Shown here in pieces: positions 1-64,000 of a stretch of DNA of 64,000 nucleotides. A model generated the notes under the pieces. That model made no database searches, was not told the origin of the DNA, and saw only the letters and a list, made by a program, of their open reading frames with translations. The position numbers and the translations under genes are program-made. The first letter of the stretch is position 1; the number at the start of each line of letters is the position of its first letter. The stretch lies in the sequence record NC_031245.1. One strand, given 5' to 3'.

Positions 1-753
1 ATGAATAAGCGATTATTAGTAATATCGGACATACACGGAGAGTACGATATGTTCGTTAGGTTATTAGATAAAGTAAAGTATAATCCCCAAACTTGCCAAC
101 TAATGTTACTCGGTGACTTCGTGGATAAAGGTCCAAAGTCACGTGAGGTAATCGAGCTTGTGATGAAGTTAGTCGCTGGTGGTGCAAAAGCGTCACTTGG
201 TAATCACGAGTTGTCGTTCTTACGTTGGTTGCAAGGCGATCGATCCCGATTCCATTCCAGTACATCTTCAACCTTTAGGAGTTATGTTTACACTTCAGGT
301 AACGCTAGACGTAAGTACACTCGGTTTGAATTAGATGAGGGTAGACGTTATATACTTAAGCGTTATAAGCATCATGTCAATTTCTTAAAGTCATTGCCTT
401 ATTACTTTGAAGACGATGAGCATGTATACGTTCATGCTGGATTCGATTCATCATCCGACGACTGGAGAAAGAACACGAAGACGGATGACTTCGTATGGAT
501 TAGAGAACGTTTTTATAACAATCCAACTAATGAAGAAAAGATTACTGTCTTCGGACATACTAAATGTCGTCGATTACACGATAGTGATGATCCTTGGTTC
601 GATGGTGATAAGATTGGCATCGATGGAGGTGCATCCGAGCAAGGACAACTGAATTGCCTTGAGATACTAGGTAATAAGGAATATCGGATTCACAAAGTAT
701 TTGCACGTAATGTGCGAGGAGGTAATCAGACTTATGGAAAACAAGCAATGTAA
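1..753 (+). CDS. Calcineurin-like metallophosphoesterase (PrpA/lambda-type Ser/Thr phosphatase family)
   Basis: Motifs DIHG, GDFVDKG, GNHE, HAG, GHT and IDGG. The ATG is at base 1, so the RBS lies outside the window. Confidence 0.9.
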   Translation: MNKRLLVISDIHGEYDMFVRLLDKVKYNPQTCQLMLLGDFVDKGPKSREVIELVMKLVAGGAKASLGNHELSFLRWLQGDRSRFHSSTSSTFRSYVYTSGNARRKYTRFELDEGRRYILKRYKHHVNFLKSLPYYFEDDEHVYVHAGFDSSSDDWRKNTKTDDFVWIRERFYNNPTNEEKITVFGHTKCRRLHDSDDPWFDGDKIGIDGGASEQGQLNCLEILGNKEYRIHKVFARNVRGGNQTYGKQAM

Positions 754-976
754 AGAAGGAAAAGTTGGATGCTCGGGAGTCAACTGTGAATGCCAATGCA
801 AACACGAGAACATGAAACTGCTTGAGGTAGACTACCCTCATAACGTTATGGTTCAATGCGTTGATTGCACTAAGGTGATCCAATATAGTGGCTTAAGCGT
901 TAGATCGATTAGCACTGGTGAACTCCATGAGCAACATGATTGCGTGGAAATCGTTCTCAACGGAGGACTGAGATAA
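734..976 (+). CDS. Small Cys-rich hypothetical protein
   Basis: GGAGGT RBS at ~718-723 before ATG 734 (later than the track start); CxC and CxxC clusters. Confidence 0.55.
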   Translation: MENKQCKEGKVGCSGVNCECQCKHENMKLLEVDYPHNVMVQCVDCTKVIQYSGLSVRSISTGELHEQHDCVEIVLNGGLR

Positions 977-1272
977 CGAACTATGGGCAACTGTCCATAG
1001 GTTGAGATGCGAGATTCTACTCGCCAATTAGCAAGCGAATTTGCCCAAGGATTAGTGCTTGTTCGAGAGCAAACGAGCCAAATTAGTGTCAAATTCGCTC
1101 AAAAATCATTCGCTTTAAGCGTCTTTTAACTACATTAACTTAATTGATATAGTACACCTAAATCAATTAGTATAATTGTAAAACCAAGAGACAAGAATGA
1201 CAAAACGTCGGCGAGACACGAGGCGATAAACTTATTATTACGGTAACGCGAAAAGAGCATTCGACACGAAAT

Positions 1273-1303
1273 GCTCCTAGGAATCCTCCTAAACGTTTAT
1301 ATT
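1273..1303 (+). promoter_or_regulatory. Phage promoter motif GCT-N18-CGT(T/C)TATAHT, copy 1
   Basis: GCT at 1273, CGTTTATATT at 1294-1303, directly upstream of an RBS. The same spacing recurs in five other intergenic copies. Confidence 0.7.
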
Positions 1304-1329
1304 GGTGAGACGCTAAGGAGGAGGACACC

Positions 1330-1929
1330 ATGAATCAACAAACTCAAGATTTCTTATTAGCCAAGCATACCGCTAGTTTCACTGGTCATCGACCTAATAA
1401 GCTAGGCGGGTATGATATGAACAATCCAATTAACGTGCGTGCACGTATGGAAATTTTCCGACTAGTCCAATGGCTTGTGGAAGTTAAGAACGTCTATAGA
1501 TTTTATACTGGTGGTGCACTCGGATGGGATCAACTTGCATTTTGGGCAATTGAGAAAGTCCGTAGAATTCATCCCCATATCGAAAATATGTTAGCTATTC
1601 CTTATAGGGATCAGCCTAATATTTGGAGAGATAAATCTGCTGTAGAGACGTATTACAAAATGATAGAGACTGCTACTAAAGTTTTCTATGTTGACGAAGA
1701 ACCTCACTATGGAGTAAAGAATTCTGAACATGGTCGTTATGATATACGTAAGCTTCAGCGACGAAACGATTTCATGGTCGATAAAGGTAAATACCTTATC
1801 GCTGGATATGATGGTTCTAAAGGTGGCACTCAGAATTGCTTCAACTACGCTAGGATGCGTCGTCGGATAATTTACCAAATAAATCCTAAAGAAAATTTCA
1901 ATTTGAAGGTGTGGGATTATGCGGAATAG
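1330..1929 (+). CDS. SLOG-superfamily YspA/DUF1273-like protein
   Basis: FTGHRPNKLGGY, FYTGGALGWDQ, RRNDFMVD and YDGSKGGTQNC motifs. Confidence 0.85.
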   Translation: MNQQTQDFLLAKHTASFTGHRPNKLGGYDMNNPINVRARMEIFRLVQWLVEVKNVYRFYTGGALGWDQLAFWAIEKVRRIHPHIENMLAIPYRDQPNIWRDKSAVETYYKMIETATKVFYVDEEPHYGVKNSEHGRYDIRKLQRRNDFMVDKGKYLIAGYDGSKGGTQNCFNYARMRRRIIYQINPKENFNLKVWDYAE

Positions 1930-2374
1930 ACGACAATTAGAATGCTCAAGTGCTGGAGACAAGAGATTCTCCTCACTTTATGCTAAGGTCAGTATTTTCG
2001 GTAAAAATGATTGTATTGTAAGTCACGTTCAGTTGTCTAAAAGATTTCTTCATGAAAAACCTAAACACTGGACTGATGCTAGGGGACGTTACGCTACTCA
2101 TCTTGAGATTCAGGGAGTAAGACTGAATCCTCGACTATTAGTTCAATGGAATAAATTCTTATGGATGAAGTACCTGGATGCAAATCCTCAATTGGTTGAA
2201 GAAGCTCGAACTTACAACGTATTCACTGATAAATTCGCAGACGTGGACTCACATGATGCTGAGGCTATTAAGCAATACGTGAAGAAAGGTCGGGAGTCAA
2301 TTATTAAGGAATGCAAAGAACTACTTCAGGTAATATCTGAAAATAATCTTGCTAAACTTTCTGTCGTAAAGTAA
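1919..2374 (+). CDS. Hypothetical protein, possibly NADAR-like
   Basis: Overlaps the SLOG stop codon. The LECSSAGDKRFSSLYA motif recalls phage NADAR-related proteins; family assignment is tentative. Confidence 0.5.
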   Translation: MRNRRQLECSSAGDKRFSSLYAKVSIFGKNDCIVSHVQLSKRFLHEKPKHWTDARGRYATHLEIQGVRLNPRLLVQWNKFLWMKYLDANPQLVEEARTYNVFTDKFADVDSHDAEAIKQYVKKGRESIIKECKELLQVISENNLAKLSVVK

Positions 2375-2388
2375 GGAGGTAATCTGCA

Positions 2389-2604
2389 ATGGCTAGAGAA
2401 AATAAACGTACTGTGTATCATCGATGCCCAAATCCTAGATGTGGAAATGAAGGAGTAATGTTCCGAGTAGTTTATACTCCGAACGAGTATTACATCCATC
2501 CTCAGGATCAAGGTAAGGTATGTAATTGCCAAGATGAACCTGTTCCAGTAGGAAGTAACTTGTCTTGGGAGTTATGGGCAAGAGCTAATGGGCATCAAAG
2601 ATAA
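2389..2604 (+). CDS. Small Zn-ribbon-like hypothetical protein
   Basis: AAGGAGG RBS; CPNPRC...CNC. Confidence 0.65.
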   Translation: MARENKRTVYHRCPNPRCGNEGVMFRVVYTPNEYYIHPQDQGKVCNCQDEPVPVGSNLSWELWARANGHQR

Positions 2605-2633
2605 AATCAAACAAATCCTAGAAGGAATTTAAA

Positions 2634-2999
2634 ATGTTAGAATTTTCAAGAAGCGAAAACTTAAATGAAAGTATTTCTTTAGGAGTAATTCGTAGGGACG
2701 ACGTAGCTCAAGTCCTTGTCCAAACACATATAGCTTACGAAGGTAAGAAAATTCCTAAAAAGGAACAAAAGGATGTAGCTTTCAGATTCTTAGCTCTAGC
2801 AGTAGTTAGTGGTGGAGCGAATCAGGCAGAGAAACTTATTGCTGATAGAATCCGTGCTCATGGAGAAAACTGGAGCAAGAAAGGTCTTCTTAGTAAGAAA
2901 TACAAAGGTAACATTGATCAATATGTAGAGAGTGCAATGGCTCAAATAAAAGAAGCTATTGAAGAAGGACTTAAGAAAACAGGCTACGATCAATTGTAA
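2634..2999 (+). CDS. Hypothetical protein
   Basis: 121-aa ORF with GAAGGA RBS, in operon context. Confidence 0.7.
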   Translation: MLEFSRSENLNESISLGVIRRDDVAQVLVQTHIAYEGKKIPKKEQKDVAFRFLALAVVSGGANQAEKLIADRIRAHGENWSKKGLLSKKYKGNIDQYVESAMAQIKEAIEEGLKKTGYDQL

Positions 3000-3025
3000 T
3001 TTCAAAAAGGCTAGTAAAGTTCTCC

Positions 3026-3056
3026 GCTTGATTGGACTTTGCTAGCCGTTTATAAT
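3026..3056 (+). promoter_or_regulatory. Phage promoter motif copy 2 (also sigmaA-like TTGATT-17-TATAAT)
   Basis: GCT at 3026, CGTTTATAAT at 3047-3056. Confidence 0.75.
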
Positions 3057-3112
3057 GGTGTAAGGTTCCTTGGAAATTCTAAGGAACCTATTTATATTTG
3101 AGGAGTGATTTT

Positions 3113-3589
3113 ATGTTCACTAAAGATACGTTAGAAGAGTTAAGAAATTTACCTAGACCTGAAAACTTTGGTAGTGACCCTAGACCACTATTTAAAGATG
3201 GAGTATTCAATCCTGATAACTGGAATGGTGGAGATGCTATTCCTCTAGAGAAATACGTTCACCATTTAGACGTTACTCCATTCCACAAATACCATCATCG
3301 AGTAATTCCTGATATATTTAATCCTGATGGTGATGGTGAATATTCTGTTGATTTAATGGAAAGTCTTTATCATTGCAATGACGTATGTTTCGTAACATTT
3401 CTTATGAAAGATACTGGTAGTGATGGAGGATTCTCTAATTACTTTCCTGAGAGTACTAATACCTTAGTTTATGAGAAGTATAAATCACGAGGTCACATCA
3501 GTAATTTATTATTCAATGGTAAACCAATTACTGAAGATGAATATCTTAAGTTCCTTAATTTATTATCAGAGAGTGGTTATAAATTCTGA
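3113..3589 (+). CDS. Hypothetical protein
   Basis: AGGAG at 3101-3105 before ATG 3113. Confidence 0.7.
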   Translation: MFTKDTLEELRNLPRPENFGSDPRPLFKDGVFNPDNWNGGDAIPLEKYVHHLDVTPFHKYHHRVIPDIFNPDGDGEYSVDLMESLYHCNDVCFVTFLMKDTGSDGGFSNYFPESTNTLVYEKYKSRGHISNLLFNGKPITEDEYLKFLNLLSESGYKF

Positions 3590-3777
3590 GTAGTAATTCA
3601 TAATACCATTTCAGAATAATTCTTTAGTAGCAATTATTTCTTACCAGATTATTTCTTAGAGAATTATTTCTTAGCAACATGATTAATTATAACCTACTAG
3701 TTTCTTATTAGCTAGTAGGTTATTAATTTATTATCAAAGTATCATTTCAGAAAGTTACGTATCGAAACATTATAATA

Positions 3778-3991
3778 ATAAGTACTTATAATAAGTACTT
3801 ATAAATAATAAGTACTTATAATAAGTACTTATAAATAATAAGTACTTATAATAAGTACTTATAAATAATAAGTACTTATAAATAATAAGTACTTATAATA
3901 AGTACTTATAAATAATAAGTACTTATAATAAGTACTTATAATAAGTACTTATAATAAGTACTTATAATAAGTACTTATAATAAGTACTTAT
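3778..3991. repeat. Tandem array of 15 copies of the 12-bp palindrome ATAAGTACTTAT; candidate replication origin
   Basis: Counted directly. Centre-to-centre spacings are 13,17,13,17,13,17,17,13,17,13,13,13,13,13. The array lies in a ~550-bp AT-rich non-coding gap. Confidence 0.95.
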
Positions 3992-4081
3992 TATAATGCC
4001 TCGCTAGCTAACTTATTTGATCCCCAGCGAACTAACTAATTAATGCTCAGGGAAGAAATTTAGAACTAATTTCGATCTGGT

Positions 4082-4112
4082 GCTGTCTAGAAGTCTGCTA
4101 AACGTTTATACT
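4082..4112 (+). promoter_or_regulatory. Phage promoter motif copy 3
   Basis: GCT at 4082, CGTTTATACT at 4103-4112, upstream of the RBS of ORF 4142. Confidence 0.7.
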
Positions 4113-4141
4113 TTTGAAGTTGGCTCAAGGAGGAGTACGTC

Positions 4142-4576
4142 ATGGAATCTCATTCAATTGTCACTTATCAATCGGATGATCTAAAAGAATTTAAATTAGT
4201 AGTACGTAGGTATGTATCCAAGGATAGGTATCTAGCTGATGTAATTGAATATCAAGGATTTTCAGTTATGAGGTATTTAGCTAGAGCAGTAGAAACTTGG
4301 GTTGCTACAGAAATACTTCAGAATTACGATAACGATTGTCTATCTAAAGGTATGGTATGCACTGATATGGCTATAGGTGCATCAGCAGATAGTCAAGCTA
4401 AATTGTACTCAAGATACTTTAGTAATTTAGAAAATAATCCTTCGTACTCCGAGTTACCTGATGCACGATGTGTTAGATGCGGACATAGCGATTGCATCCC
4501 TGGTATTAACAACTTTGCCATGAAAGAGTTCTACCTTTCATGGAGGTTTGAGGTTAGACAGTTAGGAGAGATTTGA
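4142..4576 (+). CDS. Hypothetical protein
   Basis: AAGGAGGAG RBS; 144 aa. Confidence 0.7.
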   Translation: MESHSIVTYQSDDLKEFKLVVRRYVSKDRYLADVIEYQGFSVMRYLARAVETWVATEILQNYDNDCLSKGMVCTDMAIGASADSQAKLYSRYFSNLENNPSYSELPDARCVRCGHSDCIPGINNFAMKEFYLSWRFEVRQLGEI

Positions 4577-4848
4577 TGTTCTCACTCAAGACATGGACTT
4601 ACATTGTAGTTGTATTACTTGCACTCGTTCCATGGAGTTTAATCCTCTCGATGCAGGGAGGATTTGACTTCAAACCTACCTATATTATAATGGCACTCCT
4701 CGGAGTTGCTATTGCATTATATTCGCTGAAACTTTTCATGATATACAGAGGTCAGGTAGGCAAGACATATTTCTTTATCATAATACTTTTAGCAATCATG
4801 CTCACAATTTCAGGGTCAATACACATCTTAGATTACTTACAACATTAG
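4576..4848 (+). CDS. Small membrane protein (about 3 hydrophobic segments)
   Basis: TGATG stop/start overlap, AGGAG RBS, hydrophobic stretches. Confidence 0.7.
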   Translation: MFSLKTWTYIVVVLLALVPWSLILSMQGGFDFKPTYIIMALLGVAIALYSLKLFMIYRGQVGKTYFFIIILLAIMLTISGSIHILDYLQH

Positions 4849-4858
4849 GAGGATTCTG

Positions 4859-5500
4859 ATGGACTTCAAAGACATCGAGAAACTACGCACCAAGTTTGCA
4901 GCAGATACTGCAGTGTATCTGTTTGAAGGAATCAATCAGGAAGTTAGTGCTGGAACAGAAGGTACTGTACTTCATCAGGAGCACGATGGAATTTATGTTT
5001 ATTTCAAGATTATTGGGAACACTAGTACCAAGTTCTTCAGATGGGAAGAATTAATGAAAGGTAAGCTGAGAACTAAAGAGGAGTGGAAAACTCTTACTAG
5101 ATCAGCTTGGCATGATAATCAATTTACTTCAGCAATCGTCCAGCTTACTAATATCAAAACTGGTAGTACTGCTGTAAGATATGTATATGGATTCAAAAAC
5201 CTCGAAATGATTGACGAATTCATAGCAATGATGAATCGTCGTCACTGGTTCGTTATTTGGGGAGGAACTCACGATCCAGGTTCAGTAGTAGCATTGGCTA
5301 AATTCAAGCCTACTACGGATGCTCAAATTACAGTACCTAACAGTCAAGATATTGAGGATGTCTTGAGTGGATTTAAACGAATAATAAAAGAGTTAGGTCA
5401 GTATCAAATTCAAGGACTCAGACCTGATATCGAGCAGACTGCACTAGCTAAGTGTAACAAGGAATTAGAAGATTATCTCAAAAGAAATAGAGAAGAGTAG
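4859..5500 (+). CDS. Hypothetical protein
   Basis: AGGAGG RBS; 213 aa. Confidence 0.75.
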   Translation: MDFKDIEKLRTKFAADTAVYLFEGINQEVSAGTEGTVLHQEHDGIYVYFKIIGNTSTKFFRWEELMKGKLRTKEEWKTLTRSAWHDNQFTSAIVQLTNIKTGSTAVRYVYGFKNLEMIDEFIAMMNRRHWFVIWGGTHDPGSVVALAKFKPTTDAQITVPNSQDIEDVLSGFKRIIKELGQYQIQGLRPDIEQTALAKCNKELEDYLKRNREE

Positions 5501-5511
5501 GGGATTATTAA

Positions 5512-6348
5512 ATGACCAAATTACCAGACAATGCAATACCAGTTCTAGATTTAGGCTACGTTAGACTTAAACCTGATGGTACGATGGGAAATGACCTTTC
5601 AGTAGTTAATGCTGCTAGAGCTAGTTATCTGAAGGAGTCAACAGTTCTGACAGAGGGAGATATCAGATTAATAAAGTTCCTATTGAAACATTCCCATACT
5701 TCTCCTTTCCGTCAAGCTACTGCTCAGCTCGAAATCAAGGCACCACTTATGGTAGCTCGTCAGTGGTTCAAATATCGAGTAGGTCACGATCATGGTCCAG
5801 ATACTGCTGAACTAGTTGGAGTATGTGTTCCTGAAGAGTTGCAAGATTACTTCTTCGACTTTGCTAGCAAAGTATTAGGATACGTACCTGCTGGTGATGA
5901 TAACGGATTCCAGGATTTAATGTATGCTAGAAACGAAGCTAGTCGTCGATACGTAACAATGGAGCCTGAATTCTACATTCCTCAATCAGATGAATGGAGA
6001 AGTGCTCCTGAAAATAGTAAACAAGGTAGCGGAGCTCCTATCGATTCAGAGATGGGTTCTCGATTAACTAGCCTACTTGAGTCAAACGTAGCTAGAGCTA
6101 TGCATGACTATCAGTGGGCACTCGATAAAGGAGTATGTGCTGAACAGGCAAGGTTATTTCTGCCAGCTTATTCGATGTACACAGTCTGGGTATGGACTTT
6201 CTCACTTCAAGGAGCAATCCATTTCTTAGCTCAGAGATTAGAGGATGATGCTCAGTACGAGATTCAGCTCTATGCTAAAGCAGTTCTCGAGCAGATCAAA
6301 CCTCTATTCCCAGTGAGCGTAGAGAAGTTCATGGAATTGAATAAGTAA
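5512..6348 (+). CDS. thyX: Flavin-dependent thymidylate synthase
   Basis: VVNAARASY, HTSPF, KAPLMVARQW, NEASRRY, AEQARLFLP, QRLEDDAQYEI. Confidence 0.93.
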   Translation: MTKLPDNAIPVLDLGYVRLKPDGTMGNDLSVVNAARASYLKESTVLTEGDIRLIKFLLKHSHTSPFRQATAQLEIKAPLMVARQWFKYRVGHDHGPDTAELVGVCVPEELQDYFFDFASKVLGYVPAGDDNGFQDLMYARNEASRRYVTMEPEFYIPQSDEWRSAPENSKQGSGAPIDSEMGSRLTSLLESNVARAMHDYQWALDKGVCAEQARLFLPAYSMYTVWVWTFSLQGAIHFLAQRLEDDAQYEIQLYAKAVLEQIKPLFPVSVEKFMELNK

Positions 6349-6360
6349 AGTTACAATTAA

Positions 6361-6400
6361 GGCTTACCCTCTGTCTGAGTAACTTATCAGAGGGTAAGTC
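6361..6400 (+). other. Intergenic hairpin (terminator or RNA processing site)
   Basis: GGCTTACCCTCTG / CAGAGGGTAAGTC inverted repeat, 13 bp with one G-U pair. Confidence 0.6.
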
Positions 6401-6426
6401 TCTGTTTGTGTATAGGGAGGGTCAAC

Positions 6427-7098
6427 ATGAAACTGGAATTAGATTCTGAGGGGACTAAAGTAAATATAGGAGTTGAAGGTACCGTAGGTGCTGGTAAATC
6501 AACTTTAACGAAAGCACTAGCGGAGAAGTTCGGATTCAATCTGGTCAGTGAACAATTTGAAAATCCTTACTTCGATTTATTCTATAGGGAACCTGAGAAG
6601 TATGCATTCTCAATGCATATCCAGATGTTCCGTCAGCACTTCAAAGAAGTCATGAAAGCTATGGAACTAGGAAATGTTATCATGGACAGAACAATGTTAG
6701 CTAGTTTAGTATTCATGAAAGTCCTTCACCAAGAAGGTACTGTTAATGAAGTCGATTACAAAAATTATGTGGATACGATTACGACATTTGCACCTCTAGT
6801 TAAGAGTCCTGATGTTATAATCTACTTGCAGGTTTCTAAAGAAACTAGTGTCCATAGAATTATGAATCGTGGTCGTTCTGCTGAACTTAATGCTAGCATT
6901 TCGTACTGGTACAGATTGCGTGATGAATACGAGAATTGGTATAAGAATTATACTCAATCACCAAAAATATTAGTGAATGTGGACGACCTCGACTTTGCTA
7001 ATAGACCTGAGGATCTTGACAGGACTATTGATCTTATTCGTAAAGAGCTACTAAAGATAAATTGCTCTAAAGTTGCTCAAGCATTTAGAGAAATTTAG
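6427..7098 (+). CDS. Deoxynucleoside kinase
   Basis: P-loop GVEGTVGAGKST, DRT motif, lid RIMNRGRSAE; GGAGG RBS before ATG 6427. Confidence 0.92.
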   Translation: MKLELDSEGTKVNIGVEGTVGAGKSTLTKALAEKFGFNLVSEQFENPYFDLFYREPEKYAFSMHIQMFRQHFKEVMKAMELGNVIMDRTMLASLVFMKVLHQEGTVNEVDYKNYVDTITTFAPLVKSPDVIIYLQVSKETSVHRIMNRGRSAELNASISYWYRLRDEYENWYKNYTQSPKILVNVDDLDFANRPEDLDRTIDLIRKELLKINCSKVAQAFREI

Positions 7099-7109
7099 GA
7101 GGATCAACA

Positions 7110-7790
7110 ATGACTGACATCAAACTTAGTTTATCCAAACTGATAAGTCCAGATATAGTTCAAAACATGACATACTTAGAGCCTAGTCGCCACGTGGTTG
7201 ATAGCGTTTCATCATTCACCAGATATACGAATGTCATGGATAAATGTGATGAAAACATATTCCGAGCACATGGAATGAGACATGAAGTGTTAGTGCTTCA
7301 TCCGTCAAGTTCCAAATCTAGAATATCGAGAACTAACGGTATCTACCTTCCTCTCAAGGATGCTAAATATCCGTATACTCAGGTATTCCAAGTTATAGAA
7401 GGTGAGTCGATCTTCTTGCTACAAACGCAACCTTATCAGGCAGAGATTGATTGTAAGTTTATTTCTGCCGATCCAGGAGATATCGTATACATACCTCCAG
7501 GTTACGGTTATACGATATTCAATAGAGGCGATAAAGATCTAGTAATCTCATCTCTAGTTAAAAATGAAGTCTACTATGACGTACGTACAATGCAGTCGAT
7601 GGATGGTCCAGTTTATGAGTTTAGTCGAGAAGAATCTAAACTTACGTTCAGAGTAAATGACTCGTATGCTAACAGTACCGTAACTACAGAGTACGATATT
7701 AGGGATTTGGATGTTCCAGATACTTTTATCACAGGTAGTATCTATGAAGGATTCATTAATTATCCTGAAACATTTAATTTCTTAAAGTAA
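7110..7790 (+). CDS. Cupin-type glucose-6-phosphate isomerase-like protein with substituted metal ligands
   Basis: VFQVIEGESIFLLQ and PGDIVYIPPGYG...NRGDKDLV match the cupin PGI pattern; the His/Glu ligand positions are replaced. Confidence 0.65.
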   Translation: MTDIKLSLSKLISPDIVQNMTYLEPSRHVVDSVSSFTRYTNVMDKCDENIFRAHGMRHEVLVLHPSSSKSRISRTNGIYLPLKDAKYPYTQVFQVIEGESIFLLQTQPYQAEIDCKFISADPGDIVYIPPGYGYTIFNRGDKDLVISSLVKNEVYYDVRTMQSMDGPVYEFSREESKLTFRVNDSYANSTVTTEYDIRDLDVPDTFITGSIYEGFINYPETFNFLK

Positions 7791-7821
7791 GCTTGAGTCA
7801 GCTTTGCTGGACGTTTATATT
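7791..7821 (+). promoter_or_regulatory. Phage promoter motif copy 4 (TTGAGT-17-TATATT)
   Basis: GCT at 7791, CGTTTATATT at 7812-7821. Confidence 0.75.
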
Positions 7822-7848
7822 GTCGGAGTTGCTCGAGGAGGTAGTTGA

Positions 7849-8070
7849 ATGAGACTTGGAAAGTGGTTAGTAAGAGATGAAAGTGCGGTTAGCCAATACA
7901 TCAAGAATCTCCATCTCATAGAATCAGCTATAGATCCAGATGATTTGTACGTTAGTAACGCAATGTTATTGGATCATGTTATTGACAGCATAGATGACTT
8001 CTTATCCGATACGGACATTGATGAACTCGAAAGTCATCTTGAGTTAATAGCTAAGAAGGGTAGGGTATAA
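7849..8070 (+). CDS. Hypothetical protein
   Basis: GAGGAGGT RBS. Confidence 0.7.
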   Translation: MRLGKWLVRDESAVSQYIKNLHLIESAIDPDDLYVSNAMLLDHVIDSIDDFLSDTDIDELESHLELIAKKGRV

Positions 8071-8072
8071 TA

Positions 8073-8816
8073 TTGGACAATATAACAGCAGTATTTGAAT
8101 GGCTCAACATATTTAAAGGAACTCGACGTGAATTCATCGGTATGTTTAAGGGTACTCCGCTATTGACAACTGATCACTTCAGACAACGTGTATCTGAAAG
8201 ATATCCTAAAGAAGTTGAAATGATCTTAGGCAAGAACATGACTCAACTTTACGAAGATATCTCTGAGGATTACCGTAAGTATGGAGTGAACAAATACCAT
8301 AAAGGTGCTATTGATTATACCACAGAGTGTACCAATCACGAAGGTAAGAAATTCAATGTCAACTTAATGGTCAATTATCTGTCTGATAAAGTTTCTTCAG
8401 GTAGTGAGAGCCGTGATAAAATGATAAATGAACTTCTCAGTAATTACGTTAAGGAATCCGATTCTCGTAAACGTAGTCAAATTTACAAGGAATTTACTGA
8501 GGCAGTTAAGCAATATATAGATCCGAAGTATCACGATTTGGTTATCCGAGGTAAACTTCGATTAGGGGATTTTGCCGTAGCAATGATTTCTATCTTTGGA
8601 AGTGTAGCTACTCCTGAAGATATTGCAGCAGGTAAGTTACGTAAAATCAAGGCATCAGAGGATACTCGATACATCGGTCATCGTAAGTTACCAAGAACTA
8701 GTTTCAATGAAACTGAGTACAACAAATTAGTAAAATGGTCTGATAACAACATATCACATGCTGCTCGAAAGAAAAGTCGTGACGTTGTATCATATAATGA
8801 ATTTACAGTTCTATAA
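8073..8816 (+). CDS. Hypothetical protein
   Basis: 247-aa ORF filling the operon gap; TTG start is uncertain. Confidence 0.65.
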   Translation: MDNITAVFEWLNIFKGTRREFIGMFKGTPLLTTDHFRQRVSERYPKEVEMILGKNMTQLYEDISEDYRKYGVNKYHKGAIDYTTECTNHEGKKFNVNLMVNYLSDKVSSGSESRDKMINELLSNYVKESDSRKRSQIYKEFTEAVKQYIDPKYHDLVIRGKLRLGDFAVAMISIFGSVATPEDIAAGKLRKIKASEDTRYIGHRKLPRTSFNETEYNKLVKWSDNNISHAARKKSRDVVSYNEFTVL

Positions 8817-8833
8817 CGACAGGAGATGTAGTA

Positions 8834-9289
8834 ATGCCTAAAGCACAACCTCAGTCAGTCATGGATGAGAAATTAATGCAAGCATTTGATGGGAATCAAG
8901 TAGTGTTGGTAACCACAAAGAATTCAGAGTCGCAGTATCCACAAACTACCTCGGTATCTTGGATTAAAGCTCTCGACAATTCTAGTCTTAGATTAGCAAC
9001 TGGCTTCCGCTCAGCACTTGTTAAGAATGTTCGAGAGGACGATTTTATATCAGTCGCTATTATGGCTAATGAAACTGTATACGCTATTTACGGTCATGCT
9101 AAGATATTGGTTGATAAAATGGACGGAGTCTCAGTCCCAATGACTCTAATCGAAATCGATATTGAGTCAATCTATAAAACCATGTTCTGGGGAGCTAAGG
9201 TAACTGCATATCCTGAGTACGTGAAAACTTATAACGTTGATAAAGCTGAGAAACTAGACGAAGAAGTTTACTCAGTATTGTTACAATAG
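8834..9289 (+). CDS. Pyridoxamine-5'-phosphate oxidase-family FMN-binding split-barrel protein (Bacillus-like)
   Basis: VSWIKALD, S.LVKNVRE, ANETVYAIYG, MFWGAKV...PEYVKTY. Confidence 0.75.
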   Translation: MPKAQPQSVMDEKLMQAFDGNQVVLVTTKNSESQYPQTTSVSWIKALDNSSLRLATGFRSALVKNVREDDFISVAIMANETVYAIYGHAKILVDKMDGVSVPMTLIEIDIESIYKTMFWGAKVTAYPEYVKTYNVDKAEKLDEEVYSVLLQ

Positions 9290-9298
9290 GAGGAACTT

Positions 9299-9598
9299 AT
9301 GAATCATAAAATACAACCAACTGGTCAAAATGTAATTATCGAAATCCTTAAGGAAGAGGAGAAGTTAGGTTCAATTATTCTACCTCCTCCACAGAAAGGT
9401 CAACGTGACTTCTTCCAAGCTAGAGTTATTGCGTCAGGTAAAGGTACTTATATTGGTAACAAGTTTGTACCGAATGACGTTAAAGAAGGAGATATCGTAC
9501 TAGTACCTCGTCTAGCTATCAAGAAGATGAAAGTTAGTGGAGAGGATAAATTGATAAGTTACACACGCAACATAGACATCGAGGCTATTGTAGAGTAG
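9299..9598 (+). CDS. groES: Co-chaperonin GroES/Cpn10 homologue
   Basis: IQPTGQNVII, GSIILP mobile loop, RVIASGKG, VKEGDIVLV, DIEAIVE. Confidence 0.85.
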   Translation: MNHKIQPTGQNVIIEILKEEEKLGSIILPPPQKGQRDFFQARVIASGKGTYIGNKFVPNDVKEGDIVLVPRLAIKKMKVSGEDKLISYTRNIDIEAIVE

Positions 9599-9631
9599 TC
9601 TCCGATTTGATAATACTGAGGAGGTATACAT

Positions 9632-10111
9632 ATGAATGGTAAAACTCATGTAGCAACTTCAATAGCTCTATCGTTTGGAGTTGCTACTATACTCGGAGTG
9701 GAACCTAATTTTGAATTAGCTGCAGGTACAGCATTAGGAGCTCTACTACCAGATATAGATCACCCTAACTCAATTCTTGGAAGGAGATTATGGGGAAAAC
9801 ATATTCCTCCTAAGGATAGAGCTAAAATTGCTTACAAAACTCATAGGAAGTTCACACATTATCCAGAGGTATGGCTTGTAGGTTCTCTGATTTTAGCATT
9901 CTTTTATGCTAGTTCGTACCCTAACTTCATAGGAGGAGTTATTATCGGATGGCTGGGTCATTTATTGGGAGACATGTGTACTAAGTCTGGAATACCTTCG
10001 AAAATTGCAGGAACTCTTAAGTTTCCTATAACTTACCGCTCAGGTACTCCTTCGGTCGAGTATATGTTTATTGGACTGTCAATTATTCTTATATCAATTT
10101 TTCTCAGCTAG
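9632..10111 (+). CDS. Membrane-bound metal-dependent hydrolase (YdjM-like)
   Basis: MNGKTH, LLPDIDHP, HRKFTH, GHLLGD..T..G.P. Confidence 0.85.
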   Translation: MNGKTHVATSIALSFGVATILGVEPNFELAAGTALGALLPDIDHPNSILGRRLWGKHIPPKDRAKIAYKTHRKFTHYPEVWLVGSLILAFFYASSYPNFIGGVIIGWLGHLLGDMCTKSGIPSKIAGTLKFPITYRSGTPSVEYMFIGLSIILISIFLS

Positions 10112-10186
10112 GACTGAATCAGGGTGTTTAGGGGAATGCTAATGGTGAAGGGGTTGCCCCGAAGTTCCTTGAGAGGAGAATTGTAT

Positions 10187-10348
10187 ATGTGTGATAATTC
10201 TAAAGAGACTCTTCCTATTAGCCTAGGCATAGTCGTAGAGATGATTAAAACTGACCACTTAGTGGTAAAAGATGGTGGAAGGATAAAATTCTTAAAGAAC
10301 AATGAAATCCGCCATTACGATCAAGCTGAGAAATCATTTCCTCGTTAG
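10187..10348 (+). CDS. Small hypothetical protein
   Basis: AGGAG at 10173-10177 before ATG 10187. Confidence 0.5.
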   Translation: MCDNSKETLPISLGIVVEMIKTDHLVVKDGGRIKFLKNNEIRHYDQAEKSFPR

Positions 10349-10351
10349 TTG

Positions 10352-10382
10352 GCTGGATTCAATCCGCTCGGACGTTTATAAT
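10352..10382 (+). promoter_or_regulatory. Phage promoter motif copy 5
   Basis: GCT at 10352, CGTTTATAAT at 10373-10382. Confidence 0.7.
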
Positions 10383-10444
10383 GGTGAGGTCGGCTTGTTG
10401 TGAAGCAAGTCTTATTGTTGATTATACTTTCGGAGGTGCTGTTG

Positions 10445-10807
10445 ATGAGTTCAACTGCAATTGTTAAAAATAAAGAAACTAATTCACTAACCATCGTTAC
10501 TGGTGTTACTAAATCCGCTACTTTTAGGGAGTTCGTCGAGACAATTCCTGATTACTTCCCTCTATTTGCTGAGGAGTTAGGATTTAGTGTAGTCGCTATC
10601 ATCGATACGGATAACGATCCATTGGTTCAAACATTCGACAATATTCAATCCATGTCAATGAAGAACTTCTTCAAATCTTTGAGCAAAATGGGTAACGAGT
10701 TTATTGAATTGGCTAGCAATTCCTCCGATATTGACATTGATGACCGACGTCAAATTAAGATAGGATTAGCTAATCTTGAGCGAGACATCAACCTGAAGTT
10801 CTATTAA
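10445..10807 (+). CDS. Hypothetical protein
   Basis: GGAGGTG RBS before ATG 10445. Confidence 0.7.
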   Translation: MSSTAIVKNKETNSLTIVTGVTKSATFREFVETIPDYFPLFAEELGFSVVAIIDTDNDPLVQTFDNIQSMSMKNFFKSLSKMGNEFIELASNSSDIDIDDRRQIKIGLANLERDINLKFY

Positions 10808-10809
10808 TC

Positions 10810-11130
10810 TTCAGGTTCGTACCTTGCTCATTGCGTATCTAGAAGGTACATGATGAGCATGGTATGAATTATAAGTAATACCATGCTCCAAGTTGAAATC
10901 AACCAACCACTGGGTCATGAGTAACGTTAGGTTACTCGTGGTCCAGTCTAACTCACGATAGGTTTTTTCCATTATTGCTCATTGCTATTCCTTTTTCTAA
11001 TCCCAAACCAAACAACCCTTTACTATCGTGAGTTAGACTGGGCTACGAAGTAGTCCCAAAGTACAAACGGAGTCCCAGTACTTGGCATTGTTGTGTTTCA
11101 ATTAGTTTATCACCTCCACAAGTGATAATA
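10810..11130. ncRNA. Candidate structured non-coding RNA or regulatory leader
   Basis: Five overlapping inverted repeats, including a perfect 19-bp stem (10943-10961/11023-11041) and an 11-bp stem (10855-10865/10878-10888). No ORF of 60 aa or more. Expression is unproven. Confidence 0.45.
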
Positions 11131-11150
11131 CGAAAAGGAGATGCATACGT

Positions 11151-11585
11151 ATGCAAAAGAACCCTAATGGTAGAGGAACTAGCGATCAAGATAAGGTTAA
11201 CCGTAATCTTAAGCAGTCCTCTAACAAAGATGTAGAATTCGGTACTGAAGGTGTAGTAGAAGCTACATCAGGAGATTCTGCTGGTCAGAATGAATCGTTT
11301 CGTGGGCGTACGATTAGGCAACTCAATCCAGTGAATGAATCCTCTCCAGAGTTTCATTCTAAACAGATTGTAGCTGTGCGTAGGAATGGAAGGAACATTT
11401 CAGCTGTTCAGTTCCAAGATGGATCTTCTGTAGATGTAGAAGAAGCTATTGCACTTGCAGAAGAAGGCTACATCGAAGGAGTTAACACTGGTACTACTCG
11501 TGGATCTGATGGTAAGCAGAAAACGTTACGTAGTTACCCTGATGGGGATGCAAGTAACAATCTGGATAACTTACCTTCATTCTAA
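11151..11585 (+). CDS. DUF3892-domain protein with low-complexity N-terminus
   Basis: IVAVRRN...DG...EEAIALAEEG.IEGVN...LRSYPDG...NNLDNLPSF. Confidence 0.8.
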   Translation: MQKNPNGRGTSDQDKVNRNLKQSSNKDVEFGTEGVVEATSGDSAGQNESFRGRTIRQLNPVNESSPEFHSKQIVAVRRNGRNISAVQFQDGSSVDVEEAIALAEEGYIEGVNTGTTRGSDGKQKTLRSYPDGDASNNLDNLPSF

Positions 11586-11614
11586 TCGAATTTAGATTAC
11601 CTCCGTTTGTACTC

Positions 11615-11645
11615 AGGGAGTAGGATTTCCTACTCCCTATTTATA
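11615..11645 (+). terminator. Probable intrinsic terminator
   Basis: AGGGAGTAGG-ATTT-CCTACTCCCT followed by an AT-rich tail. Confidence 0.55.
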
Positions 11646-11649
11646 TAAT

Positions 11650-11946
11650 ATGAAAGTAGGTAACCTTATGGTAGATAACTTAGATGAAGCTAAAAGAAGA
11701 AAGTCTCATAAAGAACCTCAACTTAAAGCTGACCTTGAAGAAGTACTTAAGAAGTTAGCTGCAGGAGAGTTCCCTAAGTACAATCGTACTGAAACTCTAA
11801 GAGATTTTGGTAAAGCTAAATCATTCTCAGATGGAGTAAGAGCAGTCGTGAAAACAATGATCAGACTGTCAGGTGCTTCACCTAACAATGACCAATTACT
11901 TCAGCATTATGAGTTAGCAATTATCCAACATATTCTGAAAGGTTAA
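11650..11946 (+). CDS. Hypothetical protein
   Basis: 98-aa ORF; start could be 11650 or 11668. Confidence 0.6.
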   Translation: MKVGNLMVDNLDEAKRRKSHKEPQLKADLEEVLKKLAAGEFPKYNRTETLRDFGKAKSFSDGVRAVVKTMIRLSGASPNNDQLLQHYELAIIQHILKG

Positions 11947-12015
11947 TCCTCAACTAATACACCTAGGTAGGCTTGAGTCCTCTGATAACACCTCATTTTA
12001 TGGAGGTGACCTCTA

Positions 12016-12303
12016 TTGAAACCTATAGATCCAGAAATTATGAAATCATTCTCCGAATTTAAGGCACTCCAAATATCTTCCGAATTAGGGGATATATTGG
12101 TTTTGAGAGATGACGATCCGTCGATTACATTAGAATTCCGTCATAAATTAGCTCAAACTTTAGGTAATAGGTTAGGTGTCCCTATAATATTTATAAAGGA
12201 TACTATGGAAGTTGAGCTTAGCACGATCGATAACGTTAGAAAGTTACTGGATAAGATGGAGTCTAAGATAAAAGAACTAAGACCGTCCTCAGAATTGCAT
12301 TAG
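12016..12303 (+). CDS. Hypothetical protein upstream of terminase
   Basis: GGAGGTG RBS, TTG start. Confidence 0.65.
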   Translation: MKPIDPEIMKSFSEFKALQISSELGDILVLRDDDPSITLEFRHKLAQTLGNRLGVPIIFIKDTMEVELSTIDNVRKLLDKMESKIKELRPSSELH

Positions 12304-12314
12304 GAGGTAAGTAT

Positions 12315-13931
12315 ATGGAAGACTTGATACAAATTCTCCAGTCAGAGGATTCTCAGTTAGCTAAACTGGCTGCTGATATGGGTATTGACCCTAAAAGTAT
12401 GACTGAAGAGGAACGAAGAGTACTAATTCAAATTCTCCAGGAGATGGCTACCGATGGTGATTCTGAGACGCTAAATAGCTTATTCTATGCTGACTATGAC
12501 GAAGTCCCAGTCGACATAGATACATTTATAGAAGATCCAGAATACTTCGGTAATGGTACTGATCAAGGTAAACTTATCTATCCTTTCTGGAGAAAGGAAC
12601 TAAGAAAGATATTTGCTCCAGGTAATAAATATTTCGAGGTTTGTCTATCAGGAGATACGGAGGTCAAACTACTTGACGGACGTACTCTTACTATGGAACA
12701 GATGCTTCTTGAGCAGATTAGTGGTACCGATAAGTTCTATGTTTATTCTTATGATATGAGACTAAATAAAGTTACAGTCGGAACTGCTCACTCAATCATG
12801 CCTACGGGTATTAAACCAGTATATCGGATTACATTAGATAACGGAGAGTCATTCAAGGCTACGGATAACCATAAAATCCTTATGCGGGATAAGTCCTGGA
12901 AGACTGTAGGTCAATTGTCAGAAGGAGATAGCTTAATGCCATTCAACTGGACTTATGATGGCAAAGGGTACGAGCAAATTAGTCATCCTAAAAAGGATGG
13001 ATCCTCAAGGACTGAACCTACTCACGTCATGGTTAAGAAGTGGAAGTACGGAGGGTTCGCCTACAATCGCAAGAAGAAACGTACGATGCATCATCGTGAC
13101 TTTAATAAGAGGAACAATGATCCTCGTAATTTGGTAGCTACTGAGCATCAAGCTCATATCGAGTACCACTCTAAAGTGATCAGCCAGAGACTGAGAGATC
13201 CAGAATTCCAAGCTAAAATGACTGAGGGTAAGAGACGTAAGTTCAAAGATCCTAAACATCGAGAAAGATTAAGACGTACTATTAGTGAGGACTGGAAGAA
13301 CAATTATGAAAGAAGAGTAGCTGCTGTATCCGGTAATAATCAGGAGTTTATGAATTCCGAGGAAGGCAAGAACTTAGCTAAGTCTAATCTTAAGATATTC
13401 CAGGATGCCCTCAAGAACGGGGAAGACTGGGCAGTCGAGAAGCATCGTAAGAAATCTCAAGAAGCATCACGTAAGAGGTGGTCCAAGGATGGAGTCCGAT
13501 CAGCCGTAATACGGATATGTCGTAAGCTATATGATGAAGACACTGAGATTAGTGAAAGCACGTACAATTCAGCTAAACCTCACAACATGAAGAATTGGAA
13601 GAAGTTATTTAGTGAGGGATTCTTTGAATCTGAAAGTGAGCTAATAACTCAAGTCGAAAATTACAACCACAGGGTTGTATCCATCGAATATGTTGGAGAA
13701 GAGGTAGTCTATGATATGCAAGTTGACTCCGAGCACAACTTCGGATTGCAGTGCGGAGCATTCGTACACAATTGTGTCACTGGAGGTATCGGACTAGGTA
13801 AGTCAACAATTGCAGTTATCGGATTAGGGTATTCTTTACATAAGTTGTTATGCCTAAAGAATCCCCAAGAGTACTACGGACTGACTAAGTCATCAATAAT
13901 AGGCATTGCTTTCTTTAATATAACACTGGAT
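12315..13931 (+). CDS. terL: Terminase large subunit, exon 1 of the N-terminal precursor (contains intein 1 and Walker A)
   Basis: After intein removal it reads YFEV|CVTGGIGLGKST (Walker A). The exon ends at ...NITLD, U13931. Confidence 0.9.
12642..13772 (+). mobile_element. Cis-intein (377 aa) with an HNH endonuclease domain
   Basis: CLSGDTEV block A, ATDNHKIL block B, HHRDFNKRNNDPRNL HNH motif, VYDMQV..EHNF...FVHN/C C-terminus. Confidence 0.93.
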
Positions 13932-15127
13932 TAACCGACTGACTGGTCCAGTATAAACCTCGAGAATTGCTGGGACGCTCGCTAATGTTAAGGTACTCGC
14001 TAATGCAGTAATAATCCTTAAGATTGAGTAATCAGCAGCCGAGCCTACTAAGTTTCATACAGTTGGACTAAAGTGATGTTGAAGGCTTCTACTTCAAGGA
14101 GGTCGTCGAATGTTACAGTGTCCAATATGTGATAAAGAAGTGAAGATGTTGAGACGACATCTTATGATAACTCACAAACTAACTAAGAAAGAAATAAGTG
14201 AACGTTATGGTCATTTGAAAATGATAACTGATGACGTTAGAAAGTCTAGAACTGAAGGTGCTAAGAGAGGATGGAAGAATTCTGACAAACTTCCTGAGTC
14301 ACGTAAGCACATGTGGAAAGATCCTAAAAATAAAGAAAACCATCTCAAGTCTATGTCAAGTAAGGAAGTCCGAGGTAAAATATCTCAAGCTATGAAAGAG
14401 GCATGGCAAGATGAGGACAAGAGAGCTAATCTACTTCAGGCTACTAGAGAGTCCCACAATACTCCTGAATATCTTGAGAAAGTTAGTAATATCAAAAAGG
14501 AGCAGTGGAGTGATGCTGAGTGGCGAGCAATGATGGAGGAAAAGTTCGCTAGTGAGGAGTACCGTCAGCGAGTATCTGAAGGTCAGAAGAAGAGCTACGA
14601 ACGTAATCCTGAACGTAGAGAGCTCGTAAGTCAGAATAACTTAAGAAGATGGAGAAATAGAGACAGTACTCCTGACGACGGATTTGTCAATCCGAATATG
14701 AACCATGGTCAATTTCCTTACAAGGATATGTTCATGAGAAGTAGTTGGGAGGTCAAGGTCGCTAAAGTTCTAGATGAATTAGGGATAGTTTATCAATACG
14801 AAACTGTATCTATTCCTTACGAGGGTCACACATATGTTACAGACTTCTACCTACCAGAGTTCAATACAGTTCTTGAGGTCAAGCCTAATCGATTTACAAA
14901 TGATCCTATAGTTCAAAAGAAGAAGTTAGCTTGTGAGAAATTATACGAGTTCCACTTTATTACAGAAGATGATATGAAAGACTTAGTAGGAAGGTTCAGA
15001 GACTATCGAAAGGGTAAGCTCACTAATGCGTGAGTGTAGAACCGAGTAGAGTACTGCGTATATAATACGTGGGAAGCACGAGGCATCCTGCTAGCTATAG
15101 CAGGTAATGATATAGTCCAACTAATTG
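13932..15127 (+). mobile_element. Group I intron 1 (in terL), 1,196 nt
   Basis: P1 CTGGAT/GTCCAG with U13931-G13946 wobble; core AAACCTCGAGAATTGCTGGGA and AATCAGCAGCC; P7 GACTATC/GATATAGTC; P8 CCTGCTA/TAGCAGG; P10 GACTG/CAGTC; terminal G15127. Splicing restores NITLD-QSYGVAY. Confidence 0.88.
14110..15033 (+). CDS. Intron-encoded homing endonuclease (N-terminal Zn finger, helical repeats, C-terminal PD-(D/E)XK / T7 endonuclease I-like domain)
   Basis: CPIC...H...H; MRSSWEVKVAKVLDELGIVYQYE...TDFYLPE...LEVKP; AAGGAGGT RBS; located in the P6 loop. Confidence 0.8.
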   Translation: MLQCPICDKEVKMLRRHLMITHKLTKKEISERYGHLKMITDDVRKSRTEGAKRGWKNSDKLPESRKHMWKDPKNKENHLKSMSSKEVRGKISQAMKEAWQDEDKRANLLQATRESHNTPEYLEKVSNIKKEQWSDAEWRAMMEEKFASEEYRQRVSEGQKKSYERNPERRELVSQNNLRRWRNRDSTPDDGFVNPNMNHGQFPYKDMFMRSSWEVKVAKVLDELGIVYQYETVSIPYEGHTYVTDFYLPEFNTVLEVKPNRFTNDPIVQKKKLACEKLYEFHFITEDDMKDLVGRFRDYRKGKLTNA

Positions 15128-15601
15128 CAGTCATATGGTGTTGCCTATCGTAAGCTCCAAGGATTTCTAAAGGATTCTCCTTGGTTCTTACGTAACGGTA
15201 CAGTTCGTGGACTAAAGAACAAAGTCTATAAACCCAATAAGGGTATTGAATTCGTAGTAGGTTCAAGTCCTTCTCACGGTTTAGGACGTGATATCTTCTG
15301 TTTGACTGGTGAAAGTAAAATATATACTCCTGAAGGAGTGAAAACTCTAAGTCAAGTAGAGGGTCAGGAAGTCTGCGTACTTTCATTCAATCCTGCGACT
15401 GAGAAGTTTGAGTGGAGTGATCCTGCTCTAGTAGCTGCTACGGGAGTTCGTAATGATGTATACGAAATAGGATTCGAGGATGAGTCCTTTATGCGTTGTA
15501 CAGGCGATCATAAAGTTATGGTACGAGTTAGTTCAGGTACTACAGAATACAAAGAAGCTAAATCACTAATCCCAGGTGATGATGTTATATCACTCAACTG
15601 A
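15128..15601 (+). CDS. terL: Terminase exon 2: 57 aa of extein plus the N-half of a split intein
   Basis: QSYGVAYRKLQ...GLGRDIF|CLTGESKI...CTGDHKV...SLN stop. Confidence 0.88.
   Translation, partial: QSYGVAYRKLQGFLKDSPWFLRNGTVRGLKNKVYKPNKGIEFVVGSSPSHGLGRDIFCLTGESKIYTPEGVKTLSQVEGQEVCVLSFNPATEKFEWSDPALVAATGVRNDVYEIGFEDESFMRCTGDHKVMVRVSSGTTEYKEAKSLIPGDDVISLN
15299..15598 (+). mobile_element. Split intein N-fragment (IntN, 100 aa)
   Basis: Cys1 with block A (CLTGESKIYT) and block B (CTGDHKV), ending at a stop codon with no block F or G. Confidence 0.9.
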
Positions 15602-15672
15602 AATGCCAATAATAGGCTTATACTTTGGTTACTCTGAGGAGTTCCTATCAAACATTTTGGAGGTAGAGTATA

Positions 15673-16365
15673 GTGCCTATTACGTTTTTACGTGAGAATG
15701 AAGAAGTTATTATGCAAGAAGATAAATGGGTTACAGTAACAAAAGGGAGTAGCCCATTGAAAGGTCGTCACTTGTTATTGGATGATAAGGGTAATATCAA
15801 AGGTGGTAATGTCCCTAAACATGTCCAAGATAAGATGAAAGGTGGTAAAGTTAGTAAAGGTGGTTCTTCTAAGAAGGATTACAAGGATATGAGTGATGAC
15901 GAGAAGAAATCCATGGGTGATAGTCGTCGTAAACACTTCAGAGATGGTATTGATAAAGAAGCTAAGAAAGCGTTATCAACTCCAGCTACTGATGATAAAG
16001 TTTATAGTGGTAAAAAGACTATTAAACGTTACACTGTCCCTGAGGAGAATTTTGGATTGGGTCATTCAGGCTTAGGTTCTGAGAGATACGCTAAAGCTAT
16101 AGCTGATGTTAAAATGGCAGCTAAAGACCTGACTACTAAGATGCAGAAGAAATACCCTGGAGCTAAAGTTGAGTTCGAAGCAAATGCTAGGTCTACTGGT
16201 ATCGGTGCTGGTGGGGTTATGTATAAAAACCCTACTTTTAAAGTTAAAGGGGTACCTCACGAAGATCCACTTCATAATAATGCCCTTAAGATTCTAGCTG
16301 CTCATTTGAGTAAAGCAGACAATAACAGTAACGCTATTGGTAAGTCTTTAGGAGTTCACTGGTAA
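15673..16365 (+). CDS. Lys-rich hypothetical protein inserted between the split-intein halves
   Basis: GGAGGT RBS, GTG start, 230 aa, no recognisable nuclease motif. Confidence 0.8.
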   Translation: MPITFLRENEEVIMQEDKWVTVTKGSSPLKGRHLLLDDKGNIKGGNVPKHVQDKMKGGKVSKGGSSKKDYKDMSDDEKKSMGDSRRKHFRDGIDKEAKKALSTPATDDKVYSGKKTIKRYTVPEENFGLGHSGLGSERYAKAIADVKMAAKDLTTKMQKKYPGAKVEFEANARSTGIGAGGVMYKNPTFKVKGVPHEDPLHNNALKILAAHLSKADNNSNAIGKSLGVHW

Positions 16366-16402
16366 TAGACTCTCATCAAAATCTTGAAGGATAGGTGATA
16401 TT

Positions 16403-16534
16403 ATGAAAGTCACTTACGTCAAGAAGCTTGATGGGGAACATAAAGTATATGATGTAGTTAATGCTGGACCTTATAACAACTTTGTCATACAACCCAATGG
16501 AACGACTACTTCTAACGGAGTAGTCGTTCACAAT
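16403..16534 (+). mobile_element. Split intein C-fragment (IntC, 44 aa)
   Basis: Blocks F and G ending in His-Asn, followed by Cys+1 at 16535. Confidence 0.9.
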
Positions 16535-17869
16535 TGTGGTCTACTGGACGAGGTTGAGTTCGTAGCTGGCGGTAACGCTAAGATGGAACAGTCTAAGATC
16601 ATGCAACTTTATCGTACTATCAAGCGACGTATGGAATCCCGATACATGAAAATGGGTGAGTTGCCTGGTATCCTATTTCTTGTATCATCAAAGAAGTCAG
16701 ACCATGACTTCTTAGAACAATATATACAGCAAGTTCGGACTAATCCTAACGTTCACGTAGTGGATCAACCTTTATGGAAAGTTAAACCTAAAAGTAACTA
16801 TTCAGGTAACTTCTTCCTACTGGCAGTAGGTAATAAAGTGTTGCCTTCTAAGATCATAGCCGAACATGAAAACAAAGATGACTACATTGAACAAGGATAT
16901 CGAGTAATCGAAGTTCCAGTTGAGCATAAACAAGCATTCGAATTAGATATTAGTGCTGCTCTCATGGATATTGCAGGTATAGCGATGGCTAGTACCTCTA
17001 AATATATCCACTATGATAAGTTGATGAAGGTAATATCTAAACATCGTGAGAATCCGTTTCGTATGGATCAGATTGTCCTAGAATTCAATGGACCTGAAGA
17101 AATTGCTGACTACATGGATTTATCTAAGATCCATGAAGAGGATTTAAGTAGTCCTTGCTTTATCCATATAGACCCATCCTTATCAGGAGACTCCACAGGT
17201 ATTGCAATGACAACTATCAAAGGAGCAGGATCAGTTGAACGATTAGTTCGAGGAGAAATTCAGAGAGTTAATGATTTGGTGTATAAAATGGTCTTTGGAG
17301 TTGCTATTAAAGCAGTTGCAGGTAGCCAGATTCCATTCCATAAGATACGTCAATTCATATATTGGCTAAGAGATACACTAGGAGCCAATGTTCAAATGGT
17401 TACTGCCGACTCCTTCCAATCAGCGGATATGTTACAACAATTGAAGTTGAATGGATTTGAGACTAAAGTTATTTCAGTTGACCGTAAACGTGAGCCATAC
17501 GATATGCTACGAAATTCGATCAACGAGGAACGTATAGATATTTTACCTCAATCAATACTTGAGGACGAACTAGTTAACTTAGAAGAAGATAAAATCAAGG
17601 GTAAAATCGACCACCCTATTAACGGTAGTAAGGATATTGCCGATGCTTTAGCAGGGTCAGTTGCTGCAGCAGCTCATCACCCAATTGCCGTTCATATGAT
17701 GAACTCTGGTGAAGATGCTATGTTAATCGGTAGTGGTTCTACTGAGTTCGAACAATTGGGTAACGATTCTTGGGTCATCGAAGATGATGATATCGTAGAT
17801 GTTTATGACGATGATGCTCTAAGTAAGATGAGCAGTCATGGATCCAATGGTCGAGTACTTGACTGGTAA
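16403..17869 (+). CDS. terL: Terminase C-terminal precursor: IntC plus Walker B and nuclease domain
   Basis: Own AGGTG RBS. MKVTYVKK...VYDV...NNF...VVHN|CGLLDEVEF; nuclease motifs HIDPSLSGDSTG, DSFQS, KIDHP..GSKDIADA. Confidence 0.92.
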   Translation: MKVTYVKKLDGEHKVYDVVNAGPYNNFVIQPNGTTTSNGVVVHNCGLLDEVEFVAGGNAKMEQSKIMQLYRTIKRRMESRYMKMGELPGILFLVSSKKSDHDFLEQYIQQVRTNPNVHVVDQPLWKVKPKSNYSGNFFLLAVGNKVLPSKIIAEHENKDDYIEQGYRVIEVPVEHKQAFELDISAALMDIAGIAMASTSKYIHYDKLMKVISKHRENPFRMDQIVLEFNGPEEIADYMDLSKIHEEDLSSPCFIHIDPSLSGDSTGIAMTTIKGAGSVERLVRGEIQRVNDLVYKMVFGVAIKAVAGSQIPFHKIRQFIYWLRDTLGANVQMVTADSFQSADMLQQLKLNGFETKVISVDRKREPYDMLRNSINEERIDILPQSILEDELVNLEEDKIKGKIDHPINGSKDIADALAGSVAAAAHHPIAVHMMNSGEDAMLIGSGSTEFEQLGNDSWVIEDDDIVDVYDDDALSKMSSHGSNGRVLDW

Positions 17870-17893
17870 GACATCCAAGGAGGTTATACATCT

Positions 17894-19408
17894 ATGTGGT
17901 TATTTGAAAAACTAGGGATGAGGAAAGTCGAGGATATCTCGAATAGTCGTAATGATTATACTAGCATGGAAGACTTGCTACAGAAAGCTGACGTGAACAC
18001 TTGGGATACAGTCCAAAAACTTAGAGATGTCTCGAGTACTAAGTCAGCTGTATTCAAAGAATATGAGAATATGGCTAACGATGTATTCATCGCTTCAGCC
18101 TTAGAATTATATGCAGATGATGCTGTTCAGTCCGAAATACGTACTGGCAGATTGGTATGGATAACAGCTAAAGACAAAGACCTTCAGTCCGATTTAGATG
18201 TGTTAATGGACGAGTTAGAGATAGAGTCACGTGTTTGGGACTGGGCACATAATGTAGCTCATTATGGGGAACTATTCCTTAAATTATTTTTCGATGAACA
18301 AGGTAGACTTCTAAAATACGTAGAAGAAGTCTCAGATCCAGGTAATTTGCTAGATTTACAATATATGGGTAAAACCGAATACTTCGCTACAGTTCAAAAT
18401 GAGGTAGATGGTGCCAAGAAAGTACAGAAATTAACATTACAAGATCCTGACTCCTACGTACACTTCATGATTCGTAAAGCTAATAGGTTTGACGAGATTG
18501 ATGTGAAGATACCTAAAGTCGAAGAAGATGGAACAACTACCACTGAAGTTCAACAAAAATACAAAGTTGCTCGTGGAGTTTCCATTCTAGAACCGCTACG
18601 ATCAAGCTACCGTATTTTAAGGCTATTAGAAGACTCACTAATAGTAGCACGACTAAGTCGTTCAGCAATGATTCGTATGTTCTCAGTTGAGGTAGGTACT
18701 GCACCTCCTAAGAAAGCTAGAGAAATGGTTAATAAACTCAAGAAACTATTGGACTCTCAAGAACAAGTAGATGTTCAAAGTGGTGAGTTTGCTAGTAAGA
18801 AATCACCTGGACCTATTGATGATCCTTTGATCATACCGACTCGTAATGGTAAAGGTTCAGTCAGCTATCAAAACATCGGAGGAGATGTTGATGTTAGAAG
18901 TATAACTGATATCGATTACTTCCGTAACAAGATGTTCGCTGGATTGAAAGTACCTAAAGCTTTCTTGGGATTCGAAGAATTCCTACCAGGAGGAATGGGT
19001 CAGTCGCCTCTAACTAAGTTGGATGTGAGGTACGCTAGAACAGTTAAACGTGTTCAGAATGCTGTAAGGGATGGTATCAAGAAGTTATTGAACTTGTACC
19101 TTATTGATCAGGGTCGTGATGGTCAGGTTAATCAGTTCGAAGTTCATATGACTGAGCCTTCATCCTCTGAAGAAGCTGACCGTATGGTGGATATGAGCAA
19201 CCGAATTGCATTGGCTGACTCTATGATGAGATTGCTTGACACTGAGACTACTAAAGGAATGTTCGACAACTATAAATTGGTATCCACAATCCTCAAAGAA
19301 GTACTTAAGTACGAGGAATTACAAGATACACTTCTTCCTCATGATAAATATAAAGAATTTGTGAAGCAACAAGAAGAGCAAATGGCTAGTGGAGAAGGAG
19401 AGTATTAA
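17894..19408 (+). CDS. Portal protein (T4 gp20-like)
   Basis: LLEDSLIVARLSR, DIDYFRNKMFAGLKVPK; follows the terminase. Confidence 0.9.
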   Translation: MWLFEKLGMRKVEDISNSRNDYTSMEDLLQKADVNTWDTVQKLRDVSSTKSAVFKEYENMANDVFIASALELYADDAVQSEIRTGRLVWITAKDKDLQSDLDVLMDELEIESRVWDWAHNVAHYGELFLKLFFDEQGRLLKYVEEVSDPGNLLDLQYMGKTEYFATVQNEVDGAKKVQKLTLQDPDSYVHFMIRKANRFDEIDVKIPKVEEDGTTTTEVQQKYKVARGVSILEPLRSSYRILRLLEDSLIVARLSRSAMIRMFSVEVGTAPPKKAREMVNKLKKLLDSQEQVDVQSGEFASKKSPGPIDDPLIIPTRNGKGSVSYQNIGGDVDVRSITDIDYFRNKMFAGLKVPKAFLGFEEFLPGGMGQSPLTKLDVRYARTVKRVQNAVRDGIKKLLNLYLIDQGRDGQVNQFEVHMTEPSSSEEADRMVDMSNRIALADSMMRLLDTETTKGMFDNYKLVSTILKEVLKYEELQDTLLPHDKYKEFVKQQEEQMASGEGEY

Positions 19409-19416
19409 TCGAGTAG

Positions 19417-19447
19417 GCTGTATCCACCTTTCCTAAACGTCTATACT
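19417..19447 (+). promoter_or_regulatory. Phage promoter motif copy 6, upstream of the RNR cassette
   Basis: GCT at 19417, CGTCTATACT at 19438-19447. Confidence 0.7.
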
Positions 19448-19514
19448 TGTGAAGTCGTTCTTGAGGAAAGGTGGGAATATAGTAATGCTATGGTAACGCT
19501 AAAGGAGGTACTTT

Positions 19515-19973
19515 ATGAGTAGCACTTACACTCGTCAAGAAGCACTGGAGTCTTTATACCGTATAACTTTTGCAGAAGCTCCAGAAACTCCGAGGTACAC
19601 TAAAGCCAAGGAGTACATTAAATCTACTTTATCTAGTAAAGGGGTACCTGAAGAAGTCATCAAATTTCTAGATGAAGAGACTTCATCTGGATTTTCTCAA
19701 TGTTTCTTGTCACGTTTAAAGGATAAGAAATTTATGAGGACTTTAAGGTCACTCGAGAGTGGGACTAAATTACCTAATGAAGTTGTTGTAAAAGCAGTCA
19801 ATTCCTTGATCACTCATGCTATAATAGATATTGAGTTAGGTAACACTTCACGTCAAGTCGTAGTGAATAACCTTCAGATCGATAAATTGATGAACATCGT
19901 ACAATACTACTTTAATACAGGTAGTTTACCTGATTCTACATATGAGACAATTAGGAATTTACTGGACAGCTAG
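19515..19973 (+). CDS. Hypothetical protein
   Basis: AAAGGAGGT RBS; 152 aa. Confidence 0.75.
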   Translation: MSSTYTRQEALESLYRITFAEAPETPRYTKAKEYIKSTLSSKGVPEEVIKFLDEETSSGFSQCFLSRLKDKKFMRTLRSLESGTKLPNEVVVKAVNSLITHAIIDIELGNTSRQVVVNNLQIDKLMNIVQYYFNTGSLPDSTYETIRNLLDS

Positions 19974-20082
19974 ACTACAGCAGTTCCTTCCAAGTCTTTA
20001 ACAACACTAAGGTACTTTACTCATCAAAGTACTAAGAATTTGACACTATCAAATCTAGACATTGCGGAGGATTGAAAATTAA

Positions 20083-22425
20083 ATGAACACACTCATTACT
20101 AAAGAAAATGGAGTAAAGTCACTTCCTTTTGACGAACCTAGACTACTTAATTTTATTAAACAAGTTACTGAAGATTATCCGCACTTGGATATCGACAGTT
20201 TTACGGAGAAAGTACTAGCTACTATCACTTCCAGAGAGACTTATCCTGCCGATCAAATCACTAATTTGATGGTATTAACTGCTCTCGATCATTTGGATCA
20301 AGATGCACCTGACTGGACATTTGTAGCATCACGTATCTATCTTCAAAGCTTGTATAAACAAGCATCTAAGAATAGAGGTTACGATATTGAAAAAGTGGGC
20401 AATTATGGTCCATTCTATAGTTTACTTCGTGACCTTATCAACAAGGGTATTTACAATAAACGACTTCTTAAAGATTACACTCGTGCTGAGATCAATGAGT
20501 TAGGGTCATTAATCAATCAAGAAAGAGATAAGTTATTTACTTATATCGGATTACGTACACTAACTGACCGATACACTGCTAAGTCTCATGATCACCGAGT
20601 ATATGAACTTCCTCAGGAGCGATTTATGATTATTGCAATGTTGCTTAATATTAATGAACCTGCGGATAAACGTATGGACTTCATTAAGAATGCTTACAAG
20701 CAACATAGTTTACTACGTCAGACTAGTGCGACTCCTACGATGTCTAATGCTGGTAAGAGTTACGGTCAACTATCTTCATGTTTCATCGATACTGTAGATG
20801 ACAGTCTTGATGGAATCTTTGGTAGTAATCATGACGTAGCTCGTCTATCGAAAGATGGAGGAGGAATCGGTGTATACTTAGGTAAGATACGTAACCTAGG
20901 TTCTGACATCAAGAACTTCGAGGGAGTAGCTTCAGGAGTACTACCTTGGATGAAACAATTGAACAATACAGCAGTATCAGTTGATCAATTAGGACAACGT
21001 CAAGGTTCTATTGCTGTATATTTAGATGTATGGCACAAGGATATCTTCGCATTCCTAGATGCTAAATTAAATAATGGGGATGAAAGATTACGTACGCATG
21101 ACCTGTATACAGGAGTATGTATTCCAGATATATTCATGGAAATTGCTGAGGAACGTGGCGAGTGGTACCTATTTGATCCTCATAAAGTTCGTAAGCATAT
21201 GGGATATAGCTTAGAAGACTTCTACGACGAGAAACTAGGAGAAGGTTCATTCCGCACTAAGTATTTCGAATGTGTAGAAGCAGCTAAGTCCGGAGTACTT
21301 CCTAAGTCCATGTACGAAGTAGTTTCAGCTATCGATATATTCAAACGTATCATGAAGTCCCAGTTAGAAACTGGAGCTCCTTATATGTTCTATCGTGATA
21401 CTGTCAATAGAGCTAACCCTAATAAACATAAAGGTATGATATATTGCTCTAACTTATGTACTGAAATAATGCAGAACATGAAGCCGACTATTATCGAAAC
21501 TGAAGAAATCGTAACTAGAGAAGATGGTCAAAAGCGTATCGTTACTACTAAAATCCCTGGTGATTTCGTAGTATGTAACTTAGCTTCATTGAACCTAGGT
21601 CGAGTTGAACGTGAGAATTCTCTAGAAGAAACTATTACGAGTGCAGTCAGAGGATTGGACAACGTTATTGACCTGAATACCATTTCAGTACTTCAAGCTC
21701 AAGTTACTAACCAAAACTACAGAGCTATCGGATTAGGAACTTTCGGATGGCATCATTTATTAGCTCAAGAAGGAATTATGTGGGAGACTGAACGTGCAGT
21801 TGAGCGTTGTGATGAATTGTACGAAGATGTTGCATACTATGCAATTAAAGCTTCTCATGAATTAGCTCTTGAGAAAGGTGCTTATCCATACTTCCCTGGA
21901 TCTGACTGGAACACTGGAGAATACTTCGTATTACGTGGATACGTAGATCGTAATGATAAAGGAGAAATCCTTCCAATCGAAGGTCAAGAAAGATGGTATG
22001 AGTTAGCTCTAGCTGTAATGAAAGATGGAATCCGTAATGGATACATCATGGCGGTTGCACCTAACTCTTCTACTGCAGTTATCGCTGGATCTACTGCATC
22101 TATCGATCCAGTATTCAAGAAGTTCTACTCTGAAGAGAAGAAGAACTACAAGATTCCAGTTACTGCACCAGAATTATCTGCTAGAACTACATGGCATTAT
22201 AAATCAGCTTATAACATTGACCAACACTGGAGCATTAAACAAAATGCTGCTAGACAACGTCACGTTGATCAATCTATCTCGTTCAACTTGTACGTTAATC
22301 GTCAAATTAAAGCTAAGGATTTACTTGACCTACATTTCGATGCATGGAGATCAGGTCTTAAGACAACTTACTACACTCGTTCTACAGCAGTTGAAATTGA
22401 AGAGTGCGAATCTTGTGCTAGCTAA
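20083..22425 (+). CDS. nrdA: Class I ribonucleotide reductase alpha subunit
   Basis: ELPQERFM, ATPTMSNAG, QLSSCF, CSNLCTE, CNLASLNL, APNSS, C-terminal CESC. No intron or intein is present. Confidence 0.96.
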   Translation: MNTLITKENGVKSLPFDEPRLLNFIKQVTEDYPHLDIDSFTEKVLATITSRETYPADQITNLMVLTALDHLDQDAPDWTFVASRIYLQSLYKQASKNRGYDIEKVGNYGPFYSLLRDLINKGIYNKRLLKDYTRAEINELGSLINQERDKLFTYIGLRTLTDRYTAKSHDHRVYELPQERFMIIAMLLNINEPADKRMDFIKNAYKQHSLLRQTSATPTMSNAGKSYGQLSSCFIDTVDDSLDGIFGSNHDVARLSKDGGGIGVYLGKIRNLGSDIKNFEGVASGVLPWMKQLNNTAVSVDQLGQRQGSIAVYLDVWHKDIFAFLDAKLNNGDERLRTHDLYTGVCIPDIFMEIAEERGEWYLFDPHKVRKHMGYSLEDFYDEKLGEGSFRTKYFECVEAAKSGVLPKSMYEVVSAIDIFKRIMKSQLETGAPYMFYRDTVNRANPNKHKGMIYCSNLCTEIMQNMKPTIIETEEIVTREDGQKRIVTTKIPGDFVVCNLASLNLGRVERENSLEETITSAVRGLDNVIDLNTISVLQAQVTNQNYRAIGLGTFGWHHLLAQEGIMWETERAVERCDELYEDVAYYAIKASHELALEKGAYPYFPGSDWNTGEYFVLRGYVDRNDKGEILPIEGQERWYELALAVMKDGIRNGYIMAVAPNSSTAVIAGSTASIDPVFKKFYSEEKKNYKIPVTAPELSARTTWHYKSAYNIDQHWSIKQNAARQRHVDQSISFNLYVNRQIKAKDLLDLHFDAWRSGLKTTYYTRSTAVEIEECESCAS

Positions 22426-22511
22426 TTAACCTTAGAGATAATGAGGGAGGGAACTTCTCCCTTCCTTATTAATAATACACCAAAGAACACATCTAGGAGG
22501 GCAACTTAGAC

Positions 22512-23558
22512 ATGTCAGGAATCGAATTGAGAAAACGTAAATTATTTGATATTACAGCACCTAATAAATCAACAGGTATCATTAATGGTCAAAGTTCAGG
22601 AGTACTCAACTGGGACGATGTTCAATTCCCTTGGGTATATCGTGATTACAAGAATTCGCTAGCTAACTTCTGGACTCCATTTGAAATCCAGATGACAGAT
22701 GATAAGAAGCAGTGGGTCACTATAATGAGTGAGGATGAGAAGTTTGCATTCAAACGTATCATCGGACTTCTTGCATCATTGGACTCTATTCAAACGGAGT
22801 ACTGCTCTAGCGTTAAGGACTATATTACGGATTCAAGTATCTCATCCCTTATGGGTGTTATCGAATTCCAAGAAATCGTCCACAATCAATCCTACTCTTA
22901 TGTACTATCAAGCTTGGTAGATAAAGATGAGCAGGATGCTATCTTTGACTTCTGGAAGCATGATCCAGTAATCATCAAACGTAATAAATTCATCTTTGAT
23001 GTTTATGAGGACTTCAAAGAGAATCCTAATCCTGAAACTTTACTCAAGTCAATCGTACTTGACGTAGTTTTAGAGGGACTGGACTTCTACTCTGGATTTG
23101 CATTCTTCTATAACTTAGCACGTAATCAGAAGATGCTCTCTACATCGAGAATGATCAATTACATCAATCGTGATGAACAAATTCACGTAAATGTATTCAT
23201 TAAAATATTCAAGGCAATCTTAGCTCAGTATCCTCAGTATGATACTCCACAATTGAAACAGTTCATTACTGACGTATTTGAGGAAGCTGCTGCATTAGAA
23301 ATTGAATGGGGTAATTATATCATCGGTGATAAAATCGATGGAATTAATATGATGGATCTGGATGCTTACATTAAGTTTTACGCTAACTTCAGATCTAGTG
23401 CTCTAGGTGGTGAGCGTCCATTCGAAGGTTATCGTAGTAATCCTCTTAAATGGATTAAAGCTTATGAAGACCCTAACGAATCTAAGCAGGACTTCTTCGA
23501 AGGTAAATCCCGTCAGTACGCTAAGGTAGATGACGATAACGGATTCGATGAACTATAA
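22512..23558 (+). CDS. nrdB: Class I ribonucleotide reductase beta subunit
   Basis: FWTPFEI, LDSIQ, QEIVHNQSY, LEGLDFYSGF, RDEQIH, DFFE. Confidence 0.95.
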   Translation: MSGIELRKRKLFDITAPNKSTGIINGQSSGVLNWDDVQFPWVYRDYKNSLANFWTPFEIQMTDDKKQWVTIMSEDEKFAFKRIIGLLASLDSIQTEYCSSVKDYITDSSISSLMGVIEFQEIVHNQSYSYVLSSLVDKDEQDAIFDFWKHDPVIIKRNKFIFDVYEDFKENPNPETLLKSIVLDVVLEGLDFYSGFAFFYNLARNQKMLSTSRMINYINRDEQIHVNVFIKIFKAILAQYPQYDTPQLKQFITDVFEEAAALEIEWGNYIIGDKIDGINMMDLDAYIKFYANFRSSALGGERPFEGYRSNPLKWIKAYEDPNESKQDFFEGKSRQYAKVDDDNGFDEL

Positions 23559-23567
23559 TATATGATT

Positions 23568-23601
23568 AAAATGACCTAGCTAATAAACTAGGTCATTTTT
23601 T
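23568..23601 (+). terminator. Intrinsic terminator after nrdB, possibly bidirectional
   Basis: AAAATGACCTAG / CTAGGTCATTTT plus a T tract. Confidence 0.75.
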
Positions 23602-23741
23602 AATGCCTTTAAACAACTTCTTCGTCTATAACCCCTTAACCGATGTACTTACTGCTCCCTTAAATTAATATGTTCAGGCTTACCCTCTGATGCATTTGTT
23701 GCGTGGCGACATTGCAATCATTGGTGGGAGGTGAAGTCTAA

Positions 23742-25448
23742 ATGGAGGATAATCTGATCCTAGCAGAACAAACTAGTCCTGCGGAGAATAACCTACGACT
23801 TGTCGAAGGGTCTGAAGCAGTTAAGAGAGGTACAGCTCTAGCTACTCTAGAAGGTCCATTCGCTGATACTAAGATCCCTACACGTAATGGTCGTAAGTAC
23901 GTTCCTAAATTATGGAAAAAGATTATAAACTCATCCCATGTTAAAGAGATGCTTGATACCAATACGTTCTTTGGTGAAGCTGACCATCCTACCCTAAAGG
24001 AAGAACGTCTTGAAGTATCGTTACCGAAAGTGTCTCACAATATCACTGATATCTGGTTAGATGAATCTGATGGTATTGTCTATGGGAGATTAGACATCTT
24101 AGATACTCCTTCAGGGCGTATTCTAAAGACATTAATCGATTATGGATCTATTTTAGGAATTTCTTCACGTGGTGCAGGACGAGTTATCCAGGAGAAAGGT
24201 GAGACTATAGTCGATCCTGATACTTATAACTTCGTCACATTTGACATCGTACCACTACCTGCTAACGTTGCTTCTAGACTTAAGGATAAGACTTCTGGAG
24301 TAGTTGAATCTGCTAAAGGTATGCTTAAAGCTATCGGTGAGCAAGTTCAAGGACTTCTAAATAAGAAGGATCACTCTGAATTGTCAGCAGTTCATAGTGT
24401 ACTTGAGTCTATCAATATACCAGAATTGCAACCTCTATGTGAGCAAGTTAATGCTGCTCTTCACGACACTAGCGTATCATCTATCGAAGATGACTTAGAG
24501 GAAGCTTACCAAACTATCGGATCTTTGCGATTACAAGTTAGTCAACTAGAACAAACTGTTAGATCCTATGAGAATAAGAAAGTTCAAGAGGTAAGCAACA
24601 CTATTACCTTACCTAATGAGTCGATCTTAGAGAATCTGGATACTAACTTTAATCTTGTATTTAGTAAACTAGCTAATCTGCAAGAACAAATGGGTAGTAA
24701 TACTGTATCTGAAGATGAAATGAAGAAAATTCAAGATCAATTGGCTGAATCAGTTAAAACAGTTAAGGACTTAACCGATGAAGTACAAGACTTAACTGAA
24801 CAACTTGAAGTCAAGGATAATGAATTAGAAACAGCTCGTCGTCAGGCAGTGGAGCTTGATAAGCAATTAGGGGAACATAAAGAATTAGTCTCTGAGTATG
24901 AAGGTCAAGTTCAAGACCTAACGGAGTCTAATGAAGCATTAGTTACAGAAAATGAACAATTAAGCGGTAAATTAAGCAGCTTAGAGGAGCAATTACGAGA
25001 GTCCAATCAACAAGTTGAAGAACTAAGTGAGTCATATAACTTAGCGTCATCTCAAGTTGATAGTGCTCTAAATGAAGCTGACTCTAATGCTGAAATCATA
25101 GCTGAGCTTGAAGATAAGTTGAACGAAGCTGAGAGTCAAGCTAAATCCTTCTCAAGTCAAGTTCGAGGATTACAAGGATTCGTAGAAGCTTACGTGAATG
25201 TAAGAGCTAAACAATTAGGAGTTAATCCTCAATTAGCTATGAATTCACTTCCAGAATCTTTTAATCCAGAAATTGTTGAGAAGACCTTAAAAGAACTTGC
25301 AATCAGCCGAGTCAATCAACAGAAAATGGCTTATACTAACAGAACGACTTCGGGGGTAGCTGAAGCTAAGGCACTAACGGAAAGTACAGTGCAGTCCGCT
25401 AAGCGTAATAGCTTAGTGACACTCGTACAAGGAGTTCGCAACCAATAA
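23742..25448 (+). CDS. Prohead protease (T4 gp21-like) fused to a coiled-coil scaffold
   Basis: GEADHP, VSHNIT, ILDTPSG, GISSRGAG, TFDIV..PA; long Glu/Leu heptad C-terminal half. Confidence 0.9.
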   Translation: MEDNLILAEQTSPAENNLRLVEGSEAVKRGTALATLEGPFADTKIPTRNGRKYVPKLWKKIINSSHVKEMLDTNTFFGEADHPTLKEERLEVSLPKVSHNITDIWLDESDGIVYGRLDILDTPSGRILKTLIDYGSILGISSRGAGRVIQEKGETIVDPDTYNFVTFDIVPLPANVASRLKDKTSGVVESAKGMLKAIGEQVQGLLNKKDHSELSAVHSVLESINIPELQPLCEQVNAALHDTSVSSIEDDLEEAYQTIGSLRLQVSQLEQTVRSYENKKVQEVSNTITLPNESILENLDTNFNLVFSKLANLQEQMGSNTVSEDEMKKIQDQLAESVKTVKDLTDEVQDLTEQLEVKDNELETARRQAVELDKQLGEHKELVSEYEGQVQDLTESNEALVTENEQLSGKLSSLEEQLRESNQQVEELSESYNLASSQVDSALNEADSNAEIIAELEDKLNEAESQAKSFSSQVRGLQGFVEAYVNVRAKQLGVNPQLAMNSLPESFNPEIVEKTLKELAISRVNQQKMAYTNRTTSGVAEAKALTESTVQSAKRNSLVTLVQGVRNQ

Positions 25449-25478
25449 TTTTAACAATGATATGGAGGAACTGAAACC

Positions 25479-26250
25479 ATGGAAAATTTATTCTCTGTGT
25501 ATCCTGAAGCTTCTCAACTTATGGAGAAGTGGACAGAAAACATCTCTGCAGTAAACGAAGCATTCGGTCAAGAATTATCTGTAGACCGTAAGATGGTATT
25601 AGCATCAACTCTTGAAAATACTCAAACTGCTCTTAATCGTGCGAATCAAATGTTTGAAACTACTCAACCATCTGATATCGGACCATTCAAGAAGTTCGCT
25701 CTTGAGTTAGTAACTGCTGTAGTTCCTAACCTAATTGCAACAGACATCGTATCAGTTCAACCAATGTCTAACCGTATTGGTGAAGTTCGTTACCTCAAGT
25801 ACTTATATGGATCTAACAAAGGTTCTGTAAAAGCTGGTACTGAATTCACTTCTGCATTCGGACTTGGTGAAACTTCTCCAATGTATTCTTCTGAAGACAT
25901 TGACCAAGAAGTTCTAGGTGAAGGTGGTCAAGCTAAATACGAAGGTAACTTAGCTTACTTCCCAGTACGTCCTGGTACAGTAGCAATCTCTGTTGGTGGA
26001 GATACTGTTACAGATGACGGTAATGGTAAGTTAAAAGGTAACGGAGTTACTGGTACAGTTGACTACGCTACAGGTTCTTATTCATTAGACTTCGGTACTG
26101 GTACTGCTAATGATGAGCCAGTTGCATCTTACCAATATCAACTTGACTACGCTCCAGTAAGTGTACCTCAAATTGATATCAAAATCGAGACTTTACCGAT
26201 CATCGCTAAATCTCGTAAATTACGTGCTCTTTACGCATTCGATGCTGCAT
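25479..26250 (+). CDS. Major capsid protein (T4 gp23-like), exon 1
   Basis: VVPNLIATDIVSVQPM, KSRKLRALY. Joined to exon 2 it gives a 456-aa protein reading DAA-F-DMQRDYG. Confidence 0.92.
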
Positions 26251-27397
26251 GAACTTACATGTTAAGTGCAGCGAGAAATAAACCTCGTGAATTGCTGGGA
26301 CATCCTGAGAGCCAGTCAGACTACAACGTAAGGATGAAATAAGCCTAAGCGTGAATGTTTGAAAACTGACTGGATTGGATAATCAGCATCCAAGCTCCGA
26401 ATAGGAGAAGGTCCAACGACTATCGAAAGGCACTATACTTAATGTAGTGAACCGAGTAGAGTAGGGATCAAGTGATCTCGAAGTGCGAGGAACTCTTAGT
26501 AGTAAACTCTGAAATAAAAATTAGATGGTGATTATTTGAGTAAAATATCGTGTCCGATTTGCTCTAAAGAATATCACTTCTTACTAAATCATGTGAGAAT
26601 GGCTCACAAGATAAGCTCCAAAGAATTTAAGGAACGTTATCCTGGACATCCTACAGTAAGTTCAAAAGTAAGAGAACAGCGTAGGGTAGCAGCTAATACA
26701 CTTCATAGTGATAAGGAAGCTTCTAGAAAACGAGCTAAGTCGATATCTGAGACTAAAAAGAAGACATTCACTAAAGAAGATAGTCGAAGATTAGCTGAGT
26801 CTCGAAAGAGAAAAAGAGAGGCTGATCCTGAACATCGTGAGTACATTAGTAATCAGATGAGTAAGGCTGCGAAGAAGTTATGGACTGATCATCGAGATAA
26901 AATGGTTCAGATAGCTGAGGATTTGTGGGACGATGAGTCGTACAGAGACAAGCAGTTGAGAACTCGAGGTAAGAAAGTTCACAAGTTCGAGTCCAGTTCG
27001 GGAGATGTTATTTGGATGAGGAGTTCTTGGGAAGTTAGAACTGCTGAGTTTCTTGAGGCAGAAGGAGTTAAGTTCGATTACGAAACTCTTAGATTTCCAT
27101 ATGAGTTTGAAGGTAAGCGTAATCCTCAATACACTCCAGACTTCTACTTAGTAGATAAGGGTATATTCTTAGAAGTTAAACCTAAGACTTATACTAAGGC
27201 TCTCGTCAATCAGGAGAAACTTAAAGCAGTAAGAAGTGCAGGTTACTTGATAAGGTATGTTACAGAAGATGATCTTAAGGATAAGTTTAAGAGTTTATCA
27301 GAGTTTATTAAGAGTAACACTAAGAGTTGTGATATAGTCTGACCTTATATGAAAGTATAAGAGAGTGTACGGAAACGGTACATTCGCAACATACGTG
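26251..27397 (+). mobile_element. Group I intron 2 (in the major capsid gene), 1,147 nt
   Basis: P1 GCTGCAT/GTGCAGC with U26250-G26266; P10 CATGTTAA/TTGACATG; core AAACCTCGTGAATTGCTGGGA and AATCAGCATCC; P7 GACTATC/GATATAGTC; P8 CTCTTAGT/ACTAAGAG; terminal G27397. Confidence 0.9.
26536..27342 (+). CDS. Intron-encoded PD-(D/E)XK homing endonuclease, related to 14110..15033
   Basis: CPICSKE...H...H; MRSSWEVRTAEFLE...FDYE...YTPDFYL...LEVKP; located in the P8 loop. Confidence 0.8.
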   Translation: MSKISCPICSKEYHFLLNHVRMAHKISSKEFKERYPGHPTVSSKVREQRRVAANTLHSDKEASRKRAKSISETKKKTFTKEDSRRLAESRKRKREADPEHREYISNQMSKAAKKLWTDHRDKMVQIAEDLWDDESYRDKQLRTRGKKVHKFESSSGDVIWMRSSWEVRTAEFLEAEGVKFDYETLRFPYEFEGKRNPQYTPDFYLVDKGIFLEVKPKTYTKALVNQEKLKAVRSAGYLIRYVTEDDLKDKFKSLSEFIKSNTKSCDIV

Positions 27398-27996
27398 TTG
27401 ACATGCAACGTGACTACGGAGTAGATATCAATACTGCTCTAGTATCTCAAATTGCTGCTGAAATCAAGCACGAAATTGATGGAGAAATCATGAATGACCT
27501 AGTTGTTCAAGCTGGTGCTACTCAAGCTCCATTAACTTTCGATACTAAAGCTCCAACTGGAGTAAGCTTGAAAGATCACTATGAAGGATTCTACAACAAG
27601 ATCATCGAAGCATCTAATGCTATCTTTGCTGCTACTAAGCGTGCATCTGCTACATTCATCGTAGTTGGTACTGGTACAGCTAACGTTGTTGAGTCTCTAT
27701 CTAACTTCAAGCCAGCAGGTACTTTAAATCCAGTAGGTCCTCACTTAGCAGGTTACCTAAATGGAACAATTCCTGTATACAAAAACCCTTACTATGCAGC
27801 TGACACATTCTTAGTTGGTTACAAAGGACAAGGTTTATTCGATGCAGGTTATGTATATTCTCCTTACCAACCAGTAATGACTACAAGCTTGGTAATGTTA
27901 GATGATTTCGTCGGGCGGAGAGGCTTTGCTACATCCTATGGTAAGAAAATGGTTAACTCTAAGCTTTACGCTAAAGGTCAAATCATCCAATCTTAA
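27398..27996 (+). CDS. Major capsid protein, exon 2
   Basis: QIAAEIKHEIDGEIM, GYKG...DAGYVYSPYQP, RRGFATSYG. Confidence 0.92.
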
Positions 27997-28028
27997 TCTA
28001 ACCGATTGGGATTGATTGATTCATAAAT

Positions 28029-28069
28029 TAGTAGGTAGGAAGAAAGTTGCCCTCGCTTCCTACCTACTA
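28029..28069 (+). other. 14-bp hairpin after the capsid gene (terminator or RNA stability element)
   Basis: TAGTAGGTAGGAAG / CTTCCTACCTACTA. Confidence 0.55.
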
Positions 28070-28092
28070 TAATATATTGTGGAGGTGGACAA

Positions 28093-28704
28093 GTGATTAA
28101 ATTGATTAACCAAAATCCGTTCGATATCTCAGTCGAGGCATTCAGACGGTATCATAAACTTAGCATTGAAGCTAAAAATTCACTTGAACTGACTCATCCT
28201 CTTGACCTAACGAAAGAAGCACTTACTTACTACAACTCACTTGCACCTGTACTTAACTTTGAAGTTAAGTCAGATGTTAGTAAATTGAGAACTTTTAAGG
28301 AAGTTGAAGATGAACTATGGGGAATCGCTCCTCAAGTTGAGTCTGTAGTTGAGTTAGTAGAGAATGAGGATAAGCAAGATAACATAGATGACGATTCTGG
28401 TGAAAAAGATGACGAAACTACTGATCCTGATAAGGGTGAAGGTAATACTGAGTCCGATCAAACTCCAGATAGTCAATCCGATGAAGGTACTCCTGATCCA
28501 GAGCAAACTCCTGAAGAAGATACTCCAAGTGAGGAAACTCCAACTGAGGGTGATTCATTAAAGGATAAGATAGCTGGTATGGAACTACCTGAATTGAAAG
28601 AACTAGCTAAGAGTGCTGGACTTGAATTGAAAGGTCGAGTAACTAGAGCTAGTGCTACTAAAGCTCTTCTAGAGAATGAAGAAGCAGTTCTTAATGTTTT
28701 ATAA
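28093..28704 (+). CDS. Acidic hypothetical protein, possibly virion-associated
   Basis: D/E/P-rich linker and a C-terminal small helical domain (ELKELAKSAGL). Confidence 0.65.
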   Translation: MIKLINQNPFDISVEAFRRYHKLSIEAKNSLELTHPLDLTKEALTYYNSLAPVLNFEVKSDVSKLRTFKEVEDELWGIAPQVESVVELVENEDKQDNIDDDSGEKDDETTDPDKGEGNTESDQTPDSQSDEGTPDPEQTPEEDTPSEETPTEGDSLKDKIAGMELPELKELAKSAGLELKGRVTRASATKALLENEEAVLNVL

Positions 28705-28718
28705 GGTGGTGACTGCTC

Positions 28719-29375
28719 ATGGAACTGTCGGAATACTGTGATAAAATCCGACGTAAGTTAGGTTATCCTACAGTTAACGTTGAGTTAACTCAGGAGCAAC
28801 TTGAGGATGCAGTTAACGATGCTTTTATAGAAATAGAGCCTTATATCACTGACAGTCAGTACGTTACATTACCATACATGAATCGGATAGATATGTCACA
28901 ATACAATGTGGACTACATATCGGATATATACAAATCTCCAATAGGATTAGCAGACGTCACTACTCTTAGTGTTGATTTATATTTTTATGGTGGTATGTCC
29001 TTAGAGGACGTAGCGACTAGACTCAATGCTGAAAGAATGGCTTTATCTCTGAAAGATCGGTTGTCTCACAAATGGGTCAGTCCTTATCTCTATGTAGATA
29101 TGGCACCACCGTACTCCAACTCAATTACCATCGAATATGTACCTATCTATTCAGATGTTGAGTCTATCTCTAACAACTTCTGGATCACGTTGATTCTTAG
29201 ATTAGCTCTAGCTAATGCTAAAGAGACACTAGGTCGTATCCGAGGTAAGATGAGAGTCACATCATCTCCAGTTGAAGTCGATGGCGACACTTTACTTGGT
29301 GAAGCTGCTGCTGATAAGGCAGAGATAAGGAGATATCTAGACGAACAAGCTGATACTTTCTTCCCAACTGATTAA
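28719..29375 (+). CDS. Neck/head-completion protein (T4 gp13-like)
   Basis: RRKLGYPTVNVELTQEQLEDA, LALANAKETLGRIRGK; position in the module. Confidence 0.7.
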   Translation: MELSEYCDKIRRKLGYPTVNVELTQEQLEDAVNDAFIEIEPYITDSQYVTLPYMNRIDMSQYNVDYISDIYKSPIGLADVTTLSVDLYFYGGMSLEDVATRLNAERMALSLKDRLSHKWVSPYLYVDMAPPYSNSITIEYVPIYSDVESISNNFWITLILRLALANAKETLGRIRGKMRVTSSPVEVDGDTLLGEAAADKAEIRRYLDEQADTFFPTD

Positions 29376-29403
29376 TAAAATACTTTTAGGAGGTCACTCT
29401 CAC

Positions 29404-30420
29404 ATGCGTAATGAAATGACAATCGTTGATAAGTTAATCAAGAAATCCGCTCCTTCATTAAATGAAGGATTACAGTTCACTTTAGTCGAAGGTGAATTAG
29501 TTGGTAAGCTATTCAAAGTAGCAGTAGACATTCCAGTTAATGAAAAAGAAGAAATCGGTTCCGATAAATTCTTATTCGTTAAGGAAGCTAAAGAAGGTAA
29601 TCTTGAAGTTGAAGTACGTAACTCTGATGACAAGATTATCGGTCTATTAAAAGCTAGCGAAACTGCATTTGAGAAGTTAATCAATGACGAAGCTATCGAA
29701 GAAGTAGTTACTGAATCAGTTCCTACTGTTAACGAAAGCAAGAAATACTTCACTGAAGCAGTAGATCCTAAGCTTATTAATGCTGTAGCTGAAGCTGTAG
29801 CTGATGAAGATTTCGAAGCTGCATCTGATGCATTAAGCAAAATCGACTCTGATGAAGATATCTACGAAGCTTTAGTAACTGCTGTAGCTAAAGTCGGAGA
29901 TATGGATGAGGACGATGCTGAGGACTTAGTTGATGAGTTCTTAGAAGAAATTGATACTGACGACGAAGAAGACGATGAACTAGATGAAAGAATGAAACTA
30001 GTTGTTCGTGGCGGTAAAGTAAAACGTATCAATGTTCCTATCCGTAAGAAGAGATTAAATGCTAAGCAAAAGGCAGCATTACGTAAAGCTCGTCGTAAAG
30101 CTCACACATCTTCTGCTAATAAGGCTCGTCGTAAGTCAATGATCGTACGTCGTCGTAGATTCAAAGAGTCTATGGATATGTTAGGTGAAGTTAAGGATAC
30201 AATCGAGTCTTATGGACTTGCTGTACTTGACACTGACCTTGATATGACTAACGAGTCTGTAGCTCTAGAGTTAACTCTAGACAATACTGATTCATTCGAA
30301 GTTAACTTAACTGAAATGGAAAGCTATTTCTCTGAGCAGTTCAATGCAGATGTAGAAATCCCAGATGTTCAGTTAGTAAATGAAAATCAAGCTGCAGTAC
30401 TTAAATTGATCGTAAGATAA
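29404..30420 (+). CDS. Prohead core or internal head protein (gp67/gp68-like)
   Basis: Very acidic segment followed by a very basic segment (VVRGGKVKR...KARRKAH); many (L/V/F)xE sites. Confidence 0.55.
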   Translation: MRNEMTIVDKLIKKSAPSLNEGLQFTLVEGELVGKLFKVAVDIPVNEKEEIGSDKFLFVKEAKEGNLEVEVRNSDDKIIGLLKASETAFEKLINDEAIEEVVTESVPTVNESKKYFTEAVDPKLINAVAEAVADEDFEAASDALSKIDSDEDIYEALVTAVAKVGDMDEDDAEDLVDEFLEEIDTDDEEDDELDERMKLVVRGGKVKRINVPIRKKRLNAKQKAALRKARRKAHTSSANKARRKSMIVRRRRFKESMDMLGEVKDTIESYGLAVLDTDLDMTNESVALELTLDNTDSFEVNLTEMESYFSEQFNADVEIPDVQLVNENQAAVLKLIVR

Positions 30421-30427
30421 GGCAGGA

Positions 30428-30991
30428 GTGATCCTTATGAACCTCTTCGAGTTAAGTAGATCTCAACTGGTCTCTGTCATTAGAGACCAGACTCCTACGA
30501 GGTTCAATTCTCGTCTTAAAATACAATTAGGTACAGGCTTAAAACTAGATCCAGATCTACTCGTTAGATCTGGATTATTAAATGTTAAAGTACCAGTTGT
30601 TGGAGAGACTGATGAGTACCTTGTGAGTATAGAGATAGACGACTATCTAAGGGATTTAGTCTACTCAGTTCAGCGTTCAGTACCATCTGAAAGACGTAAT
30701 ACTATAGTTCAGTCATTGAGGTATGCATTCCAGATGTACGACATGAAAGTACATTGCACATGCCCTGACTTTCATTATAGATTCGAATATACTGCCAATC
30801 AAAAAGGAGCATTAGTTATCCCTCCAGGTGATGCTAACATACTTCCTGCTAAAATTACCAATCCTGACAATAACGGAGTAGGTTGTAAGCATATAGGGTA
30901 TGTCGTAGCTAACTATTCAAGATGGGTACCTAAGTTGGTCACTCAACTGAATAGGACTCTCAAGAATAATCCATCCTTATTAAGTAGGTGA
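30428..30991 (+). CDS. SWIM zinc-finger protein
   Basis: VHCTCPDFHY...GCKHI. Confidence 0.65.
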   Translation: MILMNLFELSRSQLVSVIRDQTPTRFNSRLKIQLGTGLKLDPDLLVRSGLLNVKVPVVGETDEYLVSIEIDDYLRDLVYSVQRSVPSERRNTIVQSLRYAFQMYDMKVHCTCPDFHYRFEYTANQKGALVIPPGDANILPAKITNPDNNGVGCKHIGYVVANYSRWVPKLVTQLNRTLKNNPSLLSR

Positions 30992-30995
30992 CACA

Positions 30996-31520
30996 ATGGG
31001 TCTATTTACTCCAGATAATCAAGAATTCGACTTACTTGCTGGATTCTTCAATGAAGCAGCTCATCTGCTAGGTAATCCAGTCAAAGTAAAATTATCACAA
31101 CTTACTGGTCGTGACTTTTATAGTGACCCTGAATACGAACATAGTTTACCTAAGGAAATAGATATTATATTCGAGGACAATCCTAGAGTTAAGACTCTTA
31201 AAGACCTCCACTGGTACAATGAAGATGCGGAGGTACTTCCTGTAATAGCTTACATCTCCAGTAAAGATGTCAATAACTTCAACCTGAATCCGTTAGAGGG
31301 TACTGTAGTTGAATTGCCTTACAAAATTGGAGGTAAGCATCAAACTAGTATCTTTGAGATACAAGAGCCTAAGGGATTTGGTCCTAATCAGGTATACTGG
31401 GTCTGTAAGCTAGTACCTTATCGAGCTGAAACTAGTGATAAGATTGTTGAAGAGGTCAAATCTGACTCTAAGCAAGATGACAACTTTGATCTAATCAAGT
31501 TCGAAGATCTAGATAAGTAG
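30996..31520 (+). CDS. Neck protein (gp14-like)
   Basis: Position between head and tail genes; weak motif resemblance. Confidence 0.5.
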   Translation: MGLFTPDNQEFDLLAGFFNEAAHLLGNPVKVKLSQLTGRDFYSDPEYEHSLPKEIDIIFEDNPRVKTLKDLHWYNEDAEVLPVIAYISSKDVNNFNLNPLEGTVVELPYKIGGKHQTSIFEIQEPKGFGPNQVYWVCKLVPYRAETSDKIVEEVKSDSKQDDNFDLIKFEDLDK

Positions 31521-31530
31521 GTGACTTTAT

Positions 31531-32034
31531 ATGACAATGACACTCTATGTAAGTACCATCGACTTAGAATGGGAACCTGGTAAGCGTATTGCTCAAGGTA
31601 GTTTAGAACAATACTTACCTCAGTTTTCTAAGTACATGGCTAAGATTATGGCTGAGGAAATAGTCAAAGCTATAGATAATCAGAGGTTCAAGTCTAAATG
31701 GGCACCACTGAAGATTGGGTACTTAAAATACAAGCAACGTCATGATCTTAGTACGAAAGTATGGGAAGCTACTAGCGTACTAAAGGACAATATTAAGGCT
31801 TATAGGTATAGAGACCGTTGGGTCGTTGGTATTCCCAAGTCGAGAACATATCCAGGTACTTCATTGAGGGTTTATCAAGTGGCTCAATATCTAGAGTATG
31901 GGACTACTAGAATGCCACCTAGACCTTTATTCCGTCCTATAGTATCTTACTTAAGTAAGAACATAAGACGTTATTGGATAAAATTCTTACGTGAGGAAGG
32001 AGTATTGCCTAATGAGTCTCAATCTGTACGATGA
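31531..32034 (+). CDS. Head-tail joining protein (HK97 gp10-like)
   Basis: YLEYGTTRMPPRPLFRP. Confidence 0.65.
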   Translation: MTMTLYVSTIDLEWEPGKRIAQGSLEQYLPQFSKYMAKIMAEEIVKAIDNQRFKSKWAPLKIGYLKYKQRHDLSTKVWEATSVLKDNIKAYRYRDRWVVGIPKSRTYPGTSLRVYQVAQYLEYGTTRMPPRPLFRPIVSYLSKNIRRYWIKFLREEGVLPNESQSVR

Positions 32035-32611
32035 TGCTATGCTCGAAAAGTTCAGAGGAGTATTCCCTAACTCAGTATTCGCTCAACCAGATCAATTCTT
32101 TATAGCATTAGAAGAGCTGAATGGTTCAGGTTCAATACCTAAACTTCCAGCTATTTCAATCTATAGATCTCAAACTAGTATAGCCACTCAGATATCTAGC
32201 TTTCCTGACCTCAATAGAGGTAGGAGATTAAATTATCATACTGATGCTAAGGCTGACGTATACAATGCTAGATCTATTCCGATGAGGTTAGAGTATACAG
32301 TTGAGTTCTGGTCTAAGGAGAAACGAGTACTTAACGAATTAACAGAGCAAATAGTATTCTGGTTATTCCGTAAACCTGAGCTTACAATAAAAGTACCGAT
32401 GAGTGCTGAAGCTCAAGACTTTACTATCCAGGTAAGTGAGGATATAGTCGATAACACAGAACTCTCTGAGTTCGGTGATAAAGGTCGATTATATAGATCT
32501 ACACTCACTCTCATCATCGATAGTGCTAGAATCTTCAATGTATACGAGAAGAAGACAGTATTGTTGGTTGATGTTGATATATCTAATGAGGGTGAATCTA
32601 CATCCGAATAA
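32012..32611 (+). CDS. Tail terminator/completion protein
   Basis: LPAISIYR, LEYTVEFWS; AAGGAG RBS before ATG 32012; precedes the sheath gene. Confidence 0.55.
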   Translation: MSLNLYDDAMLEKFRGVFPNSVFAQPDQFFIALEELNGSGSIPKLPAISIYRSQTSIATQISSFPDLNRGRRLNYHTDAKADVYNARSIPMRLEYTVEFWSKEKRVLNELTEQIVFWLFRKPELTIKVPMSAEAQDFTIQVSEDIVDNTELSEFGDKGRLYRSTLTLIIDSARIFNVYEKKTVLLVDVDISNEGESTSE

Positions 32612-32624
32612 AGGAGTGAGAAAT

Positions 32625-32855
32625 ATGCATAAAGTTACTTGCATGTCAAGGTTTGTTTCATTAGTAGTTGACGGTGAACCTAAACACTTGAATCAAAGAG
32701 AATCAGTTCAAATGGCTGAGCTCACTGGTCAAGTTAAGAACCTTGAGAGGTTAGGAGTAGTGCGAGTAAGTAAAGTCGCATCTCCAAAGCCTAGTCAACC
32801 GAAAGCAGTAACACCTTCTAGTAAGGTCAAACCTGAACCTACTAAGAAGGACTAA
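32625..32855 (+). CDS. Small hypothetical protein
   Basis: AAGGAG RBS before ATG 32625. Confidence 0.6.
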   Translation: MHKVTCMSRFVSLVVDGEPKHLNQRESVQMAELTGQVKNLERLGVVRVSKVASPKPSQPKAVTPSSKVKPEPTKKD

Positions 32856-32873
32856 TCTCGGAGGTGAAAGTTG

Positions 32874-34358
32874 ATGGTATTCTTAGCTCCTGCGGTTAAG
32901 ACACGAGAACTTGATTTCTCATCCTATGTTGGTCAAGCATCAACTAGTGTAGTCGGGGTTGTTGGAGGAGGTAGTCGTGGACCTATTGGTACACCTACAT
33001 TACTAACTAATCCTAACGACTTACCACGTATATTTGGTGAGCCAACCATCGCTGATCATGGTCCGATGGCTGCTATCCAATTCCTTCAGAAAGGTAACCA
33101 ATTATGGTACATTCGTGAAGCTGATGAGGATCTAGTGGCTAAGGCTAATGCCAAATTCTCTGGTAAGGATGAATCCGATGCAGCTGTAGCTGATATCCTA
33201 ACTATCGAATTCAATGAATACGGTACGTATGGTAATAAGTTCTCAGCTAGTATCACTGAAGTTAACGGTCTTGATTTTACTATGACTATCTTTAACGGTA
33301 AAGTAGTACACAAGTCTGTTAAAGCTTCACTTGACTCTGACTCTCCTAAATTCATCGAGAATGCTAATGATAGTGAGTTCACTTTCATAGTTGAATTAGG
33401 AGAAGCTACTAAGATTGATGAGGTAACTAAGGTAGCATTCACTGGTGGTCATGACGGACTTCCTATTCCATCTAATAAGATTATCGGTATAGGTAACCGA
33501 GGACTTCAAGCATTCGCTAACCCTAACTTACTAGATATCAATATCTTAGCAGTTCCTGGACGATATGAAGCTAGTATCGTAACAGAAATGTTAAAAATCT
33601 GTGAGAACAGATTCGATTGCTTTGCTTTAATCGATCCTCCTCAGGGATTAACTCCGACTGAGGTTGTCCAATACCACAACGGTGAGTTGACTGGTCAGGA
33701 TATGCCTAAAGGCGGATTAGATAGTTCTTATGGAGCTATTTATTATCCTTGGGTTAAGGTTGCTAATCCATACACTGGAGTAGATGAGTGGATTCCTCCA
33801 AGTGGAGTTGTTGCTGGTGCATTTGCATACAATGATTCCGTGGCTGAGGCATGGTTTGCTACTGCAGGTCTAAATCGTGGTAAATTGACTACTGTACTTG
33901 AACTTGAGTACGATATGTCAGATGGCGAAATGGATCTGCTATATGGTAATGACAATGCTGTCAATCCAATCATCAACTATAAGAAAAATGGATTTGTAAT
34001 CTGGGGTAACCGTACATTACAACGTCAGGATTCAGCGACTGATCGTGTTAACGTACGTCGACTTATGTTACAAGTTCGTAAAGCAGTAGCTGCATCAACA
34101 GCTTACATGCTATTCGAACAAAACGATCAATTTACATGGGAACAATGGAAAGGTATGATCGATCCATATCTTGAGACAATCAAGAGTGCTCGTGGTCTAT
34201 ATGACTACTTAGTCGTTATGGACGAAAGTACAGTAACTCCTGCCCATATCGATCGCAATGAGATGCCTGGTCAGGTTCTCCTTAAGCCTACTAAGTCTGC
34301 GGAATTTATTCCTATCGACTTCGTGCTTAAGTCTACTGGTGCTTCATTCGGTAACTAA
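32874..34358 (+). CDS. Tail sheath protein
   Basis: RGPIGTP, YGAIYYPWV, WIPPSG, WFATAGLNRG, WGNRT, RVNVRRL, KPTKSAEFI. Confidence 0.95.
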   Translation: MVFLAPAVKTRELDFSSYVGQASTSVVGVVGGGSRGPIGTPTLLTNPNDLPRIFGEPTIADHGPMAAIQFLQKGNQLWYIREADEDLVAKANAKFSGKDESDAAVADILTIEFNEYGTYGNKFSASITEVNGLDFTMTIFNGKVVHKSVKASLDSDSPKFIENANDSEFTFIVELGEATKIDEVTKVAFTGGHDGLPIPSNKIIGIGNRGLQAFANPNLLDINILAVPGRYEASIVTEMLKICENRFDCFALIDPPQGLTPTEVVQYHNGELTGQDMPKGGLDSSYGAIYYPWVKVANPYTGVDEWIPPSGVVAGAFAYNDSVAEAWFATAGLNRGKLTTVLELEYDMSDGEMDLLYGNDNAVNPIINYKKNGFVIWGNRTLQRQDSATDRVNVRRLMLQVRKAVAASTAYMLFEQNDQFTWEQWKGMIDPYLETIKSARGLYDYLVVMDESTVTPAHIDRNEMPGQVLLKPTKSAEFIPIDFVLKSTGASFGN

Positions 34359-34383
34359 AATTAACTGAAGAGGTGATTAGCTC

Positions 34384-34911
34384 ATGCCATTACATGAATC
34401 CATTAGCCATATGCACCTGAGTGCGAATAAACGCTACGAGCCTCAACGTGTTAATAACTTCGAGGTAACCATTTATGGGTTACCTGGAGGTGCTGGTGCT
34501 GCTAAAGAGCTGACTATGGCAGTATCAACTTTCTCTAAACCTAACATCACAAACGACCCTATTGAGGTACCTCACGGTAACTCTAAGGTTAAGTTTGCAG
34601 GAACTACTCAGTTCCAAGGTTCTGAGACTCTTGAAGTTGTTGACTACATCGGTGCAGACATCGAGAAAATTGTAGTTGACTGGCATAAACAAGTGTATAA
34701 TCCTGAGGATGATACAATTGGATTTGCTCAGAACTACAAGAAGAAAGCTACCATCACAGAGTTTGCTCCAGATGGTACTATGGAACGTTCTTGGACTCTA
34801 TTAGGTCTATTCCCTACAGGAGTTAACTACGGTGAGAACTTAAACTATGAGGGTAATGAGGTTAAGAAAATCCAAATGACCCTATCTTACGATAAGGCTT
34901 ACCGTAACTAA
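34384..34911 (+). CDS. Tail tube protein (gp19-like)
   Basis: Follows the sheath gene; EPQRVNNF, DWHKQVYNP, WTLLGLFP, LSYD. Confidence 0.85.
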   Translation: MPLHESISHMHLSANKRYEPQRVNNFEVTIYGLPGGAGAAKELTMAVSTFSKPNITNDPIEVPHGNSKVKFAGTTQFQGSETLEVVDYIGADIEKIVVDWHKQVYNPEDDTIGFAQNYKKKATITEFAPDGTMERSWTLLGLFPTGVNYGENLNYEGNEVKKIQMTLSYDKAYRN

Positions 34912-34917
34912 TGATTG

Positions 34918-34950
34918 AGGAGTACTCCTAGTGGGTACTCCTTGTTTTTA
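34918..34950 (+). terminator. Intrinsic terminator
   Basis: AGGAGTACTC / GGGTACTCCT plus TGTTTTT. Confidence 0.6.
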
Positions 34951-34989
34951 TAGTTGTACCTAACTAATACAATAGGAGGGCTATTAACA

Positions 34990-35730
34990 ATGGCACAATA
35001 TACTGAAGAACATAAATTACCATCCCTAGGAAAGATCAATGATATCAATCCTATCATTACTCTACGTAACATGACAACAGCTGAGGAGAAATTACTTCTA
35101 GGATCTACAAGTAATGCACTTGATCAAGTATTAAATAGCTGTATTGTGGAACCTGCTAAATTAGATGTAAATTCTCTTATCTCTCCAGATAAGCACTTCA
35201 TCCTGATCAAATTACGGGTGCTCAGCTACGGTCCTGACTATTACGTGAAACATAAATGTCCGAGTTGCGGTAAGTTATCTGAGTACAAGATCGATCTGGA
35301 TAAGCTAGATGTTCATTACTTAGATGAAGACTTTACTGAACCATTCGATGAATTTACATTGCCAGTATCTAATAAGAAAGTTGCACTTAGATTACCACGT
35401 ATGTCAGACTTAAATGATGCTGATGCTAAAGCTCGTAAGTTCCATAAGAAATTCCCTGATGCTAAAGGCGATATGGCTTATGTTTACCGACTAATAGCTA
35501 ACATCTATTCAGTTGATGATGACGCTGAAATGACATCCATCCAATTGCAGAATTTCGTAGAGGAATTACATACTCGCGATACTGCTTACATCAAGAATCG
35601 TATGAGTAAGGTTAAAATCGGAATCGATACTACGATTTTCGAGGAATGCCCTAACTCTGCATGTGGAGAGGATGTGCAGTTCGAGTTACCCATCAATTCG
35701 GAATTTTTTCACGCCCGATTCGACGACTAA
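34990..35730 (+). CDS. Baseplate-hub/tail assembly chaperone (gp26-like)
   Basis: LPSLG, MTTAEE, D...LIKLRVLSYG, CPSC, LRLPR, CPNSAC; AGGAGG RBS before ATG 34990. Confidence 0.8.
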   Translation: MAQYTEEHKLPSLGKINDINPIITLRNMTTAEEKLLLGSTSNALDQVLNSCIVEPAKLDVNSLISPDKHFILIKLRVLSYGPDYYVKHKCPSCGKLSEYKIDLDKLDVHYLDEDFTEPFDEFTLPVSNKKVALRLPRMSDLNDADAKARKFHKKFPDAKGDMAYVYRLIANIYSVDDDAEMTSIQLQNFVEELHTRDTAYIKNRMSKVKIGIDTTIFEECPNSACGEDVQFELPINSEFFHARFDD

Positions 35731-35929
35731 GAAAGGCATCGAGACTCGACTCGCTCTATGGAATAGTATCCTCGACGAGCAATTTGACTTGTCGTACTAT
35801 ATCCCAGGGATGACGTGGGAAGCTACCGAATCTATGGCTATATTCGAACGAAAAGAAATGTATAGTCGACTTCTTCTGAGAAAGACTCAAGAGAAGGAAG
35901 CTATAGAGAAAGCTAGAGAAGGTAAATAG
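35701..35929 (+). CDS. Second chaperone segment in the +1 frame, probably reached by a programmed frameshift
   Basis: Open frame overlapping the end of the upstream gene with no usable RBS/start; GAATTTTTTC slippery run at 35701-35710. Confidence 0.5.
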
Positions 35930-35948
35930 TAGTTTAGGAGGTGGACTC

Positions 35949-38900
35949 ATGATTGATTCACAAATCGATCAGCTGTTTAATCTAGAACGTAAACAGCTTA
36001 ATCTATTAGGTGACGTTAGAGACGGAGTAGGATTAACTAACAGTTCTCTGGATCAAGTCTATTCTTCGATTACTACTGTAAGGGACTCTATTACTGGGAA
36101 TACAATCACCAGATCAGAAAGAGTTCTCCTAGGTAGTATTAGAGATGTTCGTAAGCTGTTGACTGAGTCCAACACTAACACTAATAGAATAGCTGAAGCT
36201 ATAGAACTAGGTTCTAGAAATGTAGCTACTGCTGAGACCACTCCTCCTGATACTGCTAGACACTTAGAGTCATTGACTCGATCTTCGGACGTAGCCAATG
36301 CACAACTAAGTGCTATTAACGAAGTAATGGATGGGATCAGGAATCAAGATCTTGTATCCTCCGCAATCGCTAATCGTTCTGTTCATAATGAATTTGACGA
36401 TACTCGACACTTACTAGAAGAATTGAATAATGGTGTAGGGGATCTGAACCGTGACCTAACTCACCAACTACGTGATACATCCCGTGATATACAAGCGAGC
36501 CTTAGTGGGAATAATGTCAGTGACATCCCTAGACCTCATGCTGATCACCTTCGTGATAATACTGGTCCTAGCCCTCGTCAGAATAATGGTGGTGACTTAG
36601 GTGATGGTCCAGATTATGATCGGTATAATGATAGGGACGATTATGAACCTCCAGGTACTATAGGAGAGATGCTCGGCATTGCAGGAATCCTCCGAGCGAT
36701 TAAAGGTTCAGTTCCAGTTATGATAGCTACTGCAATAGGTGGTTCTATTATTACTGCATTCAACGAATTAGACACTCTCACTGGTGAAGCTAGCTCCATA
36801 TTCATGGCTCCTCTCGGTAAGACTAGAGAAGAAGCATTTGGTATGTATCAGGATATTCTCGGTATGTCTCGTGATATTGCCAAACAAGTTAGCGATAATC
36901 CATTCTTAGGTTATAAGATATCAGTTGAGGAATGGGAAGAAGCAATGAACAAGGCAGTAGGTACTGGAGCTAAACTGCCTAGTGTAATCAAAGGTATGAC
37001 TGAAGTTCAAGCAATAAGTGCTAAGATTATGCCTGATGTAGATATGTCCCAGTACGATATGTTTAGTCGAGTCATTAAAGGTTACGATGATGGTGCTGAA
37101 CGAATGAAACAGATATCAGCTCTCACTAACCAATACAGTAAGAATATGTGGGTTAAACCTGAAGAGATTCTTGAAGTAACTGATGAATACAATTCATTCT
37201 TCAGAGCTATTAGCGGTAACTCAGCTGATTACGTACGTAACACTAATAATATGATGAAAGCTACTGCAGCATTGAAAGACTCTATGCTTGATGCAGGTAA
37301 GATGATCAATGAAGCGATGGATATGGCATTTACTCCACTAAGCGAAGTTGATACTAAAGAGTACACTAAGATGGCTATGTTAGGCATAGATACTATGCAG
37401 TACCGTCAATTATTACAGACAGGTCAGACTGACAAAGCTATGGAAATGTACACTAATGCAATTCAACAGAGATTCAGTAGATACAAGAATGCTGATGGAT
37501 CTTTCAATGTTAATGAGCAGTTCTTGCAAGAAGCTAGTCTAGCAGGACTAGATCCTAAGGAAGTCATGTCTATTGTTAGCGGTAACAAAGGTGATGAGGT
37601 ATCTGCTGCACTAGATAAAGCTAGTGGATTAGGTGATGGAATAGCTGCTAGTACTGATGCTGCTAATGATAGCTTAAATCAGAGTCTCAAGGATAATGTA
37701 TACGTATCTACAGGTGATCAGCTCCAAAATGCTGCAGGGACTGAGTTCCGTCTACTCCATCCACTTGAAAGTATTAATAATTGGATGGCTAGTCTTAATG
37801 AGAAGACTTTACCTCAATTACTTCTACCGATTGGTTTGGGTATTGCTGGACTAGTCGTAGCCTTTAAAGCATTTGGTAAAATTAAAGGCATGATGGGTGG
37901 ATTATCTGATCAATTCGGAGGAAGAGGAAGTGCTGGTAGACGAGGGGTTCTCGGTAAACTCGGAGATGCTATTTCAGGTGGCATGGGTAAATGCTGTTGC
38001 TGTATGGATGGTATCGGAGGACGAGGATTAGGAGCTCGTGGAGGTAGTGGTGCTGGAGGTATTGGATTAGGTGGAGCACTTGACGTAGCTAGTACAGTTG
38101 CAGACGTAGCTGATGGTCGTAAAGTCCCTACTCCTACTCCAGATGGAAGTGCTAAACCTGGTACTACTGGTGCTCCTAAACAAGGATTCTTCGCTAAGAT
38201 GAAAGGTGGAGCTACTAATCTAGTCGGCGACTTCAAAGGTGCACGTGGTAAAGGATTAGGAGTCTTCAGTTCTGCTCAATCAGCATTAGGTGCTGCTAAG
38301 GATAGAAGAGCCGTAGCTAAAATGGATGCTGGAGCTAATAATACTAAATTCCTTGATAAGATGAAAGGTGTTATGCAATCTGGTATCGATAAGACTAAAT
38401 CATTCTCTACCACTATGGTCGATAAGACTAAAGGATTAGTTGGTAAGGTATCTCCTAAGATGGCAATGGCAGGTGCAGGAACTACTGCTGCTACTGAAGC
38501 TATGGCTACTGCTGCTAGTAGTGCTGCAAGTAGTGCAGCTAGTGCTGGAGCAAGTGCTGGACTTAAAGGAGGATTAGCTAAGGCTGGATCAACATTTGGA
38601 AAGATAGCTAGTAAGGCAGCTATGCCACTTATGGTCGGTATGGAAGCTTATAATATCTATAAATCCGACGATAAAGTCAAAGCTACTGCTGAAGCTACTG
38701 GTGGAATTGGAGGAGCATTAGCTGGTGCTGCAATTGGTCAGGCTGCAATTCCTATTCCGATACTAGGTGCTGCAGTGGGAGGTATCGTAGGTTCTTTAGG
38801 AGGTAAGGCACTATTCGGTAAGGTAGTCGACTGGTTCCGTGGTGGTAAGAAGGAGGAGGACAAAGAAGCCAAACCTTCAGATCCAACTAAACCAGAGCTT

Positions 38901-39545
38901 ACTCCTGAACAACAAGCTAAGGCTAACTTCTATAACAATCCTACAATGGCAGGAGTTAACTCAGTTAATGCTGAAACTCAGCAAATATGGGAGAACGGAG
39001 TTACATCTGATTTAGGTTCAGCTCAAGTTGAAGCTAATGCACTAGGTTACGGTAGCGACTTGTATGCTTCTACTCAAGTCAATAGTGCTACTAGTGCAAT
39101 TGACCCTACACTGTCCTATAAAGCTTATGCCACTGGAGGAGTTATCGATAAACCTCACTTTGGATTAGTCGGTGAAGATGGTCCTGAGGTAATCATACCT
39201 TTATCTAATGACAAGCGTGAGAGAGCTTTAGGTCTATGGAACTATGCAGGTAGTCAAATTGGAACTAATCCAGCTAGCCCAATATTCGATGCTGAGGCTA
39301 AAGCAACTCAAGCACAATCCTCCGCTATTAGTAATGCTTCGACTACATCGGATAAGGTCGAAAGCAGTGAGATAGTTACATCTCTAGATACGTTGACTCA
39401 GATAGTATCTGCTAAGCTCGATAGATTGATTAAACTCGAAGAAAGTGCTACTAATCACAAGAAGAACGAGAATAAGAAACCTCATTCACCAGCTGAACCT
39501 GGAGTTCTATCTGCAGGTGCTCGTGACATCAGGAATTTCATATAG
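35949..39545 (+). CDS. Tape measure protein
   Basis: 1,198 aa, Ala/Gly-rich and helical, after the chaperone; YATGG...GLVGEDGPEVIIPL. Confidence 0.85.
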   Translation: MIDSQIDQLFNLERKQLNLLGDVRDGVGLTNSSLDQVYSSITTVRDSITGNTITRSERVLLGSIRDVRKLLTESNTNTNRIAEAIELGSRNVATAETTPPDTARHLESLTRSSDVANAQLSAINEVMDGIRNQDLVSSAIANRSVHNEFDDTRHLLEELNNGVGDLNRDLTHQLRDTSRDIQASLSGNNVSDIPRPHADHLRDNTGPSPRQNNGGDLGDGPDYDRYNDRDDYEPPGTIGEMLGIAGILRAIKGSVPVMIATAIGGSIITAFNELDTLTGEASSIFMAPLGKTREEAFGMYQDILGMSRDIAKQVSDNPFLGYKISVEEWEEAMNKAVGTGAKLPSVIKGMTEVQAISAKIMPDVDMSQYDMFSRVIKGYDDGAERMKQISALTNQYSKNMWVKPEEILEVTDEYNSFFRAISGNSADYVRNTNNMMKATAALKDSMLDAGKMINEAMDMAFTPLSEVDTKEYTKMAMLGIDTMQYRQLLQTGQTDKAMEMYTNAIQQRFSRYKNADGSFNVNEQFLQEASLAGLDPKEVMSIVSGNKGDEVSAALDKASGLGDGIAASTDAANDSLNQSLKDNVYVSTGDQLQNAAGTEFRLLHPLESINNWMASLNEKTLPQLLLPIGLGIAGLVVAFKAFGKIKGMMGGLSDQFGGRGSAGRRGVLGKLGDAISGGMGKCCCCMDGIGGRGLGARGGSGAGGIGLGGALDVASTVADVADGRKVPTPTPDGSAKPGTTGAPKQGFFAKMKGGATNLVGDFKGARGKGLGVFSSAQSALGAAKDRRAVAKMDAGANNTKFLDKMKGVMQSGIDKTKSFSTTMVDKTKGLVGKVSPKMAMAGAGTTAATEAMATAASSAASSAASAGASAGLKGGLAKAGSTFGKIASKAAMPLMVGMEAYNIYKSDDKVKATAEATGGIGGALAGAAIGQAAIPIPILGAAVGGIVGSLGGKALFGKVVDWFRGGKKEEDKEAKPSDPTKPELTPEQQAKANFYNNPTMAGVNSVNAETQQIWENGVTSDLGSAQVEANALGYGSDLYASTQVNSATSAIDPTLSYKAYATGGVIDKPHFGLVGEDGPEVIIPLSNDKRERALGLWNYAGSQIGTNPASPIFDAEAKATQAQSSAISNASTTSDKVESSEIVTSLDTLTQIVSAKLDRLIKLEESATNHKKNENKKPHSPAEPGVLSAGARDIRNFI

Positions 39546-39558
39546 GAGGTAATCGTTA

Positions 39559-40065
39559 ATGCAGAATACTAATTTAATTATTCTTGCCAATTTAGCATTC
39601 GCTCCTCCTCAAACAATTAAGTTTCATGGTATCATACCTGAAGAGTTCAATGAGAGTCACTCCACTAACTTTGAACAAGTACAGATTCAGAGCCGAAGTA
39701 GTGCGTTAGCGTCCTACGGAGGTTCTAACTCTCGTACTGCTAACATACAGTTTGATATCCATGAGGATTACTTAGGCGAATACGTAGGAACGAAGGATAT
39801 TACTGAATTTGTTGCTAAGTTGAAAGCCTTGACTTATCCACGTTATGAAAATGGAGTAGTAATTCCTCCAAGGTGCTACCTTAAAATAGGATCAATGTTT
39901 AGAATTAAAGGTTATCCTGAAAGTGTAGATATCAACTGGAGAAAACCTGTTAGAGATGGACGAATGATTAGTGCTACTGTCACTATAAACTTCGTTGAAT
40001 ATGTAAGCTTATCTTGGTCAGCAGATCAAATCGCATCAGGTGCTGATTTAGGGAGGTCGTTCTAA
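39559..40065 (+). CDS. Baseplate tube-initiator-like protein
   Basis: LKALTYP.Y...PP...KIG...G...SVDINW...ATVTINF.E; position after the tape measure. Confidence 0.65.
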   Translation: MQNTNLIILANLAFAPPQTIKFHGIIPEEFNESHSTNFEQVQIQSRSSALASYGGSNSRTANIQFDIHEDYLGEYVGTKDITEFVAKLKALTYPRYENGVVIPPRCYLKIGSMFRIKGYPESVDINWRKPVRDGRMISATVTINFVEYVSLSWSADQIASGADLGRSF

Positions 40066-40433
40066 TGATAAGATTGTCAGCTTACTCAACTGGAGCTACA
40101 TCCAAATTAGTAGAGAACCTGAACTTCTATCAGGATGATTCGAGGTATAGGAAATTAAAGGTCTATATTGATGATCAAGCGAGATACTATCATGACTTAC
40201 CTATACCTCCTCATAATTTCCCAGCCACTGAGGACGATACTTATTATAAGGTTGAGACTCAGACTGCTGATAGGTTAGACTATGTATCCCATGTAGTCTA
40301 TCGCAATTCTAAGTTATGGTGGGTCGCTGCAATGGCTAATGACATTGAAGATCCTGATAATGTACCTATAGGTACAGTACTTAATATTCCAGCACAATCT
40401 TCTTTATATGGACATGGAGGTGCGTTATCGTGA
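40065..40433 (+). CDS. LysM/gp53-like baseplate protein
   Basis: DRLDYVSHVVYRNSKLWWVAAMAN.I.DP. Confidence 0.8.
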   Translation: MIRLSAYSTGATSKLVENLNFYQDDSRYRKLKVYIDDQARYYHDLPIPPHNFPATEDDTYYKVETQTADRLDYVSHVVYRNSKLWWVAAMANDIEDPDNVPIGTVLNIPAQSSLYGHGGALS

Positions 40434-41578
40434 GTGGAGGAGTATCTTTCTTTGATGGACTAACGGCTAGGAGTCCTTATATGGTAGTAAAGATTGGAGC
40501 CAAGATATATAACCTAACTCACCCTAACTTTCTTCAGTCATTCCAATTCACCCGTAGAAGCGAATCTATGGGTGAATATCAGTTAGTAATGACTGATTTA
40601 CAGGACTTGGACTTAGAAGCTAAGTTAATCGATGCTATTCAGAATCCTAACCTCAATCCAGTATCTCTTCAGTACGGATGGGGAATGGCTCCTGGTGAGA
40701 AGTCATCTTGGTACAAAGGAATACTTATAAGTTACAATGCTCAATTCCTACCTAACCTAGGACTTACTCTTACATTGAGAGGTATAGTCAACGAGTCATT
40801 TGGATTACCTCAGACTAAAACGTATCGAGGTAATAGTGTATCAGAGATCATAGCTCAGGTCTGTGCTGACGAAGGGTGGACTATTAAGAAATTGGATGAT
40901 ACTGAACCATTTGATGAGGAGAGAGAATTCCATCAACAGAATCAGACGTCAATTGAGTTCATCAGACAGACATTAGTACCTGAGGCTAACAAAGGAGAAT
41001 TCCCAGTCAGATTCTTCCATACAACTACTGCTGCTGATGGAATGATCTGTTGGTTCGTAAAAACTGACCCTCAGAATCCTACAGTTACTCGTAAAGAATT
41101 TAACTTTATGATTAATGCTGGTAACTTCGGCAATGTAATCAGTTTTTCTCCTAACTATGAAGGTGCTCAATTAGCAGCACTCAATACCCAAATAGGCTTT
41201 GTAGACAGAGAGACTAACGATATGATAGTATATCAGAATCAGGCTAGTAACATAGCTGGAGCTGACAAATTATTGCCTCGTAACATACCGTTCGGATCAA
41301 CTACACCAGATATGATGAGTTCCATACTTCAGAATAACTGGTTTGGTCAGAATATCGGAGGGTATGATGCTACCCTAGAGATTGTTGGTGACCCTAAGGT
41401 TAATCCTTTAGAATACATTAATATAATACCAGTAAGACCTGACGGTAGGGTGCATCATACAGGAGGTATCTATCAAGTTATGGAAGTTGTAGATAATATA
41501 CAAGGTAGCTACAAGACTACTCTCCAATGTGTCAAGATGCCTGGAATGACATACGATATTACTAAGACTTTAGTGTAG
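40430..41578 (+). CDS. Baseplate hub protein (gp27-like)
   Basis: LQYGW, YRGNSVSEII..VC...GW, LEIVGDP, G.Y.V..V.D.I.G.Y.T. Confidence 0.7.
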   Translation: MSGGVSFFDGLTARSPYMVVKIGAKIYNLTHPNFLQSFQFTRRSESMGEYQLVMTDLQDLDLEAKLIDAIQNPNLNPVSLQYGWGMAPGEKSSWYKGILISYNAQFLPNLGLTLTLRGIVNESFGLPQTKTYRGNSVSEIIAQVCADEGWTIKKLDDTEPFDEEREFHQQNQTSIEFIRQTLVPEANKGEFPVRFFHTTTAADGMICWFVKTDPQNPTVTRKEFNFMINAGNFGNVISFSPNYEGAQLAALNTQIGFVDRETNDMIVYQNQASNIAGADKLLPRNIPFGSTTPDMMSSILQNNWFGQNIGGYDATLEIVGDPKVNPLEYINIIPVRPDGRVHHTGGIYQVMEVVDNIQGSYKTTLQCVKMPGMTYDITKTLV

Positions 41579-41591
41579 AGGAGGAATTTTA

Positions 41592-42866
41592 ATGTTACGT
41601 AGAGGTCGAGTTGAGTTTAATAAAGATCCTAAACAATTAGGTCGAGTCAAAGTTAGGATCCCTTCTATACATGGAGTCAATGATCAAATGAGAGCTACTT
41701 ATTTAAAGTATGAAGATCTACCGTGGGTATCTCCATGTATACCAGGTATCGCAGGTGAGGATTTCGGCACGTTCGTAATACCTCCAGTCGGTACGTGGGT
41801 GTGGATAATGTATGAGGACGATAATCCTCAGCGTCCTGTCTACATAGGTAGTGTCTTCGGAAAAGGATTCACTAATCCACAAACCATGATGGCATACGAT
41901 GGGGATGGACGTGAGTGGCAGACTGAACCTGGACGTAATCAAAGACCAGACGACGTCTTTGACGGTAAAACAGATGACGCTCCAGATAGGGGAGTTATTT
42001 TCAAGTCACCTAAAGGTCATACCGTAATGTATGATGATACGACTGGTGAGGAATCTTTTACTATTCTTGATAGAGCAGGACAATTCATGAAGTTTTCATC
42101 TCCAGTCCCTACAAATACTCCTCGTAGGGGTTTAAGTACTGCTGAGAAGGATGAACAACTAGACGAGTCACCTGAAGCTTACGTACATATGCAATCGGGT
42201 AAGAAAGTATCAGGTAAGGTTAAGACATGGATGAAGTTCAAAGATGAGAACATGCATATTCATACTAAACATGATGACGAAAAAGATACATGGATTGATA
42301 TCGTAGCTGACGAAATGCTACTCAAGACTCAGATACCTGACAAGGACTCATTCGTTAATCTTAAGCCTGAGAAAGCAATTATGAAAGTGGAGGAACCTGA
42401 GAAGCACTCTTTCGTGGAGATGACTACAGATTATGCGGAAATGAGGACTCAGCATCCTGAAAAGACTTCATGGATTAAGTCAACTGCAGAGGATTTGACC
42501 ATTAAAACTGAAATACCTGATAAGAATTCGAATATCCATATGACTCCTGAGAAACTCGATATTAAGGTAATCCACCCCAATGTAACTTCTTGGGTTGAAA
42601 TGCTGTCAGATAAAATAACTCTACAAATCATCGATAACAGTGGAACTAAGTCAGTAATCAAGTTAGTCAATGGTAAGGTGGAAATGTGGAGTGAAGATAG
42701 TGCTGGGAATAAGTCTTCTATCGGAGTTACCCCTGAAGGAGTTATAAGTGACGGTAACGGAAGTAATATGAAGATGGATAAGAACGATGTACTTATCAAT
42801 TCAGGTGAAGGTGTAATCCACTTCAATCCTGATAAACCTGATAATCCTGACAATCAAGCTAAGTAG
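41592..42866 (+). CDS. Central spike (gp5/VgrG-like OB-fold plus beta repeats)
   Basis: DPKQLGRVKVRIP, LPWVSP, IPPVGTWVWIMYEDDNPQRPVYIG; 20-aa repeats in the C-terminal part. Confidence 0.85.
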   Translation: MLRRGRVEFNKDPKQLGRVKVRIPSIHGVNDQMRATYLKYEDLPWVSPCIPGIAGEDFGTFVIPPVGTWVWIMYEDDNPQRPVYIGSVFGKGFTNPQTMMAYDGDGREWQTEPGRNQRPDDVFDGKTDDAPDRGVIFKSPKGHTVMYDDTTGEESFTILDRAGQFMKFSSPVPTNTPRRGLSTAEKDEQLDESPEAYVHMQSGKKVSGKVKTWMKFKDENMHIHTKHDDEKDTWIDIVADEMLLKTQIPDKDSFVNLKPEKAIMKVEEPEKHSFVEMTTDYAEMRTQHPEKTSWIKSTAEDLTIKTEIPDKNSNIHMTPEKLDIKVIHPNVTSWVEMLSDKITLQIIDNSGTKSVIKLVNGKVEMWSEDSAGNKSSIGVTPEGVISDGNGSNMKMDKNDVLINSGEGVIHFNPDKPDNPDNQAK

Positions 42867-42874
42867 GTGATAAT

Positions 42875-43579
42875 ATGAGTTACGATCCTAATGACATAGT
42901 CCTTATAGATGGTAAAAGAGGAGCAGTACGTTGGAAAGATAAATGTACTGGACATGATGACTTCCAACCTCGTGGATGTGTAGAGGTAAGTCCTAATGTC
43001 CTTATCAATGGGAGAGGTGCTAATAGATTAGGGGATAAATGGAAGATGCACTATTCAGTAATCCTCTTAAATGAAGGGGATACACCTGATCCATACAATC
43101 CAGGTGATACTGACTATCCACCTGAAGGTAATGGTAGAGTTATAACAGATGACGATCCAGAATATCCTGGACCACCATTAAACGTAGGAGATCCAGGTTA
43201 TCCGCCTGATCTACCTCCTGATCCTGGACCACCTCCTCCTGCTCCACCTGAACCTACTCCACCTCCAGAAGATGCTACTCCAGCAGAACTGGAAGCTTAT
43301 AAGAAAGCAATGGAGAGGTATCAAAAGGAGTTAGCTGACTATCAAAAAGGTCCACTAGCTGAGTGGCAGAAAGAGGCATCAAAAGGTCCACCATATGATG
43401 GTGATACAATATATCCAAGTATGAAGGAATATCCAGACTTAGGTGACTCTCACGATAGTGTATCCGCATCAGGCAGTGCTAACGTGTTCGTTAACGGCTT
43501 ACCCTTGTGTCGAGTAGGAGACGAAATCGAATGCGGTAGTCGTGTCAAGTTCGGCTCTAGAAATGTATTTGTAAACTAG
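42875..43579 (+). CDS. PAAR spike-tip protein with a large Pro-rich insertion
   Basis: CTGHDDF, SPNVLINGRGANRLGD...H, then H...GSANVFVNGLPLCRVGD..ECG...GSRNVFVN. Confidence 0.85.
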   Translation: MSYDPNDIVLIDGKRGAVRWKDKCTGHDDFQPRGCVEVSPNVLINGRGANRLGDKWKMHYSVILLNEGDTPDPYNPGDTDYPPEGNGRVITDDDPEYPGPPLNVGDPGYPPDLPPDPGPPPPAPPEPTPPPEDATPAELEAYKKAMERYQKELADYQKGPLAEWQKEASKGPPYDGDTIYPSMKEYPDLGDSHDSVSASGSANVFVNGLPLCRVGDEIECGSRVKFGSRNVFVN

Positions 43580-43600
43580 TAAATAAGTGAGGTGAGGTAC

Positions 43601-44020
43601 ATGAGAGAACTCGATGAGTTGCAATTGCGTAATATAGGAAAGGGACTGGATCTGACTAGTCTATTTTCAACGATTACAGGTAAGGTCAATTACAATCAAG
43701 GATTTGATCGTATTAACCAGAGTCTGTTCATCATATTCGGTACTCTATTCAGCGAAGCTCCGATGTTACCAATTCTAGGTTCTAACCTAAGTCATCTCTT
43801 ATTCGAGCCATCTGATGATATTCTTGAAGAATTAGTCGAGTTGTACCTCAGAGAAGCTATTGAGAATCTTGAGCCTCGAATCGCTGTTAGTCGTATCGTA
43901 GTTAATACGGATGACCACTATGTGTACATTACAGTTGAATACATTTTGACTAATGCAAACATAGCAGGTCAATTCGATTACAGATTAACACGTCAGACTA
44001 GAGGTGATTATATTGAGTAG
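43601..44020 (+). CDS. Baseplate wedge protein (gp25-like)
   Basis: RINQSL..I..T, P..GSNL..LLFEP, EAIENLEPRI. Confidence 0.88.
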   Translation: MRELDELQLRNIGKGLDLTSLFSTITGKVNYNQGFDRINQSLFIIFGTLFSEAPMLPILGSNLSHLLFEPSDDILEELVELYLREAIENLEPRIAVSRIVVNTDDHYVYITVEYILTNANIAGQFDYRLTRQTRGDYIE

Positions 44021-45443
44021 TATAGCATGTTCCAAATCCTCAATTCTCGATAGTAAAGTACTTCTCTGCCGTGACTGGTCGTCCATCATGGAGTGGTCGG
44101 TCAATAAGATACCTAAGATCACTCAGGAGTGGACTGACTTCACTATTACTGATGCGGGTATCCTATGGGTCAATGCAATGTCCTACCTCTATGACCATAC
44201 TCACTATATGTTAGATAGAAAGTATATCAACAATATCTCTCGATATAGTAAGTCGATTAGAAATCTAATCGATATGTGTAATCTGATGGGGATGGACGTT
44301 AGTGGTCGTACAGCTTCACTAACTGAATTATTGGTGGATCTTGATAGTAATATGAATGTTCCATTAGCTAAAGGTACTCAGCTTGAGGTCTATGATGAGA
44401 ATTCAGGTAGATCAATTTACTTGAATACAATCAAAGATTATGAATTGGCTAGAGGTCCATATAACAGGATTCTATGTATTGAAGGAGTACCTCAGTCTCT
44501 CAAGTTAAGTATGGCTAATTTTGATGATAAGAATAGGTTCTACTTGACTGAGCCTACTATAGCTCTTAACTCAATAGAAATCAAGTTTGAGGACGACTGG
44601 TGGGAGAAAGACTCTGATGCATTCCTTAGTACATTAGAAGATCCAAGTTACAGTGTACATAGATCTTCTGATGGTAGAATAATGTTAAAAATATCACCTA
44701 AGGCTAGATTAACTGTAGGTACAGGCACGATTGAAGTGCATTATACTTTATCGGAAGCTAGTCAAGGTAACTTAAGTAAAAGTTCTAATGTAACTTTTAT
44801 GAAGAAACAGAGAGATGTTACTGGTAAAGTAATTGATAACAGTAGCATTAAGGTATCGGTCATAAGTAGTGGTGGAGGAGCAGAACCTGCTGGATTAGAA
44901 GATATCCGTAAGTTCCTCGGCGAGCAATCTAACGCTACAGAGACTCTAGTAAATGATACTGATTATGCCAATATACCTAAATATGTATCCAATCTTTATC
45001 ACGTAACAGCTCGTTCAGTGAATGGTCAGATGGAGGTCTATTACGAGCCTGATGAGAATTATCCTAACGTACAAGAAGTTGAGTCTAATCTCTATAAGTA
45101 CGTCGAAAAGCGAGTACCTTTATTCACTAAGTTCAATATAAATCGTATTAAAGTACGACCATTTACACTAAGGTTAGAGGTATATCTCAATCGAAATGAA
45201 ATCCGTACAGATTATATTGAAGATGAGATTAGATCTTACCTCAGTAAGGAGTACGCTAAGAAGAATCAACCTCCTGGATCAACTCTAATCAGGTCTCAAT
45301 TAGCTACACGTCTAGCAGCATTAAGTCCAGTTATAAGTCACATTATGATACCTGAGCCAATTATCGATATCGAGTGTGATTGGAACCAAATGTTTGATCT
45401 TTCCTATATTATAATAAACTTCCAGAAAGTAGTGACGAGGTGA
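44013..45443 (+). CDS. Baseplate wedge protein (gp6/J-like)
   Basis: WTDFTITDAG, SGGGAEPAGLEDIR, TLVNDTDY; GAGGTG RBS before TTG 44013. Confidence 0.75.
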   Translation: MSSIACSKSSILDSKVLLCRDWSSIMEWSVNKIPKITQEWTDFTITDAGILWVNAMSYLYDHTHYMLDRKYINNISRYSKSIRNLIDMCNLMGMDVSGRTASLTELLVDLDSNMNVPLAKGTQLEVYDENSGRSIYLNTIKDYELARGPYNRILCIEGVPQSLKLSMANFDDKNRFYLTEPTIALNSIEIKFEDDWWEKDSDAFLSTLEDPSYSVHRSSDGRIMLKISPKARLTVGTGTIEVHYTLSEASQGNLSKSSNVTFMKKQRDVTGKVIDNSSIKVSVISSGGGAEPAGLEDIRKFLGEQSNATETLVNDTDYANIPKYVSNLYHVTARSVNGQMEVYYEPDENYPNVQEVESNLYKYVEKRVPLFTKFNINRIKVRPFTLRLEVYLNRNEIRTDYIEDEIRSYLSKEYAKKNQPPGSTLIRSQLATRLAALSPVISHIMIPEPIIDIECDWNQMFDLSYIIINFQKVVTR

Positions 45444-45449
45444 TGAGCG

Positions 45450-46202
45450 GTGGCTAATGAAATTAGAAATGAAGAATACTATTTTGAATTGGCTAAGCGT
45501 GCAGTCCCTGATGTACTTTCTAGAGATCCTAAATATCAGATCATACTTAAACTCTTAGCTTATGCTCTATATCGAGACCGTGAGCTAATAAGTGCACTGG
45601 ATTATGCGTATAATGCTGACCTAGCTGATAGTGAATTGTTAACTAAGATTGCGGATACTCTGGCAATTGACTATCCTCTAGCTTTTGATGAGGGTAGGTT
45701 AAGATTGCTCCTGAAGTACTATAATAAAATACGGAGGAATCGAGGGTCACTTGATTCAATAAAACAGTTAATACGCATACTTGAAACTACGGAAGAGGAT
45801 ATAGCACTTAACAGAGTAGCTGAATATCTAGACTTAACTGTAGAGGAGATACGAGAGGGCAGTATTATTATCGAGTACGATGGAATCACTGACTTTGAAT
45901 TCGTACATAGTATGCTAAGGACAGTAAGACCTGCTGGATATGAGGTTCACCTAGCTAATAAGGATGGTCCAGTCAAGTATAAGTACGATAGTGGTGTCGC
46001 TGAGGATACCGTTAATGTTAAGTCGTGGAGAGCTTATACAGACTCTGGTACTCTTAGTTCTGAGAAAGTTAACATCGTTAAAGGTCTACGTAAAGATTCA
46101 GCTAGAGTATACGAGAGATTGACACTCAAAGTAGATAAAGTCGGTAAGTCTGGTAAAGATTCAGTTGCATCTTCAGATTCGATGACTTTAGAGAAATCAT
46201 AG
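45450..46202 (+). CDS. Baseplate wedge protein (P2 gpI/gp7-like)
   Basis: LTKIADTL, RNRGSLDSIK, LRTVRPAG; acidic repeats at the C-terminus. Confidence 0.7.
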   Translation: MANEIRNEEYYFELAKRAVPDVLSRDPKYQIILKLLAYALYRDRELISALDYAYNADLADSELLTKIADTLAIDYPLAFDEGRLRLLLKYYNKIRRNRGSLDSIKQLIRILETTEEDIALNRVAEYLDLTVEEIREGSIIIEYDGITDFEFVHSMLRTVRPAGYEVHLANKDGPVKYKYDSGVAEDTVNVKSWRAYTDSGTLSSEKVNIVKGLRKDSARVYERLTLKVDKVGKSGKDSVASSDSMTLEKS

Positions 46203-46221
46203 GTAAGGTAGGTGAAATTAA

Positions 46222-47892
46222 ATGACTCTCGATAATCGTAGTTACGATAGATCACTGGAACAGTTGATAGCTAAAGCTACGGAGTACAACTCCGACTGGA
46301 CTAAATTTGATCAAGCAGATATTGGTATCACAATTATCAAGTTGTTAGCTACTCAGTCCCATGTAGTTGACTACTATACTAAGTACTATCTCGAGAATTT
46401 ATACCTACCTAGTAATCGTCCTGAATTCATCTATGAGATGCTAGGGTATAAACCTGCTGCTAAATACACCACAATACTATCGCTACGTGTAGACTGGCTA
46501 AAATGTGGACCTGATGACTTTATCTACTTCCCTAAGAATACTTCTATAGAGCTCGATGCTGATGGTAAGAAGTACAATTTCCTAACAACTAAGGAGTACT
46601 ATTTACGTCAATACAGCTCTCGTGTAATTATGGATATGATCCATGGTGAGCTTATTAAGATTAAACTTAAGCCTGAAGAGATAAGGGATAACAAATACCT
46701 CATTACTGAGGATGACATAGATTTTGATACTGTTACATTCACTGTTGACGACCACCCATGGTCTCGTGTGAAGAACGTATTCTATGAACCCAAAGGATGC
46801 GTATTCAGTGTCCACTTACAAGACGATGATCCTGCAGGCAGTTATGTCTACCTTCAGGATGGATGGCAAGATCAAGTTCCTTCAGAAGTAAGTGAAATTG
46901 TTATTGAAGCAATTAAGATACCTGAGCATTTTACCACTAATACAGTTAAGTGTATAGAGGTAAAGTTTAAAGACCCTATCTTAAATGCTGCTGAAGAAGA
47001 TATCACTGAGAACTTTGCTCTTCACTTATTAGACGTAACTCCAGTTGACTCAACTGATAGTCAGGATCTAGCTAAGGACAGGATTATTACTCTGGATGAC
47101 TTTGAATTCCAGTCGATGATGTTCCCTGGAGTAGCTGCTGTTAGAGCTTATGACTGGGATACTTATCATCCGTCATTGGGTATTAATAGACCATTCTTTG
47201 TTAAAGTAGTGGCTACTGGACCTGATGGCAACTTAAGTGCTCAAGTCAAGAGTTCTATGAGACGTAGATTAAAGTCAATGACATTTGACAATATTGAAGT
47301 CGAAGTAGTCGATCCAGTACGTGTTAAGTACAATCCTTACATCTTAGCTAATATTGGTCAGTACAAAGGTACCTATCAAGAAAGTGATATCTATCAATCG
47401 ATCCGACGAGGAATTGAGAGGTACTTCACTGTAGGTAATATAGAGATAGGAACTAAAATTGATACTAGAGCAATGTTTGCTGAGATATTCAAAGAGGATG
47501 AGAGGATAAGATACCTCGAATGGTACGGATTCAAAGAAGGAATCGACTTAGATCCGTTAGCAATACCAGTTCTTGGTACTTTGACAGTTGACTTCAATGT
47601 TGATGCAGAACTTATCTTCGATGTAGGTTACGGAGATGAGATAGCTCATTATGGTCCAGTAAGTGAGGATTCAGGTACAAGTGCTGAAGATGTTACTTCT
47701 ATAGAAGTATTCCAGTCTCGTGAGGATACATCTTCTTCGGATTTAGAAATTGCTATTATCTCTGATAAGCACTTGATTGCAAGAGACTCAATCATTACTA
47801 ACAGGCTTGATACTATGAGAGTTCTTTCGTTGGGTAATACTGCTGAAGAGGAAGGTTCATCTCTAGAGGTAGCATCTATCAAAAAGAGCTAA
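46222..47892 (+). CDS. Second baseplate wedge protein (gp6/J-like)
   Basis: DWTKFDQADIG, RIITLDDFE...FPGV; paralogous N-terminus to 44013..45443. Confidence 0.7.
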   Translation: MTLDNRSYDRSLEQLIAKATEYNSDWTKFDQADIGITIIKLLATQSHVVDYYTKYYLENLYLPSNRPEFIYEMLGYKPAAKYTTILSLRVDWLKCGPDDFIYFPKNTSIELDADGKKYNFLTTKEYYLRQYSSRVIMDMIHGELIKIKLKPEEIRDNKYLITEDDIDFDTVTFTVDDHPWSRVKNVFYEPKGCVFSVHLQDDDPAGSYVYLQDGWQDQVPSEVSEIVIEAIKIPEHFTTNTVKCIEVKFKDPILNAAEEDITENFALHLLDVTPVDSTDSQDLAKDRIITLDDFEFQSMMFPGVAAVRAYDWDTYHPSLGINRPFFVKVVATGPDGNLSAQVKSSMRRRLKSMTFDNIEVEVVDPVRVKYNPYILANIGQYKGTYQESDIYQSIRRGIERYFTVGNIEIGTKIDTRAMFAEIFKEDERIRYLEWYGFKEGIDLDPLAIPVLGTLTVDFNVDAELIFDVGYGDEIAHYGPVSEDSGTSAEDVTSIEVFQSREDTSSSDLEIAIISDKHLIARDSIITNRLDTMRVLSLGNTAEEEGSSLEVASIKKS

Positions 47893-47918
47893 TTAGATAA
47901 GTCCGAGGAGGTGTACTG

Positions 47919-48074
47919 ATGAGTAAAGAAAAGATTGTAGCTTACTCAGGCACTAAGATTGAGAAGTTCGACTCTAAGATGAAGTTGGTTGATGTCCATC
48001 AGAGTCAAAGCGTCGAATCCGCTAATCAGGCTTCACCTACAGCTACTAAACCTAGTAGCAATGGCAATAAATAA
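47919..48074 (+). CDS. 51-aa ORF missing from the track
   Basis: GAGGAGGTG RBS; MSKEKIVAYSGTKIEKFDSK...; fills the gap between genes. Confidence 0.7.
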   Translation: MSKEKIVAYSGTKIEKFDSKMKLVDVHQSQSVESANQASPTATKPSSNGNK

Positions 48075-48103
48075 TCTAAAAATGAAATTGGAGGTCTTTC
48101 TTA

Positions 48104-48610
48104 ATGGAAAACATTATGGATAAAGCTGCTAAGTGGACTGTTAATACCAAAATCGAGAAGTACGCTACTCAGGCAGACTTTGCTGCAGGAGTTGTCACAG
48201 AGGTACAAGATATCAAAGGTAATGCATTACTAAGTGAAGGTATTAACTTACTTTGGACTTTAGTATGTGGAGGCTCTGGTACTCCATTCGATGCTACTGC
48301 TGCTCATATTGGAGTAGGTAATGATCAAACTCCAGTAGATAAAGGTCAAACTGGATTGTTAGGAATCAGTAAGCTATATAAAGCTATGGATGCTGGTTAC
48401 CCTCAATACGGTTCTAACGATAAAGTAGTATTCAAAGCTACATTCGGAGGAACTGAAGCTAACTTCCAATGGCATGAATGGACAGTAGCTAACGGTGACG
48501 GTACAGCTGATGATTCAGCAGTAATCAACTTGAACCGTAAAGTTGAGCCAATGGGGGAGAAATATGCTGGATCAACTTGGGTTATCACTGTAGAGATCAG
48601 CTTAACTTAA
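48104..48610 (+). CDS. Virion structural protein (baseplate/fibre region)
   Basis: GGAGGT RBS; GVGND, ATFGGTEANFQWHEW..., NRKVE motifs. Confidence 0.65.
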   Translation: MENIMDKAAKWTVNTKIEKYATQADFAAGVVTEVQDIKGNALLSEGINLLWTLVCGGSGTPFDATAAHIGVGNDQTPVDKGQTGLLGISKLYKAMDAGYPQYGSNDKVVFKATFGGTEANFQWHEWTVANGDGTADDSAVINLNRKVEPMGEKYAGSTWVITVEISLT

Positions 48611-48696
48611 TCTGACTCTATGGAGGTAGTAGTTGAGAGACTACTACCTTAACCTTATGTCTAAATAAATTCTAAATTCATATGGAGGTGTATTAA

Positions 48697-49161
48697 ATGC
48701 CAGCACCAATAGTTTCTTGGTACACAGCAGATAATACTTCACAGGTAACTCAATGGGATATCGGTACGGTAGATGCTGGATCCATTTCTAACACTTTCAC
48801 AGTACTTATCTGGAACAACCGTGGTAATGCTACAGCTGTTTCTGATATGACTAACTGTTCAATTACCACTAAGGATAATGCTGGTGGTAACACTGGTGAA
48901 TTGGTTACTAACACTTGGATCGAGGTAAAAGTTGACTCCTTAGGAGAAACTGGATTCTCAGCAATCGGTGGTACAGTAACTCATGATATCAGAGCTCAAA
49001 AGGCTGATGCTCCTGCTAAGACAATTAAAGGTACTGCAAACACTGGTCAATTGACTGACGAAGATAACTTCTCTAAATTGACTCTACGTGCTAACGTACC
49101 TCCAACTGCTACAGCAGGTTTAGTTAACTTCTTGACTCGTGTATCTTATCAGTACGTTTAA
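48697..49161 (+). CDS. Virion structural protein
   Basis: GGAGGTG RBS; beta-rich WDIGTVDAG...IWNNRG. Confidence 0.65.
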   Translation: MPAPIVSWYTADNTSQVTQWDIGTVDAGSISNTFTVLIWNNRGNATAVSDMTNCSITTKDNAGGNTGELVTNTWIEVKVDSLGETGFSAIGGTVTHDIRAQKADAPAKTIKGTANTGQLTDEDNFSKLTLRANVPPTATAGLVNFLTRVSYQYV

Positions 49162-49200
49162 TACAAATATTTCACTCAATACAATGAGGGAGGAATCATA

Positions 49201-49797
49201 ATGGAGTCTGTGTTCAGTAAGATAAATGGAATGTCTCCTGTAGCACAAGACTTTATTTGGTTGGGTGAGTATCTTGATGGTACTCACCTTTCTGAATTTG
49301 GTCTTGAAACTAAGGAGGAAAATAGTTTTTATGACATTCAGAGAGATAAATTACTAAGGTTCGGATTAATCGGTCATGGATTAAAGTTATATTTTGAGGT
49401 TGATGGAGTATTCAATCTTGCAGGTCAGGCTATCGAGTTAGAGTATCGAGTAGGGGATAAGGTCTATCCGCTTACTGGACTGTACGGTCAATCAAGGGAT
49501 ATTATAACTTATAAAGACGCAGAAGCTCTACTCAATCCAGCTGGAGGTAAAGTACGCACTCAAATCAATCAATATACATTCGGATACAAAACTGAATTAG
49601 ATGTTCAAGGGATTAAGTTTAATCTTAAGGCATTATGTGTAGTCCCATACGGTAAAGCTGCATATATGAATTTAAGGTTAGTATCCGATAGCGAACTAGA
49701 AGGTACTCTAGTAGTTAAGAAGAACAATAGAGTACATCAGGAGATTAAAGCTCCATTGAGTAAGGGTGTCGGTGGAGAAGTTAACATAATTATCTAA
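49201..49797 (+). CDS. Hypothetical protein, tail region
   Basis: GGAGGA RBS; 198 aa. Confidence 0.7.
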   Translation: MESVFSKINGMSPVAQDFIWLGEYLDGTHLSEFGLETKEENSFYDIQRDKLLRFGLIGHGLKLYFEVDGVFNLAGQAIELEYRVGDKVYPLTGLYGQSRDIITYKDAEALLNPAGGKVRTQINQYTFGYKTELDVQGIKFNLKALCVVPYGKAAYMNLRLVSDSELEGTLVVKKNNRVHQEIKAPLSKGVGGEVNIII

Positions 49798-49815
49798 CAG
49801 AGAGGAGGGTAAAGT

Positions 49816-52368
49816 ATGGCTGTATCCACTGCTGCAAAGAGGATCTTCAATAAAAAATTACAATTTGGTAATCTGAGCTTTACCTATATAGGAGATACTA
49901 CCATTGACTTCCCAAAAGTTACTGACATAATGGTCAGTCGTAATGGAATCTATGTAGTTAATACTAACTTCTTTACAGGAATTACGTACTATCGTAAGAA
50001 TGCTAATGGAACTATAGGATCTTTAGTAGAAAGTGGTAGAAGGTGGTCTGGTAGTGAAATAAATGAGATCAATCAGCAAAATAGCTCAGTTTCTGCAGCA
50101 TATACTATATACACTGATCCTAGGGATGGTTTAGACTACCTAATAGGTTGGTCAAAATCTTATGCCAGGATCTTTATATTTAAATTGCAAGATAGCATCG
50201 ACGATGATTCTAGAAACATTAAAACTATCGATACTTATACCGAAAATATTCCTAAAGCTATTGCTCCTTATAGTCGAGCTGGATGGGATGGGGATCATAC
50301 TATTTATTTCTTAGATACTGCTGATCTTACTCTTTATAAGTTCGATATTTATGATCCATCTAAGGGATTGATAAGGATAGGTCAATTAAAAGGATATTTC
50401 CAGTCTAATGCTTATACTGGATCCGGATTATTTTTATCTCCAGATGGTTCTATGCTTTACCTGCCAGGAGGAGCTGCTTCGATCGATTACCTGCTACAAG
50501 TTTATCTGTTAACTGATTATGAAGATCGGAATAAAAAGGAAGGATCGATCTATCAGTACTCTGATCAGATCACTTATACAGACCTGAATAGTATAGGATC
50601 TAGTAGTACTCTAGCTACTGGTAATGTATTCTATAATCACTTGGATAAAGTGGCTTATAGAACGTTCTGGACTGCTTCTTCAATATATAACTATCGGTGT
50701 GTCCTAACGAGCGATCTTGCAAATAGTTTTCCTTACGGTATTAACTTGACTAAGGCTGATGCTGAGGTGCATAATGGTGATTATGACTTAATATTTAACA
50801 CTTATCCTAGGGTAGGATCTGATCCGACTCCTCCAAGTGTATATTCCTATAAATTTAAAATATTAGTTAATAATGTTCAGGCTTATCCCGCGACTCCAGG
50901 TTATTCAGGGGATAACGACATATTGACTAACAACATATTAATAATACCTAATAGTTACTTCAAGGAAGTTCTTGGTATAAACTGGGTAGAGATCTGGTTT
51001 AGAGACAATCAAGGAATAGTAATTTATTACTTTCCTGTGTTAAGTAGGAATAAGCCTGCAGTCATATCATTGTCTATTGACAAGGACGAAATTCATTCTG
51101 AATATGTTAACTTCATGGCTAACGTATCTGATGAAATAGGTGATACTCTTAGTTACCGTATACTAATCAATAATATAGTAGCGGAAGACTGGTCATCCGA
51201 TGGGTATCTGGCTCCTATGAAAATTGTTCGTAATTATCGTCCTGGTACATTCGTAACTGGACCTAATACTATCACTGTTGAAATACGATCCAATTTCAAA
51301 GGAAATATCGTTGAGTCTAGTGAGTCTATCTCTCTAGTCAAGAATAATAATTTGCCTGATCTATCAACTGAGATCAAAGGGCGTAATGTTATAATCAACT
51401 CCAATGATAAAGATGGTGACTTGTTATCTTTTAGAATACTAGTCAATGATACTCAGGTGATTCCTGAACAGGGTTACTCTATGTACTTCCCTACTCCATT
51501 GGAGACTGAATTTGTTATTCCTCGTGATAAAATCAATATCAATCAGATCAATAAAGTTACAATCCAAGTCCGTGATCAGAGTGAGGACGTAGCTACTGCC
51601 AATCATAACGTGTACATGACGTACTCAGGACTACTTTTCAGTGATCCTGAAGGTAATTATTACACTGATGATATTGGTCAATTGTTGAAATACTTGGACA
51701 TTGGTACGGTTCTAGCTAGAGAAACATCCGATATCTATGAGGTTAGAGTATGTAACACTTTAGGTTATCCTGTAGGTAACATCACTCTTGATCCTATTTA
51801 TGATGATCTTGATCCAGTTACTGAAATTATTGAGTTGAGCAAGACTGGAGGTAAAGACTTCCGTGCAGATCAACATTTACTTTATGATGAGAAAGTTGTC
51901 CATCACGGAGATTACGTCACAGTGTTTATCCGGATTAATGCATTAGATGGTGCAGCAGGTGGAGGTCATTTCCGAGTTATTGCTAAAGCAGATCCAGTAA
52001 TCGCTACGTGGGTTGGTTCTATTGATGGAGGATCTATCGATGATCATACTATTCAATTTAATCAGTCTATCGGAGAAGTTGTAGCTATTCAGGATACACT
52101 CACAGTCTCAAATCGTGATTCTGATAGAGCTACATCTAGTGATTTATACGAAGTTGGACCATTATCTCTAGATGAAGGTAATATCTCGGAGGTTGTACCA
52201 AATCGTGAGGTAGGAAGTTCAGATAGTGAAGAAGGTAATGACACTCTTAGTGATCAAACTCTATCTATTCAGGATACATCTTACAGTGAAGATTCAGTTC
52301 CTAATAGAGAGTTATCAACTCCTGATGAGTCTATTTCTGATGAATCCTCGACAGTATCTGAAGAATAA
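49816..52368 (+). CDS. Tail fibre/receptor-binding protein 1
   Basis: Unique N-terminus, Ig-like repeats, shared C-terminal module (GLLF.D...LKYLD.GT...HGD...GG.F), acidic repeat tail. Confidence 0.7.
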   Translation: MAVSTAAKRIFNKKLQFGNLSFTYIGDTTIDFPKVTDIMVSRNGIYVVNTNFFTGITYYRKNANGTIGSLVESGRRWSGSEINEINQQNSSVSAAYTIYTDPRDGLDYLIGWSKSYARIFIFKLQDSIDDDSRNIKTIDTYTENIPKAIAPYSRAGWDGDHTIYFLDTADLTLYKFDIYDPSKGLIRIGQLKGYFQSNAYTGSGLFLSPDGSMLYLPGGAASIDYLLQVYLLTDYEDRNKKEGSIYQYSDQITYTDLNSIGSSSTLATGNVFYNHLDKVAYRTFWTASSIYNYRCVLTSDLANSFPYGINLTKADAEVHNGDYDLIFNTYPRVGSDPTPPSVYSYKFKILVNNVQAYPATPGYSGDNDILTNNILIIPNSYFKEVLGINWVEIWFRDNQGIVIYYFPVLSRNKPAVISLSIDKDEIHSEYVNFMANVSDEIGDTLSYRILINNIVAEDWSSDGYLAPMKIVRNYRPGTFVTGPNTITVEIRSNFKGNIVESSESISLVKNNNLPDLSTEIKGRNVIINSNDKDGDLLSFRILVNDTQVIPEQGYSMYFPTPLETEFVIPRDKININQINKVTIQVRDQSEDVATANHNVYMTYSGLLFSDPEGNYYTDDIGQLLKYLDIGTVLARETSDIYEVRVCNTLGYPVGNITLDPIYDDLDPVTEIIELSKTGGKDFRADQHLLYDEKVVHHGDYVTVFIRINALDGAAGGGHFRVIAKADPVIATWVGSIDGGSIDDHTIQFNQSIGEVVAIQDTLTVSNRDSDRATSSDLYEVGPLSLDEGNISEVVPNREVGSSDSEEGNDTLSDQTLSIQDTSYSEDSVPNRELSTPDESISDESSTVSEE

Positions 52369-52382
52369 GGTGGTGGTAATCT

Positions 52383-54038
52383 ATGAAAGTCGCTGAGAGA
52401 TTTATAAATAATCAGCAATTAATATTACCGTGGACATTGAATATGTGGGGAGTCTCTGGTTCGAGACTCCGAAGTCAGAACCAAGGTAAACATGGTACAG
52501 TCTCTTATGCAGAATTTACCTATGATTTTCCTTCTGATGGTAAGATATCCTTCAATTATACAGTATCCAGTGAGGGGAACTACGACTATATCTGGTTTGA
52601 TTACGACGGTGTTCGTATGGTTGCTGTATCAGGGGAGTCAGGAACTCGCAGTGTTGAATTAGATGTCTCTAAGGGACGTCATACATTTCGATGGTCTTAT
52701 CGTAAGGATGGCAGTACTAATAAAGGTAATGACGAAGCTACGATTTGGAATTTAGTACTTGAATACGTAGGTGTGAATTTGGAAGCATTTAAAGTCAGTC
52801 CCTCGGAAATACACAAAGAGTCTATTGAAGTGGCAGCTTCAGTAGTTTTAGCTAATGAGACTGAACTTCCTTTTAATTATCGATTACTGGTAGATAATAC
52901 TCAGGTGTATCCAGACTCAGGCTGGACTGAGGATTTTATACCTCCTAAAAGTATTAATCATACAATACCAGCAGATAAATTTCCGATTAATGCAACGTCT
53001 GTAGTAAGTATAGAGATGAAGGATAGTAATACGGATTCTCGATTCTACTTTGCTAATGGTGAGGCTAAAGTAACTCGTAATAATAAAGACCCTAATGCCA
53101 ACCTTTATCTATCATCCAGTCGAGTTCATAAAGAGAACGCAATTTTATCCGCAATAATCGAAGACCCTGAGAAGGATACCGTCAGGTATAGACTGTTCTT
53201 GAATGATAAGCAGATATTACCTGAGACTGGATGGTCACCTTTTGCATTATCGCCACATTCGTTCAGTTACTCTGTAAGAGCAGTTGATTTAAAAATTGGA
53301 GAAAACATACTGAGACTCGATGTTGAGGATGATTTAGGAGGAACTCTAACCGAATCACTCACTCTCTATAAAGATAACAATCTACCTGAAGTGCTTAATC
53401 CTGAAGTTCGAGGATTCACTGTGTATTCAACTATGGATGATAAGGATAAAGATCTGGTTCAATACCGAGTCCTAGTTGATGGGGATCAAGTGTATCCAGA
53501 ACAAGGTCAGGATTGGTCTAAATATTTACCAGTCCCAATTAATATGAGCTATCAGATAACTGATCCTACCATACAGGCAGGTGTACCTCATCTAATAAGA
53601 ATAGAAGTTAGAGATGAACTAGGGGAGGAGAATTACTGGGAAGATAACTTAGTATTGGATTATCCTGGTTTGTTATTCACTGATGAGTCTGGAGGTTATT
53701 ACTCCAATCATATAGGAGAAATACTTAAGTTGTTAGATACAGGTACGACTGTAGCAGGAAATGACTCAAACGTATTTAAAGTACTTCTTCGCAATAACTC
53801 TGGATTCGCCTTAAAAGACGTTAAGTTAATGGTTGTTCAAAGGGATTTAGATCCTGTGGACGAGGTAGTTCAAATTAGTAAGACCGAATCACCTTTTGAT
53901 CCTAGTCAAGAATTAAAATACGACGGACGTATGAAACATGGTGATATTATACCATTCTACGTTAGAATACACACTACTCGTAAGGCAATTGGCGGAGGTC
54001 AATTCGATATTTACGTTAGTGCTCATCCAACTAATTAA
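52383..54038 (+). CDS. Tail fibre/receptor-binding protein 2
   Basis: Short beta-sandwich N-terminus (FRWSYRKDGS...GND.A), then the same Ig-like and C-terminal modules. Confidence 0.7.
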   Translation: MKVAERFINNQQLILPWTLNMWGVSGSRLRSQNQGKHGTVSYAEFTYDFPSDGKISFNYTVSSEGNYDYIWFDYDGVRMVAVSGESGTRSVELDVSKGRHTFRWSYRKDGSTNKGNDEATIWNLVLEYVGVNLEAFKVSPSEIHKESIEVAASVVLANETELPFNYRLLVDNTQVYPDSGWTEDFIPPKSINHTIPADKFPINATSVVSIEMKDSNTDSRFYFANGEAKVTRNNKDPNANLYLSSSRVHKENAILSAIIEDPEKDTVRYRLFLNDKQILPETGWSPFALSPHSFSYSVRAVDLKIGENILRLDVEDDLGGTLTESLTLYKDNNLPEVLNPEVRGFTVYSTMDDKDKDLVQYRVLVDGDQVYPEQGQDWSKYLPVPINMSYQITDPTIQAGVPHLIRIEVRDELGEENYWEDNLVLDYPGLLFTDESGGYYSNHIGEILKLLDTGTTVAGNDSNVFKVLLRNNSGFALKDVKLMVVQRDLDPVDEVVQISKTESPFDPSQELKYDGRMKHGDIIPFYVRIHTTRKAIGGGQFDIYVSAHPTN

Positions 54039-54051
54039 GAGGTGGTAGTCA

Positions 54052-56340
54052 ATGGGTAGTTCAACTCATAGTCACTTTCACGTTGATAAGGATAATAGAG
54101 TATTCAGGAGTGGTTATGGCTATGCATATATGCTTGGAGGTTCAATGCCTTCAGGTAATAACTATGCTACACTTGAATACACAGAATTAAATATTGGGGA
54201 AATAAAACAAATTGATACAGGTTATGGTATGACTTATCTTCTGACTAAGGATGGCAAATTATATGGCTTAGGGGATAATAATTACTATCAATTATCAAAC
54301 GTAATAGGCTCTGGTGTTGATTCTAGGAATCCTGTACTCATAATGGAGAATGTAGAACAGGTAGCTGCTGGTTATTACCATGCAGCAATTCTCAAAACTA
54401 ACGGTGACGTAATAGTTCTGGGACGATGTGATGGTGGTGAAGCAGGACGTCCTGCTGGTAACTATGGGGATAGAAATTACGTAGCATTCTCTGGAGCTAA
54501 GTATGTAGCGGTAGGCTCCGATAACACTTTCATTATCGATACCAAAGGAGACCTATACGCTTCAGGTAATAATAGTTATGGATCTATCGATCCTAGTCTT
54601 GCTACTAACGTCTATACGTTTACTAAAATAGACAGTGATGTTATTCACGTTGCTGCAGGTCAGTATTTTTCTGCTTATATAAAAACTGACGGTAAATTGT
54701 ATTCCAAAGGACGTAATTATTACGGTCAGCTCGGACGTAGTGAAGGGTGGAGATCTAATAGCAAGTTCGGTGTTGGATTTGTAATGGACGATGTTAGATC
54801 AGTAGCCTGTGGATACAATCACATGGTTTGGGTTACTAAAGATAATAAAGTCTATACTGCTGGTTCTAATGCTTATAATCAAGTTTCCATTGACGATCGT
54901 AATGATCGCTGGGAGCCTATTCTTGTAAGAGAAGATGGACTGCAGGTATATTGTGGTATGAATTACACCATGGTACTGTGTGCAGATGGTACATTAGTAG
55001 GTTGCGGAAGCTCAGATAATGGTGAGTTAGGAATCAATAATAGCTATACTAACTATTGGGTCGAGTTAGGTAAGGATGTTCGATTTGCGAACGGAGCTAG
55101 TCCTAATTACATCATTCTAACCAATCTGTCATACAATACTCCTATTCATAAGGAAGATACTATTCTCCAAGTCAACGTTGATCACGTCCTATCTCAAAAG
55201 GTTCAATACCAAATAGCGATTAATGGTAAACAGTATTTCCCTCAATCAGGATGGACTCCTCTATTGAGTACGATGTTTACTATGACTAAGAACATAGCAC
55301 ACTCAGAACTGGATATAGGAATTAATAAAGTAGTAGTCTTCTTCAGGGATGAATTCGGAAGCACAAGTTTGATGTTTGCAGAAATTACTAAAAGCAATAA
55401 GTCTCCGACTGCAAACATTAGATTGTCAAGTCTTTCAGTACACAAACAGAATGTCAATCTATCAGGTACTATAACTGATTCCGAAGGAGATAAAGTTAGA
55501 TATAGAGTCTTACTCAACGGTAATCAAAAGCATCCTTCAGTTGGTTTCACGTTATTCGAGGATTCCCCAAGTATAGTATCCTACGTAATTAGTAACTCGG
55601 ATTTAGTTTCAGGTTCTAATAACGTAGTCGTAGAATTCGAGGATGACTTAGGAACTCGAGCTACTTGGAGTGGTACAGTTATCAAGTCCAATAATTCTCC
55701 TACCGTTAAAGGAGAAGTTCGAGGTCTATTCCTAGATGCAGAACTTAACGACTTGGATCGAGATCCAATTCAATACCGAATTTTAGTTAATGGGAAACAA
55801 ATCTTTCCTGAGAATGGATTTACTAATTATACCGTAGCTCCCTATACTATAAACTACCGCATACCTAATGACGCTGTCAATAAAGGTACGACTAACGTAG
55901 TACGTATCGAAGTACAAGACGATGTAGGAGGATTTACTGCTCGTGAAATTACCTTCATAGGTGTTGAGTCAGGGCTTATCTTCTGTGACGCTACCGAGTC
56001 CTTTTACTCTACGGATTTCGGGGAGATACTCAAGTATCTCGACTTCGGTACTATTATAGCAGGGCAGACTACAAGTGCTGAACGTGTATGGGTAAAGAAC
56101 ACACTAGGTTATCCAGTTACTAACGTTAGACTTAATCTCGATCAAAGAGAACTGGATGGAGTGGATGCTAAAGCTGAGATGTCTCAGTTAGATGCACCAT
56201 TTGTGCCTAGTCAGGACTTGATGTATGATGGAGATTTACCTCATGGAGAGAAGATTAGTTTCTACGTCAGAGTAGCTACTACTCGTCAAGCTCGTTCAGG
56301 AGGTATGTTCGATATTTACGTGACAGCTGACCCAGTTTAA
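54052..56340 (+). CDS. Tail fibre/receptor-binding protein 3 with RCC1-like repeats
   Basis: Repeated AAGYYH..IL.T.G.V...G.N..GQL pattern, plus the shared C-terminal modules. Confidence 0.78.
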   Translation: MGSSTHSHFHVDKDNRVFRSGYGYAYMLGGSMPSGNNYATLEYTELNIGEIKQIDTGYGMTYLLTKDGKLYGLGDNNYYQLSNVIGSGVDSRNPVLIMENVEQVAAGYYHAAILKTNGDVIVLGRCDGGEAGRPAGNYGDRNYVAFSGAKYVAVGSDNTFIIDTKGDLYASGNNSYGSIDPSLATNVYTFTKIDSDVIHVAAGQYFSAYIKTDGKLYSKGRNYYGQLGRSEGWRSNSKFGVGFVMDDVRSVACGYNHMVWVTKDNKVYTAGSNAYNQVSIDDRNDRWEPILVREDGLQVYCGMNYTMVLCADGTLVGCGSSDNGELGINNSYTNYWVELGKDVRFANGASPNYIILTNLSYNTPIHKEDTILQVNVDHVLSQKVQYQIAINGKQYFPQSGWTPLLSTMFTMTKNIAHSELDIGINKVVVFFRDEFGSTSLMFAEITKSNKSPTANIRLSSLSVHKQNVNLSGTITDSEGDKVRYRVLLNGNQKHPSVGFTLFEDSPSIVSYVISNSDLVSGSNNVVVEFEDDLGTRATWSGTVIKSNNSPTVKGEVRGLFLDAELNDLDRDPIQYRILVNGKQIFPENGFTNYTVAPYTINYRIPNDAVNKGTTNVVRIEVQDDVGGFTAREITFIGVESGLIFCDATESFYSTDFGEILKYLDFGTIIAGQTTSAERVWVKNTLGYPVTNVRLNLDQRELDGVDAKAEMSQLDAPFVPSQDLMYDGDLPHGEKISFYVRVATTRQARSGGMFDIYVTADPV

Positions 56341-56351
56341 TAAAGTACTAG

Positions 56352-56381
56352 AAGTCCTGATCGTATTGGTCAGGACTTTTG
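56352..56381 (+). terminator. Intrinsic terminator
   Basis: AAGTCCTGATC / GGTCAGGACTT plus a T tract. Confidence 0.7.
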
Positions 56382-56442
56382 TAATTCCAATGCCATGGAA
56401 TTCAGGCATTCATTCCAATACAATGGAAAGGAGGTGCGTAAG

Positions 56443-59400
56443 TTGGGGACTATTGAGCTAAATGGAGTAGTTCATTCCAATGTTGGAAAAGTATGGTATG
56501 TCAGCACTCAGGGTAATGATTCAAATCCAGGTACAGAAAACGAACCCTTAGCAACAGTCCAGTCAGCTGTAACTAAAGCTTCTTCAGGTGATTTGATCTA
56601 TGCTAAAGAAGGTACCTACCGACCTAACTCCATAAGTACTTGGGGAGCTGGATTGTATGATCAGAATAAACAATTAATATTCGCAGGAGATCCAGGTAGA
56701 ACTATATTTTTAATGGATGGTAATGAGCACAGTGCAAGGGATCAACATGCTCTATCTACTCGTAATCCTGGGACTAAGATCTATCATATTATATTTGATG
56801 TTATTTTTAGGGATAACCAGAATAACAGCAATGAGACTTCTTTATTTAACACATCTCATATTGACTCTAAATGGTCTGAACAGACTAAAGGCTTTGTTTA
56901 TAACTGTGTATTTAAGACTAACAAAAGAGCAGCAATGAACTATGATGGTAGTGGAGGCGGTAAACTTTATCTGGAAAACTGTCTATTCGATGTTCCTGAT
57001 AATTTTATCGGATCCTACAATTATCCTAATAATTATGAGCTATCTAACTGTGTGACTAATAAGTCGTGGTACAAAGAAGGTTTGGCTAAGAAAGCATGCC
57101 TTGAAAATTGTAACTTTGATCAAGATTATCGGATTATTTCAGCTCCTGGTAGTTGGATAGATACTGGAATTTACGAGGATAAAGACGGTAGTCCTGCTGA
57201 CTTGGGAGTTTATGGTGGTCGTTATGCTTGGGACTTTGACTTTGATGTCAACTCTATAATGTGGGTAGGTCCAGCTATCGATGAAATCCCTGGTCAGGCT
57301 GACATCGCTATACCTAGTGATATTCATGGTTCCATCCGTGTTACTAATCACGACGACATAGAAGCTAAAGTAGCTATTCTTCATCGGGATAATATCATAT
57401 CTTCCGTACAAGTATGGGAAAAGAATTTACTCCCTTCTTTAATTAATATTCCTCCACCTTACGACAACAATAACAACAATGGGTGGTTAAAGTCTAGTTT
57501 AGGTGTTAGATTAACAAATGAATTATTAGGTATTTCTGTGGATCGTCATGGTTCGCCATTCCAAAGACAAGCGATACCTGCTAGCATCAATGTATTTACT
57601 AGAGGTAACGAGAGTCTAGTCTCGAGTATTGGGGTGCGTATATCTAATGAGCTTAATTCTCGTGTTCTTGAACTCCGAGGAGTTTGGGATGAAGATATAT
57701 CAGGTTCTATAGAAATTAGTAGTCTAAATTATAACGACTTATTCACTAGATTAGGTGTTAGAATACCATCCGTACTTTATGGTCAGTCCTATATACCTCA
57801 GAATGCTGATGAGAGCCTACCGAGTTCAATCACAGTTACTCATAGTGATTGGGATCATATTACAGGTAAAGTGATAGTAAGACCTGAGGCTATACTTGGA
57901 GGTCACGTTATTACTAACAATGGACGGGAAGATATTCCTTCCAAAATTAGTATTGTAAGAGGTCATAGTATACTATGGTCTAACATGACTGTAAAGTATA
58001 GAACTGAACTCAATTTAGTAACGGATATCATAGGTGTAGGAGATAGTGATCTTAAATCGATCATTGATCCAAGGTACAGAGGTAACGACGATGCTCAAGT
58101 ATCTATCAGAGTAAATAGTCCTTATGTACATGATAACGAGTACGGTAAAGTATTCAAATCGTCAATCCGAATTATAGCTGCTGGGAATAGTGATATTCAA
58201 TCCAGCTTAAGTATACCTATTCTGAATAAAATGACAGGTATATCGGATATCATCGGAGTCAATGAATCTAATATTCAAGGTTCTATCAGAATTAATCAGT
58301 ACGACAGCTTACCGTCATCTATCAGGATTTCTCCTCGTAATAAGATGACGTCAATAATTGAGATTCGACCACCTGAAAGAATTAATGGAACAGTCTCAGT
58401 TAATAAGGACTCTTACGTACGTCAGAGTCTAGATAAGTTTAACTTCGGTCAAGATCCTACTCTGACTATGGGTTATTCTGCTAATAAAGCAGAAAAGTTC
58501 AGAACTTTAGTTGGATTCGATATCTCTGATATCACTAACTTAAGAGAAGGGTACAGTATTGACGAGGTACACTTAAAGTTAAGATTCACTATAGGACGTA
58601 ATCCTAAATCTAGTTTATCACTGTATGAAGCAATCGGTGACTGGACTGAATTAGGTGTTACTTGGAGTAACCAACCTCGAATCGGTGGCTTAGTTTCTAA
58701 GAAATACGTTACGGATAGTACAGAAGGTTATATCACTTTTGATATCACTGACTATATACGTAATGCTAAAGAACAAGGAATTACATATTTATCGTTCTAC
58801 TTGAATGCTACTGATGAGTTGGAAAATAACACAACATCATTCTTCTCTAAAGAGAGTGGTAACGGACCTACGATAGAATACAAGTATTACGATGAAGTTC
58901 TTCGTAATTCAAGTAAAGCTGACTTAGATTCCAACGTGTTTATCTACTCTATAGGACATAAGGATCAACGCTCTAAGATCAACGTCAAAGGTATAGTATG
59001 GTCGGAAATACCTTCATCTATACTAGTCCAACGTCCAGGTGATTTCTTATCCAGCATTACTGTCACTAGATCTGACATGTCTGGTAGCATGGACGTTATC
59101 GCACGTGATGATTCAGATATCAAGTCCAGCTTGACTGTTCAAGAGTCATTGTACTTTGATATTGGTGGTAGCATTATTCCAAGTAAAAAGTCAATGCCAT
59201 CGGAGATATACGTAGCTGAGAGGTATGACGTATCATCAAGCTTGTCTGTAAGAGTTCTAGATGTATCCGAAATAATATCTTGGATGACAGTAAGTAATCC
59301 GAGTAGACCTGGTAGTATTTACGTTATCCCTTACGTAGACCTAGAAGGTAGCATTTCAGTACGTCGTGAAGCTTATGATGACTTAGAGTCAGGTTATTTT

Positions 59401-62400
59401 GGAGTAAGTGTTCCACAAATTAGTTTGAGTTTCTATGTACTCCCTCACGAGGACTTGAATTCAAGTATCTCAATCAGAGGTGAAGAGAAACATGAACTAA
59501 ACTCTAGTATCTCAGTAAATAGACCAGATAATCCAAGTTCTATATACGTAGTACCGTACTACGATAGACGAGGTGTTATCCGAGTTAGAAGAAGTACTAG
59601 AGCGGATCAAATATCGACCCTAGCTATTTCAAGACCTCAGTTCTCAGGAAGCTTAGAGGTAATGAGTGGGGATAACCTAAAAGGTTCGATCGTAGTTAAT
59701 CGTTACGACGAAGAGATACTAAATTCTCAATTAGTGATCTCGCATCCTGATCTTAGAGGATCTATCCATCCTAAAATAGCTTACGATACTTCAGGTACGA
59801 TTACTGTCAATAAACTTGATAAAGATGACTTAATCTCAACTTCTTACGTATTACATCGATCTGATATTAAAGGTTCATTAGAGGTTTGGGGAGCATCAAT
59901 GATACCTTCGAGTATCCGAGTACTTTCAGGATATCTTAGAGGTACAATCGGAGTCCCTGCTAATGATGAAACTGAGATCGAAGGCTCGATTACAGTAAGA
60001 CAAACGGATGAGTCTTGGATCAAGTCACAAATTGACGTTTGGCAATTTAGATTATTACCATCCAAAATCGTAACTAGACGTAGTGAAGAATCCGACATTA
60101 AGTCGTCAATTGAAGTAAGACAATTAGAATCGGCATCAATCCCATCTAAAGTAGATATATGGAAGTACGATGCATTAAAATCTAAGATTGATGTACGAAG
60201 AGATGCTAAGGAATTCTTAGACTCCTCAGTATATGTCTTATTCTCAAGTGATATTAAGTCATTCATTAACGTAAGAGGTTACTCAGATGTCAATTCCTCA
60301 CTTAGAGTAGTTTATGGATCAACTTCAGATATTGATTCTAATTTAACTCCAAGGTTAATAGGATACGACGATATTGATACGAGCGTATTTGTAATGTATC
60401 GAGTCAATCGTGACTTGAGGTCTAAGTTACGAGTAGGTGCCTCAAACAAGATGACTGCGATTCTAGATATAACTGATGCTCCTAGAGAGTATACGACTAT
60501 CTATGCAGTTAAGGATTCATTCGTCAGAAGTGGGATGCCAACACTTAACTACGGATTGGATAAATCAATACCTGTTGGTAAGTCCAACAACGAGATACTA
60601 AGATCATTGATCGGATTTGATATCAGTCAAATTCCATCTGGAGACACTATTGATAAGGTTGAATTAGTAATTAATTATTCAACTCTTAGAGACAAGGACA
60701 TTAGAGCTTATGCAATCGGGAACGATTGGACTGAATTAGGGGTAACTTGGAATAACCATCCTAACTCCGATCAGTACGTAAATTCTAATAATCCTAAATG
60801 TACAGTAGATACTTTAAGAGAGGTAATCAAGTTTGATGTTACCGAGTACGTACGTGACGGTCATTATGACGTAGGCGACCAGTTCGTTAACTTCTTACTT
60901 AAAGCTTTCAATGAGAGTCAAGATGGTTACTTAAATCTAATGTCTCGTGAGAGTGGACGGATTCCTCGATTAGAAGTAGTCCATTACAATCCAGAAGTAT
61001 GGAGCTACAATAGAGCTCATCTAGATGCTAAAATTGATGTAAAATACGGTGGACTTAGTCAAATACCTTCCACGGTAACTGTAAATACTTACGATGGATA
61101 TAAGGATACCTACGGTAAAATCAACGTTTTATCTCCATCTGACTTCGAGTCTAACTTAAGTACTAGGATAGCTGTAAGTCGACCAGATATTGATGGTTCT
61201 GTTAATATCATAGGTCGTGGAGATAGTGATATTGAATCAAGTATCACAGTAATGATAAGTACAGTTGAAGAGCTCCCTTCATCACTCGTAGTAAGTCAAA
61301 TCAACTTAGGATCAACTATTGTTGTACCTGATAGGTCTGAAATTGGAGGTTCAATAACTCCACGAATTCTCGATAATTCAGACTTGTTGACTTGGATTAC
61401 AGTAAATGCTAAGGATAGACCTTCATCGATTTACGTTCCTTATCACGAAGACCTCAGCTCTAGTATTGTGGTCAATGGTTATAAAGATTACGTAATCGAC
61501 TCTGAGATTGCTATTAGTCGTCCTGAGTTAGAAGGTAGTATCTTAGTCAAGATAGCTTCTGATAACGATATGGATAGTAGCATATCCGTTCGTAATACTA
61601 AGGATGAAGATCTAGACAGTACACTTATAGTAACTTATGGTGACTTTAAGGTATTGTTATCTAAGATCAACGTCAAAGTAACGTACCATCCTGGTGAGAA
61701 TACGTTACCTGGTACTATTTGGGTAGGAGATGCTGGATCGGATTTAGGTTCAATCATCGCATTGAGTAAGCCTTCACTTCCATCAGTCATCGGAGTTCCT
61801 TATAACGAAGATGCAGATATAGAGTCCAGTATAGCTGTTAGTCGTTCGACGATACCTGGTAGTATCTTAATCAGTAATCGTGATGATATGTCTGGACAAC
61901 TTGAGGTATTCTATACGGATAGCATTTCTTCGGAGTTAACTGTAACTGTTCCTAGTCTGTCAGGTTCAATATCAGTTCCTTACTCTTATGATATGAAATC
62001 CAAATTGGATATCGTTAAAGTTGAGAAGGAGTACCTAAACAGTACATTAATTATACTTGAGAGATCTGATTTAGATTCAAGCGTTGATGTCTATAAACAT
62101 TCATCAATTGACAGTATAATCCGAGTAATCTCTGACGGGATTGAAGGTACTTTAATAATTCCTAGAAGATCGGACTTACCTTCTACAGTTGATGTATACA
62201 AGTACATGGATGTCGATGGTATAATACGAGTAATCTCAGGTAACTTGGGATCTAAGATCAGTGTTAGACGTGATGCAGATCACGATATGGATTCAAGACT
62301 CTACGTAGTCAATGTTAATGGTGACAGCTTACCTTCCTCAATGTTTATTGTTACCGAGAAGGATTACATCAAGTCACGAATTGCAGTAAGATTTGAGTCT

Positions 62401-64000
62401 CCTCTATACGGAGAAGTTGACCTTATAGGTGTAGGAGAGTCTGACTTAGTCTCAATCCTTAGACCAGTAGTGTTCAGCGATTTACCAGCACAGTTATCAA
62501 TTACGATAACTAATAAAATGACAGGTGAGGCTGACTTTATTCCAGTCGGTGACTCAGACGTCCCTGGTACTATCGACTTACAACCTGCAGCTAACTTACC
62601 TGGTAGTATCACTGTTCTAATGAAAGATGAATCTGACATAGAAGGTACTATTACAGTTAGAGCTAAGGACAATCGTGATTTAATTTCTAAGCTTGACATA
62701 AGATATAGAGGAACATCTGACCTAGATTCACATATCCGAATCCCTTATACCAACAAAATGACTGGCTTAGTTGACGAAATCTCCTTATTAACTACTGATG
62801 AAGGTTTTGGTGACGATGTAGTCATTGAGCTGAAAACTTACCGAACAGTTATCGACGAATCTTCAGTCGAAGAAAAGTCCTATATAGCTGGAAGGATTTA
62901 CTACGATGATGCTGAATTCCTAGAAGATATACAAGTCGGATCATCGACTGAAGATAGCTCCTCTGCAATATCACATTCAGTAATCCATATCGATAGGACT
63001 GACAGTGGTAATGCAAGTGACAGCTTAGTCACTAAGGAGTTCGTATCATTTGATGCAGAAACTTCAGTTGAATCAATTTCAGAAATTACCGTACCTGTAT
63101 GCGATTCTTACAAATCTACTTCATCTATAGTAGAGTTAGGTATCCTAGGATGCGATAGTTCTGAAGGAGTCGACTTTGTTCTATTCCGTGGTATTGTCTA
63201 CTATGATAGTGCTGCTGGTGAAGACTGCTATGAAATACTGATAAATCGTGAGGATAGTGTATCACATAACGAATGCTCGAATGTAGTGTTAGAATTGTGC
63301 GATTCTTCAGTGCCTAATGAACTGTTCTTATGGGATATACTCCTAGCTGACCAATCCACTGGTGAAGATTGTATCGACCTACAATTCGAAATTTGTGATA
63401 ATGCATACTCAGTTCATACGATTGTAGATGGAATTCAACTAGCTGACCATTGTGATGAAGGTAAAGGTACCGACTCAGTTCCAGTACGTGAGTTTGTAAG
63501 TCCTGACTCTGGTGTGACTGAACATAGAGTTGTCGGTATTTACATCGAACTTTGCCAAGAAGTAGTGGTTACTGAAAATCCTGTGATCTACTTAAGTACT
63601 TGTGATGATGGAGAAGGAAGTGACTGGACTCCAGTCAGAGAATTCATATCACCAGACTTAGGTTATGGTCAAGATAGCTTAGTCGAGTTAATGCTAGAAG
63701 TTGAGTACGAAATCTTAGTTAATGATCACGTAGCTGATATCGACTTACTGATCCACTGCGATAGTGGTAATGGAATCGATAGAGTTGCAGTACGTGAATT
63801 CATTACTCAAGATTCAGGTTACTCAGAAGACCAAGTATCTAACGTAAACATAGTTGTTTGTGATGACTATGAAGTTGAGTACTTGACTCAAATTGACTTA
63901 AGTTATTGTGACGAAGCTGTAGCTCAAGAGTTACTCACTAAGGAAGTAATGGTCAAGGACGAAGGTTCTTCAGATGAGCAAGTAGTTCTAATCCATCTCA
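56443..64000 (+). CDS. Giant tail fibre/adhesin, at least 2,519 aa, truncated by the window end
   Basis: AAAGGAGGTG RBS and TTG at 56443. Translated by hand with no stop to base 64000. N-terminal pectin-lyase-like start (YVSTQGNDSNPGT...VQSAV...GD.I..KEGTY), two DNRLRE/CBM96-like domains and long repeat stalks. Confidence 0.9.
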   Translation, partial: MGTIELNGVVHSNVGKVWYVSTQGNDSNPGTENEPLATVQSAVTKASSGDLIYAKEGTYRPNSISTWGAGLYDQNKQLIFAGDPGRTIFLMDGNEHSARDQHALSTRNPGTKIYHIIFDVIFRDNQNNSNETSLFNTSHIDSKWSEQTKGFVYNCVFKTNKRAAMNYDGSGGGKLYLENCLFDVPDNFIGSYNYPNNYELSNCVTNKSWYKEGLAKKACLENCNFDQDYRIISAPGSWIDTGIYEDKDGSPADLGVYGGRYAWDFDFDVNSIMWVGPAIDEIPGQADIAIPSDIHGSIRVTNHDDIEAKVAILHRDNIISSVQVWEKNLLPSLINIPPPYDNNNNNGWLKSSLGVRLTNELLGISVDRHGSPFQRQAIPASINVFTRGNESLVSSIGVRISNELNSRVLELRGVWDEDISGSIEISSLNYNDLFTRLGVRIPSVLYGQSYIPQNADESLPSSITVTHSDWDHITGKVIVRPEAILGGHVITNNGREDIPSKISIVRGHSILWSNMTVKYRTELNLVTDIIGVGDSDLKSIIDPRYRGNDDAQVSIRVNSPYVHDNEYGKVFKSSIRIIAAGNSDIQSSLSIPILNKMTGISDIIGVNESNIQGSIRINQYDSLPSSIRISPRNKMTSIIEIRPPERINGTVSVNKDSYVRQSLDKFNFGQDPTLTMGYSANKAEKFRTLVGFDISDITNLREGYSIDEVHLKLRFTIGRNPKSSLSLYEAIGDWTELGVTWSNQPRIGGLVSKKYVTDSTEGYITFDITDYIRNAKEQGITYLSFYLNATDELENNTTSFFSKESGNGPTIEYKYYDEVLRNSSKADLDSNVFIYSIGHKDQRSKINVKGIVWSEIPSSILVQRPGDFLSSITVTRSDMSGSMDVIARDDSDIKSSLTVQESLYFDIGGSIIPSKKSMPSEIYVAERYDVSSSLSVRVLDVSEIISWMTVSNPSRPGSIYVIPYVDLEGSISVRREAYDDLESGYFGVSVPQISLSFYVLPHEDLNSSISIRGEEKHELNSSISVNRPDNPSSIYVVPYYDRRGVIRVRRSTRADQISTLAISRPQFSGSLEVMSGDNLKGSIVVNRYDEEILNSQLVISHPDLRGSIHPKIAYDTSGTITVNKLDKDDLISTSYVLHRSDIKGSLEVWGASMIPSSIRVLSGYLRGTIGVPANDETEIEGSITVRQTDESWIKSQIDVWQFRLLPSKIVTRRSEESDIKSSIEVRQLESASIPSKVDIWKYDALKSKIDVRRDAKEFLDSSVYVLFSSDIKSFINVRGYSDVNSSLRVVYGSTSDIDSNLTPRLIGYDDIDTSVFVMYRVNRDLRSKLRVGASNKMTAILDITDAPREYTTIYAVKDSFVRSGMPTLNYGLDKSIPVGKSNNEILRSLIGFDISQIPSGDTIDKVELVINYSTLRDKDIRAYAIGNDWTELGVTWNNHPNSDQYVNSNNPKCTVDTLREVIKFDVTEYVRDGHYDVGDQFVNFLLKAFNESQDGYLNLMSRESGRIPRLEVVHYNPEVWSYNRAHLDAKIDVKYGGLSQIPSTVTVNTYDGYKDTYGKINVLSPSDFESNLSTRIAVSRPDIDGSVNIIGRGDSDIESSITVMISTVEELPSSLVVSQINLGSTIVVPDRSEIGGSITPRILDNSDLLTWITVNAKDRPSSIYVPYHEDLSSSIVVNGYKDYVIDSEIAISRPELEGSILVKIASDNDMDSSISVRNTKDEDLDSTLIVTYGDFKVLLSKINVKVTYHPGENTLPGTIWVGDAGSDLGSIIALSKPSLPSVIGVPYNEDADIESSIAVSRSTIPGSILISNRDDMSGQLEVFYTDSISSELTVTVPSLSGSISVPYSYDMKSKLDIVKVEKEYLNSTLIILERSDLDSSVDVYKHSSIDSIIRVISDGIEGTLIIPRRSDLPSTVDVYKYMDVDGIIRVISGNLGSKISVRRDADHDMDSRLYVVNVNGDSLPSSMFIVTEKDYIKSRIAVRFESPLYGEVDLIGVGESDLVSILRPVVFSDLPAQLSITITNKMTGEADFIPVGDSDVPGTIDLQPAANLPGSITVLMKDESDIEGTITVRAKDNRDLISKLDIRYRGTSDLDSHIRIPYTNKMTGLVDEISLLTTDEGFGDDVVIELKTYRTVIDESSVEEKSYIAGRIYYDDAEFLEDIQVGSSTEDSSSAISHSVIHIDRTDSGNASDSLVTKEFVSFDAETSVESISEITVPVCDSYKSTSSIVELGILGCDSSEGVDFVLFRGIVYYDSAAGEDCYEILINREDSVSHNECSNVVLELCDSSVPNELFLWDILLADQSTGEDCIDLQFEICDNAYSVHTIVDGIQLADHCDEGKGTDSVPVREFVSPDSGVTEHRVVGIYIELCQEVVVTENPVIYLSTCDDGEGSDWTPVREFISPDLGYGQDSLVELMLEVEYEILVNDHVADIDLLIHCDSGNGIDRVAVREFITQDSGYSEDQVSNVNIVVCDDYEVEYLTQIDLSYCDEAVAQELLTKEVMVKDEGSSDEQVVLIHL

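Follow-up and report, generated by a model that had tools for sequence, protein, structure and literature searches.

Judged by its DNA, the large terminase (TerL) gene of Bacillus phage SP-15 is interrupted by a naturally split intein with a canonical split. The locus lies in a 64,000-nt stretch of NC_031245.1, which belongs to this phage and is referred to here as the window (Table 1). Very probably, the large terminase is produced as two separately translated precursors that are joined by protein trans-splicing, and we infer the following association of the halves, splicing chemistry, intron removal and order of events. Once the mRNA has lost a probable group I intron (13932-15127), precursor N would be read from 12315 and would carry 219 N-terminal TerL residues, with a self-excising HNH intein inside and IntN (100 aa) at its end. 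The N-extein would therefore be a single polypeptide only after removal of both the intron and this first, contiguous intein. Precursor C would be translated from its own Shine-Dalgarno (SD) sequence and ATG at 16403, and would comprise IntC (44 aa) and, after it, the C-extein (444 aa). IntN, which is acidic, and IntC, which is slightly basic, would come together as a HINT fold in which class-1 chemistry would proceed: an N-S acyl shift at Cys1 and trans-thioesterification to Cys+1, then cyclisation of Asn44 helped by His43 and a final S-N shift. ...GRDIF would be joined to CGLLDEVEF..., rebuilding Walker B within a TerL of about 663 aa and about 75 kDa whose predicted junction peptide is DIFCGLLDEVEFVAGGNAK. 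The split point falls in the loop that usually holds the intein endonuclease and, because each half would be translated separately, the interval between them should tolerate insertions.

Table 1. Features of the SP-15 TerL locus, with positions in the window
Feature	Position	Strand	Basis
TerL extein piece 1, N-terminal region, 109 aa	12315..12641	+	aligns with L005 TerL residues 1-98; part of annotated SP15_022
First intein, contiguous, 377 aa, with HNH endonuclease domain	12642..13772	+	Pfam Intein_splicing E 9.5e-17; PHROG HNH endonuclease E 5.5e-8
TerL extein piece 2, Walker A ... FFNITLD, 53 aa	13773..13931	+	aligns with L005 TerL residues 100-151
Probable group I intron, 1196 nt	13932..15127	+	P1, P10, terminal G, exon junction
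Intron-borne nuclease gene SP15_023, 307 aa	14110..15033	+	phrog_22215 E 2.7e-155; resolvase and endonuclease PHROGs; weak Pfam Phage_endo_I
TerL extein piece 3, QSYGVAY...GLGRDIF, 57 aa, immediate N-extein of the split intein	15128..15298	+	aligns with L005 TerL residues 152-208
IntN, CLTGESK...DDVISLN, 100 aa and TGA stop (15599-15601)	15299..15601	+	sequence, PDB and profile matches, conservation
Spacer with SD GGAGG (15659-15663) for SP15_025	15602..15672	+	sequence read
SP15_025, 230-aa gene between the halves	15673..16365	+	ORF; homologue in L006-L008
Spacer with SD-like AAGGA and AGGTGA (16387-16398) for the IntC gene	16366..16402	+	sequence read
IntC, 44 aa	16403..16534	+	sequence, invariant residues, profile comparison
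TerL C-extein, 444 aa and stop	16535..17869	+	aligns with L005 TerL residues 209-604; annotated putative terminase large subunit SP15_026

The N-terminal half lies exactly where the original prediction had placed a 100-aa IntN that has Cys1 and blocks A and B and then stops. Cys1 is encoded by TGT at 15299-15301 and the coding part (15299-15598) comprises 100 codons; block A reads CLTGESK and block B CTGDH, with T68 and H71, and the net charge is -8. Between the IntN stop and the IntC start there are 801 nt (15602-16402), over which the IntN frame meets about 17 stops. The second half, described beforehand as a separate gene with its own RBS, blocks F and G, His-Asn and Cys+1, can likewise be read directly: IntC begins as a new ORF (MKVTYVKKLD) at ATG 16403, preceded by AAGGA at 16387-16391 and AGGTGA at 16393-16398, and extends through 44 codons to 16534, with the translation MKVTYVKKLDGEHKVYDVVNAGPYNNFVIQPNGTTTSNGVVVHN. 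Block F is KVYDVV..NNF and block G is GVVVHN, Cys+1 at 16535 is followed by GLLDEVEF, and the net charge of IntC is +1. The two halves share one reading frame in SP-15 and together contain all the residues of class-1 splicing, namely Cys1, the Thr-x-x-His of block B, blocks F and G ending in His-Asn, and Cys+1. As in the fractured genes discussed below, both TerL parts are found at one locus with orientation and order kept. Promoter and terminator counts over 11900-19600 were not above those of shuffled sequence, and we therefore make no claim on transcription units.

The insertion site could be located through relatives whose TerL is uninterrupted. The four SP-15 extein pieces tile the TerL of one of them, L005, with neither gap nor overlap at any junction, and the two pieces that flank the split intein abut at its residues 208 and 209. 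This places the in-frame insertion at a conserved site within Walker B, GRDIF/CGLLDEVEF (the slash marks the insertion point), colinear with the uninterrupted protein and at the predicted native junction IF/CG. The C-extein opens with Cys+1 in Walker B and continues with the remaining ATPase and the nuclease domain. Insert-free alleles (L005, L004, L067-L078) read ...GRDIF/AGFLDE... or ...GQQIY/CAFMDE... at this position. Because SP-15 is a propagated phage and its record contains one TerL C-terminal match only, the gene must work. The annotations of SP15_022 to SP15_025 are limited to hypothetical proteins or resolvase. The gene between the halves, as well as the HNH intein and the probable group I intron in the same TerL gene, went beyond the original prediction.

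Similarity searches assigned the N-terminal half to the inteins. Among PDB entries, IntN taken alone matched the mini-intein of Spl DnaX (E 2e-4); it also gave a weak match, below the cut-off, to Pfam Intein_splicing (E 0.0035). A profile built from seven orthologous IntN sequences retrieved 26 PDB matches, all of them inteins or BIL domains, with Spl DnaX as the best (3.3e-9) and with the natural split inteins NrdJ-1 (1e-8) and Npu DnaE (N-fragment, 3e-5) among them. The corresponding IntC profile is too short to reach significance; its sole two matches among solved structures were Npu DnaE IntC chains, at a non-significant E of about 0.8. Across the 64-kb window, the IntC profile found the SP-15 IntC ORF only and the IntN profile found the IntN ORF and the first TerL intein only. 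Both halves are under constraint: compared with L006, dN/dS amounts to 0.09 in IntN and to 0.066 in the C-extein, where synonymous changes have reached saturation, and IntC has a pN of 0.11 with pS saturated at 0.80. Purifying selection on IntN and IntC is thus, by these estimates, of the same strength as on the exteins, and the split state is apparently no recent lesion but one that selection maintains. Since both halves are selected in this way, RNA splicing, bypass and pseudogene readings of the locus are unlikely. Together with the extein tiling and the invariant catalytic residues described next, this selection bears out the claim of a natural split intein in a phage terminase.

The original prediction had pointed to metagenomes as a source of homologues, and the identical split point in TerL was indeed found in at least six further lineages, including the cultured phages LIS04, vB_BceM-HSE3 and vB_SagM-GXN1. 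The carriers of the Walker B split are L006-L008, Listeria phage LIS04, Bacillus phage vB_BceM-HSE3, L009/L015, L003/L052/L053, Streptococcus phage vB_SagM-GXN1 and L055/L056, with more in metagenomes. Although extein identity among these lineages ranges from 91% down to 45%, C1, L2, G4, T68 and H71 of IntN and Y16, D17, N26, F27, H43, N44 and C45 (Cys+1) on the IntC side are invariant in seven lineages, and in 7/7 an SD-like site and an ATG, TTG or GTG lie upstream of IntC. The distance between the halves is anything but constant, being 30 nt in L003 and 93 nt in LIS04, one ORF in HSE3, L009, SP-15 and L006, 2.7 kb with five ORFs in L055 and about 60 kb in GXN1 (the latter in one sparsely annotated assembly). 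The relative frame of the halves also varies (L003, L006, HSE3, L009). Such variable distance and frame fit no cis mechanism, and the unlinked halves of L055 and GXN1 are the strongest, albeit indirect, sign that trans-splicing would take place. Contiguous mini-intein alleles at the same Walker B site were found in metagenomes (L057, L064, L079, L022); a short loop spans the split point in them, with 5-15 residues in L057 and L022. L016/L019 carry a fusion of IntN to a GIY-YIG nuclease at the split point. Charge complementarity is not universal in the family, since IntC is only +1 in SP-15 and is acidic in L003.

Could the two halves be brought together otherwise, or not at all? The interval 15602-16402 might be an ORF-carrying intron of group I or II whose removal from the RNA restores a contiguous, cis-splicing mini-intein. 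A probable group I intron does occur 1.5 kb upstream in the same TerL gene, the SP-15 halves are in one frame, and contiguous mini-inteins exist at the Walker B site. However, no RNA family in Rfam matched the interval even at E up to 1, its non-coding flanks amount to just 71 and 37 nt, an SD and an ATG of its own mark the start of IntC, and the 30- and 93-nt spacers of the relatives consist of stop, SD and start. The frame differences among relatives and the halves separated by five genes or by tens of kilobases argue in the same direction, so that we regard this intron as extremely improbable. Joining of the halves at the RNA level was one of the outcomes named beforehand as speaking against a split intein, and neither the Rfam search nor the non-conserved spacing and frame pointed to it. 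Ribosomal bypass or readthrough was also considered and is rejected on account of the stops in the IntN frame and the non-conserved length and frame of the spacer.

We give almost no credence to a decaying TerL pseudogene or to an assembly or sequencing artefact, in which a spurious stop would have broken a contiguous intein with a degraded endonuclease. Inteins can decay through stops in the endonuclease region, according to a model cited in bioRxiv 10.1101/2025.01.02.630785, and the uninformative annotation of SP15_022 to SP15_025 would suit such a gene; against this stand a viable phage with a single TerL C-terminal match, a stop position repeated in independent isolates and metagenomes, purifying selection on both halves, and a middle ORF that is intact, kept in L006-L008 and unrelated to endonuclease remnants. 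It would also be conceivable, though very improbable, that the intein halves keep the TerL fragments together through non-covalent contacts, or that the fragments act as separate subunits, and that the peptide bond never forms. The halves of split inteins bind each other tightly, and splicing in the Walker B split family is inferred from sequence. Nevertheless, C1, T..H, H-N and C+1 are invariant across lineages whose exteins share only about 45-55% identity, and dimerisation alone does not require invariant nucleophiles and assisting residues. Moreover, an unspliced HINT domain of 144 residues would interrupt the Walker B strand of the ATPase (DIF/CGLLDE). Trans-splicing of the two precursors thus remains our preferred reading.

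What is the gene that separates the intein halves? SP15_025 fills nearly all of the 801-nt gap. Its product has an N-terminal module of about 40 aa (KWVTV..GR.LLLDD.GNI.GG), which a Lys-rich linker connects to a small C-terminal domain of alpha/beta type. Comparison with Pfam, PHROG and NCBIfam gave no match and no nuclease family or motif. The sole full-length homologue, P0002, is 47-50% identical and occupies the equivalent position in L006-L008; this protein and the N-terminal module were found by exhaustive search, whereas a word-indexed search gave SP15_025 alone. Large multi-domain proteins also carry the module, and some of them match ADP-ribosyltransferases weakly; the genomic contexts of two carriers (P0008, P0011) were uninformative. 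SP15_025 evolves much faster than its surroundings (47% identity versus 81-98% for the flanks; dN/dS 0.40), and its AF2/AlphaFold model, from a 6-sequence alignment, is poor (pLDDT 51). The gap holds an unrelated basic ORF of 90-99 aa in HSE3 and L009 and is empty in some other lineages. The prediction that there is no endonuclease is therefore right for the intein halves themselves, whereas it had overlooked a free-standing gene at the position where fractured genes carry one. Since nothing marks SP15_025 as a nuclease, we class the locus as a fractured gene lacking a proven homing endonuclease.

SP15_025 might be a new kind of free-standing homing endonuclease that mobilises the split intein, which would make the locus a fully typical fractured gene. 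It sits exactly where the loci of Dassa et al. have GIY-YIG or Vsr-like genes (PMC2677866), L016/L019 have a GIY-YIG nuclease joined to IntN at this very split point, and fast evolution relative to the flanks is often a trait of selfish genes. We consider this unlikely, however, given the lack of any nuclease family or motif in Pfam, PHROGs and NCBIfam, an N-terminal module common to large multi-domain proteins and not to nucleases, and the unrelated ORF, or nothing, in the gap of other lineages. A more speculative view, to which we attach only slight probability, is that the inter-half interval is a protected landing site for non-nuclease cargo. SP15_025 would then represent one case, and the basic ORFs of HSE3 and L009 a second, of a new class of intein-associated genes, encoding either a new homing-nuclease fold or factors of terminase maturation or packaging, and the three splicing events (RNA, cis-protein and trans-protein) might subject DNA packaging to a checkpoint of timing or redox state.

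The split intein is not the only interruption of this gene. The first intein reads CLSGDTEV...VHN and is followed by the Cys+1 of CVTGGIGLGKS, the Walker A motif; L006, LIS04 and L003 lack it and read EV/CVTGGIGLGKS or equivalent. Downstream, 13932-15127 is probably a group I intron. Its internal guide UGACUG/GUCCAGU (13940-13952) can pair on both sides, the 5′ exon ACUGGAU with GUCCAGU to form P1, with U.G at the splice site, and the 3′ exon CAGUCA with UGACUG to form P10; the terminal G is at 15127, and a comparable guide occurred in 0/20000 shuffled sequences. Relatives without the intron read FFNITLDQSYGVAY across the exon junction: L006 and LIS04 have FFNITLD/QSYGVAY uninterrupted, and L003, L005, HSE3 and L009 have equivalent sequences. 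No SD was found upstream of the downstream exon. By eye, elements resembling the P/Q/R/S core can be seen at 13965, 14030, 14062 and 15109, and the MFE fold of the ORF-less intron contains P/Q and R/S pairings. Rfam searches of 11500-18500, of the 5′ part of the intron alone and of the 3′ part of the LIS04 insertion gave no intron or RNA family, and covariance models did not recognise a group I catalytic core (P3-P9) in 13932-15127. This may be because a 924-nt ORF interrupts the core. As no model matched, the group I call is based on P1 and P10 together with the terminal G and the exon junction. In a blastn search of the phage collection, the 5′ part of the intron matched SP-15 itself only. 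The ORF, SP15_023, combines a zinc-finger N-terminus with a PD-(D/E)XK / endonuclease I-like C-terminus and probably encodes a homing endonuclease; its family is also present in LIS04, at another TerL site. Because TerL also has the HNH intein and the probable intron, mature TerL would need three splicing events, and the SP-15 gene would be a compact case of three kinds of self-splicing element invading one gene.

Some of the fastest protein-ligation tools are natural split inteins of phages, gp41-1 and NrdJ-1 for example. To our knowledge, the TerL split inteins described to date are all atypically split. The SP-15 locus defines a canonically split TerL family with natural diversity and a possible protein-ligation tool. 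At least seven diverged IntN/IntC pairs, with the junction (D/E)(I/V)F followed by C(G/A)(L/M/I)(L/M)DE, are candidates for screening of speed and orthogonality. Since cultured phages, one of which infects Bacillus subtilis, belong to the family, genetics, and not metagenomic reconstruction alone, could show what trans-splicing contributes to an essential gene. Furthermore, the contiguous, split-adjacent, split-with-cargo and unlinked alleles at one site span the pathway from mini-intein to unlinked halves that was proposed in 2009.

The SP-15 TerL split intein is previously unreported; the kind of element is already known. Among the closest precedents are the fractured genes (gp41-1, gp41-8, NrdJ-1, IMPDH-1) of Dassa et al. 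[quoted passage not shown] As in these, the break in a phage-type gene of DNA metabolism falls at an intein with an IntN of about 88-105 aa and an IntC of about 33-54 aa, the halves share locus and orientation and are separated by a free-standing gene, and IntC is translated separately; NrdJ-1 is also the second-best solved match of the SP-15-family IntN profile. SP-15 differs in its host site, TerL Walker B, in an intervening gene with no recognisable nuclease domain, neither GIY-YIG nor Vsr-like, and in belonging to a family found in cultured Bacillus, Listeria and Streptococcus phages, whereas the fractured genes come from ocean metagenomes only. Natural split inteins in phage large terminases are likewise known from GOS-TerL and AceL-TerL. 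However, these and the engineered Cat-TerL are atypically split after block A, with an IntN of 25-37 aa and an IntC of 104-115 aa (PMC11766414), and GOS-TerL, whose locus is among Dassa's fractured genes, has Ser1, whereas SP-15 has Cys1, Cys+1 and a canonical 100/44 split, as had been anticipated from the contrast with AceL and CAT. The canonical split, the long acidic IntN, the short IntC and Cys1 with Cys+1 are shared with Npu/Ssp DnaE, and the unlinked halves of GXN1 resemble dnaE-n/dnaE-c; nevertheless, host gene and lineage are different, similarity is low (profile E about 3e-5), and the SP-15 halves are 801 nt apart while those of DnaE are separated by hundreds of kb. Conserved motifs of the TerL ATPase also harbour the contiguous inteins of actinobacteriophages (Kelley et al. 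2016, through a citing paper; bioRxiv 10.1101/2025.01.02.630785), and the first SP-15 intein, in Walker A and with HNH, is of this contiguous kind; unlike the SP-15 Walker B element, the actinobacteriophage inteins splice in cis and mostly carry LAGLIDADG endonucleases. Finally, TerL genes of Bacillus phages (Bastillevirinae) contain group I introns that harbour nuclease genes of the Vsr-like or HNH type (PMC11878797), and the candidate intron at 13932-15127, with P1, P10, a terminal G and a PD-(D/E)XK-type nuclease gene in a Bacillus-phage TerL, resembles these, although SP-15 belongs to another lineage (Thornevirus) and its candidate intron has no Rfam match.

Bacillus phage SP-15 (KT624200.1, Thornevirus) matches the region at 100% identity, window coordinates being record coordinates, and its record annotates five consecutive genes, SP15_022 to SP15_026, over the locus. 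SP15_024 reads ...GLGRDIF, continues with CLTGESKIYTPEG...FMRCTGDHKVMV...PGDDVISLN and ends at TGA, giving an IntN of 100 codons counted from Cys1 at 15299. Across the gap the IntN frame meets about 17 stops; 801 nt downstream, the IntC ORF opens at ATG 16403, preceded by AAGGA and AGGTGA, and encodes MKVTYVKKLDGEHKVYDVVNAGPYNNFVIQPNGTTTSNGVVVHN (44 codons) followed by CGLLDEVEF. The original prediction, a split terminase intein whose second half has its own ribosome-binding site, was exact in its coordinates and right about that site.

Features of the SP-15 terminase large subunit (TerL) locus
Feature	Coordinates	Strand	Record annotation	Reading
SP15_022	12315-13934	+	hypothetical	TerL piece with first intein
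First TerL intein	12642-13772			377 aa, SP15_022 residues 110-486
Intervening interval	13932-15127			probable group I intron
Internal guide sequence	13940-13952			UGACUG/GUCCAGU
SP15_023	14110-15033	+	holliday junction resolvase	307 aa, phrog_22215
SP15_024	15125-15601	+	hypothetical	TerL piece with IntN
IntN	15299-15598			100 aa
SP15_025	15673-16365	+	hypothetical	gene between the halves
SP15_025 module	15673-15840			conserved residues 14-55
IntC	16403-16534			44 aa
SP15_026	16403-17869	+	putative terminase large subunit	IntC with C-extein

On its own, the SP-15 IntN matches the Spl DnaX mini-intein (E 2e-4). A profile built from seven orthologous IntN sequences matched 26 solved inteins and no other proteins, and against natural split inteins it gave 1e-8 for NrdJ-1 and 3e-5 for Npu DnaE. 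The sole two PDB matches of IntC were Npu DnaE IntC chains, which are not significant, IntC being too short. Scanning the whole window with both profiles returned only the split pair plus the first TerL intein (IntN profile, E 6e-13). The four SP-15 extein pieces fall on residues 1-98, 100-151, 152-208 and 209-604 of an uninterrupted 630-aa TerL from a 142-kb viral contig (L005), abutting with no gap or overlap. This alignment places the split intein between ...GRDIF and (A/C)G(F/L)LDE(M/V)EF, inside the packaging-ATPase Walker B motif; the spliced TerL is predicted to have about 663 aa.

Homologues, for which the original prediction proposed a search, turned up in many places. Queries with TerL and intein pieces recovered this split layout, at an unchanged site, in a close SP-15 relative (three Logan assemblies, L006-L008), Listeria phage LIS04, Bacillus phage vB_BceM-HSE3, Logan and IMG/VR contigs L009/L015, L003/L052/L053, Streptococcus phage vB_SagM-GXN1, the related L055/L056 and several further metagenome contigs. 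Seven lineages share, without variation, C1, Thr and His of block B, Tyr-Asp and Asn-Phe of block F, His-Asn and Cys+1; in all seven the IntN stop falls at the identical alignment position, and each IntC gene comes with a start codon and an SD-like site. IntN is acidic throughout (-6 to -18) and IntC mostly neutral to +3.

Could a cis-acting process at the RNA or ribosome level join the halves instead? The gap measures 30 nt in L003 and 93 nt in LIS04; in HSE3 and L009 it holds a basic ORF of 90-99 aa (46% identity to each other, unrelated to SP15_025), in L006 and SP-15 an ORF of 195-230 aa, and in L055 five ORFs (2.7 kb). The GXN1 halves are apparently about 60 kb apart (61.2-62.1 kb for the N part and 122.6 kb for the C part, in a record with only 40 annotated features). 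The relative reading frame of IntN and IntC also differs among lineages. Since gap content, gap length and frame all vary, a cis mechanism is all but ruled out. Selection bears on the halves themselves: between SP-15 and L006 synonymous sites are saturated (pS 0.6-0.8), and non-synonymous divergence is low (IntN dN/dS 0.09, IntC pN 0.11), comparable to the C-extein (0.066), which argues that both halves are maintained as coding sequence. The SP-15 genome contains a single TerL C-terminal match, and the phage is viable.

SP15_025 has a good Shine-Dalgarno sequence (GGAGG, 9 nt before its GTG) and matched nothing in Pfam, PHROGs or NCBIfam. An exhaustive search yielded one full-length homologue, P0002, at the same position in L006-L008, with 47% identity and dN/dS 0.40 between flanks that are 81-98% identical. 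On this evidence it is a real, conserved gene. Its N-terminal module (about 40 residues, KWVTVxK...GRxLLLDDxGNIxGG; conserved W19, T21, G31, R32, G40, G45, P48, K54) matched no Pfam family and recurs in larger proteins, either N-terminally or internally; the carriers are metagenome proteins of 56 to about 1700 aa, some with weak ADP-ribosyltransferase-type Pfam hits. The predicted SP15_025 structure was a poor model, unfit for fold search. The gene occupies the homing-endonuclease position of 'fractured genes' but, unlike those, has no identifiable nuclease feature.

The N-extein of the split intein is itself interrupted twice. The first intein, contiguous and with an HNH endonuclease domain, sits at Walker A (...YFEV / CVTGGIGLGKS; EV/C...VHN/CVTGGIGLGKS); L006, LIS04 and L003 lack it. 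The SP15_022 frame then closes directly after ...FFNITLD; 1196 nt on, QSYGVAY in SP15_024 takes up the TerL sequence, with no SD upstream; intron-less relatives read FFNITLDQSYGVAY uninterrupted across this junction. The interval between ends in G and carries an internal guide sequence of textbook type, seen in 0 of 20000 shuffles. The 3' half of this guide forms P1 with ACUGGAU, the seven bases that close the upstream exon (U.G at the splice site), and the 5' half forms P10 with CAGUCA, the six bases that open the downstream exon. The interval also contains P, Q, R and S-like core elements, and these pair in a fold of the ORF-less sequence. The ORF within, SP15_023, has a PD-(D/E)XK / endonuclease I-like C-terminus. 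We consider a group I intron probable, short of shown because Rfam detected no intron in the interval. Splicing of group I introns with Vsr-like nuclease genes has been demonstrated in TerL of other Bacillus phages (PMC11878797).

Related genes carry further interruptions. In LIS04 (3330-4500) a phrog_22215 nuclease gene separates ...SHGLG from RDIF, just four codons ahead of the split-intein site; it probably marks a further intron, elsewhere in TerL than the SP-15 one, with no Rfam match. GXN1 TerL is apparently in three pieces (L013, the GXN1 record with 40 annotated features, 2462-5423; L012 3521-4477). Its N part ends in IntN, and its C part is interrupted by another split intein at the nuclease motif (DHPPNS/C ... 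HN/SKD), with a Vsr-like nuclease fused to IntN and IntC in an overlapping ORF. Just upstream of TerL in HSE3 (3019-3537), gp053, annotated dCTP deaminase, holds a mini-intein (CLEANTEIY...IYAHN/C).

The Walker B site also exists in other states. Contiguous mini-inteins occupy it in L057, L064, L079 and the more distant TerL of L022, a short loop spanning the split point, and the site is empty in L005 and L067-L078. L016/L019 carry a GIY-YIG nuclease as an in-frame extension of the IntN end, and IntC is a separate small ORF (in L016, IMG/VR 3300045988_162567, 2889-6886, 61 aa comprising IntC and 15 extein residues). L016 TerL also has an interruption of about 340 nt after ...FFDEID and a contiguous mini-intein at DHPDHG/C...VHN/SKD. 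Split, contiguous and empty alleles are interleaved in the C-extein tree, where the clade of SP-15, L006, LIS04, HSE3 and L009 is uniformly split. Metagenome contigs L064 (contiguous) and L065 (split) have clearly different inteins in nearly identical TerL C-exteins, a sign that inteins are exchanged independently of their host gene. In the gene-breaking model of Dassa et al. (PMC2677866) an endonuclease loop is invaded, the invader is lost or replaced and the halves drift apart; the allele pattern is as expected from a homing cycle combined with this model. Four split-intein contigs (L060, L061, L063, L054) show another frame break or stop directly after HNCG(I/M)LDE(V/I), which suggests a further insertion hotspot 1-2 codons past Walker B.

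The anatomy, homology, conservation and selection of the locus are established by these results; from them we infer that RNA splicing would come first; precursor N (696 aa) would then be translated and lose the HNH intein in cis, and precursor C (488 aa) would be translated from its own start. IntN and IntC would associate, and class-1 splicing would join Phe-1 to Cys+1, restoring Walker B; any regulatory role is likewise putative.

The SP-15 genome paper (PMC5977210) makes no mention of inteins, introns or terminase, and we found in the literature neither a published description of this locus nor a paper on a canonically split TerL intein. In GenBank, annotators named pieces from HSE3 and LIS04 simply 'intein splicing region protein' or 'Hint domain protein'. 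The family offers a set of diverged natural IntN/IntC pairs for practical use and, being present in cultured phages, one of them on a tractable host, is of biological value too. Split inteins of natural origin that interrupt phage-type genes, with another gene separating the halves, have been known since 2009 (PMC2677866), so the kind of element is not new. The published TerL split inteins (GOS-TerL, AceL-TerL and the engineered Cat-TerL) are atypically split, with an IntN of 25-37 aa (PMC2677866, PMC11766414); the 100-aa IntN of SP-15 bears out the predicted canonical split.
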